Origin: Candidatus Poribacteria bacterium
GTDB lineage: Bacteria > Poribacteria > WGA-4E > PCPOR2b
Direction of reading: 5' to 3'
DNA length: 64,000 nucleotides
Assembly (NCBI GenBank): GCA_965215015.1
Contig: OZ244042.1
Coordinates: 2,048,001 to 2,112,000 of the forward strand
The translations under genes were made by a program, and so were the position numbers. Shown piece by piece: positions 1 to 64,000 of the stretch. The notes under the pieces are model-generated. The model did not search any database, was not told the origin of the DNA, and saw nothing but the letters and a program-made list of their open reading frames with translations. The number at the start of each line of letters is the position of its first letter. The stretch's first letter is position 1.

Positions 1-337
1 CCTACCATTTCAGGCTTTGCCTTCGCCTGAATTCAGCTATAATGCATCTCGAATTATGCCCCCCTCACATAATTGAGGGGGGCATAAAGTAGTAGGCAGG
101 CTCAGCGTGCCTACTACTGTCGGATTAATGTAATTGCCCGCGATTCATCGGGGCTCGTGAGGCGTATAGATACCAACACTGTCGCTCAACATACTTCGTA
201 TTTTCAATCACCAATATGTTTTTGATTCGGACAACGCAGCGGAAACATGTGTTATAGAATCCGGGACGCGTAAAAGGTCGTTGGTTCATGGGTTCATTAT
301 GGATTCAGGGGTTCATCGTAAGAGGGATAATTGAGAG

Positions 338-1498
338 ATGAAACATATGCGGTTTTTTGCAACGGCAGCGAAGGGCACGGAGACAATCGTCGCAAAAGAG
401 TTGGCGGCGACCGGTGCCCGGAATATCCGACCCGCCCTCGGTGGCGTGCACTTTGAGGGCGGATTGGAAACGCTGTACCGGGCGAACCTGTGGCTCCGCA
501 CTGCGAATCGAGTGTTGAGGCCGATAGCGGAATTCGCCTGCCCGACACCGGAAGCACTTTACGAACATGCTCGCAATGTCCAGTGGCGCGATTGGATGAC
601 GGTTGATAGCACATTTGCTATCGATTGTAACTGCCGTAATTCGCAGATTTCCCATTCCCATTATGCCGCACTGAAGATAAAGGATGCGATTGTGGATGGG
701 TTTCGGGATCGCACAGGGCGCCGTCCAAATGTAGATCGGCATCGTCCCATGCTCCAAATTAACGCCCATATTGTGAAAGACCGCTGCACCCTCAGCCTCA
801 ATGCCTCTGGCGATCGATTGCATCGGCGCGGCTATCGGCGTCAGGCGATGAATACACCGTTGCGAGAGACGTTAGCTGGAGCGATTGTGGAGTTGGTCGA
901 GTGGGATAGTGAGGGAATGTTCATTGATCCGATGTGCGGTTCCGGTACAATTGTCATTGAAGCCGCGCTCAAAGCGATGAATTATGCGCCGGGGCTCCTG
1001 CGGTGTGGGGATACGAGACGGACGGGATTTGGGTTTCAGCGGTGGCGGGATTTTGATCGGACACTGTGGGCGCGTTTGACCGATGAGGCGCGGGCGGGGA
1101 TTCGTAAAAAGATTCCGGGGCGGCTGCTTGGATATGATATTTCAAGGCCGGCGATCCGAATTGCGTCAGAGAATGCGAAACTGGCGGGACTGGAAAGACA
1201 GCTCCGTTTTATGAGAGGGGACGCGCTGAAGTTGAGCCCGCGCGGGCATCGGGGGGTTATCGTTTGTAATCTGCCTTACGGTGAGCGGACGGGTGAGGTG
1301 GAGGATTTGAAGTCGTTGTATAGGGGATTTGGGGATGTGTTGAAACAGCGGTGTGCAGGATATACAGCGTATCTGTTCACCGGCAATTTGAGGCTAGCGA
1401 AGTGGATCGGGCTGCGGACCGCCAAACGGTTTACGTTGTATAACGGACCGATTGAGTGCCGACTGTTGAAATATGAGTTATTTGAGGGGGGCTCATAA
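338..1498 (+). CDS. rlmL: THUMP-domain class I SAM-dependent rRNA methyltransferase (RlmL-like)
   Basis: 386 aa; ANLWLRTANRV, THUMP region, LHRRGYR, PLRETLA, DPMCGSGTI, NLPYGER motifs. Confidence 0.85.
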   Translation: MKHMRFFATAAKGTETIVAKELAATGARNIRPALGGVHFEGGLETLYRANLWLRTANRVLRPIAEFACPTPEALYEHARNVQWRDWMTVDSTFAIDCNCRNSQISHSHYAALKIKDAIVDGFRDRTGRRPNVDRHRPMLQINAHIVKDRCTLSLNASGDRLHRRGYRRQAMNTPLRETLAGAIVELVEWDSEGMFIDPMCGSGTIVIEAALKAMNYAPGLLRCGDTRRTGFGFQRWRDFDRTLWARLTDEARAGIRKKIPGRLLGYDISRPAIRIASENAKLAGLERQLRFMRGDALKLSPRGHRGVIVCNLPYGERTGEVEDLKSLYRGFGDVLKQRCAGYTAYLFTGNLRLAKWIGLRTAKRFTLYNGPIECRLLKYELFEGGS

Positions 1499-1727
1499 AG
1501 GAGTAGGCACGACAGATCGTGCCGTAAACCACACAACCGTTACGGCATATTGCTTGGCTAACACCCAACTGCCATTAGACTCCCAACCATAACTTAAAAA
1601 ACAAAGCATCTCCAACCCCGTCAATGAGGCATCTTGCACCTCTACCGCCTGAGCCCCCTATCTGTATTCGTGCAATCTGCGTCATCAGTTTAATCTGCGA
1701 TTCTGACAATAATTATGAGCACCCCTC

Positions 1728-1805
1728 ATTTAGTTTTCGGTTTTCTCCCTGTCTGAACGGTGTGTTGGGATTCGGAAATCCTGCCTACAAGAGAACTAAA
1801 TACCC
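1728..1805. repeat. ~78-bp MITE-like element with ATTTAGTT...AACTAAAT ends (copy 1)
   Basis: Closely similar copy at ~49263-49340; terminal inverted repeats visible. Confidence 0.65.
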
Positions 1806-1944
1806 CTCTACTATTTTTCGTTTCGCCTTGTGTTTTATACGGATCTGCGCTACACTTACACCGACTTTTGTTCATGCTATCTTTCCAATTTTTTGGATAT
1901 ATTGACCTGAAGAGAATCAACAGAAAAGGAGTTGCTATCAACCG

Positions 1945-3132
1945 ATGACCGATCTCAAACTACCCCTTCACCGTTTTACCGTTCTTGATTTGACCCGTGT
2001 TCGTGCGGGACCGACCGCCGTGCGTCAGCTTGCCGATTGGGGGGCGAATGTCATTAAAATTGAGCTCCCACCAGATCCCAATAAGCGAGGGGACGCACTC
2101 GGTTCACGCCACGATTTGGATTTTCAGAATCTACAGCGAAACAAGCGGGGGATCACCTTGAACCTCAAGTCAGAGGCCGGGCACGCCGCATTTATGCGTA
2201 TGGTGAGGGAGGCGGACGTGGTAGTGGAGAACTTCCGTCCCAACGTCAAGACCCGCCTGAAGATCGATTATGAAGCGTGTCGATTGGAGAACCCGCGTAT
2301 CGTCTATGCAAGTATCTCCGGGTTCGGGCAGGACGGACCCTACGGCGGACGCCCCGGCTTCGATCAGATCGCGCAGGGGATGGGCGGTTTGATGTGGATT
2401 ACCGGATTTCCGGGACAGGGACCCTTGCGTGTCGGGGTGCCTATCGCAGACCTCACCTCCGGTATGTACGCCGCTATGGGGATTCTGATGGCATTGCTGC
2501 AGCGCGAAGAAACAGGGAAAGGGCAGTGGGTGCACACATCGCTCCTCGAAGCCCAGATTGCGATGCTCGATTTCCAAGCGGCGCGCTGGCTCATCGGGAA
2601 CGAAGTGCCGGCTCAGGCAGGCAACGACCACCCGACCAGCATTCCGACCGGCGTGTTTCAGACAACCGACAGCTACATTAATATAGCAGCAAGCGGTGGG
2701 GTGATGTGGCAGCGGCTCTGTGATGTTCTAGCGGCGGCCCAACTGCGGGACAATCCCGACTATGCTGACGATGGAGCGCGGTCCCGGAATCGGGCTGCCT
2801 TGAACGCAGAATTGCAGGAATACTTCTCAACTCGAAGCAGCGACGAATGGATTCAGGCACTCAATGACGCAGGGGTGCCGTGCGGACCTATCTACAAAAT
2901 GGATGAAATGTGGTCAGACCCGCATGTGGAGCACCTCGAAATGTCCCGACCCGTGGACCACCCTGTGCTCGGCAGGTTGGACGTGCTACGGCACGCAACA
3001 AACATGAGTGGCACGCCAAAGATGCCGTATCGCCCGGCGCCCGAATTGGGTGAACATACCGATGAAGTCTTGAGCGAATTTGGATTCTCCGACGACGAAA
3101 TCGAGACAATGCGAAAGGAGAATATCGTATGA
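1945..3132 (+). CDS. CaiB/BaiF family (class III) CoA transferase
   Basis: VLDLTRVRAGP, RNKRGITLNLK, DVVVENFRP, GFGQDGPY, APELGEHTDEVL. Confidence 0.92.
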   Translation: MTDLKLPLHRFTVLDLTRVRAGPTAVRQLADWGANVIKIELPPDPNKRGDALGSRHDLDFQNLQRNKRGITLNLKSEAGHAAFMRMVREADVVVENFRPNVKTRLKIDYEACRLENPRIVYASISGFGQDGPYGGRPGFDQIAQGMGGLMWITGFPGQGPLRVGVPIADLTSGMYAAMGILMALLQREETGKGQWVHTSLLEAQIAMLDFQAARWLIGNEVPAQAGNDHPTSIPTGVFQTTDSYINIAASGGVMWQRLCDVLAAAQLRDNPDYADDGARSRNRAALNAELQEYFSTRSSDEWIQALNDAGVPCGPIYKMDEMWSDPHVEHLEMSRPVDHPVLGRLDVLRHATNMSGTPKMPYRPAPELGEHTDEVLSEFGFSDDEIETMRKENIV

Positions 3133-3935
3133 GCCCGGCAGCAAGTAGTACCACAAACCTGATCATCGTCGAAAAGCGGGACGGTGTCGGTTATCTTGGT
3201 TTCAACCGTCCCGAAAAGCACAATGCCATCTCTTACGAGATGTGGCAGGGGATTGCAAAGGTCATAACCGATTTCGAGGAGGATGATACCGTCCGGGTGG
3301 TAGTCGTTTCGGGTGAAGGTGGTCGAGCATTTTCCGCCGGCGCGGATATATCCCAGTTTGAGAGGCAGCGTGCATCGGCAAACGCGATTGAGGATTACAA
3401 CGTAGCCGCGGGACTCGCCCACGAGAAGCTGACCGACATCCCCAAGCCGACTATCGCCAAGATTGCAGGATATTGTATCGGAGGTGGGTTGGGAATTGCG
3501 CTCTGTTGTGACCTGCGTCTCGCTACTGATAATTCAAAATTCGGTATCCCCGCAGCCAAGCTGGGCCTCGGCTACGGCTATGGCGGGTTGAAACCGTTGG
3601 TTGCCCTCGTTGGTCCCATCCGCGCCAAAGAGATTCTGTTCACCGCCAGACAGTTTGACGCGGCGGAGGCGTACGATATGGGACTCATCAATCGCGTGCT
3701 GTCGAAGGACGAACTGGACCGCTGTGTGGATGAATATACGGAGACTATCGCGGGCAATGCGCCCCTGACCATCAAAGCCTGTAAACAGATTATAGCAGAG
3801 ATTTGCAAAGATCCGGACAATCGGGACCTGGAGCTTTGCAAGCAGCTAGTAGAGGCCTGTTTCGCCAGCGAGGATTATAAAGAGGGGAGGCGGGCATTCA
3901 TGGAGAAGCGAAAACCGCAGTTTCAGGGGAAATGA
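3129..3935 (+). CDS. Enoyl-CoA hydratase/isomerase
   Basis: NRPEKHNA, AFSAGADI, GYCIGGGLGIALCCD, EGRRAFMEKRKP; 4-bp overlap with upstream gene. Confidence 0.92.
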   Translation: MSPAASSTTNLIIVEKRDGVGYLGFNRPEKHNAISYEMWQGIAKVITDFEEDDTVRVVVVSGEGGRAFSAGADISQFERQRASANAIEDYNVAAGLAHEKLTDIPKPTIAKIAGYCIGGGLGIALCCDLRLATDNSKFGIPAAKLGLGYGYGGLKPLVALVGPIRAKEILFTARQFDAAEAYDMGLINRVLSKDELDRCVDEYTETIAGNAPLTIKACKQIIAEICKDPDNRDLELCKQLVEACFASEDYKEGRRAFMEKRKPQFQGK

Positions 3936-4034
3936 AACGGGATACCTGAAATGTGAGAGTGGGACAATATATCTGTTGTTCAAGATTTCAGTGAACTAAT
4001 GCACCAATCAACGAATGAACTAAAAGAGGGATAT

Positions 4035-5021
4035 ATGGCATCCGAGAAAGATTATGCGGTTCAGTTTGTGGCACGGGAACAGGCGGAACTACAGATTGTT
4101 GAGCGGGACTCGACACCACTGGCCCCGGACGAAATTGCCGGCAGCAGCATCGTCACGTTGATAAGTGCGGGAACGGAGTCAACGGGGTCATATACATCAG
4201 AAGGCGCCCACCCACGCGGATCCGGCTATGCGGCGGTCTTTGCGGTTGAATCCGTTGGGGACGACGTGGACGACATCAAGGTGGGCGATCATCTTTTCTG
4301 TATGGGGAATCATCGGTCCTATCAGCGCGTTAAACGGGACGCGGCCGTGCCGCTGCCAGAAGGACTGGCACCGGAGACCGGCGTTTTCGTCCGGCTGATG
4401 AACGTGAGTCTGACCACCTTAACCACGACGACCGCTCGACCACCAGAGAGAGTTGTGGTCACCGGCTTGGGGATTATTGGGAATCTCGCCGCACAAAATT
4501 TTACAAATGCCGGCTACGAGGTGTTTGCCTGTGAACCGATTGAAACGCGACGTCAGGTGGCTATCGAATGTGGACTCAAGAATGTTTTGCCCGCTATTCC
4601 GGTGGATGCGCCCGACATTGCGGGGACCGTGGGCTTGGTCGTTGATTGTTCGGGGCACGAGCAAGCAGTTTTGGATGGTTGCAACGTCGTCCGAAAAAAA
4701 GGCGAAGTCGTGTTGATCGCGACGCCGTGGCGCCGGTATACGGAGATGTATGCCCATACTATCTTGCACGCGATTTTCCACAAATATGTGGTCATCCGAA
4801 GCGGGTGGGAGTGGGAACTGCCGAGTCAACCGACAGAGTTTCGCACAAACAGCATTTACGGAAATCTTGCCGCCGGAATGAGGTGGTTGGCTGAAGAGCG
4901 AATGTCGGTTGCACCGTTGGCAACGAAAATCTCTCCCCGCGACCCCCAGACCGTATATCAGAATCTGCTGCATAGACGGAGTGATCGGTTGACCTATCTC
5001 TTTGATTGGACAGATTGTTGA
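4035..5021 (+). CDS. Medium-chain (zinc-binding family) alcohol dehydrogenase-like oxidoreductase
   Basis: ISAGTE, GYAAV, GLGIIG Rossmann motif; start moved to ATG 4035 after GAGGG RBS. Confidence 0.8.
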   Translation: MASEKDYAVQFVAREQAELQIVERDSTPLAPDEIAGSSIVTLISAGTESTGSYTSEGAHPRGSGYAAVFAVESVGDDVDDIKVGDHLFCMGNHRSYQRVKRDAAVPLPEGLAPETGVFVRLMNVSLTTLTTTTARPPERVVVTGLGIIGNLAAQNFTNAGYEVFACEPIETRRQVAIECGLKNVLPAIPVDAPDIAGTVGLVVDCSGHEQAVLDGCNVVRKKGEVVLIATPWRRYTEMYAHTILHAIFHKYVVIRSGWEWELPSQPTEFRTNSIYGNLAAGMRWLAEERMSVAPLATKISPRDPQTVYQNLLHRRSDRLTYLFDWTDC

Positions 5022-5267
5022 GATTCCTATACATATATTCTCCGATGAAACTTTAGGGGAGATGCACCTTAAATCACCGCAGAGGGTGCTGAGAACGAGA
5101 AAGCGGGGAGAGGTTCATTCGTTCACTTAGCCCCAGCGGGTGCGACATGTGTATAGAAAAAATAAAACGTGATGCGTAGTACGTAAGGAGTATAGGTAAA
5201 GACTTCTGTCGACAGTCGAGATATGAATCTTGACCTACAGACTAATGAACCAACAAAAAGGAGCCCT

Positions 5268-6866
5268 ATGGCAGCCCCTCCAAACCAATCCTCTACAGAA
5301 AAACATATCCCCTTACAGGTGAGACCTCCAAGAATCCTCTGCAACACCGGGGCGTGGAACCCACTGGTTGATACCACCCACATCTTTGCCGGCAACCGGG
5401 GCATGAGCCGTGACAACCAATTTACACTCTTCGATGCCCCCGTTGGAATTCAATTCGAGGTGGAAGCCGCACTGAAATCTGAACCGCTGCTTGAAGCGGT
5501 GCAAGCGTGGGAACGTCCCGGCATCGCTCCCCTCTATATCTGGCAGGAGGAGGGTGCCTATCACATGCTCTACGAATCAGGGGGCAACGGCACCGCCTAT
5601 GCGTACAGCACTAACGCCTATCAATGGACCCGCCCCGAATTGGGACAGGTAGAATTTCAGGGGTCAAAGCAGAATAACCTCATTGCTAATCCGCCGAGCG
5701 GGGCATCAGGGTTTTTTGAAGACCCACAGGCACCGCCCGATCAACGTTACAAGGCGATGGGCGGGAATATGGCGTGGTACGACCCGGATACCAATGAAAG
5801 GCTACTCGGAGAGGAAGCGGGCAAGCGGATTGCCGTCCAAAACGCTGAAGGCGCAGCCTATAAGGGACCCAAGGCAGTCATCTGGGGGTGGATGCTGGGG
5901 TGGACTTCCCCCGACCGATTCCGATGGAGGCCGTTGGAACAACCGCTCGGCAACCGACCGGTCAACGGTGCGATCGCTGCCCGTTTCGATCCGCACCACA
6001 ACAATTACTACGCTTACCTACAGATTATGGGCTACCCGACGGAGGTAATGGGCGGTATCGGTACAGGACGCTTGGAAGAGAGTACGCACCGCCGCACCAT
6101 CGGCTTCGCCCGGACGGACGCCTTTCGCACATGGCCCGCCCCGAAACTTATCTTGGAACCGGACGCCCAGGACGACTTAGATATTTCGTTCTACGGTGCC
6201 AACTACTTTCCCTATCCCGGTCGCACCGATCTGCACGGGATGTTGATTCCGGTCTACCATCAGATTACGGATCACATGGACGGTCAGATTGCCTTCAGCC
6301 GCGATGGATTGTTCTGGTCGCGCCCAGAGCGGAAGCCGATTATTGAGGTGGGTGCACCGGGCAGCGGCGATGAGTGTTCCGTCCACTTCTGGCGGGGTGG
6401 GCTGATCGAACTCCCCGATGGCTATTGGGCATCGCCCTATACAGCCAACTCGAAACTCCACAATGTCCCGCCCAATATGGCGGGGGCGATGTTCCCCGCC
6501 CATCGTCCTTTGCAAATCCGGTGGGCGCGTTGGCAGCCTCACCGCTTCTGCGGTTTGGTCGCAGCGTTGGAAGGACGTTTTACGATTCCCACGACCTACC
6601 GGTGCCACGATGAACTGCGACTTAACTACCGGTGTAAACCCGGCGGTTGGATAAAGGTGGAACTTCTTGAGAATACACCCCATCTGATGACACCGGATGG
6701 CAATCCTGTCCCCGGCTTCAGCTTTGCGGAGTGCAACCCTTTGACCGGCGATGCAGCTGACCACGCTGTGACCTGGAAGGGACAAGGAGACATCAGCGGC
6801 ATCGGTGAGACCGTTGCCATTCGTATCCAGATGTTCCAAGCCAAACTCTTCGCCTACCGGGTTTGA
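5268..6866 (+). CDS. Hypothetical protein, probable GH43/GH32-like beta-propeller plus C-terminal beta-sandwich
   Basis: WTRPELG, AFSRDGLFWSRP Asp-box-like repeats, C-terminal IRIQMFQAKLFAY; AAGGAG RBS; paralogue at 37303-38823. Confidence 0.6.
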   Translation: MAAPPNQSSTEKHIPLQVRPPRILCNTGAWNPLVDTTHIFAGNRGMSRDNQFTLFDAPVGIQFEVEAALKSEPLLEAVQAWERPGIAPLYIWQEEGAYHMLYESGGNGTAYAYSTNAYQWTRPELGQVEFQGSKQNNLIANPPSGASGFFEDPQAPPDQRYKAMGGNMAWYDPDTNERLLGEEAGKRIAVQNAEGAAYKGPKAVIWGWMLGWTSPDRFRWRPLEQPLGNRPVNGAIAARFDPHHNNYYAYLQIMGYPTEVMGGIGTGRLEESTHRRTIGFARTDAFRTWPAPKLILEPDAQDDLDISFYGANYFPYPGRTDLHGMLIPVYHQITDHMDGQIAFSRDGLFWSRPERKPIIEVGAPGSGDECSVHFWRGGLIELPDGYWASPYTANSKLHNVPPNMAGAMFPAHRPLQIRWARWQPHRFCGLVAALEGRFTIPTTYRCHDELRLNYRCKPGGWIKVELLENTPHLMTPDGNPVPGFSFAECNPLTGDAADHAVTWKGQGDISGIGETVAIRIQMFQAKLFAYRV

Positions 6867-7110
6867 GGGATGGGTTCATTGAAGCTGCGTGATGCGTGAA
6901 ACATGATATGTAATGTGCAATAAATTTACCGATGGGTTTTCAATATCTAGGGCGTGTTGACATTTCGCTAGCACCAATTCGGCAAACGCTGTTACCATCG
7001 GTCCATCCGACTCTAGGACTTACGCGCTTTAGCTTATAGTGGCGCAATTCAATCTGCGTCCCGACAGGCGATCGATTGACCAACTACCAATACTCAGGAT
7101 TCAAATATTT

Positions 7111-7276
7111 TAGGAGTTACGCACTTGAGTGTGTTGTAACACCTTTCAACCCCCATCACCATAGACCATAAATCGCATAACTGTCGCCGCCCGCTTCCTC
7201 GGGCGTTGAGAGGCACCTTCACCGGCGATGAATCGATGAACTACAAGGCTTCGAGGGGTCAACTGCGTAAGTCCTA
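7111..7276. mobile_element. 166-bp MITE-like element, ends TAGGAGTTACGCA / TGCGTAAGTCCTA
   Basis: 13-bp inverted ends with 1 mismatch; further left ends at 7014 and 36954; internal 35-mer shared with ~37133-37167. Confidence 0.6.
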
Positions 7277-7551
7277 TTTTTAATGCACAGCAGCGCAGAG
7301 AAACCAATTTTTTTTGCCAAAAACTCGGTTTTTTTGCACAATTTCTTAATATGAGCATTTTTTTCTAAAAAAAGAGCTAAACTTTTTCGATTGAAACCGA
7401 TATTAATATATAGAGACAGAAAGACTTGTTCAGATGAACTCGACTTTCAGGTGGAATGCTTCAACGATTATGGAAATGAGTTCACTTTCCTCAAGAATGC
7501 ACCGTTCATTTGTAACGCAGATGAAATAGCCTTTCAGAAGGAGGAACAGCC

Positions 7552-8181
7552 ATGACACAACAACGAGGCCCCCATTACTCAAAAAAGTGTCCTTTCCATA
7601 TTACCCCCAATCAACCCTTAAGTGCGGAGCAGTCAGTTAACCGATGTGTAAGGTGCGTGACCTATAGTGACCGACGGCTTCAAGGTATGAAAGCCGATTT
7701 GCATCAAGTCGCGTATCTGACCATCTGTGAAAACTTGCCGGAGTATGATCCAGACCATCAAACCGGCGCGAGTCTGAGCACGTTTATTCGTTCCCGGGTG
7801 TGTGCCAAGCTCTGGAATGAAAGCGAAAAACGCCTTAAATCAATTCCATTTTCTACGGTTGAGGCAGTTCCAGAGCCTCAACAATTTGTAGGCAATCCAT
7901 TGGTCGATGGTCTGACAAGAGAGGCGTGTCAATGTGAAGGCATTGATGAAACTGTGGCGTGGGCTGTCGCCGTTGAACAATTCAAGACATTGCTTCCACA
8001 GCTTCTGTCCCGTTTATCTGAGAAGGAAGGTACGGTCTTGAAATTGAAATTTTTTGAGGAGCGCAAAGCCGTAGAGATAGCAAAAAAGCTTGGTGTTAGT
8101 GAGGGGCGCGTCAGTCAGCTGACCCGTGCCGCCCTTGCTAAATTGCAGAAAGCCTACATTTCTGGGGCAATCCAGTCATGA
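7552..8181 (+). CDS. Sigma-70 family RNA polymerase sigma factor
   Basis: Region 2-like DLHQVAYL...YDP...LSTFI; region 4 LSEKE..VLKL.FFE...EIAKKLGVSEGRVSQL; GGAGG RBS. Confidence 0.85.
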   Translation: MTQQRGPHYSKKCPFHITPNQPLSAEQSVNRCVRCVTYSDRRLQGMKADLHQVAYLTICENLPEYDPDHQTGASLSTFIRSRVCAKLWNESEKRLKSIPFSTVEAVPEPQQFVGNPLVDGLTREACQCEGIDETVAWAVAVEQFKTLLPQLLSRLSEKEGTVLKLKFFEERKAVEIAKKLGVSEGRVSQLTRAALAKLQKAYISGAIQS

Positions 8182-8258
8182 GGGCTTTAAAGGGTTTCCG
8201 CTTCAAGATTATCACTAGGGTAATCTTGATTAACCGATAACTTAAAGGAGGGTTTATC

Positions 8259-8759
8259 ATGTTGACTTTACGGCGTTTCAAAGGAGCGATGCTTACGGTT
8301 CTGGGGGCTCTATTAATTTGCGCGGTGGGGGCTTACACCGTTTCTGCCACAACCGAATCTGGATATAAAAGTGATATCTATTGGGAGTTCAATCTGGATA
8401 ATCTTGAGGCAGTGAATGGGTGGACTTACAGCGATCACTACGTTTATATCATAAATAATCGGCACGGGAGGATTACGGTTGACTGGGAGTTTTCACACAA
8501 AATCCTGGAACACGGTGCCGTGAATCATGATTTGCCGGATGATACCGTCTTTGGGACCGTCATCATTGATGGGTTGGGACAGCCTGGTGGAGACGTGAGG
8601 TTTTCTCTTTCCGATGTCCGTCAGGCTTATTATGGTCACTTAGACATAGACCTTGAGGACCACGACTATTATCTTGAAGCCTATACACGGATCAATATAC
8701 ATGGACTCAGCATCCCAACGGATAAGATCACACATACGTTGGATCTTCCGGCTAGGTAA
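8259..8759 (+). CDS. Hypothetical secreted protein
   Basis: AAGGAGG RBS, N-terminal signal-peptide-like segment, beta-rich body. Confidence 0.65.
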   Translation: MLTLRRFKGAMLTVLGALLICAVGAYTVSATTESGYKSDIYWEFNLDNLEAVNGWTYSDHYVYIINNRHGRITVDWEFSHKILEHGAVNHDLPDDTVFGTVIIDGLGQPGGDVRFSLSDVRQAYYGHLDIDLEDHDYYLEAYTRINIHGLSIPTDKITHTLDLPAR

Positions 8760-8769
8760 AGGAGGGACT

Positions 8770-9747
8770 ATGCGGCTGGCACTGCTCGTGGCTTGCCTTT
8801 GGCTAGCCACGGGCCCCCTTGCGGGCAAAATTGTCTTTTATTCTCATCGGAAAGGAACCACCGAAGTCCATACGATGGACTCGGACGGGAGCAACCAAAC
8901 ACAGTTGACATTCAACAAGGTGAGTGATTCTGCACCGGCGTGGTCTCCCAACGGGCGACAGATTGTGTTCCATAGCACACGCGATGGAAATTGGGAGATT
9001 TATGTGATGGATGCAGACGGAAGCAATCCACGCAACCTGACCCGTCACCCGGCAAATGATCGCCGCCCCGATTGGTCTCCCGATGGTTCACAGATTGCGT
9101 TTAATAGTGCCCGAGGAGATGGCGCAATCAACCTTTACGTGATGGACGCTTCAGGGAACAACGTGAAGCAGCTCACACACATGCGGATTGAACACTGGGA
9201 ACTCGCATCGAAACCGAAGTGGTCGCCGGATGGGCAATGGATACTCTTTGAGGGAAATATTGTTAAGGGTAATCTGAAGCAGGGTCGACAGATTTATGCG
9301 ATTCGTCCCGACGGCACCGACCGATGGCGAGTCTCTAAACCTGTCCCAAAAACCTCCATGTTTTTGGGAGGTTGGTCGCCGGACGGGAGGCGGATTTTGT
9401 ATAAGGGTAACATTGACGGGAATGTGCTGAACTCGTTTGCAGTCATTGCCACACTCGACTCGCGCTCGAAGGTCACAACGCGGCAGGAGGTCGCCATGCC
9501 CGATCTGCCTTTTGCGACCGTTAGTTTTGGTGCAGATGGGAGGTCGATACTCTTTAGGGGGAAACGGGGTCGTGTGTGGAACATCTACCGGTTTCGTCTT
9601 AGCGATAGGCAGCTAATCCAGTTGACCGATATACCGACGGATATACCCGGGAAATATTCTGGTATCCAGGAATGGAATCCGCGCCTATCTGTCTCGCCAC
9701 AGGAACTGACCTCCACACTTTTGGGGGAGATAAAGACAACCCAGTAG
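8770..9747 (+). CDS. TolB-like PD40 beta-propeller protein, copy 1
   Basis: Signal peptide; repeated PAWSPNG/PDWSPDG/WSPDG; AAGGAGG RBS before ATG 8770. Confidence 0.88.
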   Translation: MRLALLVACLWLATGPLAGKIVFYSHRKGTTEVHTMDSDGSNQTQLTFNKVSDSAPAWSPNGRQIVFHSTRDGNWEIYVMDADGSNPRNLTRHPANDRRPDWSPDGSQIAFNSARGDGAINLYVMDASGNNVKQLTHMRIEHWELASKPKWSPDGQWILFEGNIVKGNLKQGRQIYAIRPDGTDRWRVSKPVPKTSMFLGGWSPDGRRILYKGNIDGNVLNSFAVIATLDSRSKVTTRQEVAMPDLPFATVSFGADGRSILFRGKRGRVWNIYRFRLSDRQLIQLTDIPTDIPGKYSGIQEWNPRLSVSPQELTSTLLGEIKTTQ

Positions 9748-9763
9748 AAATCAGGTGCAACCG

Positions 9764-10741
9764 ATGCGTATTTTTATCCTCGTGGCTTGCCTTTGGCTAG
9801 CCACGGCCCCCCTTGCGGGCAAAATTGTCTTTTATTCTCATCGGAAAGGAACCACCGAAGTCCATACGATGGACTCGGACGGGAGCAACCAAACACAGTT
9901 GACATTCAACAAGGTGAGTGATTCTGCACCGGCGTGGTCTCCCAACGGGCGACAGATTGCGTTCCATAGCACACGCGATGGAAATTGGGAGATTTATGTG
10001 ATGGATGCAGACGGAAGCAATCCACGCAACCTGACCCATCACCCGGCAAATGATGTCTTTCCCGAGTGGTCTCCCGATGGTTCACAGATTGCGTTTGATA
10101 GTGCCCGAGGAGATGGCGCAATCAACCTTTACGTGATGGACGCTTCAGGGGACAACGTGAAGCAGCTCACACACATGCGGATTGAACACCGGGAACTCGC
10201 ATCGAAACCGAGGTGGTCGCCGAACGGAGAGTGGATACTCTTTGAGGGCAATATTGTTAAGGGTAATCTGAAGCAGGGTCGACAGATTTATGCGATTCGT
10301 CCCGACGGCACCGACCGATGGCGAGTCTCTAAACCTGTCCCAAAAACCTCCATGTTTTTGGGAGGTTGGTCGCCGGACGGGCGGCGGATTTTGTATAAGG
10401 GTAACATTGGCGGGAATGTGCTGAACTCGTTTGCAGTCATTGCCACACTGGACTCGCGCTCGAAGGTCACAACGCGGCAGGAAGTCGCCATGCCCGATCT
10501 GCCTTTTGCGACCGTTAGTTTTGGTGCAGATGGGAGGTCGATACTCTTTAGGGGGAAACGGGGTCGTGTGTGGAACATCTACCGGTTTCGTCTTAGCGAT
10601 AGGCAGCTGATCCAGTTGACCGATATACCGACGGATATACCCGGGAAATATTCTGGTATCCAGGAATGGAATCCGCGCTTGTCTGTCTCGGCACAGGAAC
10701 TGACCCCCACACTTTTGGGGGAGATAAAGACAAGCCAGTAG
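9764..10741 (+). CDS. TolB-like PD40 beta-propeller protein, copy 2
   Basis: Near-identical tandem duplicate of copy 1 at 994-bp offset. Confidence 0.88.
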   Translation: MRIFILVACLWLATAPLAGKIVFYSHRKGTTEVHTMDSDGSNQTQLTFNKVSDSAPAWSPNGRQIAFHSTRDGNWEIYVMDADGSNPRNLTHHPANDVFPEWSPDGSQIAFDSARGDGAINLYVMDASGDNVKQLTHMRIEHRELASKPRWSPNGEWILFEGNIVKGNLKQGRQIYAIRPDGTDRWRVSKPVPKTSMFLGGWSPDGRRILYKGNIGGNVLNSFAVIATLDSRSKVTTRQEVAMPDLPFATVSFGADGRSILFRGKRGRVWNIYRFRLSDRQLIQLTDIPTDIPGKYSGIQEWNPRLSVSAQELTPTLLGEIKTSQ

Positions 10742-10757
10742 AAATCAGGTACAACCG

Positions 10758-10810
10758 ATGCGTATTTTTATCCTCGTGGCTTGCCTTTGGCTAGCCACGA
10801 GCCCCCTTGA
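10758..10810 (+). pseudogene. Stub of a third PD40 copy (signal peptide only)
   Basis: MRIFILVACLWLATSPL matches the copy 2 start at a further 994-bp offset, then similarity stops. Confidence 0.7.
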
Positions 10811-10897
10811 GAGCACATTGGTGTATAATACCTGTTTTGCCAAAGATCTGCCCTACTCCTTCCCTCACCTGCTATTCAAATGACCCTCGCATCAGTC

Positions 10898-11398
10898 CTA
10901 ACTCTCTTTAACCCCGCGCCAGGGGCCCGTGATAGCGAGTGTCATCCCCGCACCTTGGATGTTGACAAACAGTGTGCTGCCCTCCGGCGAACTCTGACTT
11001 GTTGCGTGAGTTCTTGGCGAATCTGTGAAGTGTGCCTTCTGGGGTGACGCCCACCAGAAATTGCGTCCCGGGTCCAGCCTCACATAGGATAAGATCGCCC
11101 CACGCCACTTCCATCTTTTCGCTAACTGCAACTGCGTCAGAGGTCCAAGAAAAAATTTATCTGTCCACTGTTTCCAATTTCGAGTATCGGCACTTTTCAT
11201 GTCGCGGATTGCCATTGCCTGAAGGCGTCCACCTGTCCCTGTCTTCGTATCGTAAACAACCGTTGTTGTGCCACCGAGCTCCGGTTTCTTTCCTTTTCCC
11301 GAATCGTAAATCCTTTCGGTGCCAATTTCTCAGAGTCTCTTATCGTGGGCAAATGATTGGATTTTCTGTAGAAAATCACGGCGGGGTATTGTGTTCAT
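10898..11398 (-). pseudogene. phoX: Multiply deleted PhoX (DUF839) alkaline phosphatase relic
   Basis: Tat-like MNTIPRRDFLQK, then LGGTTTVVYDTK, GGRLQAMAI..SADTRNW, WGDLILCE, SEFAG, TLFVNIQ..GMTLAITGPW within ~500 bp, with a stop and frameshifts. Confidence 0.75.
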
Positions 11399-11781
11399 AA
11401 CTGTACCTATGCTATCATAAATTTGGCAATCACTAGCTTTCATGAAGAGACACTCGGAATTCTCCTTTTTAATCTATCTAATTTTGCCGCCAAGCTCCCG
11501 CAGCTCAAACCCTTTGGGGAGGGGATGTCGTCAGCCAAAGTGCGTTGATATACAAAAACGATTAAATTTGTCAGTAAAATGGGATATAATTGTTTGGAGA
11601 AACGGACGCACCACCGAAAATGGTTAGCAATCGTTTTGCCACACTCCGACGGGCTTGGGTTATGGTGTTTTCCGTCTCACCCGTGGTTCATTGACCTACA
11701 AGAATTGACTCAATGTAGAGCCCCCTCCCCCCACCAAATACCCAGTGGGTTGTCCGTCAATTCCTGGGCCATTGAATCTGT

Positions 11782-11909
11782 TTCCCCCTGCTTGCGGGGG
11801 GATTGAAGGGGTGCCTCTATTTCCCCCTGCTTGCGGGTGGATTGAAGGGGGTGCCTCTATTTCCCCCTGCTTGCGGGGGGATTGAGGGGGGTGCCTCTGT
11901 CTCCCCCTG
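11782..11909. repeat. Three tandem ~40-bp units containing the CCCCCTGCTTGCGGGGG hairpin (REP-like)
   Basis: Units at 11782, 11821, 11861; single copies near 43998, 52397, 52757. Confidence 0.85.
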
Positions 11910-11969
11910 GATTCGGTTTGTCAAATGTCAACAGAACCTAGCGACTTAGGTTATAGAAAGGAAAAAATT

Positions 11970-13532
11970 ATGAACAACATCCCGGATTATACCTCACGTG
12001 TTCCTCACTACACCTTCGCTGACACCCTCGAAGAACAGGAGGAACAACTCAAAACCAATCCACTGATGCTCCGACTGATCGAGTCGCGCAAAGGGTATGC
12101 GGGTGATTCGCACCGTCCCATCTACCATTACGTGAATCCCGAAGCGATGCTCAACGATCCCAACGGACTCTGTTTCTGGGGAGGAAGATGGCATCTGTTC
12201 TATCAAGCATATCCACCGGAGGATACCCGCCAGCATTGGGGCCATGCGATGAGCCATGACCTCATCCACTGGCGAGATCTGCCCTACGCGATTTATCCGA
12301 ATCCCGAAAGATGCTGTTTCTCCGGTGCAACATACGTCGAGGAGAATCGGGTGATCGCTATGTATCACGGCACGGAGGTGGGCAATATGGTCGCCGTGTC
12401 GAGCGATCCGCTGCTATTGAATTGGGAAAAGGTGACGGGCAAGGCTGTGATTCCGATGAAAAATCCGGACGGGTCGACCCCACCCTACCGTGTATTCGAT
12501 CCGTGCATCTGGAAGAAGGATGGTGTGTACTATTCTCTTTCAGGGGGGATATTGCCACATGGACCCGGCGGCAAACGGATCCGTGCCAACTTCCTGCTCC
12601 GCTCACCGGATTTAGCAAATTGGGAGTATCTCCACCCCTTCGTCGAGGATGACCTGTACACATTAGTAGGCGATGACGGTGCTTGTCCCTACTTTTGGCC
12701 CATCGGGGATCGGCACATCCTCCTATTCTTCAGCCATATGAGCGGTGGACAGTATCTGTTAGGCGATTACGATAAAGATCGCGACAAGTTTGTTGTGACA
12801 GCAGGGGCGAAGAACAATTTCGGTGCCGCAGCCCCCGCGGGCGTACACGCGCCCTCCGCAACCCCCGATGGCGACGGAGGACTCATCTGTATCTGGAACA
12901 TGAACCCCGCGAAGCCGACCAAAGGGTGGAATCAGATTATGACCTTGCCCCGACGCTTAACACTCGCCTCAAGAGATGAATTGGCGATCGAACCTGCCGG
13001 AGACATTGAGTCGTTGCGCGGCGCGCATCAGGCAATCGGTGGAATGACGTTGCCTGCGAATCAGGAGATACCCCTCCAAAATATCAACGGGAACGCCATG
13101 GAAATCGTCGCGGAGATTGATCCGAAGAGCGCGCCTATGGTCGAAATGAATGTCCTCCGCTCACCACAAAAGGAGGAGTACACCCGGATTGCGTTCTTCA
13201 GGGAACGGGGGTTCAGAAATCCAGATTTGAATCGGGAAGGACGAGATAGCTTAATAACGATTGATTCCTCGTATTCGTCGATCTCGCCGGATGTGCTTTC
13301 ACGCGCCCCCGAAACCGCCGCTGTTTTCATCGAACCTAACGAAACGCTCAAGTTACGCGTGTTCATCGACAAGAGCGTGGTCGAAGTCTTCGTCAACGGG
13401 AAGCAGTGTGTTGCGATGCGTGTCTATCCTGAACGTGAAGATAGCGTTGGGGTGTCGCTCCGTTCTCAAGGGCAAGAGAGTGAACTCAGATCACTCAGCG
13501 CATGGCAGATGGAGAATATCTATGAAGCGTGA
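11970..13532 (+). CDS. Glycoside hydrolase family 32-like protein
   Basis: LNDPNG, WHLFYQ, HWGHA.S.DL.HW, FSG, C-terminal LRVFIDKSVVEVFVNG; start moved to ATG 11970. Confidence 0.85.
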   Translation: MNNIPDYTSRVPHYTFADTLEEQEEQLKTNPLMLRLIESRKGYAGDSHRPIYHYVNPEAMLNDPNGLCFWGGRWHLFYQAYPPEDTRQHWGHAMSHDLIHWRDLPYAIYPNPERCCFSGATYVEENRVIAMYHGTEVGNMVAVSSDPLLLNWEKVTGKAVIPMKNPDGSTPPYRVFDPCIWKKDGVYYSLSGGILPHGPGGKRIRANFLLRSPDLANWEYLHPFVEDDLYTLVGDDGACPYFWPIGDRHILLFFSHMSGGQYLLGDYDKDRDKFVVTAGAKNNFGAAAPAGVHAPSATPDGDGGLICIWNMNPAKPTKGWNQIMTLPRRLTLASRDELAIEPAGDIESLRGAHQAIGGMTLPANQEIPLQNINGNAMEIVAEIDPKSAPMVEMNVLRSPQKEEYTRIAFFRERGFRNPDLNREGRDSLITIDSSYSSISPDVLSRAPETAAVFIEPNETLKLRVFIDKSVVEVFVNGKQCVAMRVYPEREDSVGVSLRSQGQESELRSLSAWQMENIYEA

Positions 13533-13671
13533 AACGTGAGAAAAACACCGCAGAGACGCCCAGAGCACCGAAGGTGTAGGTCAAGTTTCCATACTCGACG
13601 CCTACTCGAAATAACCAAATTCACTACAATCGGGGTTGTTGAATGGCGAGCATCGATTTTCTCAATATATC

Positions 13672-14013
13672 TGAGGGGTGGTCATAAATCCAATTCGTGA
13701 AATCGTGCCACCGGAGGGGCAAATTTCTCAGAAGTTGGCAGGGTTAGGACGTCTCTGTATCCCAGATTCATACCGATTCTTGGAGGGGACGGAGGGTGCC
13801 CCATCCGTATCATCCGTTTAAGCCGCGATTCAACCCCTCAATTACCTGAGGGTGGTCATAATTCGAGACACATTATAGTGGAATTCAAGGGAGGGTACCT
13901 GGGTCAATCGTAGGGGCTTAGTTTCCAAGCCCGACAGGTTGGGAGCCCCCTCCCCTACGCATGAGAGGTGTTGAGAAGTATACGCATCAAAACCTATTTA
14001 TGAGCACCCCTCA
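13672..14013. mobile_element. Two adjacent TGAGGGTGSTCATAA-family TIR elements, the second containing a GTAG REP doublet
   Basis: Left ends at 13672 and 13847, right end TTATGAGCACCCCTCA at 13998-14013; the REP doublet at ~13909-13960 recurs at ~21216-21266. Confidence 0.6.
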
Positions 14014-14089
14014 AGTGAGGACGGTTCATCTATTCGTCCCCTTACAACTCATCTCACTGCTACCCAATCGGGTGGAAGGAGAAACTGTA

Positions 14090-15826
14090 ATGCCAAGAAG
14101 TCATCGCCCCTCGGTCCGTGGGAAACGGTACGTTATCTCATCGGTGCACTACCTCGCAACAATGGGCGGGGTGCGTATCCTCGAAAGTGGCGGTAACGCC
14201 GCCGATGCCGGCGTCGCTGTCGGCATTTGTATCAATGTGCTTCAACCCGGATTCACCCATTTTGGCGGTGTCGCACCGATTATCTACTGCCCGGCGTCGG
14301 GCGAGCCCGTAGAAACCATCAGTGGATTGGGACGCTGGCCCAAAAAGGCAAGCATTGACTATTTCCGAAAATATCACAACGGCGACCTGCCCCCCGGAAT
14401 TTTGCGAACCGTCACACCCGCATCGCCCGATGCCTGGTTGACAGCGTTGGCGCGATTCGGCACCATGACCTTTGAACAGGTCATACAGCCCGCGTTAGAC
14501 CTCGCCGAAAACGGTCACCCGGTCGATGACCAGTTCCAGGCATTCGTCAGTGGGGAGCTAGGAGGTGAGCTGTCAACCACTGCCGTATTCAATCCCGATG
14601 GGTATATTCCGCAAATCGGGGAAATCTTCTGCCAGAAGGATTTGGCGAACACATTCAAGCGAATGATCAACGCTGAACGGAGAGCGGGAGGCAATCGGGA
14701 GACAGGAATCAGAGCCGCACGCGACCTAATCTATAAAAACGAGATTGCCCACGAAATTGCCGATTTTCACGCGCAGGAAGGGGGACTGTTGACCTATGAG
14801 GATCTCGCTGCATTCTCGGTTCGGGTCGAGCCGCCGACGCACATCTCCTACAAAGGCTATGATGTTTACACCTGCGGCCCTTGGTGTCAGGGGCCGACCC
14901 TAAACATGGCGTTAAAGATTCTCCAAGGCGTTGATTTGCAAGGGATGGGGCATCAGTCCGTGGACTATCTCCACACAATTATCGAAGGGTTGAAATTGGC
15001 GTTTGCGGATCGCGAGGCGTATTTCGGCGACCCCGATTTTGTGCAGGTGCCGATGGCGGGCTTGCTTGATGAGCGGTATGCTGCCGAGAGACGGGTTGAG
15101 ATTGACCCACAGCGCGCCGCTAGCGACATGCCGCACCCTGGAAATCCGTGGCGATTCCATCCGGAGCCGCGCGGCAAAAACGGCCCTTTCCCGACTCTGA
15201 ACCCAAATCGCCCGCAACCGGAGCGGATAGCACAATGGGAGAGCGATACCAGTTACCTCTGCGTGGTGGATGAGGAGGACAACGCCTTTTCGGCGACACC
15301 CTCAGATGTGGTCGGTTGGTCTCCCATTGTTCCGGGGTTGGGATTTCCCGTCTCAGGGCGAGGTACGCAGATGTGGCTTGATCCAGCACACCCTTCCTGT
15401 CTGCAACCGTGGAAGCGTCCACGCCTCACCCCAAACCCCGCGTTGGTTCTGAAAGATCGAAAACCCTTCATGCCGTTCGGATGTCCCGGTGGGGATGCAC
15501 AGGTGCAGGGGATGCTACAAGTGTTTCTCAATATCATCGAGTTCGGGATGGAACCGCAAGAAGCGATTGAAGCGCCCCGCGTCATCAGCCACAGTTTTCC
15601 GAATTCGTTTTGGCCCCACGGCTCGCTGCCCGGCAAGGTAACGGTTGAAGCTCGCATCGCCCCGCAGGTGCGCGAAACTTTGCGAAATCGCGGGCACCTC
15701 ATCGAAGATGATGACGATTGGAGTGCAGGGGTCAGTCGTGTGTGTGCAATCACTATCGATCCGGAAACAGGCACGCGTGCCGGTGGTGCCGATCCACGCT
15801 CTACGTCGTATGCAATAGGTTGGTAA
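14090..15826 (+). CDS. ggt: Gamma-glutamyltransferase family protein
   Basis: GGNAADA, FADR..Y.GDP, nucleophile DTSYLCVVD, KRPRLT, PGGD.Q, GGADPR; GAAGGAG RBS. Confidence 0.9.
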   Translation: MPRSHRPSVRGKRYVISSVHYLATMGGVRILESGGNAADAGVAVGICINVLQPGFTHFGGVAPIIYCPASGEPVETISGLGRWPKKASIDYFRKYHNGDLPPGILRTVTPASPDAWLTALARFGTMTFEQVIQPALDLAENGHPVDDQFQAFVSGELGGELSTTAVFNPDGYIPQIGEIFCQKDLANTFKRMINAERRAGGNRETGIRAARDLIYKNEIAHEIADFHAQEGGLLTYEDLAAFSVRVEPPTHISYKGYDVYTCGPWCQGPTLNMALKILQGVDLQGMGHQSVDYLHTIIEGLKLAFADREAYFGDPDFVQVPMAGLLDERYAAERRVEIDPQRAASDMPHPGNPWRFHPEPRGKNGPFPTLNPNRPQPERIAQWESDTSYLCVVDEEDNAFSATPSDVVGWSPIVPGLGFPVSGRGTQMWLDPAHPSCLQPWKRPRLTPNPALVLKDRKPFMPFGCPGGDAQVQGMLQVFLNIIEFGMEPQEAIEAPRVISHSFPNSFWPHGSLPGKVTVEARIAPQVRETLRNRGHLIEDDDDWSAGVSRVCAITIDPETGTRAGGADPRSTSYAIGW

Positions 15827-15856
15827 ATCGACTTACAATCAGAGAGGAAAAATCGT

Positions 15857-16819
15857 ATGCCTTTGACTTTTGACATGTCGTTAGCGGAGTTGGAAACCTA
15901 TCAAGGCAGGAACCCACGTCCCGATAACTTTGATACCTTCTGGGAGGAAGCACTTGCGGAGATGCGAGAGGTAGAACCACAGATTGAGATCTCGCCCGCG
16001 AGCTTCCAGACCCCCTTTGCCGAATGTTCGGATTTATATTTCACCGGTGTCGGTGGTGCAAGGGTTCACGCCAAACTCCTCCGCCCGAATAACGCATCCA
16101 ATCCCCAGCCAGCAGTGTTGATGTTCCACGGTTACTCCGGCGATGCCGGCGATTGGTTGGGCAAATTGGGCTACGCCGCCCTCGGTTACACCGTCGCAGC
16201 ACTCGATTGCCGGGGGCAGGGCGGTTCGTCGGAGGATACGGGCGGTGTTACAGGGTGGACATTGCGCGGACATATTATCCGGGGGCTTGAGGATGTGCCA
16301 GAGAAACTTCTCTACCGCCAGATTTTTCTGGATACAGCACAACTTGCAAAGATTGTAATGGAAATGCCAGAGGTGGACGAAAATCGGGTCGGGGCGACTG
16401 GCAGAAGCCAAGGCGGTGGATTGACGCTCGCCTGTGCAGCACTAGAACCCCGCATCAAACGCGCAGCCCCTGTGTTTCCGTTCCTCTGCGATTACCGGCG
16501 GGTGTGGGAGTTGGATCTGGCAAAAGATGCCTACGCCGAATTGGGCGAATACTTCCGCAAATTCGACCCGCTCCACGAGCGCGAAGATGCGATATTTGAG
16601 AAACTAGGCTATATCGATGTGCAGTACCTATGTCCACGTATCCGTAGCGAGATTTTTATGGGGATAGGGTTGATGGACACTATCTGTCCGCCTTCAACGC
16701 AATTTGCCGCTTATAACAAGATAAGGGCAGACAAGTCATTAGCGATTTTTCCCGACTTTGCCCATGAAGACCTGCCGGGACACGGGGACCGGATCTTCCA
16801 GTTTATGAACGGGCTTTAG
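15857..16819 (+). CDS. Acetylxylan esterase / cephalosporin-C deacetylase (CE7/AXE1)
   Basis: FHGY, DCRGQGG, GRSQGG, D.ICPPSTQFAAYN, HE. Confidence 0.9.
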   Translation: MPLTFDMSLAELETYQGRNPRPDNFDTFWEEALAEMREVEPQIEISPASFQTPFAECSDLYFTGVGGARVHAKLLRPNNASNPQPAVLMFHGYSGDAGDWLGKLGYAALGYTVAALDCRGQGGSSEDTGGVTGWTLRGHIIRGLEDVPEKLLYRQIFLDTAQLAKIVMEMPEVDENRVGATGRSQGGGLTLACAALEPRIKRAAPVFPFLCDYRRVWELDLAKDAYAELGEYFRKFDPLHEREDAIFEKLGYIDVQYLCPRIRSEIFMGIGLMDTICPPSTQFAAYNKIRADKSLAIFPDFAHEDLPGHGDRIFQFMNGL

Positions 16820-16850
16820 TCCTTATCCCTCCTCCGACTTAGACAGTTAA

Positions 16851-17441
16851 ATGATGAAAACCCCAATCTTCCAATCTACTCTGTGGGTATTGCTTCTGTG
16901 CCTGATTGCCGTTACGGGGTACGCCGATGAAAGCAATCTTTTTACGCGACTAGATCGGGACATATTCGATGCAATCTACGATGAACCGCCCCGAAGAGAA
17001 CCCCTCGGCACCATCATGGAGGTGGGCACCTACTTTGGTGATGGCAGAACAATGCTCGGGATTGCTCTCCTCCTAATGGCTTATGGGGACGATAAGAACC
17101 GTAAAACGGGTAGGCTGATGACCTCCACTTTCATCAGCACAGGCGTAATCGTTTGGGGGATGAAGAGAATTATCGGACGTAAGCGCCCCCTTGACGATGT
17201 GGATAATCCGGCGTTTCCATCCGGCCACACCGCGTACGCTTTCGCCGGTGCGACCCTCCTTGGAAGGCAGTATCCCAAACTCCGTATTCCGCTCTATATC
17301 GGCGCGGGATTGGTCGGCATCACCCGAATCTATCTTGGCAGGCACTACGCCTCCGATGTGATTGCCGGTGCAGCGGTTGGCACAATCACCGGGGCACTCG
17401 TCTCACACCATCGTGCGAGCTTGTTAGAGTGGCGGTTTTGA
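16851..17441 (+). CDS. PAP2 family phosphatase
   Basis: KRIIGRKRP, FPSGH, RIYLGRHYASDV. Confidence 0.9.
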   Translation: MMKTPIFQSTLWVLLLCLIAVTGYADESNLFTRLDRDIFDAIYDEPPRREPLGTIMEVGTYFGDGRTMLGIALLLMAYGDDKNRKTGRLMTSTFISTGVIVWGMKRIIGRKRPLDDVDNPAFPSGHTAYAFAGATLLGRQYPKLRIPLYIGAGLVGITRIYLGRHYASDVIAGAAVGTITGALVSHHRASLLEWRF

Positions 17442-17589
17442 TTGAAAGGGGTAATATAGCTTGGCTTTGAGGTGCTAAGCTATTTTGACACACACCGCAC
17501 TCTGATGGCGTTGCGGGGATCCATTGATTCAGGCGTGAATGGTGCATGATTCAGTAGATAGTTGCTAGGGCGTGTTGACATTTTGCTTT

Positions 17590-18768
17590 CTACTCCGTCC
17601 GCAGGCGCGGATCCAACGCATCACGAACGGCATCCCCGAATAGATTTGCCGGTAAAACCAATCCAAACATAAACAGAAACGCAGCAATCAGATTCCACCA
17701 GACCACCGGATCGCGAGCTAACTCCAAGCGGGCGGTATTAATCATGTTGCCCCAACTGCCCGTCGTCGGATCTACACCGATCTGGAGATAGGTCAGCAAT
17801 GCTTCAAAGAAAACCAATCCACTAAAACGCAGGATAGCAGAGATAAGCACGATGTGCATGACGTTTGGGACAATGTGTTTGAGGAGAATCTTCCACCGAC
17901 TGACGCCGAACGCTTCTGCGGCTTGGATATATTCCAGCTCTCGTAGCTTGAGGGTTTCGCCGCGTAGGAGCCGACACAACCCCGTCCAACTGCTAATCCC
18001 TAGGATGAGACAGAGGTTGAACAAGCCGTGCCCAAACAAGAGCATGAACGCAGCAATCAGTAGAATGCTCGGAATTGACGCAAGGGTGGAGTAGATATAC
18101 TGAACGATGTCGTCGACTCGACCTCCAAAATAGCCAGCGAGCACGCCAAAGCAGAGTGCAAACGGAATCGCAGTCAGAGTTGTGAACCCTCCGATAATTA
18201 ACGCCGTCCGAATCCCTTTAAGCGCACGATAGAAGACATCGGTGCCGACCTTGTCCGTCCCAAACAGGTGTGAACGTGGGTGTTGTAGCGGTGGATGTTC
18301 GCGGGTAACGCGTCCATCGAGTTGTTGGATTGTACTCTTGGTGTAAAGGTGGGTTGCAAGCGGTGCAGAATAGGTTTTTTCGGTCTTTTCGCGCAACGGC
18401 GTACAGAGCCGATCAAGCAGACTCCACCTTCGCGGGGAATAGATTAGTTGGCCCGCTTCGTTACGAACCAGTTTTCCATCCGAGTTGAACACCGGATCAT
18501 TCCAACGGATGCTATCAAGGAATCCAATCAGGGTATAGACCGATAGGATAGCAAAGGAGATCATCGCCAGCCGACGCACGCGGACCTGACGGACAGCATT
18601 TCGCCAATACTCCCGACGCACAGCATACCGAATCAAAAGGATTGCCGCCGCGATCACCGCAATCAGGAGCAGGTTATGGTAGGCACTAGAACGCCAGATC
18701 CATGCAATTCGGTCGCTAAAATGGATGGCCCCTGTTGTCTGATCCATTCCGATGAGAAAGATGGACAT
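17590..18768 (-). CDS. Peptide/nickel ABC transporter permease (DppC/OppC-like)
   Basis: HLFGTDKVG.DVF, EYIQAAEAFG (EAA loop), NLFGDAVRDALDPR. Confidence 0.9.
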   Translation of the reverse strand: MSIFLIGMDQTTGAIHFSDRIAWIWRSSAYHNLLLIAVIAAAILLIRYAVRREYWRNAVRQVRVRRLAMISFAILSVYTLIGFLDSIRWNDPVFNSDGKLVRNEAGQLIYSPRRWSLLDRLCTPLREKTEKTYSAPLATHLYTKSTIQQLDGRVTREHPPLQHPRSHLFGTDKVGTDVFYRALKGIRTALIIGGFTTLTAIPFALCFGVLAGYFGGRVDDIVQYIYSTLASIPSILLIAAFMLLFGHGLFNLCLILGISSWTGLCRLLRGETLKLRELEYIQAAEAFGVSRWKILLKHIVPNVMHIVLISAILRFSGLVFFEALLTYLQIGVDPTTGSWGNMINTARLELARDPVVWWNLIAAFLFMFGLVLPANLFGDAVRDALDPRLRTE

Positions 18769-18810
18769 TGCTATTTGTCCTCAACGAGCTGACATCAATA
18801 GCGTAAGCCC

Positions 18811-19638
18811 TTACAGACGTGGCAGCGGGCGTGGCAGTGTGTCATGCGGGTGAACTAGTACGTGACGCTCGTGCAACTGAGCCAAATGACGAAGTCGCTC
18901 CGGGCTGGCGGTCTCTAGCATCAGGTCGGTGTACATGCCGCCGATTTTGAACCCGTGTGCCACAGGGCAATGATGGCGGAGGTATTCATCCACGCGCGCA
19001 ATTCCTTCCTCTGTTACTCCCTGCTTAATCAGATTCATCGTAAACATGCGCCGACGCTTACTACCCCCAAAAGAGGCGTGGAGGGTATCGTGATAGAAGA
19101 TTGCCAGATCACCGGGATCCGTTTCTAAGGCGACATTCCCCGGAACCTCCGAGGGCGGAAGCCCCCATAACTCTTCAGAATCCCTCGGCGACACATTCTC
19201 CGCCCGCCAATAGGAATCGGGGCGATGACTGCCCGGCATAACGCGCAAACAGCCGGTATCGCGGCGCAGTGGATCCAGATAGTATGCTATTTTGATCGCG
19301 AAGAGTTCAGGATATCCGCCATCGGCGTGCCAGCCGGTATCCCCACTGTAGTAGTTGCCGTCGCCCGAAGCATAGTTAAAATCGTCCCCCAAAATGTCGG
19401 AGGCAATACCGACAACGCGTGGGTCATCAAGCAGAGTACAGAGCTTTTCACTGTGATCGATTGTCGGCACGATCATGGTCCGGTTTGAACCGTCGTGTTC
19501 ATCGCCCTTCCCGTAAGTATCAAGGACGTGCTCAAACTCTTCGGTAATCCAAGCGACCTCATCCGGCGTGAAAAGTTGTGGAATGTGAATAAAACCGAAG
19601 GTGTGGAAAAAGTTGAGCTGTTGTTCTGTAAGGTACAT
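18811..19638 (-). CDS. Phytanoyl-CoA dioxygenase (PhyH) family protein
   Basis: WHAD, GCLRVMPGSH, PGD, LHAS, RR. Confidence 0.88.
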   Translation of the reverse strand: MYLTEQQLNFFHTFGFIHIPQLFTPDEVAWITEEFEHVLDTYGKGDEHDGSNRTMIVPTIDHSEKLCTLLDDPRVVGIASDILGDDFNYASGDGNYYSGDTGWHADGGYPELFAIKIAYYLDPLRRDTGCLRVMPGSHRPDSYWRAENVSPRDSEELWGLPPSEVPGNVALETDPGDLAIFYHDTLHASFGGSKRRRMFTMNLIKQGVTEEGIARVDEYLRHHCPVAHGFKIGGMYTDLMLETASPERLRHLAQLHERHVLVHPHDTLPRPLPRL

Positions 19639-19692
19639 GGGAACACCTCTCTCTATGGATACAAATGGTGAGAATTCTTCGTTTGTGAAAAG

Positions 19693-21108
19693 TTATCCGT
19701 AAGATTTTACGTTCCACCTTTTACTTTCTAGTGCCGCTTGACGCCTCGCCGCCTCCCCCCGATCGCCAATATGTAGGGTGTCATACGCCTGTTGGGAGGT
19801 TTTGAAATACCCTACTCCCTCATGCCCATGCCAGTCATCCTGCGTCATAATTGGATTTTTGAAGCCCGTTTCCGCTTCTCGTTTCGCAATCCATCTCTGC
19901 ATTCGCGTCTCGAGACCCGCTACAATGTCAGGATATATTTCAGCGAGGTTGTTATGTTCATCAGGATCCTCTATGAGATTGTACAATTCGACCGGCGGTT
20001 TGAAATGGAAATCCGGCTCCAAGGAGATAATCAATTTCCATTCTGGGGTGCGCCAGCCGTGCTTTCGCATCCAGGTGCACTCCGTGATGTAAAATTCGCT
20101 TTCGTAGGAAGCGACGGCTCCTCTGACTAACCGCATCAAGCTCACTCCATCGAAAGCTATACCCGTCTCAATTCCCGCCAATTCGAGGATGGTTGGCAAG
20201 AGTGCTTTATGCTGATTAAAGCCGCTGATCCGTTTGCCAGCCGGAACTTTGCCGGGATAGCGGATAATCAACGGCACATGCAGGGTGACATCATAAATCC
20301 CATGGTGGTCAAACCAGCATTCATGATCGTAGAGCGTTTCTCCATGATCTCCGTTGACGATAACGATGGTTTCATCGAAGATACCGTGTGCTTCCAAGGC
20401 GTTAAAGATGGTTTGGATACAAGCGTCCATATACGCAATCGCACCATCATATTGGGCGATAAGGTAATCCTTGTCTGTGACGCCAGGGGGCATCCACCGC
20501 GCAAAATAGTCGCAGAACGGCTTAAAATCCATTACTGGTTCCATTGACCTGTTTGCCGGATCACATTCGTCGCCGTGATAGAACATCCGATCGTATGGGG
20601 GCGGTGGGAGGTACGGAGAGTGCGGATCCATGTGTCGCAAGAAGAGGAGGAAAGGCTTGCCACCCTCAACGAGGCGGTCAAGCTCAGGAATTGTGACTTC
20701 ATTGAGGTTCTGCGCTTTCGGGCTGGGCCGCTCTTCCCAACTCCCCCAACCTGAATAGCTCAGATAGTTATCAAACCCGCGCGAGCTAGGGTTGCCGCTC
20801 AAACCGACACAGGTTGTCTCGTAGCCGACCTCTCGAAGGATTTCAGGGAGGGTCTTGACTTCAGGCCTGAGGGGCCCCTTGTGTCGTAGCGCGACAACCT
20901 GCGTGCTAAAGACATCCATACCTGTGAGCATTGACGCATAGGCACTCGTGGTCGGGATGTGCGCGCTGTAGGTGCGTTCAAAGAGTGCTCCGCCCTGAGC
21001 AAATCGATCAATGTGCGGCGTCGTGAGCCGGTCGTAGCCGTAACAACTCATGTGGGTCGCAAGAAGGGAATCGATTCCCATCAGTACGATATTAGGATAT
21101 TTTGCCAT
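19693..21108 (-). CDS. Sulfatase-fold hydrolase with non-canonical active-site motif
   Basis: PNIVL.GIDSL, SMLTG, DPHSPY, GDHGE, HVPLII, ELYNL..DPDE..NL. Confidence 0.85.
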   Translation of the reverse strand: MAKYPNIVLMGIDSLLATHMSCYGYDRLTTPHIDRFAQGGALFERTYSAHIPTTSAYASMLTGMDVFSTQVVALRHKGPLRPEVKTLPEILREVGYETTCVGLSGNPSSRGFDNYLSYSGWGSWEERPSPKAQNLNEVTIPELDRLVEGGKPFLLFLRHMDPHSPYLPPPPYDRMFYHGDECDPANRSMEPVMDFKPFCDYFARWMPPGVTDKDYLIAQYDGAIAYMDACIQTIFNALEAHGIFDETIVIVNGDHGETLYDHECWFDHHGIYDVTLHVPLIIRYPGKVPAGKRISGFNQHKALLPTILELAGIETGIAFDGVSLMRLVRGAVASYESEFYITECTWMRKHGWRTPEWKLIISLEPDFHFKPPVELYNLIEDPDEHNNLAEIYPDIVAGLETRMQRWIAKREAETGFKNPIMTQDDWHGHEGVGYFKTSQQAYDTLHIGDRGEAARRQAALESKRWNVKSYG

Positions 21109-21389
21109 AAGCGGCCGTGGTGCCCTAAGAACCTGTTTGAAAAGTCATTTAATCGAGAAGTGATTGTCATTTGACGCACATGCTCACTATATTCGGGGAC
21201 ATGTGTCAGATCAATCGTAGGGGCTTAGTTTCCAAGCCCAACAGGTTGGGAGACCCAACCCCTACCCTGCTATACGGATCGCTGTGGATTGACAAATCCA
21301 CTGCACTTTGGGAGCGTTCCTTGCTTTTTAAAACAGGTTCTAAATCACCATCGCTCCTTAGCTTTGAAACTAGAGTCAATATCTCCATC

Positions 21390-22265
21390 TCACGCCTCAA
21401 CCGCCTGATCTAAAGCCCGAATATAGCCAATCGTCCAAGCAAGCCCGGCGGCAGAATCGCCGGCGATGGATGGGTAGTGTTCGGGATAAATCTGTCCTTG
21501 ATAGTTAATCTGCTTGAGGGCACGGATCGAACCGACCATATCGACTTCACCCGTACCGAAGGCAACTTCGAGGTAGCCCATGTCCGCCAGACGTTTTTCA
21601 ACCTCCGGTGAAATGTCCCCTTCAACTTGCGTTACGACATCACGGATGTGGAACATAAAAATCTGGTCACCGTAGTTCAAGATGTCTCTCACCAAATCGT
21701 CGCCAGCCATCTGGGATTTCCCTTGGCAGAACGTGACACCGTTCGCCGGGCTATTCACTTCGCTCAAGAGCCGGGACATCGTTTCATAATTCCAGAGCAG
21801 GCGATCCGGCACATGGAAGTGGTGGGTGGAGATTCGGACACCGGCGCTTTCGGCGATACGGGTGATTTGGTTATAGACCTCGATTAAGCCCCCCCAGAGC
21901 CCCTTTCTTTCGGTGTCCGAACTTAATCGATCGACGTTGAGATAGAGGTGGACGTAGGGGATGCCCGCTTCACCGATATTTTGGATAAGCTGCCCGAAGA
22001 TTGCCACCTCTTCCTTTTGGACCTCAGGGTCAGAGAAGGCAGCCTGACGAATGCGAGCGGGGGTGAGTGCGGCGAGAGTGATGCCCGCAGCAGCATATTT
22101 GTCGACAAGACCTTTCAGGGCATCAGTTGAGGGGATACCCTCGGAGCCTTCACCGGCGATGCCAGCGGCACCCAAAACGATATGGTGGACATCGGTATCG
22201 TGACAAAAAGCGATGTTGCGGTCATGGGCTGTTCCGTAAGGCGCGAAAATACCGATAGCTAACAT
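21390..22265 (-). CDS. TIM-barrel sugar isomerase / mannonate dehydratase (UxuA)-like protein
   Basis: SPANGVTFCQG, FHIRDV, G.GEVDM, YPEH.P; GGAGG RBS before ATG 22265. Confidence 0.7.
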   Translation of the reverse strand: MLAIGIFAPYGTAHDRNIAFCHDTDVHHIVLGAAGIAGEGSEGIPSTDALKGLVDKYAAAGITLAALTPARIRQAAFSDPEVQKEEVAIFGQLIQNIGEAGIPYVHLYLNVDRLSSDTERKGLWGGLIEVYNQITRIAESAGVRISTHHFHVPDRLLWNYETMSRLLSEVNSPANGVTFCQGKSQMAGDDLVRDILNYGDQIFMFHIRDVVTQVEGDISPEVEKRLADMGYLEVAFGTGEVDMVGSIRALKQINYQGQIYPEHYPSIAGDSAAGLAWTIGYIRALDQAVEA

Positions 22266-22375
22266 TAGATAACCTCCGTGTGGTTGAAATCGTAGCGGCA
22301 ATGATGTGTGATTGTTATAGGTCAAGATGCTATTCTATCACTAAAACAGTTTCGTGCCAAGAAAAATTTCGGTAA

Positions 22376-22404
22376 TTGCCTTATCTCGCGGAAGATGGTA
22401 TAAT
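22376..22404 (+). promoter_or_regulatory. Sigma-70-type promoter
   Basis: TTGCCT-N17-TATAAT with TG extension, 40 bp before the 22444 ORF. Confidence 0.65.
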
Positions 22405-22443
22405 GTTGATAATCTATTCAAATGGTAAGGAGGGATTTTAACG

Positions 22444-22809
22444 ATGAGTCAGGAAAAGGTTTTCCAAGTCGGTGGGGTTGAACTCCACGTTGATAACCGG
22501 AGCTTAGGCGATGATGGCGGTCCTTCTGTCCGCGTCTACGGCGATGTCGATGGTAAAGCGGTGCAACTGCTTCGATTCGATTGCTTCCGAAAAGACCCAC
22601 ACTATCATTACGATCCGTCCGGTCGAAATGACCAACGCCACCTCGATCGAGCAACTGTCCCCGATTCGATTGGCTGGACGATTGAACAACTTAGTAACAA
22701 TCTCGCGGAGATGATTCGTACAGCTAGCTATGACGGGGTTGCTGCAAGAGTCGATCAGGCAGCGGTTGGGGCCGTACTGCCAGAGGTTGAATCAATTATG
22801 CGGGGTTAA
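22444..22809 (+). CDS. Conserved-looking hypothetical protein
   Basis: AGGAGG RBS, promoter, LLRFDCF...PHYHYDP motif. Confidence 0.75.
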   Translation: MSQEKVFQVGGVELHVDNRSLGDDGGPSVRVYGDVDGKAVQLLRFDCFRKDPHYHYDPSGRNDQRHLDRATVPDSIGWTIEQLSNNLAEMIRTASYDGVAARVDQAAVGAVLPEVESIMRG

Positions 22810-22882
22810 AGGGTTCGCTCGTTAAGGTCATTTTGAATGATGTGCCCCCCTTATTCCCGCCAGGGATCGGTTAGCAATTATT

Positions 22883-23595
22883 TGAGGGTTGCTCATAAAT
22901 TGAATTATCGCAAGAGTGTCATCGGAGGTGTGCCCTCTCTGAGGAGGGGTTAGCCTTGGAAAGTATCTGAATCAAGGCTGTGCCCGGCTTCTTGGCTGTC
23001 GCTGATTTTTGGTAATCGGTTTCATTGTTGATTCAGCCGCTAATTATCCGTCCTGCTCAGATTCTGATAGGTATGAATTTGAGTCCTTTAATCCTACGAA
23101 TCCTTAAATCCCGAAAATCCTGATTCAGATAGCTTTGAATTAGTTATCATCTGCTTAATCCGTGATTCAGCCGCTAATTATCCGCCTTGCTCAGATTCTG
23201 ATAGGTATGAATTTGAGTCCTTTAATCCTATGAATCCTTAAATCCCGAAAATCGTGATTCAGATAGCTTTGAATTCGGTATCATCGGTTTCATTGTTGAT
23301 TCAGCCGCTAATTATCCGCCTTGCTCAGATTCTGATAGGTATGAATTTGAGTCCTTTAATCCTATGAATCCTTAAATCCCGAAAATCGTGATTCAGATAG
23401 CTTTGAATTAGTTATCATCGGTTTAATTAGTGATTCAGCCGCTAATTATCCGCCTTGCTCAGATTCTGATAGGTATGAATTTGAGTCCTTTAATCCTACG
23501 AATCCTTAAATCCCGAAAATCCTGATTCAGATAGCTTTGAATTAGTTATCATCTGCTTAATCCGTGATTCAGACAATAATTATGAGCACCCCTCA
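22883..23595. mobile_element. TIR element enclosing a tandem array
   Basis: TGAGGGTTGCTCATAA (22883) and TTATGAGCACCCCTCA (23580-23595). Confidence 0.6.
23030..23572. repeat. Tandem array, 4 x 134 bp
   Basis: GATTCAGCCGCTAATTATCCG at 23030, 23164, 23298, 23432; GATTCAG again at 23566. Confidence 0.95.
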
Positions 23596-23610
23596 ATTTT
23601 CACTCTGATG

Positions 23611-26007
23611 CTAGTTACCCACTCTGCCATTCTGTAGATGTAATTTCTCCCTCTGCTCCGCTGTCACCCGATCCGCGTCCGCATCGGTGTAGACCACATG
23701 CGGCGTGATGAACACCATCAATTCTGTTTTTTCAATCCGCGTGTCTGTTCGCCGAAACAGCTTACCCAGCAGCGGAATAGCTCCCAGAACCGGTATCTTG
23801 TGGACGGTTTCCGTCTTGTCGTCCTTAATCATCCCGCCGATGACCATCGTCTGTTTGTCCTTAATCGTCACAAACGCCGACGCCTCACGCGTCGAGATGA
23901 TTGGGGCATCGAATAGCGTAAATTCAACCAAGCTGTTAATCTGTTGATTGACATCGAGAGAAACCGTTCCAGATCGGTTGATGCGTGGTGTGACAGTCAG
24001 AATGACACCGACATCCCGAAAGTCTGTGCTAGTGAGGATACCCCCTGTCGCTGTCTCCTGTGTGCTGACGAGAAAGGGCACCGCCTGGCCGACGTTGATA
24101 ACCGCTTCCTGATTGTTTTTGGTCATGACGCGCGGTGTAGAAAGGATATTGACCTTTGTGTCCTTTGTTAGGGCGTGAAGCATTGCGTCGAGCTTGGCAG
24201 ACAAGATACCGTGTTTCAAGCCGAAAATCTCATCAGTCAGCCCAAAATCGGTTGTTCCATCCTGCTGATAGGTTTTATCGTTGAGGGTTGTGCCCTGTTC
24301 CCACATCCACTCCACCCCAAACACACTGTCGTCGTCGAGCGTTACCTCAATGATTTGTGCTTCAATGAGGACTTGGGGGAGCAGCACATCGAGTTGTTTG
24401 ACTAGCTTTTCAACGGCGGGAAAATTTCGGACAAACGTGGTAATCAGTAGAGCGTTTGTCTCCTCATCGGCAACAATTTTTACATTGCCTGTCAGGCCGC
24501 GCGCAGCATCGGCGGTTGGTGCTCCTGAGCCTAGCGCGCCGGTGGATAGTGATCTGCCCCCAAACCCCCCGCCAAAGCCGCCCCCCCCAAATCCACCCCC
24601 AACGAAATTTGTGCGGGTTGCTGCTTGGCGTTCAAAGAGTTCGGTAGACAGCAGTTCATTAAGCACTGCCGAGACATTTGCTGCATCCGCATGTTCGAGG
24701 GTGAAAATCCGGGTGTCTTCAGCGAAGTCGGCTATGGCTCTGTCAAGTTGTTCAATGAGTTTACCAACGGCGCCCATTTGCTGCGCGGTTGTTGTTACTA
24801 TTACGGAATTGGTTCGGGCATCTGGCACCGCAGTCAACTCCGGCAAGCCCAAAACACCCTCACCGCTTTGCCTATTGAGCTCCCGCTGCTGTTCCTCAAA
24901 AAAACGTCTACCTCTACCACCGAATCCACCAGACCCAGTACCGCTAAAGATATTGCGGGCGGTACTGGAAAAGGCTTGGTTTAGTTCATTGGCGATCTCC
25001 GTCGCATCGCCATGTTTCAGGGAAAACACGCGTGTCTCTGGCTCGGAAAAACGTTGCGTATCTAGCTCTGAAACGAGCTTCCGAATCGCTACCAGGTTTG
25101 GTTGACTAGCAGAAACAATTAGCGAGTTCGTGTTTTCATCGGCGACCGCTTTGACTTCACCGAGCAGTTGTAACGCGCCGCCCGCTGTGGGACTACTTTC
25201 ATCGGTTGCGGTTTCGCTGCCCCCACCATCTCTACCAAATCGACCTCGATCGCCGAATCCGCCGCGACGTCCCCTCTGTTGACGTTCCTGTTCTGCTGCG
25301 GCTTCGGCATCCTTCGGTTTCTCATACAGTTTGGTGATAACCTCGGCTAACTTGGTGGCGTCCGCATATTGCAACGAAAATACCTCAAGCTTGATCCGGT
25401 CCGCCATTGAAATGTCGAGTGCCCTTACAATTTCAGCTAACCTTTTGATGTTCGCTGAAGATGCAGTAATGATTAATGTGTTGCTTCGACCATAAGCAGT
25501 CATCACACCGTATTGTGGCACAAAATCCTTGAGATCTTTGACAAGTTGTGTCGCATCCGCCGAAGAGAGCGGCATCACCTGTGTGGTAATCGTATCCTCG
25601 GATTTAATCTCCCCCGGGTCGCTTCCAACCTGTATCGGCGTGGCTTCAAGTTTCGCATCTGACAGTAAAACAATTTTCACACTCCGTCCATTAATGATGC
25701 TAGTATATCCTTTGATCGCTAGGGTCGTATTCAATACCGAAAACGCCTCGTCCACCGGCATGTCATCCGGACTGATGATAGTGACCCGCATATCCAAATC
25801 TGCCGATTTGACGATAGTGTAGCCCGTTACTTCAGCCACAAATTCCAAAATATGGTCGAGCGAAGCGTTTTTGAATCGCATGGAGATGCGCTTCGATTCA
25901 GTTTCTTCTTCCGCAACCCCGTCTTCGCCGAACGCCAAAATAGGCATTATGAGGAGAAAAAGCAGTGAACAACTGAGGCTAAATACCCATTGCAGAGATT
26001 TTGTCAT
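23611..26007 (-). CDS. gspD: Type II secretion system secretin
   Basis: N0/N domains (ADENTNSLIV repeats), QVLIEAQIIEV, ILSTP, VGVIL.VTPRIN, KIPVLGAIPLLGKLF, ELMVFITPHVV. Confidence 0.92.
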   Translation of the reverse strand: MTKSLQWVFSLSCSLLFLLIMPILAFGEDGVAEEETESKRISMRFKNASLDHILEFVAEVTGYTIVKSADLDMRVTIISPDDMPVDEAFSVLNTTLAIKGYTSIINGRSVKIVLLSDAKLEATPIQVGSDPGEIKSEDTITTQVMPLSSADATQLVKDLKDFVPQYGVMTAYGRSNTLIITASSANIKRLAEIVRALDISMADRIKLEVFSLQYADATKLAEVITKLYEKPKDAEAAAEQERQQRGRRGGFGDRGRFGRDGGGSETATDESSPTAGGALQLLGEVKAVADENTNSLIVSASQPNLVAIRKLVSELDTQRFSEPETRVFSLKHGDATEIANELNQAFSSTARNIFSGTGSGGFGGRGRRFFEEQQRELNRQSGEGVLGLPELTAVPDARTNSVIVTTTAQQMGAVGKLIEQLDRAIADFAEDTRIFTLEHADAANVSAVLNELLSTELFERQAATRTNFVGGGFGGGGFGGGFGGRSLSTGALGSGAPTADAARGLTGNVKIVADEETNALLITTFVRNFPAVEKLVKQLDVLLPQVLIEAQIIEVTLDDDSVFGVEWMWEQGTTLNDKTYQQDGTTDFGLTDEIFGLKHGILSAKLDAMLHALTKDTKVNILSTPRVMTKNNQEAVINVGQAVPFLVSTQETATGGILTSTDFRDVGVILTVTPRINRSGTVSLDVNQQINSLVEFTLFDAPIISTREASAFVTIKDKQTMVIGGMIKDDKTETVHKIPVLGAIPLLGKLFRRTDTRIEKTELMVFITPHVVYTDADADRVTAEQREKLHLQNGRVGN

Positions 26008-26768
26008 TGATTCAATTCCTTTCTTCTCCTTTCTCGCATCCGTTCAAGAAGACTTTGTTCACCGTCCCCACCGCTATCCGTCTCTGTTTCCGAAGATATG
26101 TTGGTTTGATCGACGGGTTCTGGCATTTTTGTTATGCCGGCGGTGTCGAATCGCACCCGTCCATCTACGCCGTATTCAATACTTTCGCCCAACGCAAGTT
26201 GAACTGTCGTCTCGCCGCGAGTCAGCGTGATATGTTCAGACATTATACCTTGCACCCGGGCATCCTTCAGTATGTCCCCGTGCCGGAGAAACACACCTTC
26301 ATTTCGCTTCCGGTCTTCGACAACAGCAATCCAGTCCGCGCCGTTTTTTACAATCCCGGTTAAATTTAGTGCGTAGGTCGGCGGGGGAGCGGATGGTGTT
26401 TCGGCAATCGGTTCAGGGGTGACTGTCGGGGTAGGCGGCAGTGGAGCCTCCCGCTTCCAACCGAGTGGCCGAAATAGGTTATTTTCGGCAATAACCTCGT
26501 AATCCTTTAGTTGTGGGTAAAGAGAATAACCCTGCTCTAGTTGAGGGAAAGCTGGCTTAGATGAAGATACTTTTTGCGGAGACAGAAAGGATTTGGAAAG
26601 CGTATCGTTCTTCACCATTTTGATGATAATAAAATATACGATGAATCCCAAAATGGCGACACATAGGATTGATAAGGAGATAATCCGCCGCCAGTTCGCG
26701 CTACACCATTGATTTCTCATAAAAATTGCCTTATCATTTTGTCTCTTGAGAGAACGTTCTTGATACAT
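26004..26768 (-). CDS. GspC-like bitopic protein
   Basis: TM helix, NNLFRP, Pro-rich linker, LNLTGIV...A.VED; overlaps gspD start; exact start uncertain. Confidence 0.6.
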   Translation of the reverse strand: MYQERSLKRQNDKAIFMRNQWCSANWRRIISLSILCVAILGFIVYFIIIKMVKNDTLSKSFLSPQKVSSSKPAFPQLEQGYSLYPQLKDYEVIAENNLFRPLGWKREAPLPPTPTVTPEPIAETPSAPPPTYALNLTGIVKNGADWIAVVEDRKRNEGVFLRHGDILKDARVQGIMSEHITLTRGETTVQLALGESIEYGVDGRVRFDTAGITKMPEPVDQTNISSETETDSGGDGEQSLLERMRERRRKELNQ

Positions 26769-26859
26769 TCAGTCCGTTTTGCAATTGCGCGTTTGCAGTG
26801 GTAAGTATGCCGAACACCAGCAATAATTCAGCGACGTGAATGATGGTATTTTTTATTAA

Positions 26860-28131
26860 TTATTCTCCTTGGCCTCTTAGATCTAAACAGACTATCTCTT
26901 GATGGTTTCGCAGGTAAAGTTTACCACTAGACAGCGTGGGGACAGTCCAGCACCGTCCAGAAAGGACTTGTGCCTGTGCGACTTCGCGGTACCCTTCCGG
27001 GGTCGCTTCAACGAGTGCGAGGTTCCCGTGCTCACCGAGAACAATAAGGTGGTGATCCGCATAGATAACCGAACCTTGACCGAATCCGCGAGTCTTCCAC
27101 TTTTCCTCGCCTGTATCAGTGTTGACACACTTAAAGATAGTGTTTGAGAAACCGTAGATATAACCGTCATGCAGTACGGTTGTAGAAAAACCATTAATCA
27201 TCGTATGACTTCGCCACACCTCTTCGACACGCATATCGGCACCTCCCCCAACAATTCGTAGAACAACCCCGGCATCACCAGTACGAGTCGAAATAAAAAC
27301 CTTATCCGGTGAGATAAATACCGGGGTCACACGATTGTCGCTATTGCGCCCACCATACCACGGATAACGCCAGTACACGCTTCCATCTTCGGGTGAAACG
27401 GCGAGAAGTTCATCCCGTGCGAAAAAGAGTGCCTGCCGGACATCGTTGACGGTCACAAGAATTGGGGAAGAGTAGCTGGAAGGAGAAGTCGCCACCCCCC
27501 AAATACGCTCTCCGGTTCCTTTGTTAAAGGCGACAATGGTGTTGTCGTTTGCGCCGCCGACCTCAACGAGCAAACGGTTGTCATCAACGACGGGCGATGT
27601 CGAGAAGCCCCAGCGCGGCATTGAACTTGAAAACGCTTTCGTGAAATCAACATCCCAGAGTTGTTTTCCCGTGTTTACGTCAAGTGCCAGCAATCGACCA
27701 AAAGCACTCAGGACATAAACTGTATTCCCATCAATCGTCGGCGTTGAGCGCGGGCCATTTCCGCCCTGACGTTCTTCGTAAAACCAATCATTAAGATGTC
27801 GCCAAAGCTCTTCTCCCGTTTCGGCATCCAGACACACTACAACTTCGTCCTCCCCTTTGGCGAACATAGTATAAGCGCGTCCATTCGCAATTGAGATCCC
27901 TGAAAAACCGTCGCCAAGTGGCAGCCGCCACAACTCTTGTGGCCCTGTCTCTGACCATCTCTTGAGTATACCCGTTTCGAGAGAGATTCCATCCCGATTT
28001 GCCCCTCGCCATTGGTGCCATTCCATTTGAGCTGCGGGTTCGTGTTTTTCCGCCCCGACAAAAACGCTACCCATAAGGACAAGAGCAATATACAAAAATG
28101 TGTTTGCTGAACTGCTAAATCTTCGTATCAT
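26860..28131 (-). CDS. PQQ-like beta-propeller repeat protein
   Basis: W.QWRG..RDG, GPRSTP, TGKQLW, SYSSP, CWTVP...G.LYLR. Confidence 0.88.
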   Translation of the reverse strand: MIRRFSSSANTFLYIALVLMGSVFVGAEKHEPAAQMEWHQWRGANRDGISLETGILKRWSETGPQELWRLPLGDGFSGISIANGRAYTMFAKGEDEVVVCLDAETGEELWRHLNDWFYEERQGGNGPRSTPTIDGNTVYVLSAFGRLLALDVNTGKQLWDVDFTKAFSSSMPRWGFSTSPVVDDNRLLVEVGGANDNTIVAFNKGTGERIWGVATSPSSYSSPILVTVNDVRQALFFARDELLAVSPEDGSVYWRYPWYGGRNSDNRVTPVFISPDKVFISTRTGDAGVVLRIVGGGADMRVEEVWRSHTMINGFSTTVLHDGYIYGFSNTIFKCVNTDTGEEKWKTRGFGQGSVIYADHHLIVLGEHGNLALVEATPEGYREVAQAQVLSGRCWTVPTLSSGKLYLRNHQEIVCLDLRGQGE

Positions 28132-28314
28132 GTTATCTCCTTAATGTGAGTTTAGGATATTCAAATTGTTTGCAAGCAATAGGTACAGCATTTGAATGTA
28201 AATTGCGGATTTCAAACGTTTGGTGCATAGGCTCGTAGGCTATCCGCCCAAACCGCCACGCATCTGATACTACCTCTCTGTGGCCCCGGCTTCCAACGTC
28301 TCCTTTTCTAATTC

Positions 28315-28470
28315 TTGACATACTTCCACCCCTAAAAGGCGGGGATTGCTATTCGTTTCCGATAGGGTGTTGAATTGCTCTGTCACTGAGGTGAGTCGTG
28401 CCAACACGGCATTACAGCCTCTCCTGAGAGAGGTGATGCCCCAACGCAGCATTGCAATCTCTGTCCAACT
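28315..28470 (-). mobile_element. tnpB: IS200/IS605 right end with tnpB 3' tail relic
   Basis: Minus strand: LDRDCNAA (RuvC-III-like), then AATCCCCGCCTTTTAGGGGTGGAAGTATGTCAA, a hairpin ending in TCAA. Confidence 0.7.
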
Positions 28471-29088
28471 GTGTGGCAGTTCAGCCCCTGCCGCGTCCTA
28501 TCTCGCGGATTCGTACCGGTTCTTAGATGTCCCGGAGGGTTCCCAATCCGTGTTTTCCGTGTCCTCCGTTTAATCCGTGATTCAGGTAATACAGAGGCCC
28601 CTGCCTCAGCCCTATCTCGTCGTTTAGATGTGAACGTGAGTCCATCTCATCCTGTGAATCCTTAAATCCCGAAAATCCTGTGTGGCAGTTCAGCCCCTGC
28701 CGCGTCCTATCTCGCGGATTCGTACCGGTTCTTAGATGTCCCGGAGGGTTCCCAATCCGTGTTTTCCGTGTCCTCCGTTTAATCCGTGATTCAGGTAATA
28801 CAGAGGCCCCTGCCTCAGCCCTATCTCGTCGTTTAGATGTGAACGTGAGTCCATCTCATCCTGTGAATCCTTAAATCCCGAAAATCCTGTGTGGCAGTTC
28901 AGCCCCTGCCGCGTCCTATCTCGCGGATTCGTACCGGTTCTTAGATGTCCCGGAGGGTGCTCAATCCGTGTTTTCCGTGTCCTCCGTTTAATCCGTGATT
29001 CAGGTAATACAGAGGCCCCTGTCTCAGCCCTATCTCGTCGTTTAGATGTGAACGTGAGTCCATCCCATCCTGTGAATCCTTAAATCCC
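28471..29088. repeat. Tandem array, 3 x 209 bp
   Basis: GTGTGGCAGTTCAGCCCCTGCC at 28471, 28680, 28889; near-identical units. Confidence 0.95.
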
Positions 29089-29370
29089 GAGTATACCAAC
29101 ACCATTGCGCTACGGTTCTAGGTTGAATGAGCCCGGCGTGTCGCGCAACATATAGGGTATTTTCGGGCGAGACTCCGCGCAATCCGAATCATCTGGTTAA
29201 TCTGCGATTCAGACAATAATGATGTGAACGTGAGTCCATCTCATCCTGTGAATCCTTAAATCCCGAAAATCCTGATTCAGATTACTTTGAATCCCGAGTA
29301 TACCAACACCATTGCGCTACGGTTCTAGGCTGAATGAGCCCGGCGTGCCGCGCGACATATCGGGTATTTG
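29086..29370. repeat. Duplicated ~75-bp module (CCCGAGTATACCAACACC...) with intervening repeat modules
   Basis: Copies at ~29086 and ~29293; diverged relative near 59271-59400. Confidence 0.75.
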
Positions 29371-29725
29371 CTGAAACGATTTTCGTCATGATTAGACAAA
29401 CGATAAGATAAAAAGTTCGATTTTTTTTAATCACGCAAATCCAATACAGTCGAGCCGCTTCATAGGCACTTACTGTTCAAATCGCAAAAGGTGTTGATTA
29501 ATTGTATCGTTGTGATATAATAACCAATGGTGCGAGTCTGCAACTGTTGATACACTCTCGGATCAAAGACCTTAAGTGAAACGGACAGTAGTAGGTATAC
29601 GGCGTATGCCGTAACCCCTTCCCGCCGCTTGCGCGGGGAGGGGGACGGTACAATGAACTCATGAACTGTTGAATGATGTGGAAACGACAGCCTCACCAAC
29701 TCGCACCAAAAGTCAATACCAATCT

Positions 29726-30382
29726 ATGACCCAAGCAACCAAGCGCGAAAACCTCTATCAAAAACATAAGTGGAAACTTACAGGCGTGGGAATTGGTCTA
29801 GCAATCGGGCTCGGATACCCAATCTTAACAGGTAGTCGCTATAGCCAGTTAGTGGGGTATTTTGCTTATATGAGCTTCGCTTGTACACTGATACCCTTAC
29901 CTACTCCGCCGTATGTGATCGCGCTAGGTAAGGTTTTTCACCCGGGGAGTGTGGCGTTTGTAGGAGCGGTTGCGAATTGCCTTGCCGCACTCGCCGAGTA
30001 TTACGTTATCGCTTGGCTCTTTTCAAAAACAACGCTTCAGCAACAGGTCGAAACAAACCGAATTTTTCAGCGATTTGCTCGCTTTTTTCAGCGCGCAGCG
30101 TTGGCTTGTCTTATCTTTACAGGAGTCATGCCTATCCCTTTTGAACCCTTTCGACTCGCAGCCATCCTTATCCGATATAATGTGCCAAAGTATCTGCTAG
30201 CTGTCTTCATCGGACGATTTATACGTTATTACCTCATCGCGTTGATCGGGTATCTCTATCCTATTTCAAACCGGTACTTAATTGTCATGCTTATCGCCCT
30301 GATTGTGATCCCTGTGATCGGTATATTTGTCAAAAGGCGGACCACGACTCACACCTTCAACCTTACAAAGTTTTTACAATGA
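29726..30382 (+). CDS. VTT/DedA-like (SNARE-associated) membrane protein
   Basis: Multiple TM segments, PLPTPP, PIPFEPF, GRFIRY; start uncertain (29669-29726). Confidence 0.75.
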   Translation: MTQATKRENLYQKHKWKLTGVGIGLAIGLGYPILTGSRYSQLVGYFAYMSFACTLIPLPTPPYVIALGKVFHPGSVAFVGAVANCLAALAEYYVIAWLFSKTTLQQQVETNRIFQRFARFFQRAALACLIFTGVMPIPFEPFRLAAILIRYNVPKYLLAVFIGRFIRYYLIALIGYLYPISNRYLIVMLIALIVIPVIGIFVKRRTTTHTFNLTKFLQ

Positions 30383-31842
30383 CTTCCAAGCCTCCCTGGA
30401 CGCGGTTCATCTTCATCTTAGTTGATGGTTCACCCTATCAGGTCTTTAAGGATTTAATCGAGGAGGGTGCCCTCCCAAATATCAAAAAGTATGTGATAGA
30501 TCGCGGCGTGTTCAAAAAAGCTGTTACCGCGTTTCCATCGACAACGGGTCCTGCCTTCATTCCATTTTTTATGGGACGGTTCCCAGGGCCCGCGAATATC
30601 CCCGGTATCCGTTGGCTATCTAAAAAGCAATTCCAAAACCCGCACCGATTCCGCAGTCCGGGGATATGTAGCTACATGGGAATGGAGGCACTTTCTTTTT
30701 CAACAGACCTACCGAACAGTCCAACCCTATTCGATCGCTTCTCACCTGTGAATAATATCTATAATCTATTGACGCGCGGCTGCCCACCGTCGAGCGACTT
30801 AACCCGTTGGGTTAAACCGCTAGCATACACCTATGCTCACTTTTCTGAGCGGTGGCGGTTTGTGAATGCCATCGCCGCTCGAAAGTTGGTGAAGGCTGTT
30901 AAAGGGGACGCCGAATTTGTGATGTGTCTCTTCCCCGCAGTGGACACTTTTTCACATCTATCACATACGCGATCACCCCATGTCATGGACACCTATCGAG
31001 AGGTGGACAGAACCATTGGTAAGGTCTGCCGCATCTTGCAGGCCTCAAAAGAATTCGACAATACCCTGATTATGATAATAAGCGACCACGGCATGAGCAA
31101 TACACACACGCATATTGACCTCCCACACCACTTGGATAATATAGGGGAGCGGTGTCTCCACTATCCACTGCTCTGGAGACGACGGACTCAATCTGCCAGC
31201 ATGGTTTCGGGGAACGGGATGACACATCTCTATTTTAAGGGAGACGCAAGTGATAATGGGGGGAAGAACAGGTCTATCGCGAAGCCGAAAAAAGGTTGGG
31301 GTGAACGCCTCTTCTTTGAACAACTGAGCCGGAGGGGAGTCATCCAATCGCTGTTAGAAATTGAAGGGCTTGCTCTTGTTGCAGGGCAAAGTGAGGAGGG
31401 AGGCATCATCGTACAGAACAGGAGGGGAAGCGGAAAAATCACCTGCCAAGATGAACTGTTTTCGTATCAATTTCAGGGCACCGATCCGTTGGGGTACGGA
31501 GTCTGCTATCAGAATCTGTCCGCCCGTGATGCTCTCATTCAAACCTACGATTCTGATTATCCGGATGGACTGGTTCAACTCTGGCAGATTTTTCAAGGAG
31601 ACCGAACAGGTGATTTGGTGCTTAGTGCCGACCCCGGATACGACTTACGCGCCCGCTATGAATATCCTGAACATCACGCGACTCACGGGGCCCTCAATGC
31701 GGAACAGATGTTTGTGCCACTTGCGATCAATCTCTCCATCGAAACAGAGTTTATCCGCACTGTTGATTTGTTTCCAACTGTTTTAAATCAGTTCGGGCGC
31801 ACTGTCGAGCCGAGTCAAATTGATGGGCACATCCTTCGCTAG
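30379..31842 (+). CDS. Alkaline phosphatase superfamily, nucleotide pyrophosphatase/phosphodiesterase
   Basis: ILVDG, FPSTTGP, D..SH, SDHGM, THG. Confidence 0.85.
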   Translation: MTSKPPWTRFIFILVDGSPYQVFKDLIEEGALPNIKKYVIDRGVFKKAVTAFPSTTGPAFIPFFMGRFPGPANIPGIRWLSKKQFQNPHRFRSPGICSYMGMEALSFSTDLPNSPTLFDRFSPVNNIYNLLTRGCPPSSDLTRWVKPLAYTYAHFSERWRFVNAIAARKLVKAVKGDAEFVMCLFPAVDTFSHLSHTRSPHVMDTYREVDRTIGKVCRILQASKEFDNTLIMIISDHGMSNTHTHIDLPHHLDNIGERCLHYPLLWRRRTQSASMVSGNGMTHLYFKGDASDNGGKNRSIAKPKKGWGERLFFEQLSRRGVIQSLLEIEGLALVAGQSEEGGIIVQNRRGSGKITCQDELFSYQFQGTDPLGYGVCYQNLSARDALIQTYDSDYPDGLVQLWQIFQGDRTGDLVLSADPGYDLRARYEYPEHHATHGALNAEQMFVPLAINLSIETEFIRTVDLFPTVLNQFGRTVEPSQIDGHILR

Positions 31843-32861
31843 GTCAACTCCTCATTGTACGCGAACAGTGCCGGTGTGCCGCCGGTATGCACGAAAATTA
31901 CCGTCTCATCCGAGGAAATCCGTCCCTTCCGGATGTGATCAATCAACCCTGATAACGCTTTGCTAGTGTAGGAAGGATCAAGGAAGATGCCCTCGGTTCG
32001 CGCCATCAGTTTCAGAGCATCAACACACTCTGGCGTCAGGCTGCCGTAATCTTTCCCCACATAAGCGTCGGAGTTACGCACATCGTCATCGTTGATAGCA
32101 AGGTTAAGCCCCAAAATCGCTGCGGCATCGTTTGCAGCGTTTTGAATGCGCCCTGCTCGATCCGCCCAACCGATTGGTGCAATTCCAAAGGGTTTCAGTT
32201 TCATCCCCAGGGCCTTTGTTCCGAGAATCAAGCCTCCCTGCGTTCCGCCCGCCGAAGCCGCGTAAATCCAGTCGGCATCGATTCCCATTGCTTCTTGTTG
32301 TTCGTGGATTTCAGCGATGCACCACGAAAAGGCAACCGCGGCAAGAGCCGTCGACCTGGGGGCGGCAAGGACATAGGGCTTAAGTCCCTGCTCCTTCAGT
32401 TCTTCGGCGAGGGCATATTTAATCGCGTCGAGTTCGGGGCCCATAGGCGCATCGACAAATTCAACATCCGCACCAGCCAAATCGTCTAGCAATACATTTC
32501 CCTGCCTCACGCTTTTGTTGTCACGAGAGAGCCGGAGGTAGCACTTCAAACCCAACTTTGCCGAAGCGGCGGCAGCTTGCCGACAATGGTTCGATTGTGA
32601 GGCAGCACCTTGAATGATTGTGTCCGCTCCTTGATGGACCCCATCACCGATTGTGAAGGTCAATTGGCGCACCTTGTTCCCCCCAAACGCAAGGCCTGAA
32701 CAGTCTTCACGTTTGATGAGAATGCGGGGACCGCCCAAGGCCTCTGATAGGCGCGGACACTCCTCCAAGGGCGTGGGGAAATGCCCAATATCGACCCGCG
32801 GCAGTTGTCCCATTTTTTCGCAAAGTTGTTCTCTAGTAACAACAGCATTTAACGAACTCAT
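31839..32861 (-). CDS. D-cysteine desulfhydrase / ACC deaminase family PLP enzyme
   Basis: PTPLE, KRED..GLAFGGNKVR, QSNHCR, EGIFLDP.YT.K, HTGG. Confidence 0.9.
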   Translation of the reverse strand: MSSLNAVVTREQLCEKMGQLPRVDIGHFPTPLEECPRLSEALGGPRILIKREDCSGLAFGGNKVRQLTFTIGDGVHQGADTIIQGAASQSNHCRQAAAASAKLGLKCYLRLSRDNKSVRQGNVLLDDLAGADVEFVDAPMGPELDAIKYALAEELKEQGLKPYVLAAPRSTALAAVAFSWCIAEIHEQQEAMGIDADWIYAASAGGTQGGLILGTKALGMKLKPFGIAPIGWADRAGRIQNAANDAAAILGLNLAINDDDVRNSDAYVGKDYGSLTPECVDALKLMARTEGIFLDPSYTSKALSGLIDHIRKGRISSDETVIFVHTGGTPALFAYNEELT

Positions 32862-33253
32862 GAACTCTCCTTTTCAGCCAGCAATTCTTTCAGTAAACTG
32901 GTCAATTCTTCGTTCCCTGACGTTAGTTCAAATACACGTTTTATTTTATTTTCGCGGCTGGACTCGGACATCCCACCATCCGGTTCCCAGATAATCTCGA
33001 ATTGCCTAGGGTTCAGACGGTCATAATTGACTTTGACGATGGTCAGAGGGTAATTATCCGGCACCAATATAATCCAGTCGACGGTCTCGCCCCGATCCGA
33101 ATATTGCCGATCTGTTGTCAACCGTCGATCCTGATGCGGGACATTCTGCTTAAGCCACTGTTTGCGCCCGAACGAGTCTGTCTCATAACGTCCCACTTCC
33201 AACCAACTGCGCCCCGCACCGTTGGGTTTGGTCGTAACATTAATCTGTGGCAC
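32858..33253 (-). CDS. Hypothetical protein
   Basis: GAAGGGGG RBS, GTG start, 4-bp overlap with downstream gene. Confidence 0.65.
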   Translation of the reverse strand: MPQINVTTKPNGAGRSWLEVGRYETDSFGRKQWLKQNVPHQDRRLTTDRQYSDRGETVDWIILVPDNYPLTIVKVNYDRLNPRQFEIIWEPDGGMSESSRENKIKRVFELTSGNEELTSLLKELLAEKESS

Positions 33254-33272
33254 GGTTGAACCCCCTTCCTAT

Positions 33273-34298
33273 TTAACCTCTTTTAATTTCAACTGAAGCA
33301 CTCTGTTCGTGGCTATCAGCAATCGCTTGGCAGATTCGCATCACCTCGCAAGCGTCAGCAAGGCTCGCCCGAGGTTGCCGGCCAGCAAGGATTGACCGAG
33401 CAAAATGCTCCAGTTCTTCGAGGTAGCCGTGACGTCCGTAACCACGATAGTGAGTTCCTTGATTCCATTCCAGCGTCGGGAAATCCTGATAACCACCGAC
33501 GCCCTGCCACGCATCTGGCTTGAGATACTGAACCCGCTGCATGTTGTGCACCTGGATTACATGGCCGCCGTCGCCAGCGACCATCACCGATGTTTCCAGG
33601 GTGGGTGCCCCCGCAACCATATTCAGCGTGCCGACCGCTCCATTGTCAAACTGTAGAGAGACTGCAAACGCCATTCGTCCGTCCGCGCCGAAATGCTCAA
33701 AAGCGCGAAGCTTTGTCACGTCGCCCACCAGATACCGCATGCAATCCACAATATGAACACCCTGATCCAGTAGGTACGCCCACTCCAGCGTTTCATGGGC
33801 CCCTCTCGGACTTGGGGCTAGGTAGTGCCCTTCAAATAGAAGGGGCTCCCCAAATTCCGCTTGCGTGATAATTCGCCGCGCCATCCGGTGTGCCGGCGCA
33901 TGGCGCCACATCGTCGCAACCATGCCAAATTTTCCCGTTCTTGCCGAGGTTTCGGAGAGCCGTTCAGCATCTTCTACATTGATTGCAGGGGGCTTTTCAA
34001 TGAAAACGTGTTTTCCTAATTCCATACAAGTAATCGCCATATCGGTGTGCATGATTTTGGGGTGCCCAACAATCGCAACGACATCCAGTTCTTCTGTCTC
34101 AATCATCGCCCGGTAATCTGTATACCACTGTTTGGCACCAAAGCGTTTAGCGTTGCTCTCAGCCTTCGCGGCTAACATATCGCATGTCGCAACAAAATCA
34201 ATTTCGGAGATCAGCCGAACACACGGTTGAAGATTCTGGGTCGAATGTGACCCACAACCGATAAAACCCAATTTAATTTGTGCCATGACAACCTTCAC
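33273..34298 (-). CDS. Gfo/Idh/MocA oxidoreductase
   Basis: GFIGCG, GKHVFIEKP, DQGVHIVD. Confidence 0.9.
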   Translation of the reverse strand: MKVVMAQIKLGFIGCGSHSTQNLQPCVRLISEIDFVATCDMLAAKAESNAKRFGAKQWYTDYRAMIETEELDVVAIVGHPKIMHTDMAITCMELGKHVFIEKPPAINVEDAERLSETSARTGKFGMVATMWRHAPAHRMARRIITQAEFGEPLLFEGHYLAPSPRGAHETLEWAYLLDQGVHIVDCMRYLVGDVTKLRAFEHFGADGRMAFAVSLQFDNGAVGTLNMVAGAPTLETSVMVAGDGGHVIQVHNMQRVQYLKPDAWQGVGGYQDFPTLEWNQGTHYRGYGRHGYLEELEHFARSILAGRQPRASLADACEVMRICQAIADSHEQSASVEIKRG

Positions 34299-34341
34299 CT
34301 ATATCTTCAAGCTCTTTTCCTCTCAACCTTCTTAGAGAGGC

Positions 34342-35247
34342 TCATTCTAAAGTATATGCCAACGTCGTTTTTACCCCATCGTTTACGGCCGATTTGCCCG
34401 CCGCTTCAATGAAGGCAACGATTTCTATACTTTCGGAGATGTCGATCGGCGGCTTTCCGGTCTCAAACATCCGGACAATCTGTTTGAGCAGTTCACGGTA
34501 GATATAACTTGCATTTATCGAAGTTCGGACGATGGATTTTTCGCAATATGCGGTGAAACCGTAACCTTGTGTTCCTTTTCGGATGCCGCGCAGTGTCCCG
34601 ATTCGTCCATCCCTCCAACTTCCGGTTACGACATCCGCGTCAGCGTTTGAGACCGACCAAACCGATTCACACCCGGGACCCATCAGGGCGTATAAGGTCT
34701 CTACGCCGTGAAGTCCATAATGAAATAGCCCCGGATTGCGCGGATGCAGCGGTGCCGGTGAGCAAACTTCCACACCGATAATCTTGCCAGTTTCGTTCTC
34801 TTTATTCTTTAATTCTACAACTTCTAGACCATAGCGCAACGATGAAGAGGTGAAAATTGGGACATTTTTTGATTGGGCGAGTGCTGCTAAAGCCTGTGCC
34901 TGCGCTAAGTCACAAGTAAAGGGCTTATCCACAAATACAGGCAATCCTGCTTCCAGAAACGGCACCGTCCGTTTATAGTGGAAACTGCCTTCGACCGACT
35001 CAATCAGCACCGCATCGATCTGTCCAATCATCTCCTCCGGTGTGTCTATCAACGGTACGTCGTACTCCTGCATTTGCTTTATATAGCCGGGGATGCGTTC
35101 AGGCGATAGTAACGATTCTCCCGGACAACCAACGACAACTTTGGCCCCCTCTACCCACTGCTCCTCACCTATATCAATATGGTTAAGCCGTCGTGTGAAT
35201 TCAACCACATGAGACGTATCAAAATCAACAATTCCGAGCCGGATCAT
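34342..35247 (-). CDS. Gfo/Idh/MocA oxidoreductase
   Basis: D.DTSH, PVFVDKP, SSSLRY, YGLHGVE. Confidence 0.85.
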   Translation of the reverse strand: MIRLGIVDFDTSHVVEFTRRLNHIDIGEEQWVEGAKVVVGCPGESLLSPERIPGYIKQMQEYDVPLIDTPEEMIGQIDAVLIESVEGSFHYKRTVPFLEAGLPVFVDKPFTCDLAQAQALAALAQSKNVPIFTSSSLRYGLEVVELKNKENETGKIIGVEVCSPAPLHPRNPGLFHYGLHGVETLYALMGPGCESVWSVSNADADVVTGSWRDGRIGTLRGIRKGTQGYGFTAYCEKSIVRTSINASYIYRELLKQIVRMFETGKPPIDISESIEIVAFIEAAGKSAVNDGVKTTLAYTLE

Positions 35248-35511
35248 TCATCCCTCCAAGCTATGTTACTAGCAAGCCTTTGGTTAATGATATTAACTTT
35301 CTCGAGGAATTTCTTGCGGACAATCACAATACAGAATTTTCGCTGATTTCCCACTGTTTTGTCAAGGTGTTTTTCTCTATACGTGGCACTAGGGCTATGA
35401 TACAATATCAAAAATCGGTTAGTATTCTCAAATTATTGGTGTTGGGGCGTGTTATCCTTATTTTTGCGTGAGATGAATCGGCTCCCTAACCTTTCGGCTT
35501 TCCAATTCGTT

Positions 35512-36327
35512 ATGAAATCAATAGTGACAAAACAGGTTATACGCTGGCGTAATGCCCAACCATCCCCGGTTAAGGACTCGCTCGTAGTCGAGGAACCGCT
35601 CGAAATTCGGGTAGATGGGCAGAGTCTGATCGTTGTGATGCGAACGCCAGGGCATGACTTTGATCTGGCTGCAGGATTTCTTTACACCGAAGGACTGATA
35701 ACATCGTCCGATGACATCGGAACAATCGCCTACTGTGAGGCCGAGGATATCGAAAGTCCGAATCTACAAAATATCATAAACGTTCATCTGACAAATGGGC
35801 AGATCCTCGAAGAACAGGAAGGGTGGCAACGGAACTTCCACGCGAATGCTAGTTGCGGGTTGTGCGGCAAAATGACTATCGAATCGGTTAAACAGGAGAT
35901 TCCACCTATAACATCGAAAATTCGGATAGATTCGGATATCTTATACCTGCTCAACAATAGGCTGCGATCGACGCAATCTATTTTTGAAGCAACCGGCGGC
36001 TTGCACGCCGCCGGATTATTTGATGATCAGGGTGAACTGCAAATCATACGCGAAGATGTCGGGCGACACAATGCAGTAGACAAGGTGATTGGACAGGCAC
36101 TACTAGTTGAGAAACTTCCTTTAGATCGACACATTTTGATGGTGAGTGGACGCGCTAGCTTCGAGATTATTCAAAAAGCCTTATTCGCCCGCATACCGGT
36201 GATTGTAGCTGTTTCTGCGGCATCAAGTCTTGCTGTTGAATTGGCGCAGGAGGGGGAAGTCACGCTGATTGGGTTTATGCGCGGCAAAGGCATGACTGTC
36301 TACAGTCATCCGAGCCGGATTCGGTGA
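35512..36327 (+). CDS. fdhD: Formate dehydrogenase accessory sulfurtransferase FdhD
   Basis: EEPLEI, MRTPG, SCGLCGK, TGGLHAA, REDVGRHNAVDK, SGRASFE. Confidence 0.93.
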   Translation: MKSIVTKQVIRWRNAQPSPVKDSLVVEEPLEIRVDGQSLIVVMRTPGHDFDLAAGFLYTEGLITSSDDIGTIAYCEAEDIESPNLQNIINVHLTNGQILEEQEGWQRNFHANASCGLCGKMTIESVKQEIPPITSKIRIDSDILYLLNNRLRSTQSIFEATGGLHAAGLFDDQGELQIIREDVGRHNAVDKVIGQALLVEKLPLDRHILMVSGRASFEIIQKALFARIPVIVAVSAASSLAVELAQEGEVTLIGFMRGKGMTVYSHPSRIR

Positions 36328-36487
36328 ACTACCGAAGAATGGCAATAACGTTACAATCAAGTCTGGAACATGCAAAAAAACTCAATATAAGTCTTTTCAG
36401 AAAACTCGGTCCTAGTCGAATCCGATTCCTTGATTTCTCACAAATTCGGCTATGTTCAATGTATATGGTGAAGGAGGATTATTCTAA

Positions 36488-36763
36488 ATGGAAGCGATTT
36501 TAGGCGCAGCCCAATCATTGGTGAATTTTCTATTTTTAGTTGTTGTACTGGGGACAGCGGGAGTCTCGTGGTGGCTATCCGTCAAATATCGTGAACGGTA
36601 CGCGGAATTTCCGTGGAATAAAGCAGCGATTATTCTCGCAATTGAGGTTTTAGCCTGGATTGCGTTCAACATCTTTTGGAGTTGGGTTACACATAATTGG
36701 TGGATTGCCATCGTCCTGATTGTTATCATTATTTTTGTACTAAAAAAGCGGAGACGCGAATGA
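36488..36763 (+). CDS. Small 3-TM membrane protein
   Basis: AAGGAGG RBS, three hydrophobic segments, basic tail. Confidence 0.7.
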   Translation: MEAILGAAQSLVNFLFLVVVLGTAGVSWWLSVKYRERYAEFPWNKAAIILAIEVLAWIAFNIFWSWVTHNWWIAIVLIVIIIFVLKKRRRE

Positions 36764-37302
36764 GCAAGAAAGGGAGTAAATCCCATGGGTAGAGTCAAGC
36801 TGGGCGTATTGACCCAGGATAATCGCCCCATAGTGTCTGGTATTCCATAGTGCAATGTGCTCGGTATTGTCGGTTTTGGAAAATCGACCGACACATTGAA
36901 AACGTTCGGAATGGGGATCGGTTCAATTTATCAAATGTCAACAGAATCTACGTTAGGAGTTACGCGTTTGAGTTTGTAATAACGTAATTCATTGCGCCTC
37001 TTTAAGGTAGTGGTAGGCATACGGCGTATGTCGTCCCCCCCTTCCCCCCGCCGGGGGCTAGGGGGGTAGGGTCTTAGGGTTCTTAGAGAGGGGTGTCGGT
37101 ACGGCGGAGCGTGCCGATTCTTCTGGGATTCACTGTCGCCACCCGCTTCCTCGGGCGTTGCGAGGCATGTTCACCGAACTGGTCTTTTGTCAATTTTATA
37201 GTGCGCTATTACCTAATCTCTTTGGATTGTTGAACACTACCTAACGGGGTGTGCCATAGAAACCTTCGCGTCAGTAAATCGGATCGGGAGCATTAAGCTG
37301 CG

Positions 37303-38823
37303 TTACTTGAATTGAAAAGAGTAGAGCTTAGCGTTTTTGAAGTAGAAACGCAGCTTTATCGGCTTGCCCGCCAGCGTGCTCACGTCGGAATTGCCATTCC
37401 ACGAGACAACGTGCGCGATGCCGGATTGCGTGATTGGGTCCGCGTCGTTGAAGCTAAATCCGGGCAACTTCTTATGATTCGCCCTTAAAATTTCTACCTT
37501 TACCTCGCCGGGCCCCGGTCCCGCAGCAATCGGTGCCATGCTTGTGTTCAGATACAGATGCGATCCGGAGAACCCGAACGGGCGGGTCGTCATCTGACCG
37601 AAGGATTCAGGCTCCTGGAAAATTTGCCGCTCGGCATAAATGTGTCGCAGCTCCTCCTCAGACCTATCCTTAACCACCCAACCCTTCCCACTGTCCAGAG
37701 ATACAAACCCATCCAGACGTGAGATTGCCAGTCCAATGCCCTCCGCGGACTTGTCGCCCAACTCTAAAGCAATTTCAGGCGATCGGCTGTTCGTACCGAT
37801 GTAATAGGTGAAGATATGATCTCCGTGAACGATGAGGGCTTCAGCGTAAACGCTGCTGGAGTCGAACTCCGCCCGCGAACCGCCGCGTGGGATGAAAGGC
37901 TCTCGATAGTTCCGTTGAAAGTGGAATCCATCTCGACTGAAGATAATCTCTGGATGATGGGTCACGTTCGTGGTGCGGAAGATCCACAGCAACCCGACAT
38001 AGATACCCTCGTAGGCTATGATCGGCAGACTGTAGAACTCGGTGTCAGGAAAGTCGTTCTCGTCCGGCACAAGAATAATCTCCGGCTCGCTCCAGTGAAT
38101 CATGTCTGGACTCTCTGCCCTGCCGATAAGCCGTTTGCCGTAAGGGCCCCGCCAGTGGTGGCTGGCTTCCATAGTGACGTAGTACGTTTCCCGTATCGGG
38201 TCCCAGCCTTGGAAACGACCCGCCCAGCGTCCCAACTCCTGGCCGGTATCAATGACTGGGTTGCCTGCGTAGGGAGTCCAGTTAAGGGCATCCGGAGAAT
38301 AGAAGAGATCGTATTGCATCCCCCGTGTCTGCGTGCTACCGATCATCTGCAATGCCTTGTATCGTTTGGCGGGATCTTTCTCGTGCAGGTCTTGAAAGGC
38401 TGGGGCGGTGGGTAGACCCTCTCTTTCGGGGAGGATGTTGTTGTCCGTTGAGCCGTCGAACTGGACGAGTCCCAGCGATGGCCGCTCCCAGTGAATCCCA
38501 TCCTGAGAGGTCGCCAAGCACATCACATTGCCCCGGCTGTCCAAGACAAGCCCCGCGGGTCCACCCGGAACCGGCTCCCCATTTTCAAGGCGTACGGTGA
38601 TGGTTGAGGAGGAATACCACATCTTGAAGATCCGATCGATTGGGTCAAAAATCACCTTGATGGGCCTCATGAAGTTTCCCTCCCACGGACGCTCCGGCCG
38701 GAGGACGGGATTGTCATCCACCTTGACTGCGGGGTTCAGTCCTTGTTTTGCATTGACCAAGCTCTCAATCAGGTAATCATCAAAGAAGAGCTGCTTGGTC
38801 GATCCAATGTTGAGCATCGGCAT
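37303..38823 (-). CDS. Hypothetical protein, probable GH-like beta-propeller plus beta-sandwich
   Basis: QLFFDD, NPVL, S.DGIHWERP, FSRDG, RLDGFVSL, LRFYFKNAKLYSF. Confidence 0.65.
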   Translation of the reverse strand: MPMLNIGSTKQLFFDDYLIESLVNAKQGLNPAVKVDDNPVLRPERPWEGNFMRPIKVIFDPIDRIFKMWYSSSTITVRLENGEPVPGGPAGLVLDSRGNVMCLATSQDGIHWERPSLGLVQFDGSTDNNILPEREGLPTAPAFQDLHEKDPAKRYKALQMIGSTQTRGMQYDLFYSPDALNWTPYAGNPVIDTGQELGRWAGRFQGWDPIRETYYVTMEASHHWRGPYGKRLIGRAESPDMIHWSEPEIILVPDENDFPDTEFYSLPIIAYEGIYVGLLWIFRTTNVTHHPEIIFSRDGFHFQRNYREPFIPRGGSRAEFDSSSVYAEALIVHGDHIFTYYIGTNSRSPEIALELGDKSAEGIGLAISRLDGFVSLDSGKGWVVKDRSEEELRHIYAERQIFQEPESFGQMTTRPFGFSGSHLYLNTSMAPIAAGPGPGEVKVEILRANHKKLPGFSFNDADPITQSGIAHVVSWNGNSDVSTLAGKPIKLRFYFKNAKLYSFQFK

Positions 38824-39169
38824 CTTTTTTCTCCTTTTTCCAATTTCGGCAAGTAAATGTTCATATAGGATTCATGCCGCTGAACCACTAGCAAACAATC
38901 CTCACAAGATATTCGGCTTGAGATTCAAAGTAAAGATCAAGTTTCTTCTACGAGATGGGACAACCGCCCTACAATCTCAGGTGCCTCCTTTAATTTACAG
39001 AGAGGTGTTAATTGTTCAATGATATTAAGAGTTAAGCCGTTGAACGCTCAATGCCAACACCAGAAAAGGGAGCGCAATATTCACGGTGGGTTGAAAACAC
39101 CCGGACCCTCGCGCGACGGTGTGGGTATCCTCCCGATTCAGACAATAATTATGAACACCCTTCAATTGC

Positions 39170-39397
39170 TTATGATGACCCCATCTTCATAAAGAGGCAC
39201 TGTTGTTTAACCAACCCACTATTCAATCGCAACGCCCGGTGTTCAAAAGTCCATTGTAACATCCCGTCCACAACCGCTTGGTTTTGGGCGAGATTATAGG
39301 TACGGAGTTCTTGACGTTTCACAGCTTTTAAGGCAACCGATGCACGTTTCCAGCTTTCAATCCATTGTTGAGCGTTCTCTTGAGGCAAAATCTTCAT
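39170..39397 (-). CDS. Small hypothetical protein (antitoxin-like)
   Basis: AGGAAG RBS; W...WK.A...L, SGLV.QQ.LF motif. Confidence 0.55.
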   Translation of the reverse strand: MKILPQENAQQWIESWKRASVALKAVKRQELRTYNLAQNQAVVDGMLQWTFEHRALRLNSGLVKQQCLFMKMGSS

Positions 39398-39484
39398 AGC
39401 AATCTTCCTTTTTTTATCGATGTAAATGGCAATCAGCCCGTCATAGGGGCATCGTTACGAGCCCCGCGAAACGAGAATCGGCAT

Positions 39485-41539
39485 CTACTGGACCGAATGA
39501 ATTGTGACCGTCACGCCTGATACCGGGCTTTCTAAGTTGCCACTGTCGTCGACAGCTCGACTTAAGATGGTAACGGCTCCCTGCTGTGTCGGCAGCCATT
39601 CATAGCTCCAAGTCTGGCATCCACTTGCCGGATGCCAATTGACACCGTTATCAACGGATACTTCGACCGCGGCGACTTGACCGGCCGCATCTTGAGCGGT
39701 CCCACTAATTACCAAAATTCCCAGAGGCAGCGTCGCACCATCGGAGGGAACCAGTACCGTTGAAGTTGGAGGTTGATCATCGGTGGACGCGCTCGCCGGC
39801 GTCAAATCCTCCTGTAGCGTCTGAGGTTGAACACCCATGTCCGCAAATAGATTGACGGTTGCTTGTTGAATGTTTCTATCCGGACCGTTCGGATCGACAC
39901 CTACCCGGGTAGAGCTGGGATTTGCACGCTCCGGCGGTATACCAGTCTCGGTATCGTGGTGTGCATCTAAGCCCCAAGACCACTGTACTGTGCCTGCACC
40001 AAAGACCAGCGCACCGCGGGGACTTCCACTCCCTTTATTTGAAGCTTGTTGGCCCAACTTGGGGGGCTCGTGACGATAGAGTGTTAAGTGGTGAGTCGCG
40101 GTGCCTGAATCATAGACCGAGCCGTGGTCCTGAATGTAGGGAACGTTGTCAATGGTCGTCTCCGATAGGTGAAATAAACCGGGGGGGCGAAACCCGTTGT
40201 CCAAATCTTCGTCCCACTCATGACCAAGTAGGCCCTTCAGTAAAACGGCACTTTCACTTGACTTGAGTCTAGCGACCTCTGTGTTACGCCAGAATCGCAG
40301 GGCGGCGTATTTGGCCGGCACGATGAGCGGGTCATTGCGCCATGCGTTCACCGTGAAGATGGTCCCGGTTAGGGCGTTTTCCGGCCGCGGCCCCTCCGGA
40401 TTGAAAAGTCGTGAGTCCCGCCATGTCCCAGTCCAAACGTCAGCGATGGGGTCGATCTTGGCGTTATCATGCGTTTCCTTGTAGGTTACCAACGTCCGAT
40501 GAGGAACCTGTTCTCCATCAATGGAAGCTTCCCAGCGGGTTTTCCAGAATACTTCGTTACCGCTGAAAAAGGCAAGGTGAACGCCCCCATCGCGCGCCGC
40601 CTCGACATGCCGCCTTTGATCAAGAGACCAATATTCGTCGTGGCCGACCGACAGGAATAAGCGGTGTTTGCGAATCTCCTCGCCGCGCCGATCGCTATCG
40701 ACACCGGTGGAGTAGGTGACATCGTAGCCATTGGACTCAAGCCAACGGACAAAAGGATATTCGGCATTGAAAACCATGTTGACCGCCCGAAAGTGGCGTG
40801 TGTTGAACGGGCGGTTGTAGCTCACCTTGTAGGCACGAGGAGGGACGCCGAGCGCACGCGGGTAGTCTGGATCAAGCCGACCGTAGGTACAGTAACCACC
40901 GTAGCGATTGTAAGCCTGCCAAGTGGTATCAGAAGTTTGGAAGATAATATCAGAGTGGCTGTCATCGTGCCTCACAACGAAATAGATGTGGCTTGCTCGC
41001 GGTTCACGCAGTGCATTGGCAAGCCGACCGTGGCCCAACGCCCCGTAGGCATGTGACGAAGCAGGAGGGCTTGCCTCTGGGATTTCTCGACTGTTGTCCG
41101 CCCGCCAACCTACAGGGCCCGAATCCTGTCGTACCAAACGCGCAAAATAGATTCCCGACGTCGCGTCTGAGGGCACTTGCCAAGACGCTGAAACGGCCCA
41201 GTTGCCGCAATCGTAAAGGTGAGTGACAGCGTCCCTCAGACCTTCCGGCTGAAATTGGGGAAGTTTAACCGACGGCTCAATGGTGTCAACGCGACGGGCA
41301 CCCATTCCACCGTAGTATCCCATTCGATAGATGTCTATCCGATAGTCCGTCGAATCAGTTTTGATCTTGAAGAAGATTGTCTCACCGCGATTGATGCTGA
41401 TATCATGACCGAAGCCTTGAATGGTCGAATCGCCCCAACCGTTTATGTCCCACTCGGTTGGCAGATTCCCCGGCAGACGGTTTTCTCGGACGATGTCGTT
41501 GGCTGTTTGGGTGTCGTGATCCATCGGTTCGAGACTCAT
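39485..41539 (-). CDS. N,N-dimethylformamidase beta-subunit-like domain protein with C-terminal Ig-like domain
   Basis: EN..PG, IYRMGYYGG.GAR, TWQAYNRYGG, VSYNRP, SVGHDEYWS, VFGAGTVQWSWGL; tail SGTA.D..VEVS.D...SRAVD..GN.E. Confidence 0.8.
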   Translation of the reverse strand: MSLEPMDHDTQTANDIVRENRLPGNLPTEWDINGWGDSTIQGFGHDISINRGETIFFKIKTDSTDYRIDIYRMGYYGGMGARRVDTIEPSVKLPQFQPEGLRDAVTHLYDCGNWAVSASWQVPSDATSGIYFARLVRQDSGPVGWRADNSREIPEASPPASSHAYGALGHGRLANALREPRASHIYFVVRHDDSHSDIIFQTSDTTWQAYNRYGGYCTYGRLDPDYPRALGVPPRAYKVSYNRPFNTRHFRAVNMVFNAEYPFVRWLESNGYDVTYSTGVDSDRRGEEIRKHRLFLSVGHDEYWSLDQRRHVEAARDGGVHLAFFSGNEVFWKTRWEASIDGEQVPHRTLVTYKETHDNAKIDPIADVWTGTWRDSRLFNPEGPRPENALTGTIFTVNAWRNDPLIVPAKYAALRFWRNTEVARLKSSESAVLLKGLLGHEWDEDLDNGFRPPGLFHLSETTIDNVPYIQDHGSVYDSGTATHHLTLYRHEPPKLGQQASNKGSGSPRGALVFGAGTVQWSWGLDAHHDTETGIPPERANPSSTRVGVDPNGPDRNIQQATVNLFADMGVQPQTLQEDLTPASASTDDQPPTSTVLVPSDGATLPLGILVISGTAQDAAGQVAAVEVSVDNGVNWHPASGCQTWSYEWLPTQQGAVTILSRAVDDSGNLESPVSGVTVTIHSVQ

Positions 41540-41605
41540 ATCTCCCCTCTTTCTGCTTTTACCCATCCGCGCTGCATATCGACCCGTCATCGCAGGGCAG
41601 CGTTT

Positions 41606-42517
41606 CTATTTTCCGTGTGCTTCCGCCCAAGCCCTCAACGGAACATCGTCCGAATTCTTTGTAATCCAGTATTGAGAGTGAGGCTGAAAATCAGGAGAAG
41701 CACCCAGCGGATGGTCCCCCGTCGCCAATGCGCCGAGTAATTGCTGCCGTATTGGCGAACTGTTAGCGATTAATTCCGGTGACTGCTGAATGTAGTCCGT
41801 CGGACGGAGCCACCGGTAGTGGTAGCCGACGTGCATAATCTTGCGGGTTTTGTCCGATAGATTCGGCCCAACACAGTGCCAAGTCGCTGTACGCCACAGG
41901 ACCGCAGCCCCCGGCTTCAACCTGAGCTCAACCGCCTCCGAGAGATCGAGTTTACCTTTCACTTCGCGTAGCTCTTGTAGGGTGCGCTTGTGGCTACCCG
42001 GCATCAACCAAAGATTGCCGGAATTAGATTCACTCAAATCAGAGAAGGCATAGAACACCTTGATCTCCATAAAGGGCAACCGTCCGTCCAGCGACGGGCC
42101 TTCAAAGAGCTCTTTGCCTGACAGATCCGGGTGCCAGCCGAGGTTGTTGTACCCAGCCTTCTGGTCGTCCCCGTCACCGACGCCAATTTCGCCGGGCTCC
42201 AGGTCCTTTGGGTAAGGTGGGCGATAGTCGAGGTGCGTGGTACGAATCTGAATGTTCCAACCGATGGCGTCAACGACCAACGGCAGCATTCTGGGATGGT
42301 CAATCAGATCAAGGAACGCCTCGTGATGGGCTAACGCATTGCGGATAGTGAAGGGGGCATTGGGCTCACTGCCCTCAGCACGACGGACCCTAACTTTCAC
42401 CTCGTCAACAGCCGACAGTAATCGGTCTAGCTCCGCTTGGGTCAAGAAATCTTCGAGGATAATGTATCCCTTTTCCTCAAAGTCCTTCTCTTGCTGTTGC
42501 GTCATTGCTATCAACAT
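41606..42517 (-). CDS. Phytanoyl-CoA dioxygenase (PhyH) family protein
   Basis: WHPD, PGSH, KPG, WH, N.S...R. Confidence 0.88.
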   Translation of the reverse strand: MLIAMTQQQEKDFEEKGYIILEDFLTQAELDRLLSAVDEVKVRVRRAEGSEPNAPFTIRNALAHHEAFLDLIDHPRMLPLVVDAIGWNIQIRTTHLDYRPPYPKDLEPGEIGVGDGDDQKAGYNNLGWHPDLSGKELFEGPSLDGRLPFMEIKVFYAFSDLSESNSGNLWLMPGSHKRTLQELREVKGKLDLSEAVELRLKPGAAVLWRTATWHCVGPNLSDKTRKIMHVGYHYRWLRPTDYIQQSPELIANSSPIRQQLLGALATGDHPLGASPDFQPHSQYWITKNSDDVPLRAWAEAHGK

Positions 42518-42658
42518 CAGTCTGTCTCCTTTCGATAGATTCGTGAAATACTACATGATGACAACATCTAGGCAAGCCCAAGCATTTATGCTTGGGTCCA
42601 ATGGGTTAATTTTTGTTGATTTTTCCCGATAAATATAATGGAATAGGTTAGTCTTGCA

Positions 42659-42859
42659 ATGGAAGAATACAGCTGTGGTGCGTGTAGTCATACGCAAGAC
42701 AGAAACCTTAACGCTGCAATAAATCTCAGAACCCTCGCCGGGGGACACACGGAGCGGCTAAACGCTTGTAGAGATTCCGTAACACCTCAGCCGTCGAGGC
42801 ACGAATCATCGAACCAAGAAGATAGCACGGGACAATTGCTACTGTTCAGTCTATCATAA
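42659..42859 (+). pseudogene. tnpB: tnpB 3' relic (IS605/IS607 family)
   Basis: YSCGACSHTQDRNLNAAINL (Zn-ribbon half plus RuvC-III), NAC, C-terminal QLLLF. Confidence 0.75.
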
Positions 42860-42901
42860 GAATCCCAATTTCTACACTAGGAGCAGCCAATCTACTGCTC
42901 A

Positions 42902-43297
42902 TTATAGGGACGGATAGGTTAAGCGATAAATCCAGAGGCCTAGAACAAGGATGATTCCAATCCCCGCGAGACAGTTTCGGATAGGAGCGGAGAGTTTTAG
43001 CCAAATATCTCGGAGCCAGATCGGAGCACATGAGATACCAAGGGCTAGCGGAACAACAAAAAACACAAACGGATGATAGTGCCAAGCTGCGGCGAATTTA
43101 CCCTGTACGAGAGAGACACAGGCGCGAGTCATGCCACAACCGGGACACGATATACCCGTGATGAGGCGAAATGGACACGGAATGAGCGTCATCTTGTCAG
43201 GCAATATATCTGACCATGCCGTGTATACGCTGACAAGGGCAAGTCCAATAAGGAAAATACGTGCAAGATGTATGTGATTAAACGTCTTCGCGCACAT
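42902..43297 (-). CDS. DUF2752 family membrane protein
   Basis: CPF..ITG..CPGCGMTRA, A..YHP. Confidence 0.85.
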   Translation of the reverse strand: MCAKTFNHIHLARIFLIGLALVSVYTAWSDILPDKMTLIPCPFRLITGISCPGCGMTRACVSLVQGKFAAAWHYHPFVFFVVPLALGISCAPIWLRDIWLKLSAPIRNCLAGIGIILVLGLWIYRLTYPSL

Positions 43298-43661
43298 GGT
43301 AGAATCTGTTGATTTCCCACTGCTGGATTGCAAGAGACGCTATACCAATACCAAAAATTGCGAGCAAGACACAGGTCACCGCTAAGTGATTGCTCACGGT
43401 CAAACCGTTGTTAGCTTGAATTTCGTTGATTCCTACCGCCATCTTGTATTCGTAGTAAATGGCAAAGATACCACATGTTAAGATGCAGAGGAGTAACCAA
43501 AGCCCAAAACGATAATCGGTCCGTCCTAACCATCCGTTGAGCGTTTCCATCTGTTTGTACTCCCAATACAGAGAGTAAATCCCACAAGTCAGAAGGCTGA
43601 AAATGATTCCGAGTGCAATGCTTCTCACACCCTCAGCCCTCGGATACGGGTAATCCCGCAT
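43278..43661 (-). CDS. DUF4234 family membrane protein
   Basis: LLTCGIY.LYW.Y repeated; AGGAGG RBS. Confidence 0.8.
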   Translation of the reverse strand: MRDYPYPRAEGVRSIALGIIFSLLTCGIYSLYWEYKQMETLNGWLGRTDYRFGLWLLLCILTCGIFAIYYEYKMAVGINEIQANNGLTVSNHLAVTCVLLAIFGIGIASLAIQQWEINRFYHVREDV

Positions 43662-44061
43662 GATAGACCTCCTGCTTTCAAAATACGCTTATGTAAAGAA
43701 ATCGTGCAACAGAAACCGTAGGGGCAACCCTTGTGGCTGCCCTGACAAAAACTCGGTCGCTCGTAGCGTTCTGCTCTCTTTTTTATGCCTCCCGTAAGTC
43801 AGGTTTCCTAGCTCGACTGCGCTAATAAACCCATTTCACCTTTTCCGCTCTTGGTGTCTTCCACTTCCTTTCCGCATGCGCCTCAAAATATTAATGCAAT
43901 GAGTAGATAGGGAGCTCTGAATTAACGTAAAATCGCCCTCCCCTACCCCCTCAGTCCCAAATATCCACACGGTTCTTTTCCCTCCGCTTGCCCCCCTCCC
44001 CCTGCTTGCGGGGGGACCGAGGGGGGTCTTAGGTTCTTAAAATAAATAGACATAAGCCTTC

Positions 44062-44796
44062 TCAGCGCCCATAGACCGATACGCAGTTGCTACTAGTAGA
44101 TGTGAATCGTTCTTGCCTCCAGCCAGCCCAACGCTGCTTCAAACGCAGCCCGGCGATGCGCGCCATGAGATCCAGCTCACTGGGCCAGGCGTATCGCTGA
44201 ACGACTGGGTTCAAGCGTATCCCCGCGGAAGAAAGAGACACGTGGCTCTCCTCTATCATCTGCCTCGCCATGTCATGGCGCAGCACATCGAGCCGGACTT
44301 CATCGACCCCGATAGCTTCCGCGTCCACGTATTGATTGTTGTGCAAACGATGGAGAAACGCGGGCACAAAGGCCTCTACCACAAAGCAACCGTCGTCGGT
44401 AAGATGGTCGGCGACATTTCTAAAGCAGTGGACCTGCTCGTCTTGCGACAGTAGGTTGAACAGCGTGTTGAAGACCAAGTATATCAAGCGATACCTGCCT
44501 TTGACCGCAACGTCGGCGAAGTTGCCCATCGTAACAGCGATCTGCGTACCACCCGGTTTAGCGCGCAACTTGGCGATCATCGCAGACGAGAAATCGATGC
44601 CCTCGACGCGGATTCCCCGGGCGGCTAACGGTAACGCTATCCGCCCGGTGCCGATTGCAAGTTCCAGCGCAGGCCCCCCTCGGGCTAGCTGCTCCAGGAA
44701 CGCGACGGTCTCCATCTCGTTCCCACGTTCTGAGACATCGTCGTAAACCTCAGTAGCAGCCTCGTCAAAGCTCATGACTGGCTTATATTTCTTCAT
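44062..44796 (-). CDS. Class I SAM-dependent methyltransferase
   Basis: LELAIGTGRIA, GID.S..M, FNT. Confidence 0.9.
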   Translation of the reverse strand: MKKYKPVMSFDEAATEVYDDVSERGNEMETVAFLEQLARGGPALELAIGTGRIALPLAARGIRVEGIDFSSAMIAKLRAKPGGTQIAVTMGNFADVAVKGRYRLIYLVFNTLFNLLSQDEQVHCFRNVADHLTDDGCFVVEAFVPAFLHRLHNNQYVDAEAIGVDEVRLDVLRHDMARQMIEESHVSLSSAGIRLNPVVQRYAWPSELDLMARIAGLRLKQRWAGWRQERFTSTSSNCVSVYGR

Positions 44797-44920
44797 ATGA
44801 CGCGTTCCCTGAACTGATTCTTTAGAATATGAAACCAGCCTTTTAGGTGTAATAACATATTGACGCTATTAGAGAAGAATTTAACCCTTGTCAGCGGATA
44901 ATCGGTGACACTCTCAAGTA

Positions 44921-46591
44921 TTACGGTGTCCATGCGCGCGGGGCAATACCTTCAACGTGCGTTTTGACATCGACGACCACCGGCCTCCCCGCAGAAAAAG
45001 CCTGATCCAATGCGCTTGAAAGTTCACTGGGCTTGTTGACCGTAATTCCGAGGCAGCCCATTGATTCGGCGATTTTGGCGAAATCGGCATCCGGAAACAG
45101 CCAGAGCTCATCGGAACCAGCCGTGCGTCCCCCGTAGACAGACTCAACACCACCCTGTTCCTGGTTCAGAGAGTGATTGTTGTTGACCAGAATAACAGCA
45201 TTGATTTCGGATTTCACAGCGGTTTCCAAATCTGCTAGATGATACCAGATACCCCCATCGCCGGTGAAGCAGAGCACGGGCCTGTCCGGTTGGGCACATT
45301 TGGCACCCATCGCCGCAGGCAGCCCCCAACCGAGCGAACCAGAACAACGAATGAATATCTGATCGGGATGTTTGAGATCGAGCATCGTGCCAGTCCAGAC
45401 ACCGGAATGCCCTGTGTCGGAGACCAGAATTGCATCAGATGGCAGATAGTCGGTCAGCTCTTTGCAGAGGCGTTCCGGGCGCATCGGCACAATATCCGAG
45501 TTTGCTACTTCGCTAACGCTCGCTTTCCAGTTCCGAACCAGTTCCTGCACTCGGTCGATCCATTCTGCCCGCGGCGCAGCGGTTGCCGCATTTTCAATCA
45601 TGCGGCGCAGCGAATTTCTTATATCGCCCTGCATTCCCAGCTGAATTGGGTAATTGCGTCCTAACTCCTCCGGATTGATATCGAGTTGGATGATCGGCGT
45701 TCCCTGTGGTGGGATACTGTATCCGTTGGTCACCTGTCCCCCGGTATGACTCCCGATGAAGAACACCAAATCCGCCTCACAGACAGCCTGGTTGGCACAA
45801 GCCCGCGAGTATGAACCGGGTACACCGACCGCCAACGGATGATCGTAAGGGAACATCGCCTTCGCGTTGAGAGCGGTCGCAACCGGAACGGAGAGCTTCT
45901 CTGCAAGGGCGATGAGTTCGGCACGAGCCCCTGAAGTGGTCACACCTCCACCGGCAACGATGATAGGGCGTTTGGCATTGGTGAGCAGTTGGATGGCTTC
46001 TGTTACTGCTTCGATCTCCGCTTCCGGTCGGAAAGGCGGAAGCTGGGTAAAAGGTTCTTCGATGATGACTTCCAGATCCGCCTCACGATCTACAACCGCC
46101 TGTCCGGCGAGCCCTTCCAGATCCAAGTGTACCGGTCCCGGCGTGCCAGAAGTGGCAGAACGGAAGGCTTGACGCAGATAGACCGGGAGCTGTTCCGGCG
46201 TAGCAACAAACGCGCTATATTTGGTCACCGCCGAGAACGGATTGATGTGATCAACCTCCTGATAGGCGTGACGTTGTTGGTTAATCTGGTTCTCCCGGCC
46301 GGTAATAGCGATGACCGGCGAGCAAGCGAGGTAGGCATCTTGTAGTCCCGCAGCGAGGTTGACCGCACCCACTGACTGCGCCATACAGAGACCGGGGCCG
46401 CGGTTGACGCGGGCGTAGGCATCCGCCATGTATGCAGCCCCTTTTTCTCCGTGGGTTTGAACGCGTTTTATCCCCAGTTTTTCCATCTCCATCAACGCTC
46501 TAGGAGCGATATAGGGCATAAAAAAGACGTGGGTAATTCCGTAACCGTGGACTGTCTCTGCGATGAATTTACTTCCTGTCATTTGAGGCAT
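44921..46591 (-). CDS. Thiamine-diphosphate-dependent enzyme (acetolactate synthase-like family)
   Basis: E..AAYMADAYAR, PGPVHL, GSLGWGLPAA.GA, GDGG...NN. Confidence 0.9.
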   Translation of the reverse strand: MPQMTGSKFIAETVHGYGITHVFFMPYIAPRALMEMEKLGIKRVQTHGEKGAAYMADAYARVNRGPGLCMAQSVGAVNLAAGLQDAYLACSPVIAITGRENQINQQRHAYQEVDHINPFSAVTKYSAFVATPEQLPVYLRQAFRSATSGTPGPVHLDLEGLAGQAVVDREADLEVIIEEPFTQLPPFRPEAEIEAVTEAIQLLTNAKRPIIVAGGGVTTSGARAELIALAEKLSVPVATALNAKAMFPYDHPLAVGVPGSYSRACANQAVCEADLVFFIGSHTGGQVTNGYSIPPQGTPIIQLDINPEELGRNYPIQLGMQGDIRNSLRRMIENAATAAPRAEWIDRVQELVRNWKASVSEVANSDIVPMRPERLCKELTDYLPSDAILVSDTGHSGVWTGTMLDLKHPDQIFIRCSGSLGWGLPAAMGAKCAQPDRPVLCFTGDGGIWYHLADLETAVKSEINAVILVNNNHSLNQEQGGVESVYGGRTAGSDELWLFPDADFAKIAESMGCLGITVNKPSELSSALDQAFSAGRPVVVDVKTHVEGIAPRAWTP

Positions 46592-46701
46592 ACTGTTTTC
46601 TCCTATGAACGATGTGATAGGGCCCCAGTCTAGGGTTAAACAGCTTGCGATTGATAATCAGCAGGCTGATGAGCCGGGGGGTCTCATGAAACGATTTTTT
46701 T

Positions 46702-47490
46702 CTACAGTTTTCGTGGTGTGCCACCATCAATGTTTATGATTTCTCCCGTTATGAACCGGGACTCATCGGAAACAAGGAAAAGTACTAAATTCGCTACATC
46801 TTCCGGATAACCCGGACCCTCAAGTATCTGAGACAGATCGAAGATAGGCTTGAAAAAGTGATGGTCTCTGCCACCGGTTGCACCCGGGGTAAGGATTTGG
46901 CCAGGGCGTACGCAGTTGACTCGAATATTATGCTGTCCACCCATACTCGATGTGTACCGAGTAAAAGCCTCAACGCCTGCTTTTGCCACATAGTATGAGG
47001 ACGACGGTGTCCCGCCAGTTATATCATACATGTTCTTGCTAAATCCGATGACAGCGGCAATAGATGAGTTATTTACTATGGCACCGCCGCCCGCCTCCAC
47101 CATGTGGGGCCAAACCGATCGAGACATGTAGAAAGTGCCTGACAAGTTGACGTTAATTACCCGATCCCAGCCTTCATCTCCTTCGTTGGGGAAGTTCTCG
47201 CCGGCTCCTCCGCCCGCGTTGTTAAAGAGGACATTGATCGTGCCATATTTTGAGGCAGCCTCTTCGACTGCTGAATCAACGGCACTACTGTCCGAGACAT
47301 CACAACGGATGAACGTTGCTGCGCCTCCTTGACTATTTATAGCCTCTTCAACTTGAGCACCCTCCTCCTCCCTTCTTGCCATTATAGCGACTTTTGCCCC
47401 TTCTTGGGCAAAGAGATGGGCGGTTGCTTTACCGATACCGCTGTTTCCCCCTGTGACAATTGCAACTTTACCTGCTAGCCTGCCTGACAT
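46702..47490 (-). CDS. SDR family oxidoreductase
   Basis: TGGNSGIG, NNAG, YYVAK, IRVNCVRPG; AAGGAG RBS before ATG 47490. Confidence 0.92.
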   Translation of the reverse strand: MSGRLAGKVAIVTGGNSGIGKATAHLFAQEGAKVAIMARREEEGAQVEEAINSQGGAATFIRCDVSDSSAVDSAVEEAASKYGTINVLFNNAGGGAGENFPNEGDEGWDRVINVNLSGTFYMSRSVWPHMVEAGGGAIVNNSSIAAVIGFSKNMYDITGGTPSSSYYVAKAGVEAFTRYTSSMGGQHNIRVNCVRPGQILTPGATGGRDHHFFKPIFDLSQILEGPGYPEDVANLVLFLVSDESRFITGEIINIDGGTPRKL

Positions 47491-47539
47491 GATTTTCTCC
47501 TTTGCACACGACCCACAGTTTATCTGTTTGACATCACCT

Positions 47540-47917
47540 TCAGTCTTCATACTCAACAACGACGTCATCGCCCTTGATCTTAACTGGGTAGGTTTTGGCT
47601 CGTATCTCTGGATCTACCAAACAACGCCCAGTCGCAATATCGAACGCCCACTGATGCCACGGACAGCGCAAAATCTCGCCTAAACCATCAACGTTGATTG
47701 TGGAGCCGCGGGTAGAGGGCGGCGCATCGGTACTAACTCGACCACTGAGCTCACCGGTGCAGAGGGGACCGTTCTTATGAGGACAGATGTTGCGAACAGC
47801 GTAGAACGATCCATTGATGTTAAAAACACCAATGCCAGCCCTGCCCCGGAACGGTACAACGATTTTGCGCGACCCCGGTGGGATGTCCGCTACTTTACCG
47901 ATAACAACCCTTGCCAT
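47540..47917 (-). CDS. Rieske [2Fe-2S] ferredoxin
   Basis: CPH...CPWH. Confidence 0.92.
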   Translation of the reverse strand: MARVVIGKVADIPPGSRKIVVPFRGRAGIGVFNINGSFYAVRNICPHKNGPLCTGELSGRVSTDAPPSTRGSTINVDGLGEILRCPWHQWAFDIATGRCLVDPEIRAKTYPVKIKGDDVVVEYED

Positions 47918-47919
47918 AG

Positions 47920-49086
47920 CTAATTCCCTGTGTCTAGCCGGAGCATATCGAGCGCATTACCGGCAAAGATTCGGTGGTGAAGATTATCCTCAAGCTTGGG
48001 GAAGGTTGTTACCGGATCATTCCAATCGAAGTGCGGAAAGTCTGAGCAGAATATCAGCGTTTCGTCCGCGTGTAGCATCTCCAACATCTGGTACATCTGC
48101 TCCGGTTTCTCCGGCTCGTGCATCGGCTGCGAGCCGATTCGGATGTGCTCCCGGAAATATTCGCTCGGTAGTCGCTTGAGCCACGGTGTCTGGTCGCGTA
48201 GTGCCTTCCAGTCTGTATCTAAATGCCACATCACAGAAACCGCCCAGAGTTGCTGCGCTTCGATGAGGGCAAACTTGAAATTCGGGAACTTCTCGAATAC
48301 ACCTTCGCAGATCAACGAGGTTGCATGGGCACTGGCAACCGTCGGGCGGCTCATTCGCGATTCCATATAATAGGTCGGATAGCCGACTGGGGTTGGTGTT
48401 GTTCTAGCTGCACCGCCGCCACCACCGATGTGGGAAACTACCGGCAGCCCATGCTGCTCGCACGCCTCCCAGATGGGATGGTAGAAGCGATTACCGAAGG
48501 GCATACTGGTACCCATTGGGACCATCACCGCAACGGTGTCCTTACGGTCAGCCAACCGATTGATTTCCTCTACCGCTTGGACCGGGTCTGAAGGCGAAAC
48601 GAGGATCGCGTTGACCACACGCTCGTCGCGGTCAAGCCAATATTCGATAGTCCAATCGTTGAACGCCCGACACAGTGCGGCAGCCCAATCCGGATCAGGC
48701 AGCCCCGAATATCCGTAAAAAGGTGGTGGACCCGTCAGCAACCCGTAGTCGATATTCCAAGGGTTCAGGTGTTCCTCTTGCAGAAATTCCAGCGTGAAAT
48801 TGAAATCGCGCGGATCGCCACCAGTATCCTTCTTCTCTCTGCAATCTGTAGGCTGCGCCCGCCCTTTCAGATCCGTGCGGTTGGTCCGAATGGGAATGTT
48901 GGGATAGCCACCCAGATGCAAACCTTGGTCTAGCAGATGCTCCTGATAGAATGTTGACAGATATGGCAATAATTGCTCAGGACGACGAAAGTTGTGGTGA
49001 ACATCACAATCGACAATTGCGACACCATTCTTGGGCTTGGCCGTCCAGCCCGGCGCAGTAATCGGTGCGGCCCCTATTTGGCTCAT
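47920..49086 (-). CDS. Amidohydrolase-superfamily (amidohydro_2) protein
   Basis: DCDVH, AFNDW, EGVFEKFP, LPSEY, SDFPHFD. Confidence 0.88.
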   Translation of the reverse strand: MSQIGAAPITAPGWTAKPKNGVAIVDCDVHHNFRRPEQLLPYLSTFYQEHLLDQGLHLGGYPNIPIRTNRTDLKGRAQPTDCREKKDTGGDPRDFNFTLEFLQEEHLNPWNIDYGLLTGPPPFYGYSGLPDPDWAAALCRAFNDWTIEYWLDRDERVVNAILVSPSDPVQAVEEINRLADRKDTVAVMVPMGTSMPFGNRFYHPIWEACEQHGLPVVSHIGGGGGAARTTPTPVGYPTYYMESRMSRPTVASAHATSLICEGVFEKFPNFKFALIEAQQLWAVSVMWHLDTDWKALRDQTPWLKRLPSEYFREHIRIGSQPMHEPEKPEQMYQMLEMLHADETLIFCSDFPHFDWNDPVTTFPKLEDNLHHRIFAGNALDMLRLDTGN

Positions 49087-49262
49087 ACAAATGCCTCCTT
49101 ACTCTTGAAGTCCGCCGTGGAAAATCCTAATAATTCCATTATAAGATACCATACATGGGGGGGCGGATCAACCATTTATTTTTAGGGGTAGGGATTTGTA
49201 CTGAGGAATTAGCTGCTTGACAAAGTGACCATATTATTGGATACCAGTGGATAGATAGGGAT

Positions 49263-49340
49263 ATTTAGTTTTCGGTTTTCTCCCCGTCTGAGCGATGTGT
49301 CAGGATTCGGAAATCTCTCCTACAGAAGAACTAAATCCCC
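49263..49340. repeat. ~78-bp MITE-like element (copy 2)
   Basis: Matches 1728-1805. Confidence 0.65.
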
Positions 49341-49590
49341 CGTTCCCCTCCCAGTGGTCTCTGACACGACCGATCCCCCATTGGCCAAAGGACTGACCGG
49401 TCGCTTTGTCTGCCAATTTGCCTCCCATTCCCTCATTCTCTCCATCATCGTTTTGTTAGGTCCCTGCGTCCGGCCGCCATGAGCAGAGCTGCTTGCTATG
49501 CCGCCACATCGCATAAGCCCTGCATGGCTTGCCATCCTTCTTTGTTACTGTGCACCGGCGCAACGCCTTCGCTTTTTGTGTGTATGCCAT
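49320..49590 (-). pseudogene. Frameshifted small Cys/His protein (HGGxSTG-like)
   Basis: GGGAG RBS; MAYTQKAKALRRCTVTKKDGKPCRAYAMWRHSKQLC, frameshift, HGGRTQGP. Confidence 0.5.
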
Positions 49591-49790
49591 AAAAATCTCC
49601 CTGGAAACTATCTGTTACCCAGGCGTTGGACAGCTACCCAGCTTGACATCCGTGGGTAGACGTCTGCCGCCACGGCCGCCAATTCCAGGGACGTTGTGTG
49701 TAAAAACCGCCATGACTCCCCCAGATGTGGACCAAACGGAACCCGAGCGCATCGAAAAACTATTCGCCAAACTCAGAGCAACCATGAGAC

Positions 49791-49844
49791 ATAAAAAAAG
49801 GGGAGTGTCCGCTGTGATGTGAGTCTCTCACCAGACACTCCCCT
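49791..49844 (-). terminator. Intrinsic terminator after the 49896 ORF
   Basis: AGGGGAGTGTC / GACACTCCCCT stem followed by a T tract on the minus strand. Confidence 0.7.
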
Positions 49845-49895
49845 ATCTCTGTTTATTCCCGCTCCGATAGATTCGGTTGCAAGCACGCTGCTGGA

Positions 49896-51038
49896 TTACG
49901 GCGAATCATCTGGATGCGTATGACCCTTTGGCGCATCACGGGAAGGTGTACCTCTACGCTCAAATCGCTGTGCAGCGTCAGGATCCATCTCCCTCAAGCG
50001 ACGAAGCCCCTCCTCCGTGCCATATTCGTCTATCAACTTAAGCAACTTAAGTGCCGTATCAAAACGATCGGGGGATAACCTCTCGCGATCGTCCGTTTCT
50101 TGACTTGGTACAGGGGGGAAATTAGACTGACGGGGCAATAGGCGATTTACCTCGCCGGGGAGGAGAGGTTCGGGCGAAGAGCTATTAAGCCACGCCTCAA
50201 CCTCCCCCGGTTTGATTTCTGAACTTACAGACAGAGGCTGCTCAACCTCATATAAGTCAGGACGAACAGCGTGTAGTAGATTCAGATTGATTCCTGTTTC
50301 CTCGGGTGTCATCGTTTCGTGGGAAAGTTTCACGATGAGTTCGTGGGTCGCAATCATCTGTTCAACCTCTTGCACAGAAGTTTTCAAAGTTTTCGCCCAA
50401 ACTATTTTTTGCAGCGCATATTCGCGCGCGTATTCATCGGCTGCTGTTTCCGGGGAAATATCATATCTTTCCCCATCTATCTCTATATAGTTACCCTCCT
50501 CGTCCTTGACGTTTTCGATATATTGAGGGGACACACGGTCCCCTTCCCGAATCTCCATGCCGGGAACGGCGAAGGTCTTGACAACCTCCCCATCAGGAAG
50601 TTCCACCCACTGTGACACGTGCTCATCATTAATCCAAGTCCCATCCGGCACGGGGGGGCGAGGTTGGCTTTCTACCCGCACCGCAGCGTTGGGATCCCCG
50701 TCACTGTATAGTGCTACTTCTTTGGGTGTCATTATCCTCACCTTCACAGGCTTTTTTGATTTACCTTCTCCAGAAGCTTTTTCCTGCCCCGTTTGGTCGG
50801 TGAATACCCCGCTTGTCAGGGATACAGTGTTACCTCTACTCTGTATGTTTTTTGAATCAGTTGAATCTACCCCCGACTGAGTATCTTTACCAAGGGATTG
50901 TTGAAATGACACCGATCGAGACATAAATTCATCCAATTCAACATGGCTTTGATATGCTCTATAGCCCCAATACAGAGCAGAAAGCAACGAAAGAATACCT
51001 GCTGCAATAAGATAGTGTGTGGAACGCCGCTTAAACAT
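49896..51038 (-). CDS. Hypothetical membrane-anchored protein
   Basis: N-terminal TM, low-complexity body, C-terminal LIDEYGTEEGLRRLREMDP; AAGGGAGG RBS. Confidence 0.75.
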   Translation of the reverse strand: MFKRRSTHYLIAAGILSLLSALYWGYRAYQSHVELDEFMSRSVSFQQSLGKDTQSGVDSTDSKNIQSRGNTVSLTSGVFTDQTGQEKASGEGKSKKPVKVRIMTPKEVALYSDGDPNAAVRVESQPRPPVPDGTWINDEHVSQWVELPDGEVVKTFAVPGMEIREGDRVSPQYIENVKDEEGNYIEIDGERYDISPETAADEYAREYALQKIVWAKTLKTSVQEVEQMIATHELIVKLSHETMTPEETGINLNLLHAVRPDLYEVEQPLSVSSEIKPGEVEAWLNSSSPEPLLPGEVNRLLPRQSNFPPVPSQETDDRERLSPDRFDTALKLLKLIDEYGTEEGLRRLREMDPDAAQRFERRGTPSRDAPKGHTHPDDSP

Positions 51039-51398
51039 GATGATTACCTCCCTTATAATAGAAAAATGGTAGTTTAGGCAACTTAACCAGCTCTGTGGAG
51101 CTCCTGCTTGTTTTTTTGCTTTGAGTTGACCACTGACCGTGAATAAGGTGCATATGGGTAGTCACGGTATCTATTTTCGTTTTTGTTGTCGTTGTTGTAC
51201 GCGTTCGCCAAGCTGTTTTACATGCTGAGCACTTTACCTGTTTTGTGGTTTTCTTTGTTTCCCTTTGTACTGTTGTGTCAGTTATAGTCCGCTGTATAGG
51301 GGCATTCCCATCTCCACCGGCATCTAAAGCGTGAAAAGCCGCATACATCCCCAACCCAACAGCGTTACTTCCAACCGTCCTTTTGGTGTAAACATCAT
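51031..51398 (-). pseudogene. Frameshifted small secreted Thr-rich protein
   Basis: GAGGAG RBS and ATG at 51398 are out of frame with the 51354-51031 ORF. Confidence 0.5.
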
Positions 51399-51425
51399 TT
51401 TTCTCCTCACTGCCATCGTTTCGTT

Positions 51426-51487
51426 CTGAAAACAGAAAAAGGACTGCTTGGCGGTCATCTCAAATCGCTGCAGCCCTTCTATTTCAG
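51426..51487 (-). terminator. Terminator-like hairpin in the 5' leader
   Basis: AGAAGGGCTGC / GCAGTCCTTTTT, followed by CTGTTTT, just before the RBS. Confidence 0.55.
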
Positions 51488-51523
51488 ATTGAAACCAATA
51501 ACATAAAGAGTTAAACTATTAGA

Positions 51524-51625
51524 AGATTGTTAAGTTGACAACTAACAATCAACGAAGCGATTTGAGGCACACACTCAATCGTTTCTGGGAGCTCCGAGAA
51601 GAGCACTTGGGGCTCCCACTTTTCT
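51524..51625 (+). ncRNA. Putative ~100-nt three-hairpin antisense RNA
   Basis: TTGAAA-N17-TAAACT (51489-51517); hairpins at 51525-51550, 51555-51585 and 51586-51618 followed by CTTTT. Confidence 0.45.
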
Positions 51626-51657
51626 GATTGATAAGAAGTACCTACCAATTCTATACT

Positions 51658-51686
51658 ATTAGAAACGATTTACATTTGTCTGTCAA
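51658..51686 (-). promoter_or_regulatory. Sigma-70-type promoter
   Basis: TTGACA-N17-TCTAAT on the minus strand. Confidence 0.55.
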
Positions 51687-51931
51687 CACTTTTTTGCACC
51701 TCATTTACCCCCATTTTTTTTATGGTATAGATTTGAGTTATTTTTATGAGTTAGGATAGTGAAAATAATTGTCATTAAGGGTGTTGGAGGGTATCTCCCC
51801 GGCAGGGATTGAGCCACCACCCACCCCACGCCTCAGCCACCCCGCGCTTTATCACCGTAATCAGTGAGTAGATTTTTGTCCGTGTGTTGAATGCTTTTGC
51901 CCATATCCAGATCTGAAGCGATTCAATACCA

Positions 51932-52351
51932 GAGCTCGCCCAAGCAATCGAAAAGCCGCCATATCACTTTACTAAAGAGGAACTATGGAGAGCCTACGAG
52001 CAGTTGGATCGATCGAAAGTCAAGGGAGCGGCACCCCAAAAGCTGTTGACCGATATCATCTCGTTGGTCCGGTTTGCGATTGGAGAAACCGCAACACTTG
52101 AACCTTACAAACAGACCGTGGATCAACGGTTTCAGGGATGGATCGCCGATCAGAAGGAGACATTTTCGCAAGAGCAGTTGACATGGTTGGAGATGATAAA
52201 GGACCACATCGCCACATCGCTACGCATCGAGATAGATGATTTTGAATACGCACCGTTTCAAGCAAAGGGCGGGGCAGTCAAGCTGTATCAGTTGTTTGGC
52301 GATGCGCTAGATACAATTCTTGAGACGTTGAATGAGCGGTTGGCGGCGTAA
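51932..52351 (+). pseudogene. hsdR: Type I restriction subunit R, C-terminal (EcoEI_R_C-like) fragment only
   Basis: ELAQAIEKPPY...LWRAYEQL, LTDIISLVRFA, FSQEQ..WLEMIKDHI, PF...GG; in-frame stop just upstream, no helicase region. Confidence 0.8.
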
Positions 52352-52365
52352 GGTAGAAACCTCAA

Positions 52366-52974
52366 TTAATCATGCTTGCTCATAAGCATATGCTGTCCCC
52401 CTGCTTGCGGGGGGGCTAGAGGGGGGTATAGATCGTGCGCCCTTTTCTGGTGTTGGTGTCCAAGATTTAACTAGGTGCGGCCTCTTGTCCCATCTCTCAC
52501 CTGCGCCCCCTATCTGTATCCATGTTTTCTGGGTCCTCCCTTTCCGCCAGGATTCAGACAATAAGAAACCTCCTCCCTCAGACCTATCTCAGCGTTTAGA
52601 TATGAACGTGAAGCCTCTAATCCTGTGAATCCTTAAATCCCGAAAATCTTGATTCAGACAATTAAGCGGCACAGGAGTCAACCGTCGCTCAATTACAAGA
52701 TATCATCAATGAACATGGACAACCCTTAATCATGCTTGCTCATAAGCATATGCTGTCCCCCTGCTTGCGGGGGGACTAGAGGGGGGTATAGATCGTGCGC
52801 CCTTTTCTGGTGTCGCATCTCTCGCCTGCGCGCCCTATCTGCCTCCCTTTCCGCCACGATTCAGACAATAAGAAGCCCCCTCCCCCCAGACCTATCTCAG
52901 CACTTAGATATGAACGTGAAGCCTCTAATCCTGTAAATCCTTAAATCCTGAAAATCTTGATTCAGACAATTAAA
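52366..52974. repeat. Imperfect direct duplication (360-bp offset) of a composite repeat
   Basis: TTAATCATGCTTGCTCATAAGCATATGC at 52366 and 52726; both end ...GATTCAGACAATTAA; second copy internally deleted. Confidence 0.88.
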
Positions 52975-53304
52975 CGGGATGCCTACCTTAAAACACTACA
53001 GGACGTTTTAATCTGCGCCGCCAACTCGAATCCACGAATATGGGAGGATTACACCGAAGGGCCCCATTGCCAAGTTGAGGCGGAGGTTCATCGAGCGAGA
53101 GAAAAGACAGACAAGGTGCTTCAGATTTTCCTCGATGAATGGGAAAGGCGCGGCGGTGACGCGGCTCAACTGCTAGATCCATCGAAGCGGAAAGGGAGAA
53201 GCCGGCGGAAAAACCCTATGATACCCTCAAAGGGTTTCAAGATTTCCTTGAGTAACGATTCGCAACGACCTACCTTGTCGAAACCGTCAGAAACAGAGAC
53301 CTGA
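52957..53304 (+). CDS. Hypothetical protein, probably the 3' fragment of a gene cut by the repeat
   Basis: ORF begins inside the repeat tail; no RBS. Confidence 0.3.
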   Translation: MIQTIKRDAYLKTLQDVLICAANSNPRIWEDYTEGPHCQVEAEVHRAREKTDKVLQIFLDEWERRGGDAAQLLDPSKRKGRSRRKNPMIPSKGFKISLSNDSQRPTLSKPSETET

Positions 53305-53387
53305 GATTTTATCAGAATCTTTCGATCTAAACCCCGTTTTTTAAGATGAAGATACAGATTGGCAAACGGTATTCAGTCAAAAAACGG

Positions 53388-53572
53388 TTGAAATTGCAGG
53401 CAAAATGGGGTATACTTGTTTTGCGTTTCATGAGGAATTTTCACCCTACCACTTGGGAGTGTCCCTCACCCCCAAGTGAAATGGAGATGAAAGCCGCTCC
53501 GATGAAGACCCACCAGTTCAAAATGTATAGCCATCACGGCAACCGTGAGTTACACAAGATGCTAGACAGAAC
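53388..53572 (+). pseudogene. Promoter, hairpin and tnpB-like 5' stub
   Basis: TTGAAA-N17-TATACT; hairpin CACTTGGG/CCCAAGTG; MKTHQFKMYSHHGNRELHKMLDR from 53502 resembles TnpB N-termini. Confidence 0.45.
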
Positions 53573-54842
53573 TTACCTGAGAGGTGCTCATAAATCCCAT
53601 TCGTGAAATCGTGCCAGCGGAGGGGGCACATTTTTCAGACGTTGGCATGGCAAAATAGGAGTATCTACATAACAGATGAATGAGGAAATACAACTCGAAC
53701 CGCTAGATCCATCTACATATGAAGAAGAGCCCGGATATGAATTCAAATCTATGTTTATTGGCAGTGATCTGTCATATACAGTAGTGATCCGCTTTGTGGA
53801 TCTAACAACTATTGTGCCAGGCATTAACCTACATTCGTATTCTAAATCTGATACGTTGATTAAATATTCTGAAGCACGATTTTCACCTGTTTCATCAGAT
53901 CCAGCGAACTGCATTCAACTTGCAACACCCTCTTACTATCGGAAACTTGAAGGAGGAGAGAATTTAGAGCTCATAGCGGATGATAGAGAGAGTGCATACA
54001 TTGAGTCACTTAATTGGAATAGTTTTAGCAACAATCCAAGTGGAAAAATAACATGGGCGCGAAATAACTTTTGGTTGTACTGTGCTTCAATTGACCCGAA
54101 TATAAATTATACAAGAAAAAAACAAATGAAGCATCTTTCTCCAAGCTATAATTTCATGACAAAAATAAAAGAACCATCCGAGTTCGCTAAACAGTTAGGA
54201 CGCGATTTTGGAAAACAGATCGAGTTGGATAGGGACTTAGGGTGTGACTCTCCTGGTTGGCACACTATTTTGACAAAGCAAAGCAAGTCTTTGGGGGACT
54301 ATTTCGTCACCGTTGATCATGGTCCGGTCATTTATTTGGATGATGATAAAATCGAAAGATTATTTAACGATTATTCTAAACAACATTGGGGGAGCATTGT
54401 TCCATTTGTGAAGCGTAAAGAGTATAACAAGCAACGAGAGTACAGATTTCTTATTAGCGTCCAGTCTCATAGTCCAAATCAAAATACCTTTTATCTAAAG
54501 GTTTCGGATGAACTCAAAAGTTTGATGGTACCAGAAGAAAGTCTATGGCATTGATTGAAAATACGTTGTGGTAATTGAACTTCCGGATTGGGAATATGTC
54601 AGATATGGAAAAGCACGCTGTTTTGAATCTCCCGACTTGTCGAGGATTTCTCCGATTCTCGGAGTTCTCGGAACGAAATCGGCGTTTCTAGGCCCCGATG
54701 AGACTTGAAACGCCGGAGCCGAGCGACCTGTCCCAACCTATCGGAGAGCATCAGGGTAATAATCCGCGCCATCTGTTTAATCCGTGATTCAGATTGCTAT
54801 TAAGAAACCTGAGTATCCTAATTATGAGCACCCTTCAGGTAA
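53573..54842. mobile_element. 1270-bp TIR-bounded cargo element
   Basis: TTACCTGAGAGGTGCTCATAA / TTATGAGCACCCTTCAGGTAA (19/21 inverted match); left ~75 bp matches 13671-13745. Confidence 0.7.
53676..54554 (+). CDS. Hypothetical protein (AT-rich cargo gene)
   Basis: 292 aa; AGGAG upstream; motifs TPSYYR, LYCAS, GPV.Y, F.K...Y..QREYRF. Confidence 0.7.
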   Translation: MNEEIQLEPLDPSTYEEEPGYEFKSMFIGSDLSYTVVIRFVDLTTIVPGINLHSYSKSDTLIKYSEARFSPVSSDPANCIQLATPSYYRKLEGGENLELIADDRESAYIESLNWNSFSNNPSGKITWARNNFWLYCASIDPNINYTRKKQMKHLSPSYNFMTKIKEPSEFAKQLGRDFGKQIELDRDLGCDSPGWHTILTKQSKSLGDYFVTVDHGPVIYLDDDKIERLFNDYSKQHWGSIVPFVKRKEYNKQREYRFLISVQSHSPNQNTFYLKVSDELKSLMVPEESLWH

Positions 54843-54943
54843 ATAACCGGCAGGCAGCAAAACCGTCTGTTTATACCAGATGAAATACTCAATCTAATCA
54901 TGACAGAAAGAACAAAATCAATCAACCCAAGGCAGGATGTGAT

Positions 54944-55672
54944 ATGAGCCAAACGGATGTAGGTCTATCCAATCTGCCCGATAGGTGGGTGTGGACGACG
55001 TTGGAAGAAGTAAGTGAACTGAATCCGAGAATGGATAAGCAAAGTATTGACGATAATTTAGAAATCACATTTCTGCCGATGAAAAACGTCGAAGCATTCA
55101 GTGGGAAAATAGATTTATCTGAAACAAAACAGTTTTCAGAGCTGAAAACGAAAAGCTACACCCCCTTTCAAGATGGCGATATTCTCTTTGCGAAAGTGAC
55201 TCCGTGTATGGAGAATGGCAAAATCGCCATTGCCCATAACTTGAAAAACGGAATTGGCTTCGGTTCGACAGAGTTTCATGTGATTCGGTTGTCAGAAGAC
55301 CAATCAAAGCAATTCTTTTTCTTCTATTTTTTACAACAGCAGTTTAGGCAAGAAGCCAAAAGGGCAATGACCAGTGGAGCGGGTCTATTGAGAGTACCAA
55401 CTGATTACATGCGAAAAGTTCCGATTCCCCTTCCTCCACTCCCCGAACAACAAGCCATCGTTTCCGCAGTTGAATCTCGACTCTCCGTCGCAGACGAAGT
55501 GGAGAAAACCGTTACGGTGGAATTGAAACGCGCCGAGCGATTGCGTCAGTCAATTCTCAAAAAAGCCTTCTCTGGGCAATTGGTGCCGCAAGACCCAAAC
55601 GATGAGCCTGCCAGCGTCTTGCTTGAACGGATTAAGTCTGGCCCAGTACCTGATCCGGAAGCAGAAAATTGA
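54944..55672 (+). CDS. hsdS: Type I R-M specificity subunit, half-length (single TRD)
   Basis: LPDRWVWTTL, GDILFAKVTPCMENGK, GSTEF, PLPPLPEQ..IV, LRQSILKKAFSGQLVPQDPNDEPA. Confidence 0.85.
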   Translation: MSQTDVGLSNLPDRWVWTTLEEVSELNPRMDKQSIDDNLEITFLPMKNVEAFSGKIDLSETKQFSELKTKSYTPFQDGDILFAKVTPCMENGKIAIAHNLKNGIGFGSTEFHVIRLSEDQSKQFFFFYFLQQQFRQEAKRAMTSGAGLLRVPTDYMRKVPIPLPPLPEQQAIVSAVESRLSVADEVEKTVTVELKRAERLRQSILKKAFSGQLVPQDPNDEPASVLLERIKSGPVPDPEAEN

Positions 55673-55874
55673 AGGCACAACCGCAAAAACAACACTCTTG
55701 AAAGTGGAAAACCAGGACCCAATTGGAGCAATCCAGTTGAACGTTAAAGATGCAATTGGCATTTTTAACAGTATAGTCTTATTTTAACATAATAACGTTA
55801 TAAAAGATGCAGTTGGAATAGTGGTCAGTGGAAACCTATGCTAAACTGATTTCAAAATAGGTTGGTGAAATATT

Positions 55875-56693
55875 ATGAAAACCCCACAAAAGAAACTCGA
55901 TTTCGCGCACCCTCCCGTAGACGAGGTAGTGTTAAGTGTGCTTTTCAAGCCGCTTGATAAGTTCCTCGCGCCCCATCTTGGTGAGATCTGGCATGAATAT
56001 AAACAGATTGGCTTTGTGCACGTCACGGAACAACCTCCGGTTCCTCCCGCGGTAGAAAAGTTTCCAAATTCAATCAAAGAGCGGCGGGTGCATATTAGTA
56101 ATCTCCCTAATCTTGCACGAATTTGGTTTATCCACGAAGATGATAGCCAAATCATACAGGTACAACGTGATCGATTTATGTTCAACTGGCGTAGAACCGA
56201 GTCGGCTCAGAAATACCCCGGCTTTTCAGCTATTTTTGAAAAATTTGAGGGGTTCTATAACCGTTTCGGTGAAATCATCAAAAATATGGAAGTTGGTGTG
56301 ATAACTCCGTTGCAGTATGAATTGACCTACATTGATCAGCTATTTCGCGGGGCCGGTTGGGAAACGCTTGATGATATTGGGAAAATTTACAACCTGTTTA
56401 TTCATTCCCAACAATCGGATTCATTTTGGTCAGGTGCCGAATCTGCGATTTTGCGCACATCATTTCCCGTTGAGGATTTACACGGCCGGCTATATCTGAC
56501 CATCAGTAATCGAGTAAAGATGCCTCAACAACAGCAAACGCTACAAACAGACTTTACAATGCGTGGTTTTCCTGAGAACGCGGAATATGCAATGGGAGCA
56601 TGGTTTAAGTCGGCGCGTGATCGGATTTCCGAAAAATTCGCCAGTATATTTACGGAAGACATCCAAACACAAGTGTGGGGGAGGAAATCATGA
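55875..56693 (+). CDS. TIGR04255-like protein
   Basis: PPVDEVVLSV.F, RIWF, IIQVQ.DRF.FNWRR....YP.F, ELTYID, IFT......W. Confidence 0.72.
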   Translation: MKTPQKKLDFAHPPVDEVVLSVLFKPLDKFLAPHLGEIWHEYKQIGFVHVTEQPPVPPAVEKFPNSIKERRVHISNLPNLARIWFIHEDDSQIIQVQRDRFMFNWRRTESAQKYPGFSAIFEKFEGFYNRFGEIIKNMEVGVITPLQYELTYIDQLFRGAGWETLDDIGKIYNLFIHSQQSDSFWSGAESAILRTSFPVEDLHGRLYLTISNRVKMPQQQQTLQTDFTMRGFPENAEYAMGAWFKSARDRISEKFASIFTEDIQTQVWGRKS

Positions 56694-57166
56694 GCTTGTC
56701 TAGTATCGATGAACCAACAGCTGACTTTGGACAGAGCCAAAACTATCGGCTTCAAAGACCAAAGGACGAGCTAGTAACTCACCTATCCACCGAGACTGAC
56801 CCGTATCTTTCTCGCATAAACTTCGTTGAACGACAACTAGAGGAAATACGGCGAGATGCTGAAGAAGCATATCGTTTGGATAATGGAATTGATCTTGTAC
56901 CGAAATCCGCTTATGAGGATGCACGTCGGTTAATAATGGAGATTTATCATGAAATCCCAATGCCTGATATCATGTGGTCCGAAGATGGAGCGATTGGGTT
57001 GGAATGGCGCCCGGGCAACGGTATCGCAACGATGAGTCTATACGGAGACAAGCTTGTCATCTACGGTGCTTTTTTTAGTAACGAGCGTCAAGTCGAAGGA
57101 GTTTGTGCACTGTCAGATACTGTCTTATTGCAAGGTTTTCTTACAACGTTGAGTAACCTCTTTTAA
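56690..57166 (+). CDS. Hypothetical protein (P.P.I....DG.I.LEW family)
   Basis: ATGA overlap with upstream stop; GGAGG RBS. Confidence 0.7.
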   Translation: MSLSSIDEPTADFGQSQNYRLQRPKDELVTHLSTETDPYLSRINFVERQLEEIRRDAEEAYRLDNGIDLVPKSAYEDARRLIMEIYHEIPMPDIMWSEDGAIGLEWRPGNGIATMSLYGDKLVIYGAFFSNERQVEGVCALSDTVLLQGFLTTLSNLF

Positions 57167-57179
57167 TAAAAGGCTTGAT

Positions 57180-57575
57180 ATGAATGTTCCCCCGGCTGAG
57201 AGACTCACTCGTTTTATTTTTTCTAAAAGTCATTTTTCCGTTGAAAACAAGAAAGTCAAATTTCAGGCGTTTATTCCTCCTTCAAATAGTGAGGATCTAT
57301 CTGTGTATCGTATTTCAGGGCTCTCAGACAGCGAAGTGTGGGCGATTGGCCGGGAGTATGTCCAACGCAAAGAAAGGCTTATAAAAGCGAGGGCGGATTT
57401 TTTGGCAGAGGTTGTTGAGGTTGCTTATGAGAATCATCTGACAGTCATTCCAGATACTGCCCCGCATAAACGACATGCGAATATCACACCGTTCCCGGCA
57501 GACAAGATCGCGCGCAATCGCATCGCAAGAAAACTAGCTCTTGCCAGTCAATTGGTAATAATGCCGCCGGTATAA
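57180..57575 (+). CDS. Hypothetical protein, possible ADP-ribosyltransferase-fold toxin
   Basis: LTR...AF.P....LSVYR...HANI pattern; starts 13 bp after upstream stop. Confidence 0.55.
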   Translation: MNVPPAERLTRFIFSKSHFSVENKKVKFQAFIPPSNSEDLSVYRISGLSDSEVWAIGREYVQRKERLIKARADFLAEVVEVAYENHLTVIPDTAPHKRHANITPFPADKIARNRIARKLALASQLVIMPPV

Positions 57576-57615
57576 ATGTATTATCTTACACAACCGCAGG
57601 AGAATCATCCCGAAA

Positions 57616-59070
57616 ATGCCAAACCATTCATCAGCCATCGTGCAAAAACTGTGGAATTATTGTAATGTCCTTCGCGATGATGGGATCAGCTACGGCGACT
57701 ATGTGGAACAGTTGACCTATCTTCTATTTCTAAAAATGGCAGACGAGCAGGCCAAACTACCGTATAGAGATGAGTCCGTTGTGCCCGTGGGTCTAGACTG
57801 GGAAAGTCTCGTTGACAAGGAAGGCGATGCTCTTGAAAAGCACTACCGCCATATCCTCAATACACTGGCTCTGGAAAGTGGTACGCTCGGTGTAATTTTC
57901 AGAAAATCCCAAAACAAGATTCAAGATCCCGCCAAACTCAAGCGAATCATTCAACTGATCAACGATGAAACATGGATCGGGCTGGATATCGATGTGAAAG
58001 GGGATATCTACGAAGGTTTGCTGCAGAAAAACGCAGAAGATATCAAAAGCGGCGCGGGCCAATACTTCACGCCCCGCCCCCTGATCCAAGCAATTGTGGA
58101 GGTGATGAGGCCGGAACCGATGCAAACCATCTGCGATCCAGCGTGCGGCACCGGAGGCTTCTTCCTAGCAGCCTATGACTATCTAGCAAGCAGAAGCGAT
58201 CAGCTGGACAGGGAACAGAAACAGTTTCTCAAAGATAACACCTTTCACGGTGTGGACCTGGTGGACAGTGTAGTGAGGCTATGTGTGATGAATCTGTACC
58301 TTCACGGTATCGGTGGAGACAAAAGCCCTGTCCGAACAGGGGATAGCCTGATTTCGGATACGGGGCAACGCTTTGACATGGTGTTGACCAATCCGCCCTT
58401 CGGCAAGAAGAGTAGCATCACGATTGCGGACGAAAAAGGGAGAGCGGGAAAAAATTCACTTATCTATGAGCGGGAGGATTTTTGGGCGACTACCTCCAAC
58501 AAACAACTGAACTTCCTGCAGCATGTCAAAACAATTCTGAAAATCAATGGCAGGGCAGCGGTTGTCGTACCAGATAACGTCCTGTTTGAAGGAGGTGCGG
58601 GGGAGACCGTTCGCAAGAAGTTACTACACGAGTGCGATGTCCATACATTGCTCCGACTCCCGACCGGCATCTTTTATGCACAAGGCGTCAAGGCAAATGT
58701 CCTGTTCTTCGATCGCAGAACCGCAAGCGAAACCCCACGGACAGAGAAACTGTGGATTTACGACCTACGAACCAACCGGCGATTCACACTGAAAACGAAA
58801 CAGATGCACTACGACGACCTGCACGATTTCATCGCCTGCTACAATTCCGACAACCGCCATGATCGGAAAGAGACCGAACGGTTTAAGTCGTTTTCCTACG
58901 ATGAGCTGATGCAGCGAGACAAGGTCAGTCTTGATCGCCTCTGGTTGCGAGACGAAAGCCTTGAGGATACCGAGAATCTGCCGGAACCTGATGAATTGGC
59001 AGAGGATATCGCTGCGAATCTGATGGCAGCATCAGAGCAGTTTCAGGACATTTATGAGGGACTCGCTTAG
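57616..59070 (+). CDS. hsdM: Type I R-M N6-adenine methyltransferase
   Basis: KLWNYCNVLRDDG, GQYFTPR, DPACGTGGF, TNPPF, LRLPTGIF. Confidence 0.95.
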   Translation: MPNHSSAIVQKLWNYCNVLRDDGISYGDYVEQLTYLLFLKMADEQAKLPYRDESVVPVGLDWESLVDKEGDALEKHYRHILNTLALESGTLGVIFRKSQNKIQDPAKLKRIIQLINDETWIGLDIDVKGDIYEGLLQKNAEDIKSGAGQYFTPRPLIQAIVEVMRPEPMQTICDPACGTGGFFLAAYDYLASRSDQLDREQKQFLKDNTFHGVDLVDSVVRLCVMNLYLHGIGGDKSPVRTGDSLISDTGQRFDMVLTNPPFGKKSSITIADEKGRAGKNSLIYEREDFWATTSNKQLNFLQHVKTILKINGRAAVVVPDNVLFEGGAGETVRKKLLHECDVHTLLRLPTGIFYAQGVKANVLFFDRRTASETPRTEKLWIYDLRTNRRFTLKTKQMHYDDLHDFIACYNSDNRHDRKETERFKSFSYDELMQRDKVSLDRLWLRDESLEDTENLPEPDELAEDIAANLMAASEQFQDIYEGLA

Positions 59071-59434
59071 TAAACCTCTTCTCCAAGTGCCCCGAAGTAG
59101 GGAAAAATAATTGTTGCTCTCTAGGTTCTGTTGGCATTTCATTGCAACCAGATAATCGCAGGGTCTGCACAGACGCATGGCCCTCCGTAGGGGGTGGGTC
59201 CCCCAACCCTCGGTTTACACATCAGGGACAACCCCGGACCGCTGGTGGTCAATTTGCCAAAATCAAAAATACCGAGTACATTGCACTATAGTCTGGGTGT
59301 TTCTCAATGAGACCGGCGTGTAAGGCAACATATAGGGTATTTTCGGGGCATGAAGCCGCGCAATCCGCTTCATCAGTTTAATCCGTGATTCAGACAATTA
59401 TTATTAGCACCCCTCACATAAGTGTCAATATACC

Positions 59435-59998
59435 CTACCCGTTCAGGAAATTCTTCAACAGCTTTTTCCCTTCGCTGGTCAGGATCGACTCCGGATGGAA
59501 CTGCACCCCCCAGATCGGATAATCTTTATGCCGAACCCCCATAATTTCGTCTTGGTCCGTCCACGCAGTGAGTTCAAGGCAATCCGGCAGCGTCTCCTTT
59601 TTCACAATCAGAGAATGGTAGCGTGTCGCCTCAAACGGGTTTTCAAGGTCGTCGAAAATTTGCTCACCGTTGTGGTGAATCATTGACGTTTTGCCGTGCA
59701 TCAAGCGGCCCGCACGGACGATATCGCCGCCAAACACATCGCCGATACACTGATGCCCCAAGCAGACGCCGAGAAGGGGCACACGCCCGGCAAAATGACG
59801 GATCAGATCGCAGGAAATGCCTGCCTCCCGAGGTGTGCAGGGCCCCGGCGATATGACAATCTTCTCCGGCGGGAGGACGTCAATCTGGTCGAGCGTGATT
59901 TTATCATTGCGATGGACGACAAGGTCCGCACCTAACTCGCCGAGGTATTGCACGAGGTTGTAGGTAAATGAATCATAATTGTCAATCATCAATATCAT
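59435..59998 (-). CDS. trpG: Anthranilate/aminodeoxychorismate synthase component II
   Basis: [33 protein letters not shown]. Confidence 0.93.
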
Positions 59999-60009
59999 AG
60001 GTTTGTCTC

Positions 60010-60390
60010 CTAACCCTGCACCTTTCCCACCTCAAAATCCTCTAAAAACTTCCTCATGGTCTCAAGGCGGAAGCGCCCACAATGCGCTGGATCTAAAAAG
60101 AAATCCCAGACAAAATTGGCAGAGTTTTGTTTCACCTGAGAGATGAGGGTATCGTAATTCTCTTCAATTCTTTCCTCAATCTGCGCTTTTGAAAACGAAT
60201 AGATTGGGTCAATTGATAGCACCGTATTTCCCAGAGCATTCATTTCGCTGTTAAAACTAGCAGGTCCGTCACCAACGCCGAGTAGGCATAAGTTCAGTTC
60301 CGCATCAGAGAGATTGAACATCCGCTTATACTCTTGTAGCGATCTGCCCCAAGGGATGACTTGGTTAAGTGTCACACTCACGGTTTGCAC
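60010..60390 (-). pseudogene. 3'-truncated SAM-dependent methyltransferase-like gene
   Basis: PWGRS..EY..MF, G.GDGPASFN, DPIY; ends at 126 aa before the expected C-terminal half. Confidence 0.6.
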
Positions 60391-60402
60391 CCTATTGCCG
60401 AT

Positions 60403-61887
60403 TTATTCCAGGCCAGCCTCTGCGAGTTCAATTGCTCGTAACCCCGCCCGCGCCTTGTTGACCGTTTCCGCGTATTCCGTTTCGGGCACAGAGTCTGCGA
60501 CAATCCCGCCGCCCGCCTGGACGTAGGCAATCCCATCTTTGACGACGAGCGTGCGAATCGTAATCGCTGTATCTGCACTACCCGAGAAACTGAAGTAACC
60601 AACAGCTCCGCCATAAGGGCCCCGCCGTGTCGGCTCAAGTTCATCGATAATCTCCATCGCCCGGATCTTGGGGGCACCGGATAGCGTCCCGGCAGGCAAG
60701 CAAGCGCGAATCACATCAAAGGGGGTCTGCCCCTCGCGCAATTCTCCGACAACATGCGAGACGATGTGCATCACATGCGAGTAGCGTTCGACCACCATCA
60801 TCTCACTCACGCGCACAGTGTGGTATTCGCAGACGCGCCCCAAATCGTTGCGTCCAAGGTCAACGAGCATGACATGTTCAGCCCGCTCCTTTGGATCGGC
60901 GAGAAGTTCCATTGCCAACGCCTCATCTTCAGCCGGGGTTGCGCCACGCGGGCGGGTGCCTGCGATTGGACGCATCTCCGCAACACCGTCCTCAACGCGC
61001 ACCATCATTTCAGGCGAGGCACCAGCAATCTGGAGTTCATCAAACTTGAGGTAATACATATAAGGTGAAGGGTTCACCGTGCGCAACGCGCGATAAGCAT
61101 CGAATGTATCGACTGATAGCGGCACGGTAAAACGTTGAGACGGCACGACCTGAATGATGTCTCCCGCGGCGATATACTCCTTTGCCCGAAGGACAACCTG
61201 ATGGTAATCTTCCTTCGTAAAGTTTGACGTGACAGGCACATTGCTTGGACTTGCAAGAGGCTTATTAGTATAATTCGTCAACAATGGCTGTTTGAGTTTA
61301 GCCATGAGTCCGTCAATCTGATCAAGCGCGTGTTCGTAGGCTTGGTCAACATCACCGTTAATATAGGCATTGGCGACCACCTTGATCTGATGGTTCACAT
61401 GATCAAACACAAGAAGCGTATCGGTGACCATGAAAAAGCAATCGGGGAGTTCCCGATCATCTTCGGTAGTGTCAGGGAGGTCCTCGACGAAACGCACCAT
61501 GTCGTAGTTTAGGTAGCCGACTGCCCCACCGTGAAACCGCGGCAATCCCTCGACCTCAACGGGTTGGTAGCGACCCATCAATGCTTCAAGCTCCGCTAAC
61601 GGGTCCTCACTTTCCAATTCAACCGTACCCCCGGTTCGGAGGTCATCAATCTGGACCAGATTGTCCCTGCTCCTAAGTAGGATTGATGGGGCACTGCCGA
61701 GAAACGAATACCGGGCGACGTGTTCTCCTCCTTCAACGCTTTCCAGCAGGAATGCGTGATCACTGGCTCCAATCTTGTAAAACGCGGACACAGGCGTTTC
61801 CATATCCGCCAGAATCTGTTTATAAACAGGAACCAAGTTTCCGTGTCGCGCTTTTTCTCGAAAAGCCTCTAAGCTTGGGTAATACAT
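60403..61887 (-). CDS. trpE: Anthranilate synthase component I
   Basis: LLES, NPSPYMY, PIAGTR, KERAEH.MLVDL.RND, PAGTLSGAPK, QAGGGIVADS. Confidence 0.95.
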   Translation of the reverse strand: MYYPSLEAFREKARHGNLVPVYKQILADMETPVSAFYKIGASDHAFLLESVEGGEHVARYSFLGSAPSILLRSRDNLVQIDDLRTGGTVELESEDPLAELEALMGRYQPVEVEGLPRFHGGAVGYLNYDMVRFVEDLPDTTEDDRELPDCFFMVTDTLLVFDHVNHQIKVVANAYINGDVDQAYEHALDQIDGLMAKLKQPLLTNYTNKPLASPSNVPVTSNFTKEDYHQVVLRAKEYIAAGDIIQVVPSQRFTVPLSVDTFDAYRALRTVNPSPYMYYLKFDELQIAGASPEMMVRVEDGVAEMRPIAGTRPRGATPAEDEALAMELLADPKERAEHVMLVDLGRNDLGRVCEYHTVRVSEMMVVERYSHVMHIVSHVVGELREGQTPFDVIRACLPAGTLSGAPKIRAMEIIDELEPTRRGPYGGAVGYFSFSGSADTAITIRTLVVKDGIAYVQAGGGIVADSVPETEYAETVNKARAGLRAIELAEAGLE

Positions 61888-61907
61888 GGAAGTCTCCTTA
61901 AAATCTA

Positions 61908-62288
61908 TCAGTACACTGCATCCGGATCAAAAACCTTTTCACCAACAATACGGGTAGAGTTACCATCGGGGGAGACTTCCCGAAAGAAACAGGAGCGGTA
62001 GCCGACGTGGCACGCCCCACCTTTCTGTTCGACTTTGATGAGCAGCGCATCACCATCACAATCAAAGGCGACCGTTCGCACCGTTTGCGTGTGCCCTGAA
62101 GTCTCCCCCTTGATCCAGTATTCCTGGCGGGAGCGGCTCCAGAAGCAGACACGCCCTGATTCTAATGTTCTCCGCACTGCCTCGCGGTTCATATAGCCGA
62201 CCATGAGAACCTCGTTGTTCCGGTCATCCTGTATAATGGCTGGGATTAAGCCGTTCTGGTCGGTTTTGAGTTGATTTAGAATTTCCAT
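61908..62288 (-). CDS. hisI: Phosphoribosyl-AMP cyclohydrolase
   Basis: [26 protein letters not shown]. Confidence 0.96.
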
Positions 62289-62319
62289 TTTTTTTCCTCG
62301 TTTGGCAGAAAATAGACAT

Positions 62320-62360
62320 AAAAAAAGCCGTAGACAACGGGGGGCGTATGCCTACGGCTT
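62320..62360 (-). terminator. Attenuator terminator
   Basis: AAGCCGTAGGCA / TGTCTACGGCTT stem then further Ts, ~30 nt before the hisI start. Confidence 0.85.
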
Positions 62361-62386
62361 CAGTTTCTAGATATGAGTCCAAAGGT

Positions 62387-62485
62387 TCATCTCAGCAAAG
62401 GCACACCACTTCCCTCAACACACCACCACCAATGCCAATGATGAAATACGATTTGAAATTGTGGTTGTCGGTTCAGAGTTTGCAT
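62387..62485 (-). CDS. His/Trp-rich leader peptide MQTLNRQPQFQIVFHHWHWWWCVEGSGVPLLR
   Basis: GAAAGGT RBS; CAT CAT TGG CAT TGG TGG TGG; lies between promoter and terminator. Confidence 0.88.
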   Translation of the reverse strand: MQTLNRQPQFQIVFHHWHWWWCVEGSGVPLLR

Positions 62486-62521
62486 AGTACCTTTCAACTG
62501 CTTCTTTGTCAGATTGCTTAA

Positions 62522-62551
62522 AGCATATCATAATTCCAGTTTCTGTGTCAA
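62522..62551 (-). promoter_or_regulatory. Promoter of the leader-hisI-trp operon
   Basis: TTGACA-N18-TATGCT with TG extension. Confidence 0.65.
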
Positions 62552-62572
62552 GAAAATTCCGATGCAGTGTTC

Positions 62573-63385
62573 TCACCTAACTAACGGCTTCAAAAACTCG
62601 ATGCTTTGACGCGCAATTGTCTCTGGATCCGGTTCAAAATTGAAGACTTCGGTTGAAAGATAACCGGTGTAATTAATCTCCTTCAATGCCTCGATAATTG
62701 GTGGATAATCCACATTACCGGAACCGGGGAGATAGCCATTATCGTCGTTGGTGTGAAAATGTGCCACGTGTTTGGCGTATTTGCGGATCTGCGTGGGCAT
62801 GTCCAAATTTTCGGCGGCTGTACTCGTCACGTCAAGAATTATCTGAAAATTCGGGTTATCGACCGCTTTGACCATTTCTACCGCTGCCGCCGGTGTGTTG
62901 ATGAAATTTGTGCTTTGACTTGTCAATGGTTCCATGCACAAGATAACATCCTGTTCTTGAGCAGATTCGGCGCACGCCGCGAAGGTTTCCTGCGCATAAC
63001 GCCACGCCTGCTCCTGTGTCAATGGATCCAGTATGTTCCGTTCATTGGGTGAACCGATAACCATAATCTTCCCACCCAGATCGGCACAACACGAGATCAG
63101 CGCAAAAAAATAATCTCGTGTTTGCTCGCGAATGGCTCCATCAGGGTGATTAACGTGCAACCCCTTTGGCGAGACCAACAGCCAGTGAAGACCAGCGATT
63201 TCGATTTTTGCTGCCTCCGCTGCTTTTCGGATCCGATCTCTTTCGGTTTGATTGATGTCTAACACCGACTCTGCGAGCGTGAAAGGTGCAAGCTCCACCG
63301 CATCGTAGCCGAGTTTGGCAGCACACAGAAAGACATCTTCAATCTGCCAATCCTCAAACATTTCGTTGCAGATAGCTAGTTTCAT
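62573..63385 (-). CDS. Sugar phosphate isomerase/epimerase (AP endonuclease 2 TIM barrel)
   Basis: GYDAVE, MEPL, LDV, HFH.ND, PGSG.VD, S.EVF; AGGAG RBS. Confidence 0.85.
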   Translation of the reverse strand: MKLAICNEMFEDWQIEDVFLCAAKLGYDAVELAPFTLAESVLDINQTERDRIRKAAEAAKIEIAGLHWLLVSPKGLHVNHPDGAIREQTRDYFFALISCCADLGGKIMVIGSPNERNILDPLTQEQAWRYAQETFAACAESAQEQDVILCMEPLTSQSTNFINTPAAAVEMVKAVDNPNFQIILDVTSTAAENLDMPTQIRKYAKHVAHFHTNDDNGYLPGSGNVDYPPIIEALKEINYTGYLSTEVFNFEPDPETIARQSIEFLKPLVR

Positions 63386-63408
63386 GATCAACTCCTGATT
63401 CCGTTGAA

Positions 63409-64000
63409 TTAAAGACCTTCTTGCCACCGTTGGATGAGATTTGCATCAATGTCAAACTGATCCAGTACCTTCGTGACGACGAAATTAATCATATCATCAA
63501 CCGTTTTGGGGAAGTGGTAAAAGCCCGGCATCGCAGGAAGCACCACCGCACCGAGTTGGGACAACTTGAGCATATTCTCGAGATGGATGGCACTCAGCGG
63601 CGTCTCACGGGGCACGAGGACCAATTTACGCCGCTCCTTGATGCAGACATCGGCAGCGCGATGGATGAGGTTTCGGGAAATGCCTGCGGCTATTGCGCCG
63701 ATAGTCCCCATGCTGCATGGCGCAACGACCATACCCACAGTGCGGAAGGAGCCGCTGGCAATTGAGGCCCCGATGTCGGACTGATGGTGATAAATCACCC
63801 GATCTGAAGAATAGCCAATTAAGGATTCAAGGCAGAAATTGCCCAGATCCACACAAATCTGCAGCTCTTCCCACAACGCCCTTGCGCCGGAGTCGGAAAT
63901 CGTCAAATGAATTTCAGTGCCATCACATCGGGTGAGGATCTCCAGCAGACGCACACCGTAGATAACGGCACTCGCTCCTGTTATTCCGAGAATTATACGT
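63409..64000 (-). CDS. ubiX: Flavin prenyltransferase UbiX (5' end beyond window)
   Basis: GITGAS..IYG, IASGS, PCSMGT, RAADV..KE.R, RETPL, PAMPGFY. Confidence 0.95.
   Translation of the reverse strand, partial: RIILGITGASAVIYGVRLLEILTRCDGTEIHLTISDSGARALWEELQICVDLGNFCLESLIGYSSDRVIYHHQSDIGASIASGSFRTVGMVVAPCSMGTIGAIAAGISRNLIHRAADVCIKERRKLVLVPRETPLSAIHLENMLKLSQLGAVVLPAMPGFYHFPKTVDDMINFVVTKVLDQFDIDANLIQRWQEGL

Follow-up and report, generated by a model that had tools for sequence, protein, structure and literature searches.

A candidate leader-peptide attenuator with interleaved histidine and tryptophan codons upstream of hisI-trpE-trpG in Candidatus Poribacteria

Leader-peptide attenuators are textbook sensors of a single pathway. 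The hisL leader of enterobacteria, with its long unbroken series of His codons, governs the complete his operon. The known multivalent leaders join amino acids of one connected pathway, as is the case for thrL, ilvL and ivbL. In attenuation, the ribosome stalls at any control-region codon for which charged tRNA is scarce. A genetic link between histidine and aromatic amino acid synthesis is known from the aromatic supraoperon of Bacillus subtilis, in which hisC, coding for the histidine-pathway aminotransferase, is located downstream of trp genes. There, the trp genes are controlled by the TRAP protein and not by a leader peptide, and the link to hisC is explained by the dual use of the enzyme. 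A search of full-text literature, which covered neither subscription journals nor supplementary files, retrieved no published leader combining His and Trp codons, in agreement with the initial annotation of the DNA studied here, whose author knew of none.

The locus lies in a window of 64,000 nucleotides from a Candidatus Poribacteria bacterium (GCA_965215015.1, contig OZ244042.1, positions 2,048,001-2,112,000). On the minus strand, a short ORF with seven adjacent His and Trp codons precedes hisI-trpE-(small ORF)-trpG. Judged from sequence comparisons, the element is very probably a classical ribosome-mediated transcription attenuator of this operon and, as the mechanism is that of classical attenuation, it is not categorically new. 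The more specific reading, that the attenuator responds to both Trp and His and would be relieved by shortage of either, has in our estimate a probability of about two in three.

Anatomy of the leader and its operon

The initial annotation had proposed a promoter (TTGACA-N18-TATGCT), a ribosome binding site, a 32-codon ORF with seven consecutive His/Trp codons and a GC stem plus T tract before hisI, and all of these parts were located (Table 1). As expected of a leader-peptide attenuator, an ORF with its own ribosome binding site and start codon lies between the promoter and the first structural gene, its codon cluster specifies the amino acids to which the downstream genes belong, and an intrinsic terminator separates it from hisI. 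In the ORF list, the leader ORF is contained in a 36-aa ORF with a TTG start (62387..62497).

Table 1. Features of the hisI-trpE leader and operon (positions in the window)
Feature	Position	Strand	Description and basis
Promoter-like site, sigma-70 type	62522..62551	-	-35 TTGACA 62551-62546, 18-nt spacer with TG, -10 TATGCT 62527-62522; 10/12 consensus matches
Shine-Dalgarno sequence	62490..62495	-	GAAAGG, 4 nt before leader ATG; sequence
Leader ORF	62387..62485	-	32 sense codons + TGA, peptide MQTLNRQPQFQIVFHHWHWWWCVEGSGVPLLR; ATG 62485-62483, TGA 62389-62387
Control codons 15-21	62423..62443	-	CAT CAT TGG CAT TGG TGG TGG (His His Trp His Trp Trp Trp); proposed stall site and part of region 1; sequence
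Region 2, 5′ strand of antiterminator	62399..62414	-	GGGAAGTGGTGTGCCT; within leader codons 24-29; fold
Region 2, conserved core	62406-62399	-	GTGTGCCT; pairs kept across families
Region 3, terminator 5′ arm	62340..62361	-	includes AGGCATAC (62353-62346), alternative partner of region 2; folds and alignment
Region 4, terminator 3′ arm + T7 tract	62320..62339	-	T7 62326-62320; fold and covariation
Terminator	62320..62361	-	hairpin 62361-62324 + T7 62326-62320; dG -21.8 kcal/mol, z -6.34
hisI	61908..62288	-	phosphoribosyl-AMP cyclohydrolase, 126 aa, first structural gene; Pfam PF01502, E 4.4e-36
trpE	60403..61887	-	anthranilate synthase component I, 494 aa; Pfam PF00425, E 4.6e-96, PF04715, E 1e-39
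Small ORF between trpE and trpG	60010..60390	-	126 aa, function unassigned; without Pfam match
trpG	59435..59998	-	glutamine amidotransferase component of anthranilate synthase, 187 aa, last gene of the operon; Pfam PF00117, E 2.8e-62

Taken alone, the promoter-like site is weak, as a scan of 5 kb returned 9 such sites versus 5.3 ± 2.7 in shuffled sequences. Relatives from several families have TTGACA and an extended -10 element at the equivalent position, in the interval separating the leader from the upstream gene. Transcription from this site would begin about 30 nt 5′ of the leader ORF. The gene upstream of the leader is sugar-isomerase-like.

None of 200 shuffled sequences was as stable as the terminator. 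A simple terminator scan of the 5-kb region did not list it, presumably because its stem carries a bulge. The proposed pairing between the end of the leader ORF and the terminator 5′ arm was recovered as well, since GTGTGCCT and AGGCATAC form seven Watson-Crick pairs and one G-U pair. When alternative structures were folded, as the initial annotation had suggested, leaving out the terminator 3′ arm lengthened the pairing of regions 2 and 3 to 13 pairs. In the window, the 2:3 duplex amounts to -14.7 kcal/mol. The fold energies of the antiterminator (z -0.47) and of the whole leader (z -1.64) are both unexceptional and not significant when compared with shuffles. We therefore argue for the switch from position and covariation, not from energy.

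The mixed his/trp operon predicted downstream was borne out by Pfam matches. The hisI gene is the only one of about nine histidine genes in the operon and, giving a single match in the whole genome, the only hisI of this bacterium. The trpE gene starts 20 nt past its stop codon. The small ORF corresponds to the N-terminal half of a longer ORF (228 aa) at the equivalent position in a relative (L073), with 63% identity over 123 aa. The remaining trp and his genes are scattered in the genome, with hisG, hisD and a candidate hisE located elsewhere and without leaders. No leader-like ORF was seen upstream of trpC, hisG, trpB/A, hisD or trpD, and none of the eight runs of at least four His codons in short ORFs genome-wide lies in a his context. 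The attenuator motifs occur once in the 5.94-Mb genome. Short ORFs with an upstream ATG and at least five consecutive His/Trp codons number only two genome-wide; the second, at genome position 4487787, is located in an unrelated region without his or trp context and was discarded. A cmscan search of positions 59000-64000 against 4227 Rfam families (E up to 10) returned three unrelated matches at chance level, none above the gathering score, which places the element outside the leader families of Rfam, among them the Trp leader and the His leader.

Contigs from RNA libraries of sponge metatranscriptomes cover the leader, and two of them (records 1 and 20) extend from the leader through the terminator as far as hisI. 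As they are 85-99% alike to the window, they were assigned to near relatives. They provide weak support for expression of the element. The shares of sampled words in these runs are small (0.04-0.09), and neither coverage gaps nor depths of the contigs were counted as evidence.

Conservation and covariation across the phylum

To describe the distribution of the element, we refer to 71 hisI-first loci with a close hisI (identity of at least 60%). A hisI was detected in 171 genomes of the phylum. In 70 of them trpE lies directly downstream of hisI, and the remaining locus ends at a contig end. A leader ORF with terminator is present at 64 of the 71 loci, representing 21 of the 24 sampled genera and nine families. 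The initial annotation had made its idea depend on conserved His/Trp codons at orthologous loci, and it withstood this comparison because such a leader is conserved upstream of orthologous hisI-trpE. According to these sequence data, the element is conserved across the whole, mostly uncultured phylum. Leaders were called by a hairpin-based finder; those of L167, L195 and L196 were identified by eye, as were longer starts in L029, L030, L152 and L180, and L001, which occupies the same place as L002, is left out of the counts. No leader was seen upstream of hisI-trpE in genera g12, g15 and g20, and genera g16, g23, g26 and g30 lie outside the sample. A scan of the sequence collection for the codon pattern HHWHWW says little about other phyla because, among the at least 120 matching stretches listed, 117 were chance matches in unrelated frames and three were true leaders.

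At least two His and at least two Trp codons are found in 59 of the 64 leaders. In hisI-first leaders, three to five His codons are usual. The positions of the His codons move between families yet stay beside Trp (HHWHWWW, NHWHWWR, GHDWHWWH, NHWHWWHH, WRHWHW, GHWHWGW, HHHWCWWH), and both CAT and CAC are in use. Exceptions among the hisI-first genera are g8 with no His and one Trp codon and g19 with one His and four Trp codons. The control codons are the least variable part of the leader ORF. Among 24 leaders of families f1 and f3, counted without L014 (in-frame insertion) and without L026 and L028 (Trp cluster starting at another codon), five alternative codons occur over six control codons versus 39 over codons 2-14. 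Variable sites number 12, 10 and 11 at codon positions 1, 2 and 3, and as there is no excess at the third position, the idea of selection on the N-terminal part of the leader peptide was dropped.

Stem covariation, another check named at the outset, was examined in an alignment (A1) of 51 of roughly 68 leaders, from which near-identical rows of genus g1 were left out. In the terminator, 87.7% of the cells are paired versus 79.1 ± 0.7% in shuffles, a value reached by none of 500, and both sides change in 9 of 16 pairs (slid controls 30-52%). Alignment column 217 holds G in one group of leaders and U in another. Its terminator partner changes from C to A (GC 31, UA 15) and its antiterminator partner from C to G (CG 33, GU 16). 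In this alignment, changes at a single switch base are accompanied by changes in its partner in either structure. Taken as a whole, the antiterminator is only weakly distinguished, being 65.1% paired versus 61.3% in shuffles and 58-62% when slid by two columns; the slid controls score high owing to the GU-repeat nature of the strand. The mutually exclusive antiterminator built from the terminator 5′ arm retains a core of six to eight pairs in all families, and its outer pairs are not conserved between families.

In 60 of 65 leaders, counted without L191 (wrong ORF) and L196 (broken frame), the strongest upstream partner of the terminator 5′ arm, i.e. region 2, falls within the last approximately eight leader codons, and it starts at a median of 19 nt past the last Trp codon. 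Given the generally known size of the ribosome footprint, region 2 at this place would be masked by a ribosome at the stop codon and free when the ribosome resides at the control codons. At the sequence level, the positional logic of the initial annotation holds.

Histidine codons and the proposed mode of action

According to the proposed mechanism, plentiful charged tRNA-Trp and tRNA-His would allow the leading ribosome to reach the stop codon and to cover region 2. Regions 3 and 4 would then form the terminator, and transcription would stop in the T tract without reaching hisI. With too little of either charged tRNA, the ribosome would stall at the control codons and cover region 1, leaving region 2 free 9-17 nt or more downstream. 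Pairing of region 2 with region 3 would preclude the terminator, and RNA polymerase would continue into hisI, trpE and trpG. Since stalling could take place at either His or Trp codons, the leader would act as an OR gate for two amino acids, which would match an operon that combines a single histidine gene with the first step of the tryptophan pathway.

Comparative support for such an OR gate comes from four related leaders in which trpE directly follows a homologous attenuator without hisI. They contain 0, 1, 1 and 0 His codons and 4, 2, 2 and 4 Trp codons, a comparison that comprises two lineages only, namely genus g9 (three leaders) and family f11. In g9, one His codon is left in two of the three leaders, one of which has a broken frame. 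In the leaders compared, the occurrence of His codons is associated with that of hisI downstream.

Several of the His codons are also engaged in pairing with region 2, so that their conservation may in part be structural. In nearly all 51 aligned leaders, GGCAT (TGG-CAT, with the central His of W-H-W) pairs with GTGCC of region 2, and families f1 and f3 have additional outer pairs, formed by the two CAT codons further upstream with TTGCTGAG at the leader's end. Among 65 leaders, again counted without L191 and L196, the upstream sequence that pairs best with region 2 coincides with the His/Trp codons in 31 cases and lies close to the Shine-Dalgarno sequence in 12. For the leader in the window it is the Shine-Dalgarno region (-12.8 kcal/mol), and GAAAGG also pairs with region 2 in a fold of the untranslated 5′ part. 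These pairings suit an ordinary Trp attenuator, in which selection for sensing acts on the Trp codons only, the His codons persist owing to the 1:2 pairing or to common descent and a histidine response is a physiologically unimportant side effect. The same explanation would account for the trpE-first leader of G027, where a Tyr codon (TAT) stands in place of CAT and keeps the pairing by wobble, for the greater constancy of the Trp codons, of which codons 17 and 19 are invariant in the 24 leaders of f1 and f3, and for an operon that holds so small a part of the histidine genes. It is harder to reconcile with His codons that also occur outside the conserved pairing, at positions shifting by family (WWH, WWHH, HHHW, WRHW), and with family f2, which keeps N/D-H-W-H-W-W despite a different region 2 and the loss of the outer 1:2 pairs. 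Moreover, His codons are few (0-1) exactly where the operon is devoid of hisI. As any poorly charged control codon stalls the ribosome, three or four His codons should relieve termination under histidine starvation, whatever keeps them. We therefore regard a sensor selected for Trp alone as somewhat unlikely, albeit a serious alternative.

Two further explanations concern the element as a whole. The main product might be a small RNA acting in trans or a small peptide with a function of its own, with control of the downstream operon being secondary. As a precedent, such roles are reported for the RNA and the peptide derived from the trpL attenuator in Sinorhizobium meliloti (PMC6614838, PMC7298713). 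In the Poribacteria, the whole leader sequence is strongly conserved inside families, and in three metatranscriptome runs the leader contigs have a higher word depth than the hisI contigs, although depths cannot rank parts of a gene. The peptide outside the His/Trp codons, however, is not conserved between families, its substitutions show the even spread over codon positions given above, and the element always lies directly upstream of hisI-trpE or trpE, once per genome. A role in trans would in any case supplement attenuation in cis and not replace it. We regard this proposal as highly improbable as an account of the main function. Still less credence is due to a chance ORF beside the ordinary terminator of the upstream gene without any switch. 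The unexceptional antiterminator and whole-leader folds and the slight excess of promoter-like sites over chance would be in line with it. It is already contradicted by the comparative data, in which ORF, stop position, codon content and terminator are kept in 64 of the 71 loci, at hisI identities as low as 60%, the terminator covaries, a conserved promoter separates the leader from the upstream gene and the element occurs once in the genome.

As to the origin of the two-amino-acid attenuator, we are evenly divided on whether it is a selected two-input OR gate whose codon content tracks operon content. On this view, a Trp-only attenuator of trpE would have acquired its His codons upon insertion of hisI between terminator and trpE; the Trp-only form would survive in f11, and the His codons would have decayed in g9 after hisI had left. 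The His codons would also supply GGCAT of region 1, one triplet serving both as sensor codon and as part of a structural pairing. Against a response to both amino acids speaks that each of them accounts for only three to four of the seven control codons, which according to modelling lowers sensitivity in comparison to a pure run (PMC1183508).

If this scenario is true, changing a few codons would suffice for a leader-peptide device to take on two separate pathways once a foreign gene has entered its operon. The series of Trp-only leaders before trpE, His/Trp leaders before hisI-trpE and decayed His codons after hisI loss would then represent re-coding and its reversal in nature. The element would mark hisI and anthranilate synthase as controlled steps in this phylum, which is known almost only from sponge metagenomes and for which it is the first candidate cis-regulatory RNA that we came across.

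Comparison with known attenuators

The closest relatives in design are E. coli trpL and the S. meliloti trpL-trpE(G) system, which share with the poribacterial element a short translated leader with tandem Trp codons. Like trpL, the element has the alternative pairings 2:3 and 3:4, next to a putative 1:2 pairing, and an intrinsic terminator, and region 2 falls in the last part of the leader ORF. It differs in that its three or four Trp codons are interspersed with three or four His codons, in that the first structural gene is hisI and not trpE, and in that neither sequence nor structure matches any Rfam family, the Trp leader included. As is reported for S. meliloti, the leader resides on the anthranilate synthase operon only and the remaining trp genes are located elsewhere (PMC6614838).

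With enterobacterial hisL, the element has in common His control codons in a leader ORF upstream of a histidine gene and the alternative of terminator and antiterminator. In contrast to hisL, its three or four His codons are mixed with Trp codons, and hisI would be the sole his gene under control. In carrying control codons for several amino acids in one leader ORF, so that limitation of any of them would relieve termination, it resembles thrL (Thr and Ile) as well as ilvL and ivbL (Ile, Leu and Val). Here, however, the His and Trp pathways are separate and share only the precursor PRPP, and the mixed codons match a mixed operon. Co-transcription of a his gene with trp genes, linking histidine and aromatic synthesis by operon, is reminiscent of the B. 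subtilis supraoperon; unlike this TRAP-controlled system, the poribacterial element is very probably of the leader-peptide type.

Anatomy and proposed operation of the hisI-trpE leader

The region upstream of hisI very probably functions as a classical ribosome-mediated attenuator (probability about 0.93, judged from sequence), and the geometry of its elements is that of the classical attenuation model. The promoter-like site, ribosome-binding site, ORF and terminator described in the initial annotation were all recovered from the sequence. Leader codons 15-21 read CAT CAT TGG CAT TGG TGG TGG, and the leader is followed by a hairpin that has the strength of an intrinsic terminator (−21.8 kcal/mol, z −6.34; none of 200 shuffles equally stable). 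Once the terminator 3′ arm (region 4) is omitted from the fold, the 5′ arm (region 3) pairs with GGGAAGTGGTGTGCCT (region 2), and the pairing GTGTGCCT/AGGCATAC proposed in the initial annotation is the core of this helix. A ribosome at the stop codon would cover the core of region 2, leaving regions 3 and 4 to terminate transcription. With any of codons 15-21 in the A site, a ribosome would extend no further than the initial bases of region 2 (62414); if it stalled there, regions 2 and 3 would pair and polymerase would read on.

Features of the operon and its leader region
Feature	Position	Strand	Basis
Sugar-phosphate-isomerase-like gene	62573-63427	minus	Pfam AP_endonuc_2
Intergenic region, 285 nt	between sugar-phosphate-isomerase-like gene and hisI	minus	sequence and Pfam
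Promoter-like TTGACA-N18-TATGCT, TG before −10	62551-62522	minus	promoter scan
Ribosome-binding site GAAAGG	62495-62490	minus	sequence
Leader ORF, ATG start, 32 codons, peptide MQTLNRQPQFQIVFHHWHWWWCVEGSGVPLLR	62485-62387	minus	sequence
Region 2, GGGAAGTGGTGTGCCT	62414-62399 (leader codons 24-29; core 62406-62399)	minus	fold
Leader stop codon	62389-62387	minus	sequence
Terminator hairpin, then seven T	62361-62324; T tract 62326-62320	minus	fold
Second ribosome-binding site, then hisI	hisI start 62288	minus	sequence
hisI	start 62288	minus	PF01502, E 4.4e-36
trpE	20 nt after hisI	minus	PF00425 and PF04715
ORF, 126 aa	60010-60390, between trpE and trpG	minus	no Pfam match
trpG	last gene of operon	minus	PF00117
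Type I restriction-modification methylase gene HsdM	57616-59070	plus	N6_Mtase and HsdM_N domains

As the methylase gene on the opposite strand converges on the end of trpG, the operon ends after trpG. The genome holds a single hisI. The genes trpD, trpC, trpA, hisG and hisD, together with a weak PRA-PH match, lie at dispersed chromosomal sites, and inspection of their upstream regions found no leader-like ORF; the attenuator would thus control a single histidine step plus the first enzyme of tryptophan synthesis, and no other gene of the two pathways. A related locus (L073) has a 228-aa ORF in the corresponding position, and the 126-aa ORF is 63% identical to its N-terminal half over 123 aa; in other relatives (L097) trpE directly adjoins trpG. 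By this comparison the 126-aa ORF seems to be a passenger gene of the operon in truncated form. Outside the window (genome G000, 182456-183320), the region in front of the hisD cluster is filled by an array of repeats of approx. 100 nt, all of which contain a conserved palindrome; further intergenic regions of this genome are likewise repeat-rich.

Across the 5.94-Mb genome, runs of at least five consecutive His/Trp codons are present in just two short ORFs that have an ATG upstream, and no relevant gene context was found around the second. The genome contains a single copy of the terminator and region 2 motifs. Among the at least 120 codon-pattern stretches listed in a collection scan, three are true leaders upstream of hisI-trpE-trpG. 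DNA and RNA runs containing the stretch or its relatives carry sponge or marine metagenome labels. Four metatranscriptome runs from four studies yielded contigs covering hisI and the leader, which at 85-99% likeness to the stretch come from relatives; two of them (records 1 and 20) span the leader, the terminator and hisI. In three runs leader contigs exceeded hisI contigs in word depth, a measure that cannot rank gene parts. RNA libraries can contain DNA, and the contigs are weak evidence, compatible with an attenuator.

Conservation across the phylum

A hisI match is present in 171 of 176 species genomes of the phylum. In the 76 hisI loci sampled, 71 carry a hisI that shares 60% or more identity with that of the window, directly followed by trpE in 70 and interrupted by a contig end in the remaining one; the other five have a divergent hisI (41-48% identity) away from trpE. 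Of the 71, 64 have a leader ORF and then a terminator ahead of hisI; they cover 21 of 24 sampled genera and families f1-f9. No leader was found in seven loci from genera g15 (three), g20 (two, one with merely 59 nt of upstream sequence), g12 (one) and g11 (one, lacking an ATG-started frame). At least two His plus at least two Trp codons occur in 59 of the 64 leaders, the exceptions being g8 (no His, one Trp), g19 (one His, four Trp), g11 and two g25 loci (three His, one Trp each). Outside the His/Trp cluster the peptides diverge between families. The interleaving is kept at shifting positions (SHHWHWWW, NHWHWWR, GHDWHWWH, NHWHWWHH, HRWHWW, WRHWHW, GHWHWGW, HHHWCWWH), and 24 leaders of families f1 and f3 show five alternative codons over the six codons 15-20 compared with 39 over codons 2-14.

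In an alignment of 51 leaders (A1), 87.7% of terminator cells are paired versus 79.1 ± 0.7 in column shuffles, a value reached by none of 500; slid controls gave 30-52%. Both sides vary in nine of 16 terminator pairs; at two positions, for instance, 14-16 sequences have U-A in place of G-C. Six to seven inner antiterminator pairs are general, the outer ones are confined to close kin of the window, and the whole helix stands only weakly apart from controls (65.1% vs 61.3%; 58-62% when slid by two columns, a high value explained by the GU repeat of this strand). Column 217 in the terminator arm is more telling than this whole-helix score. One group has G here and another has U; the terminator partner shifts from C to A and the antiterminator partner from C to G. 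A switch would predict a base of this kind, which preserves its pairing with both alternative partners. Independently of any alignment, the strongest upstream partner of the terminator arm lies within the last approx. eight leader codons in 60 of 65 leaders, kin sequences and thus non-independent counts that span 21 genera, and begins a median of 19 nt past the final Trp codon. Taken as a whole, the comparative evidence supports the attenuator interpretation of the initial annotation.

Several loci deviate in detail. Approx. 185 nt upstream of hisI, L004 (genome G005) has the 3′ half of the leader, its terminator and the opening codons of hisI duplicated in tandem. As a result two attenuator terminators follow one another, and an additional short frame begins at the hisI start codons and continues into a His/Trp cluster. 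The leader of L014 (G009) has its cluster divided (HHW...WH) by an in-frame insertion of approx. 30 nt with a small palindrome, leaving frame, region 2 and terminator intact. In ten loci (L006, L019, L020, L021, L025, L179, L183, L184, L186, L116) the terminator-hisI spacer measures 80-310 nt instead of the usual approx. 30 nt and holds palindromic repeat-like insertions, some common to several species; the spacer seems to tolerate small mobile repeats. The G016 bin contains two hisI-trpE loci, one g1-like and one g5-like (L022 on contig C354, L152 on C457), with their own leader types, which points to a mixed bin and not to a genuine duplication.

Histidine as a probable second signal

In attenuation, any control-region codon with an uncharged tRNA stalls the ribosome. 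With three to four His codons among the Trp codons a response to histidine should therefore follow, whatever maintains these codons. The operon starts with the only hisI of the genome, the His codons lie inside the stall window and not beside it, and they persist over deep divergence with positional turnover. Where the operon hisI is absent, a comparison comprising two lineages, His codons are few: in genus g9 trpE follows a homologous attenuator after approx. 50 nt, and its three leaders contain zero, one and one His codons, one frame being broken; family f11 belongs to another class, and its leader ahead of trpE has the sequence NWCWWW, without His. No leader was found in a fifth genome with trpE first (f10). 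Other genera of f4, the family of g9, retain hisI-trpE, and from these taxonomy labels we infer a secondary loss of hisI in g9. A second, divergent hisI (41-48% identity) away from trpE occurs in G033 (L162), G027, G030, G069, G041 and G043; G033 has both types. That g9 has the divergent type only fits replacement of the operon copy.

The leader might instead sense tryptophan only, its His codons serving structure. Almost every leader can pair the GGCAT of its TGG-CAT codons with GTGCC in region 2, and in f1 and f3 the two CAT codons ahead of these pair with the final codons of the leader, so structure could hold these codons; in G027 TAT replaces CAT and wobble keeps the pairing. Region 1, the upstream partner of region 2, is less sharply defined than the other regions: among 65 leaders the best partner falls on the His/Trp codons in 31, with the His-His-Trp-His codons serving in most f1/f3 relatives (−13.2 kcal/mol), and near the Shine-Dalgarno sequence in 12, as in the window RNA; in many f2 leaders it is codons 5-8. 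Each amino acid is served by only three to four of seven control codons, which counts against histidine sensing: in the model of Elf and Ehrenberg such an arrangement has lower sensitivity (PMC1183508). We nevertheless regard a purely tryptophan-responsive leader as unlikely, and dual responsiveness to histidine and tryptophan as reasonably probable.

Relation to known attenuators

The leaders trpL and hisL and the multivalent thr and ilv leaders are attenuators of the same working, and by analogy the poribacterial element would operate like them. Unlike them, it mixes codons of two separate pathways and controls a mixed operon. It also differs in lacking an Rfam model, no family matching even at E up to 10. 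The openly searchable full-text literature yielded no account of a leader combining His and Trp, nor of any attenuator from this phylum; an earlier mention in older comparative papers of subscription journals or in supplements is possible. As in S. meliloti, where the leader is reportedly placed only before anthranilate synthase (PMC6614838), the leader is found only before this enzyme. The mechanism itself is classical and hence known, and the combination of His and Trp is a variant of it.
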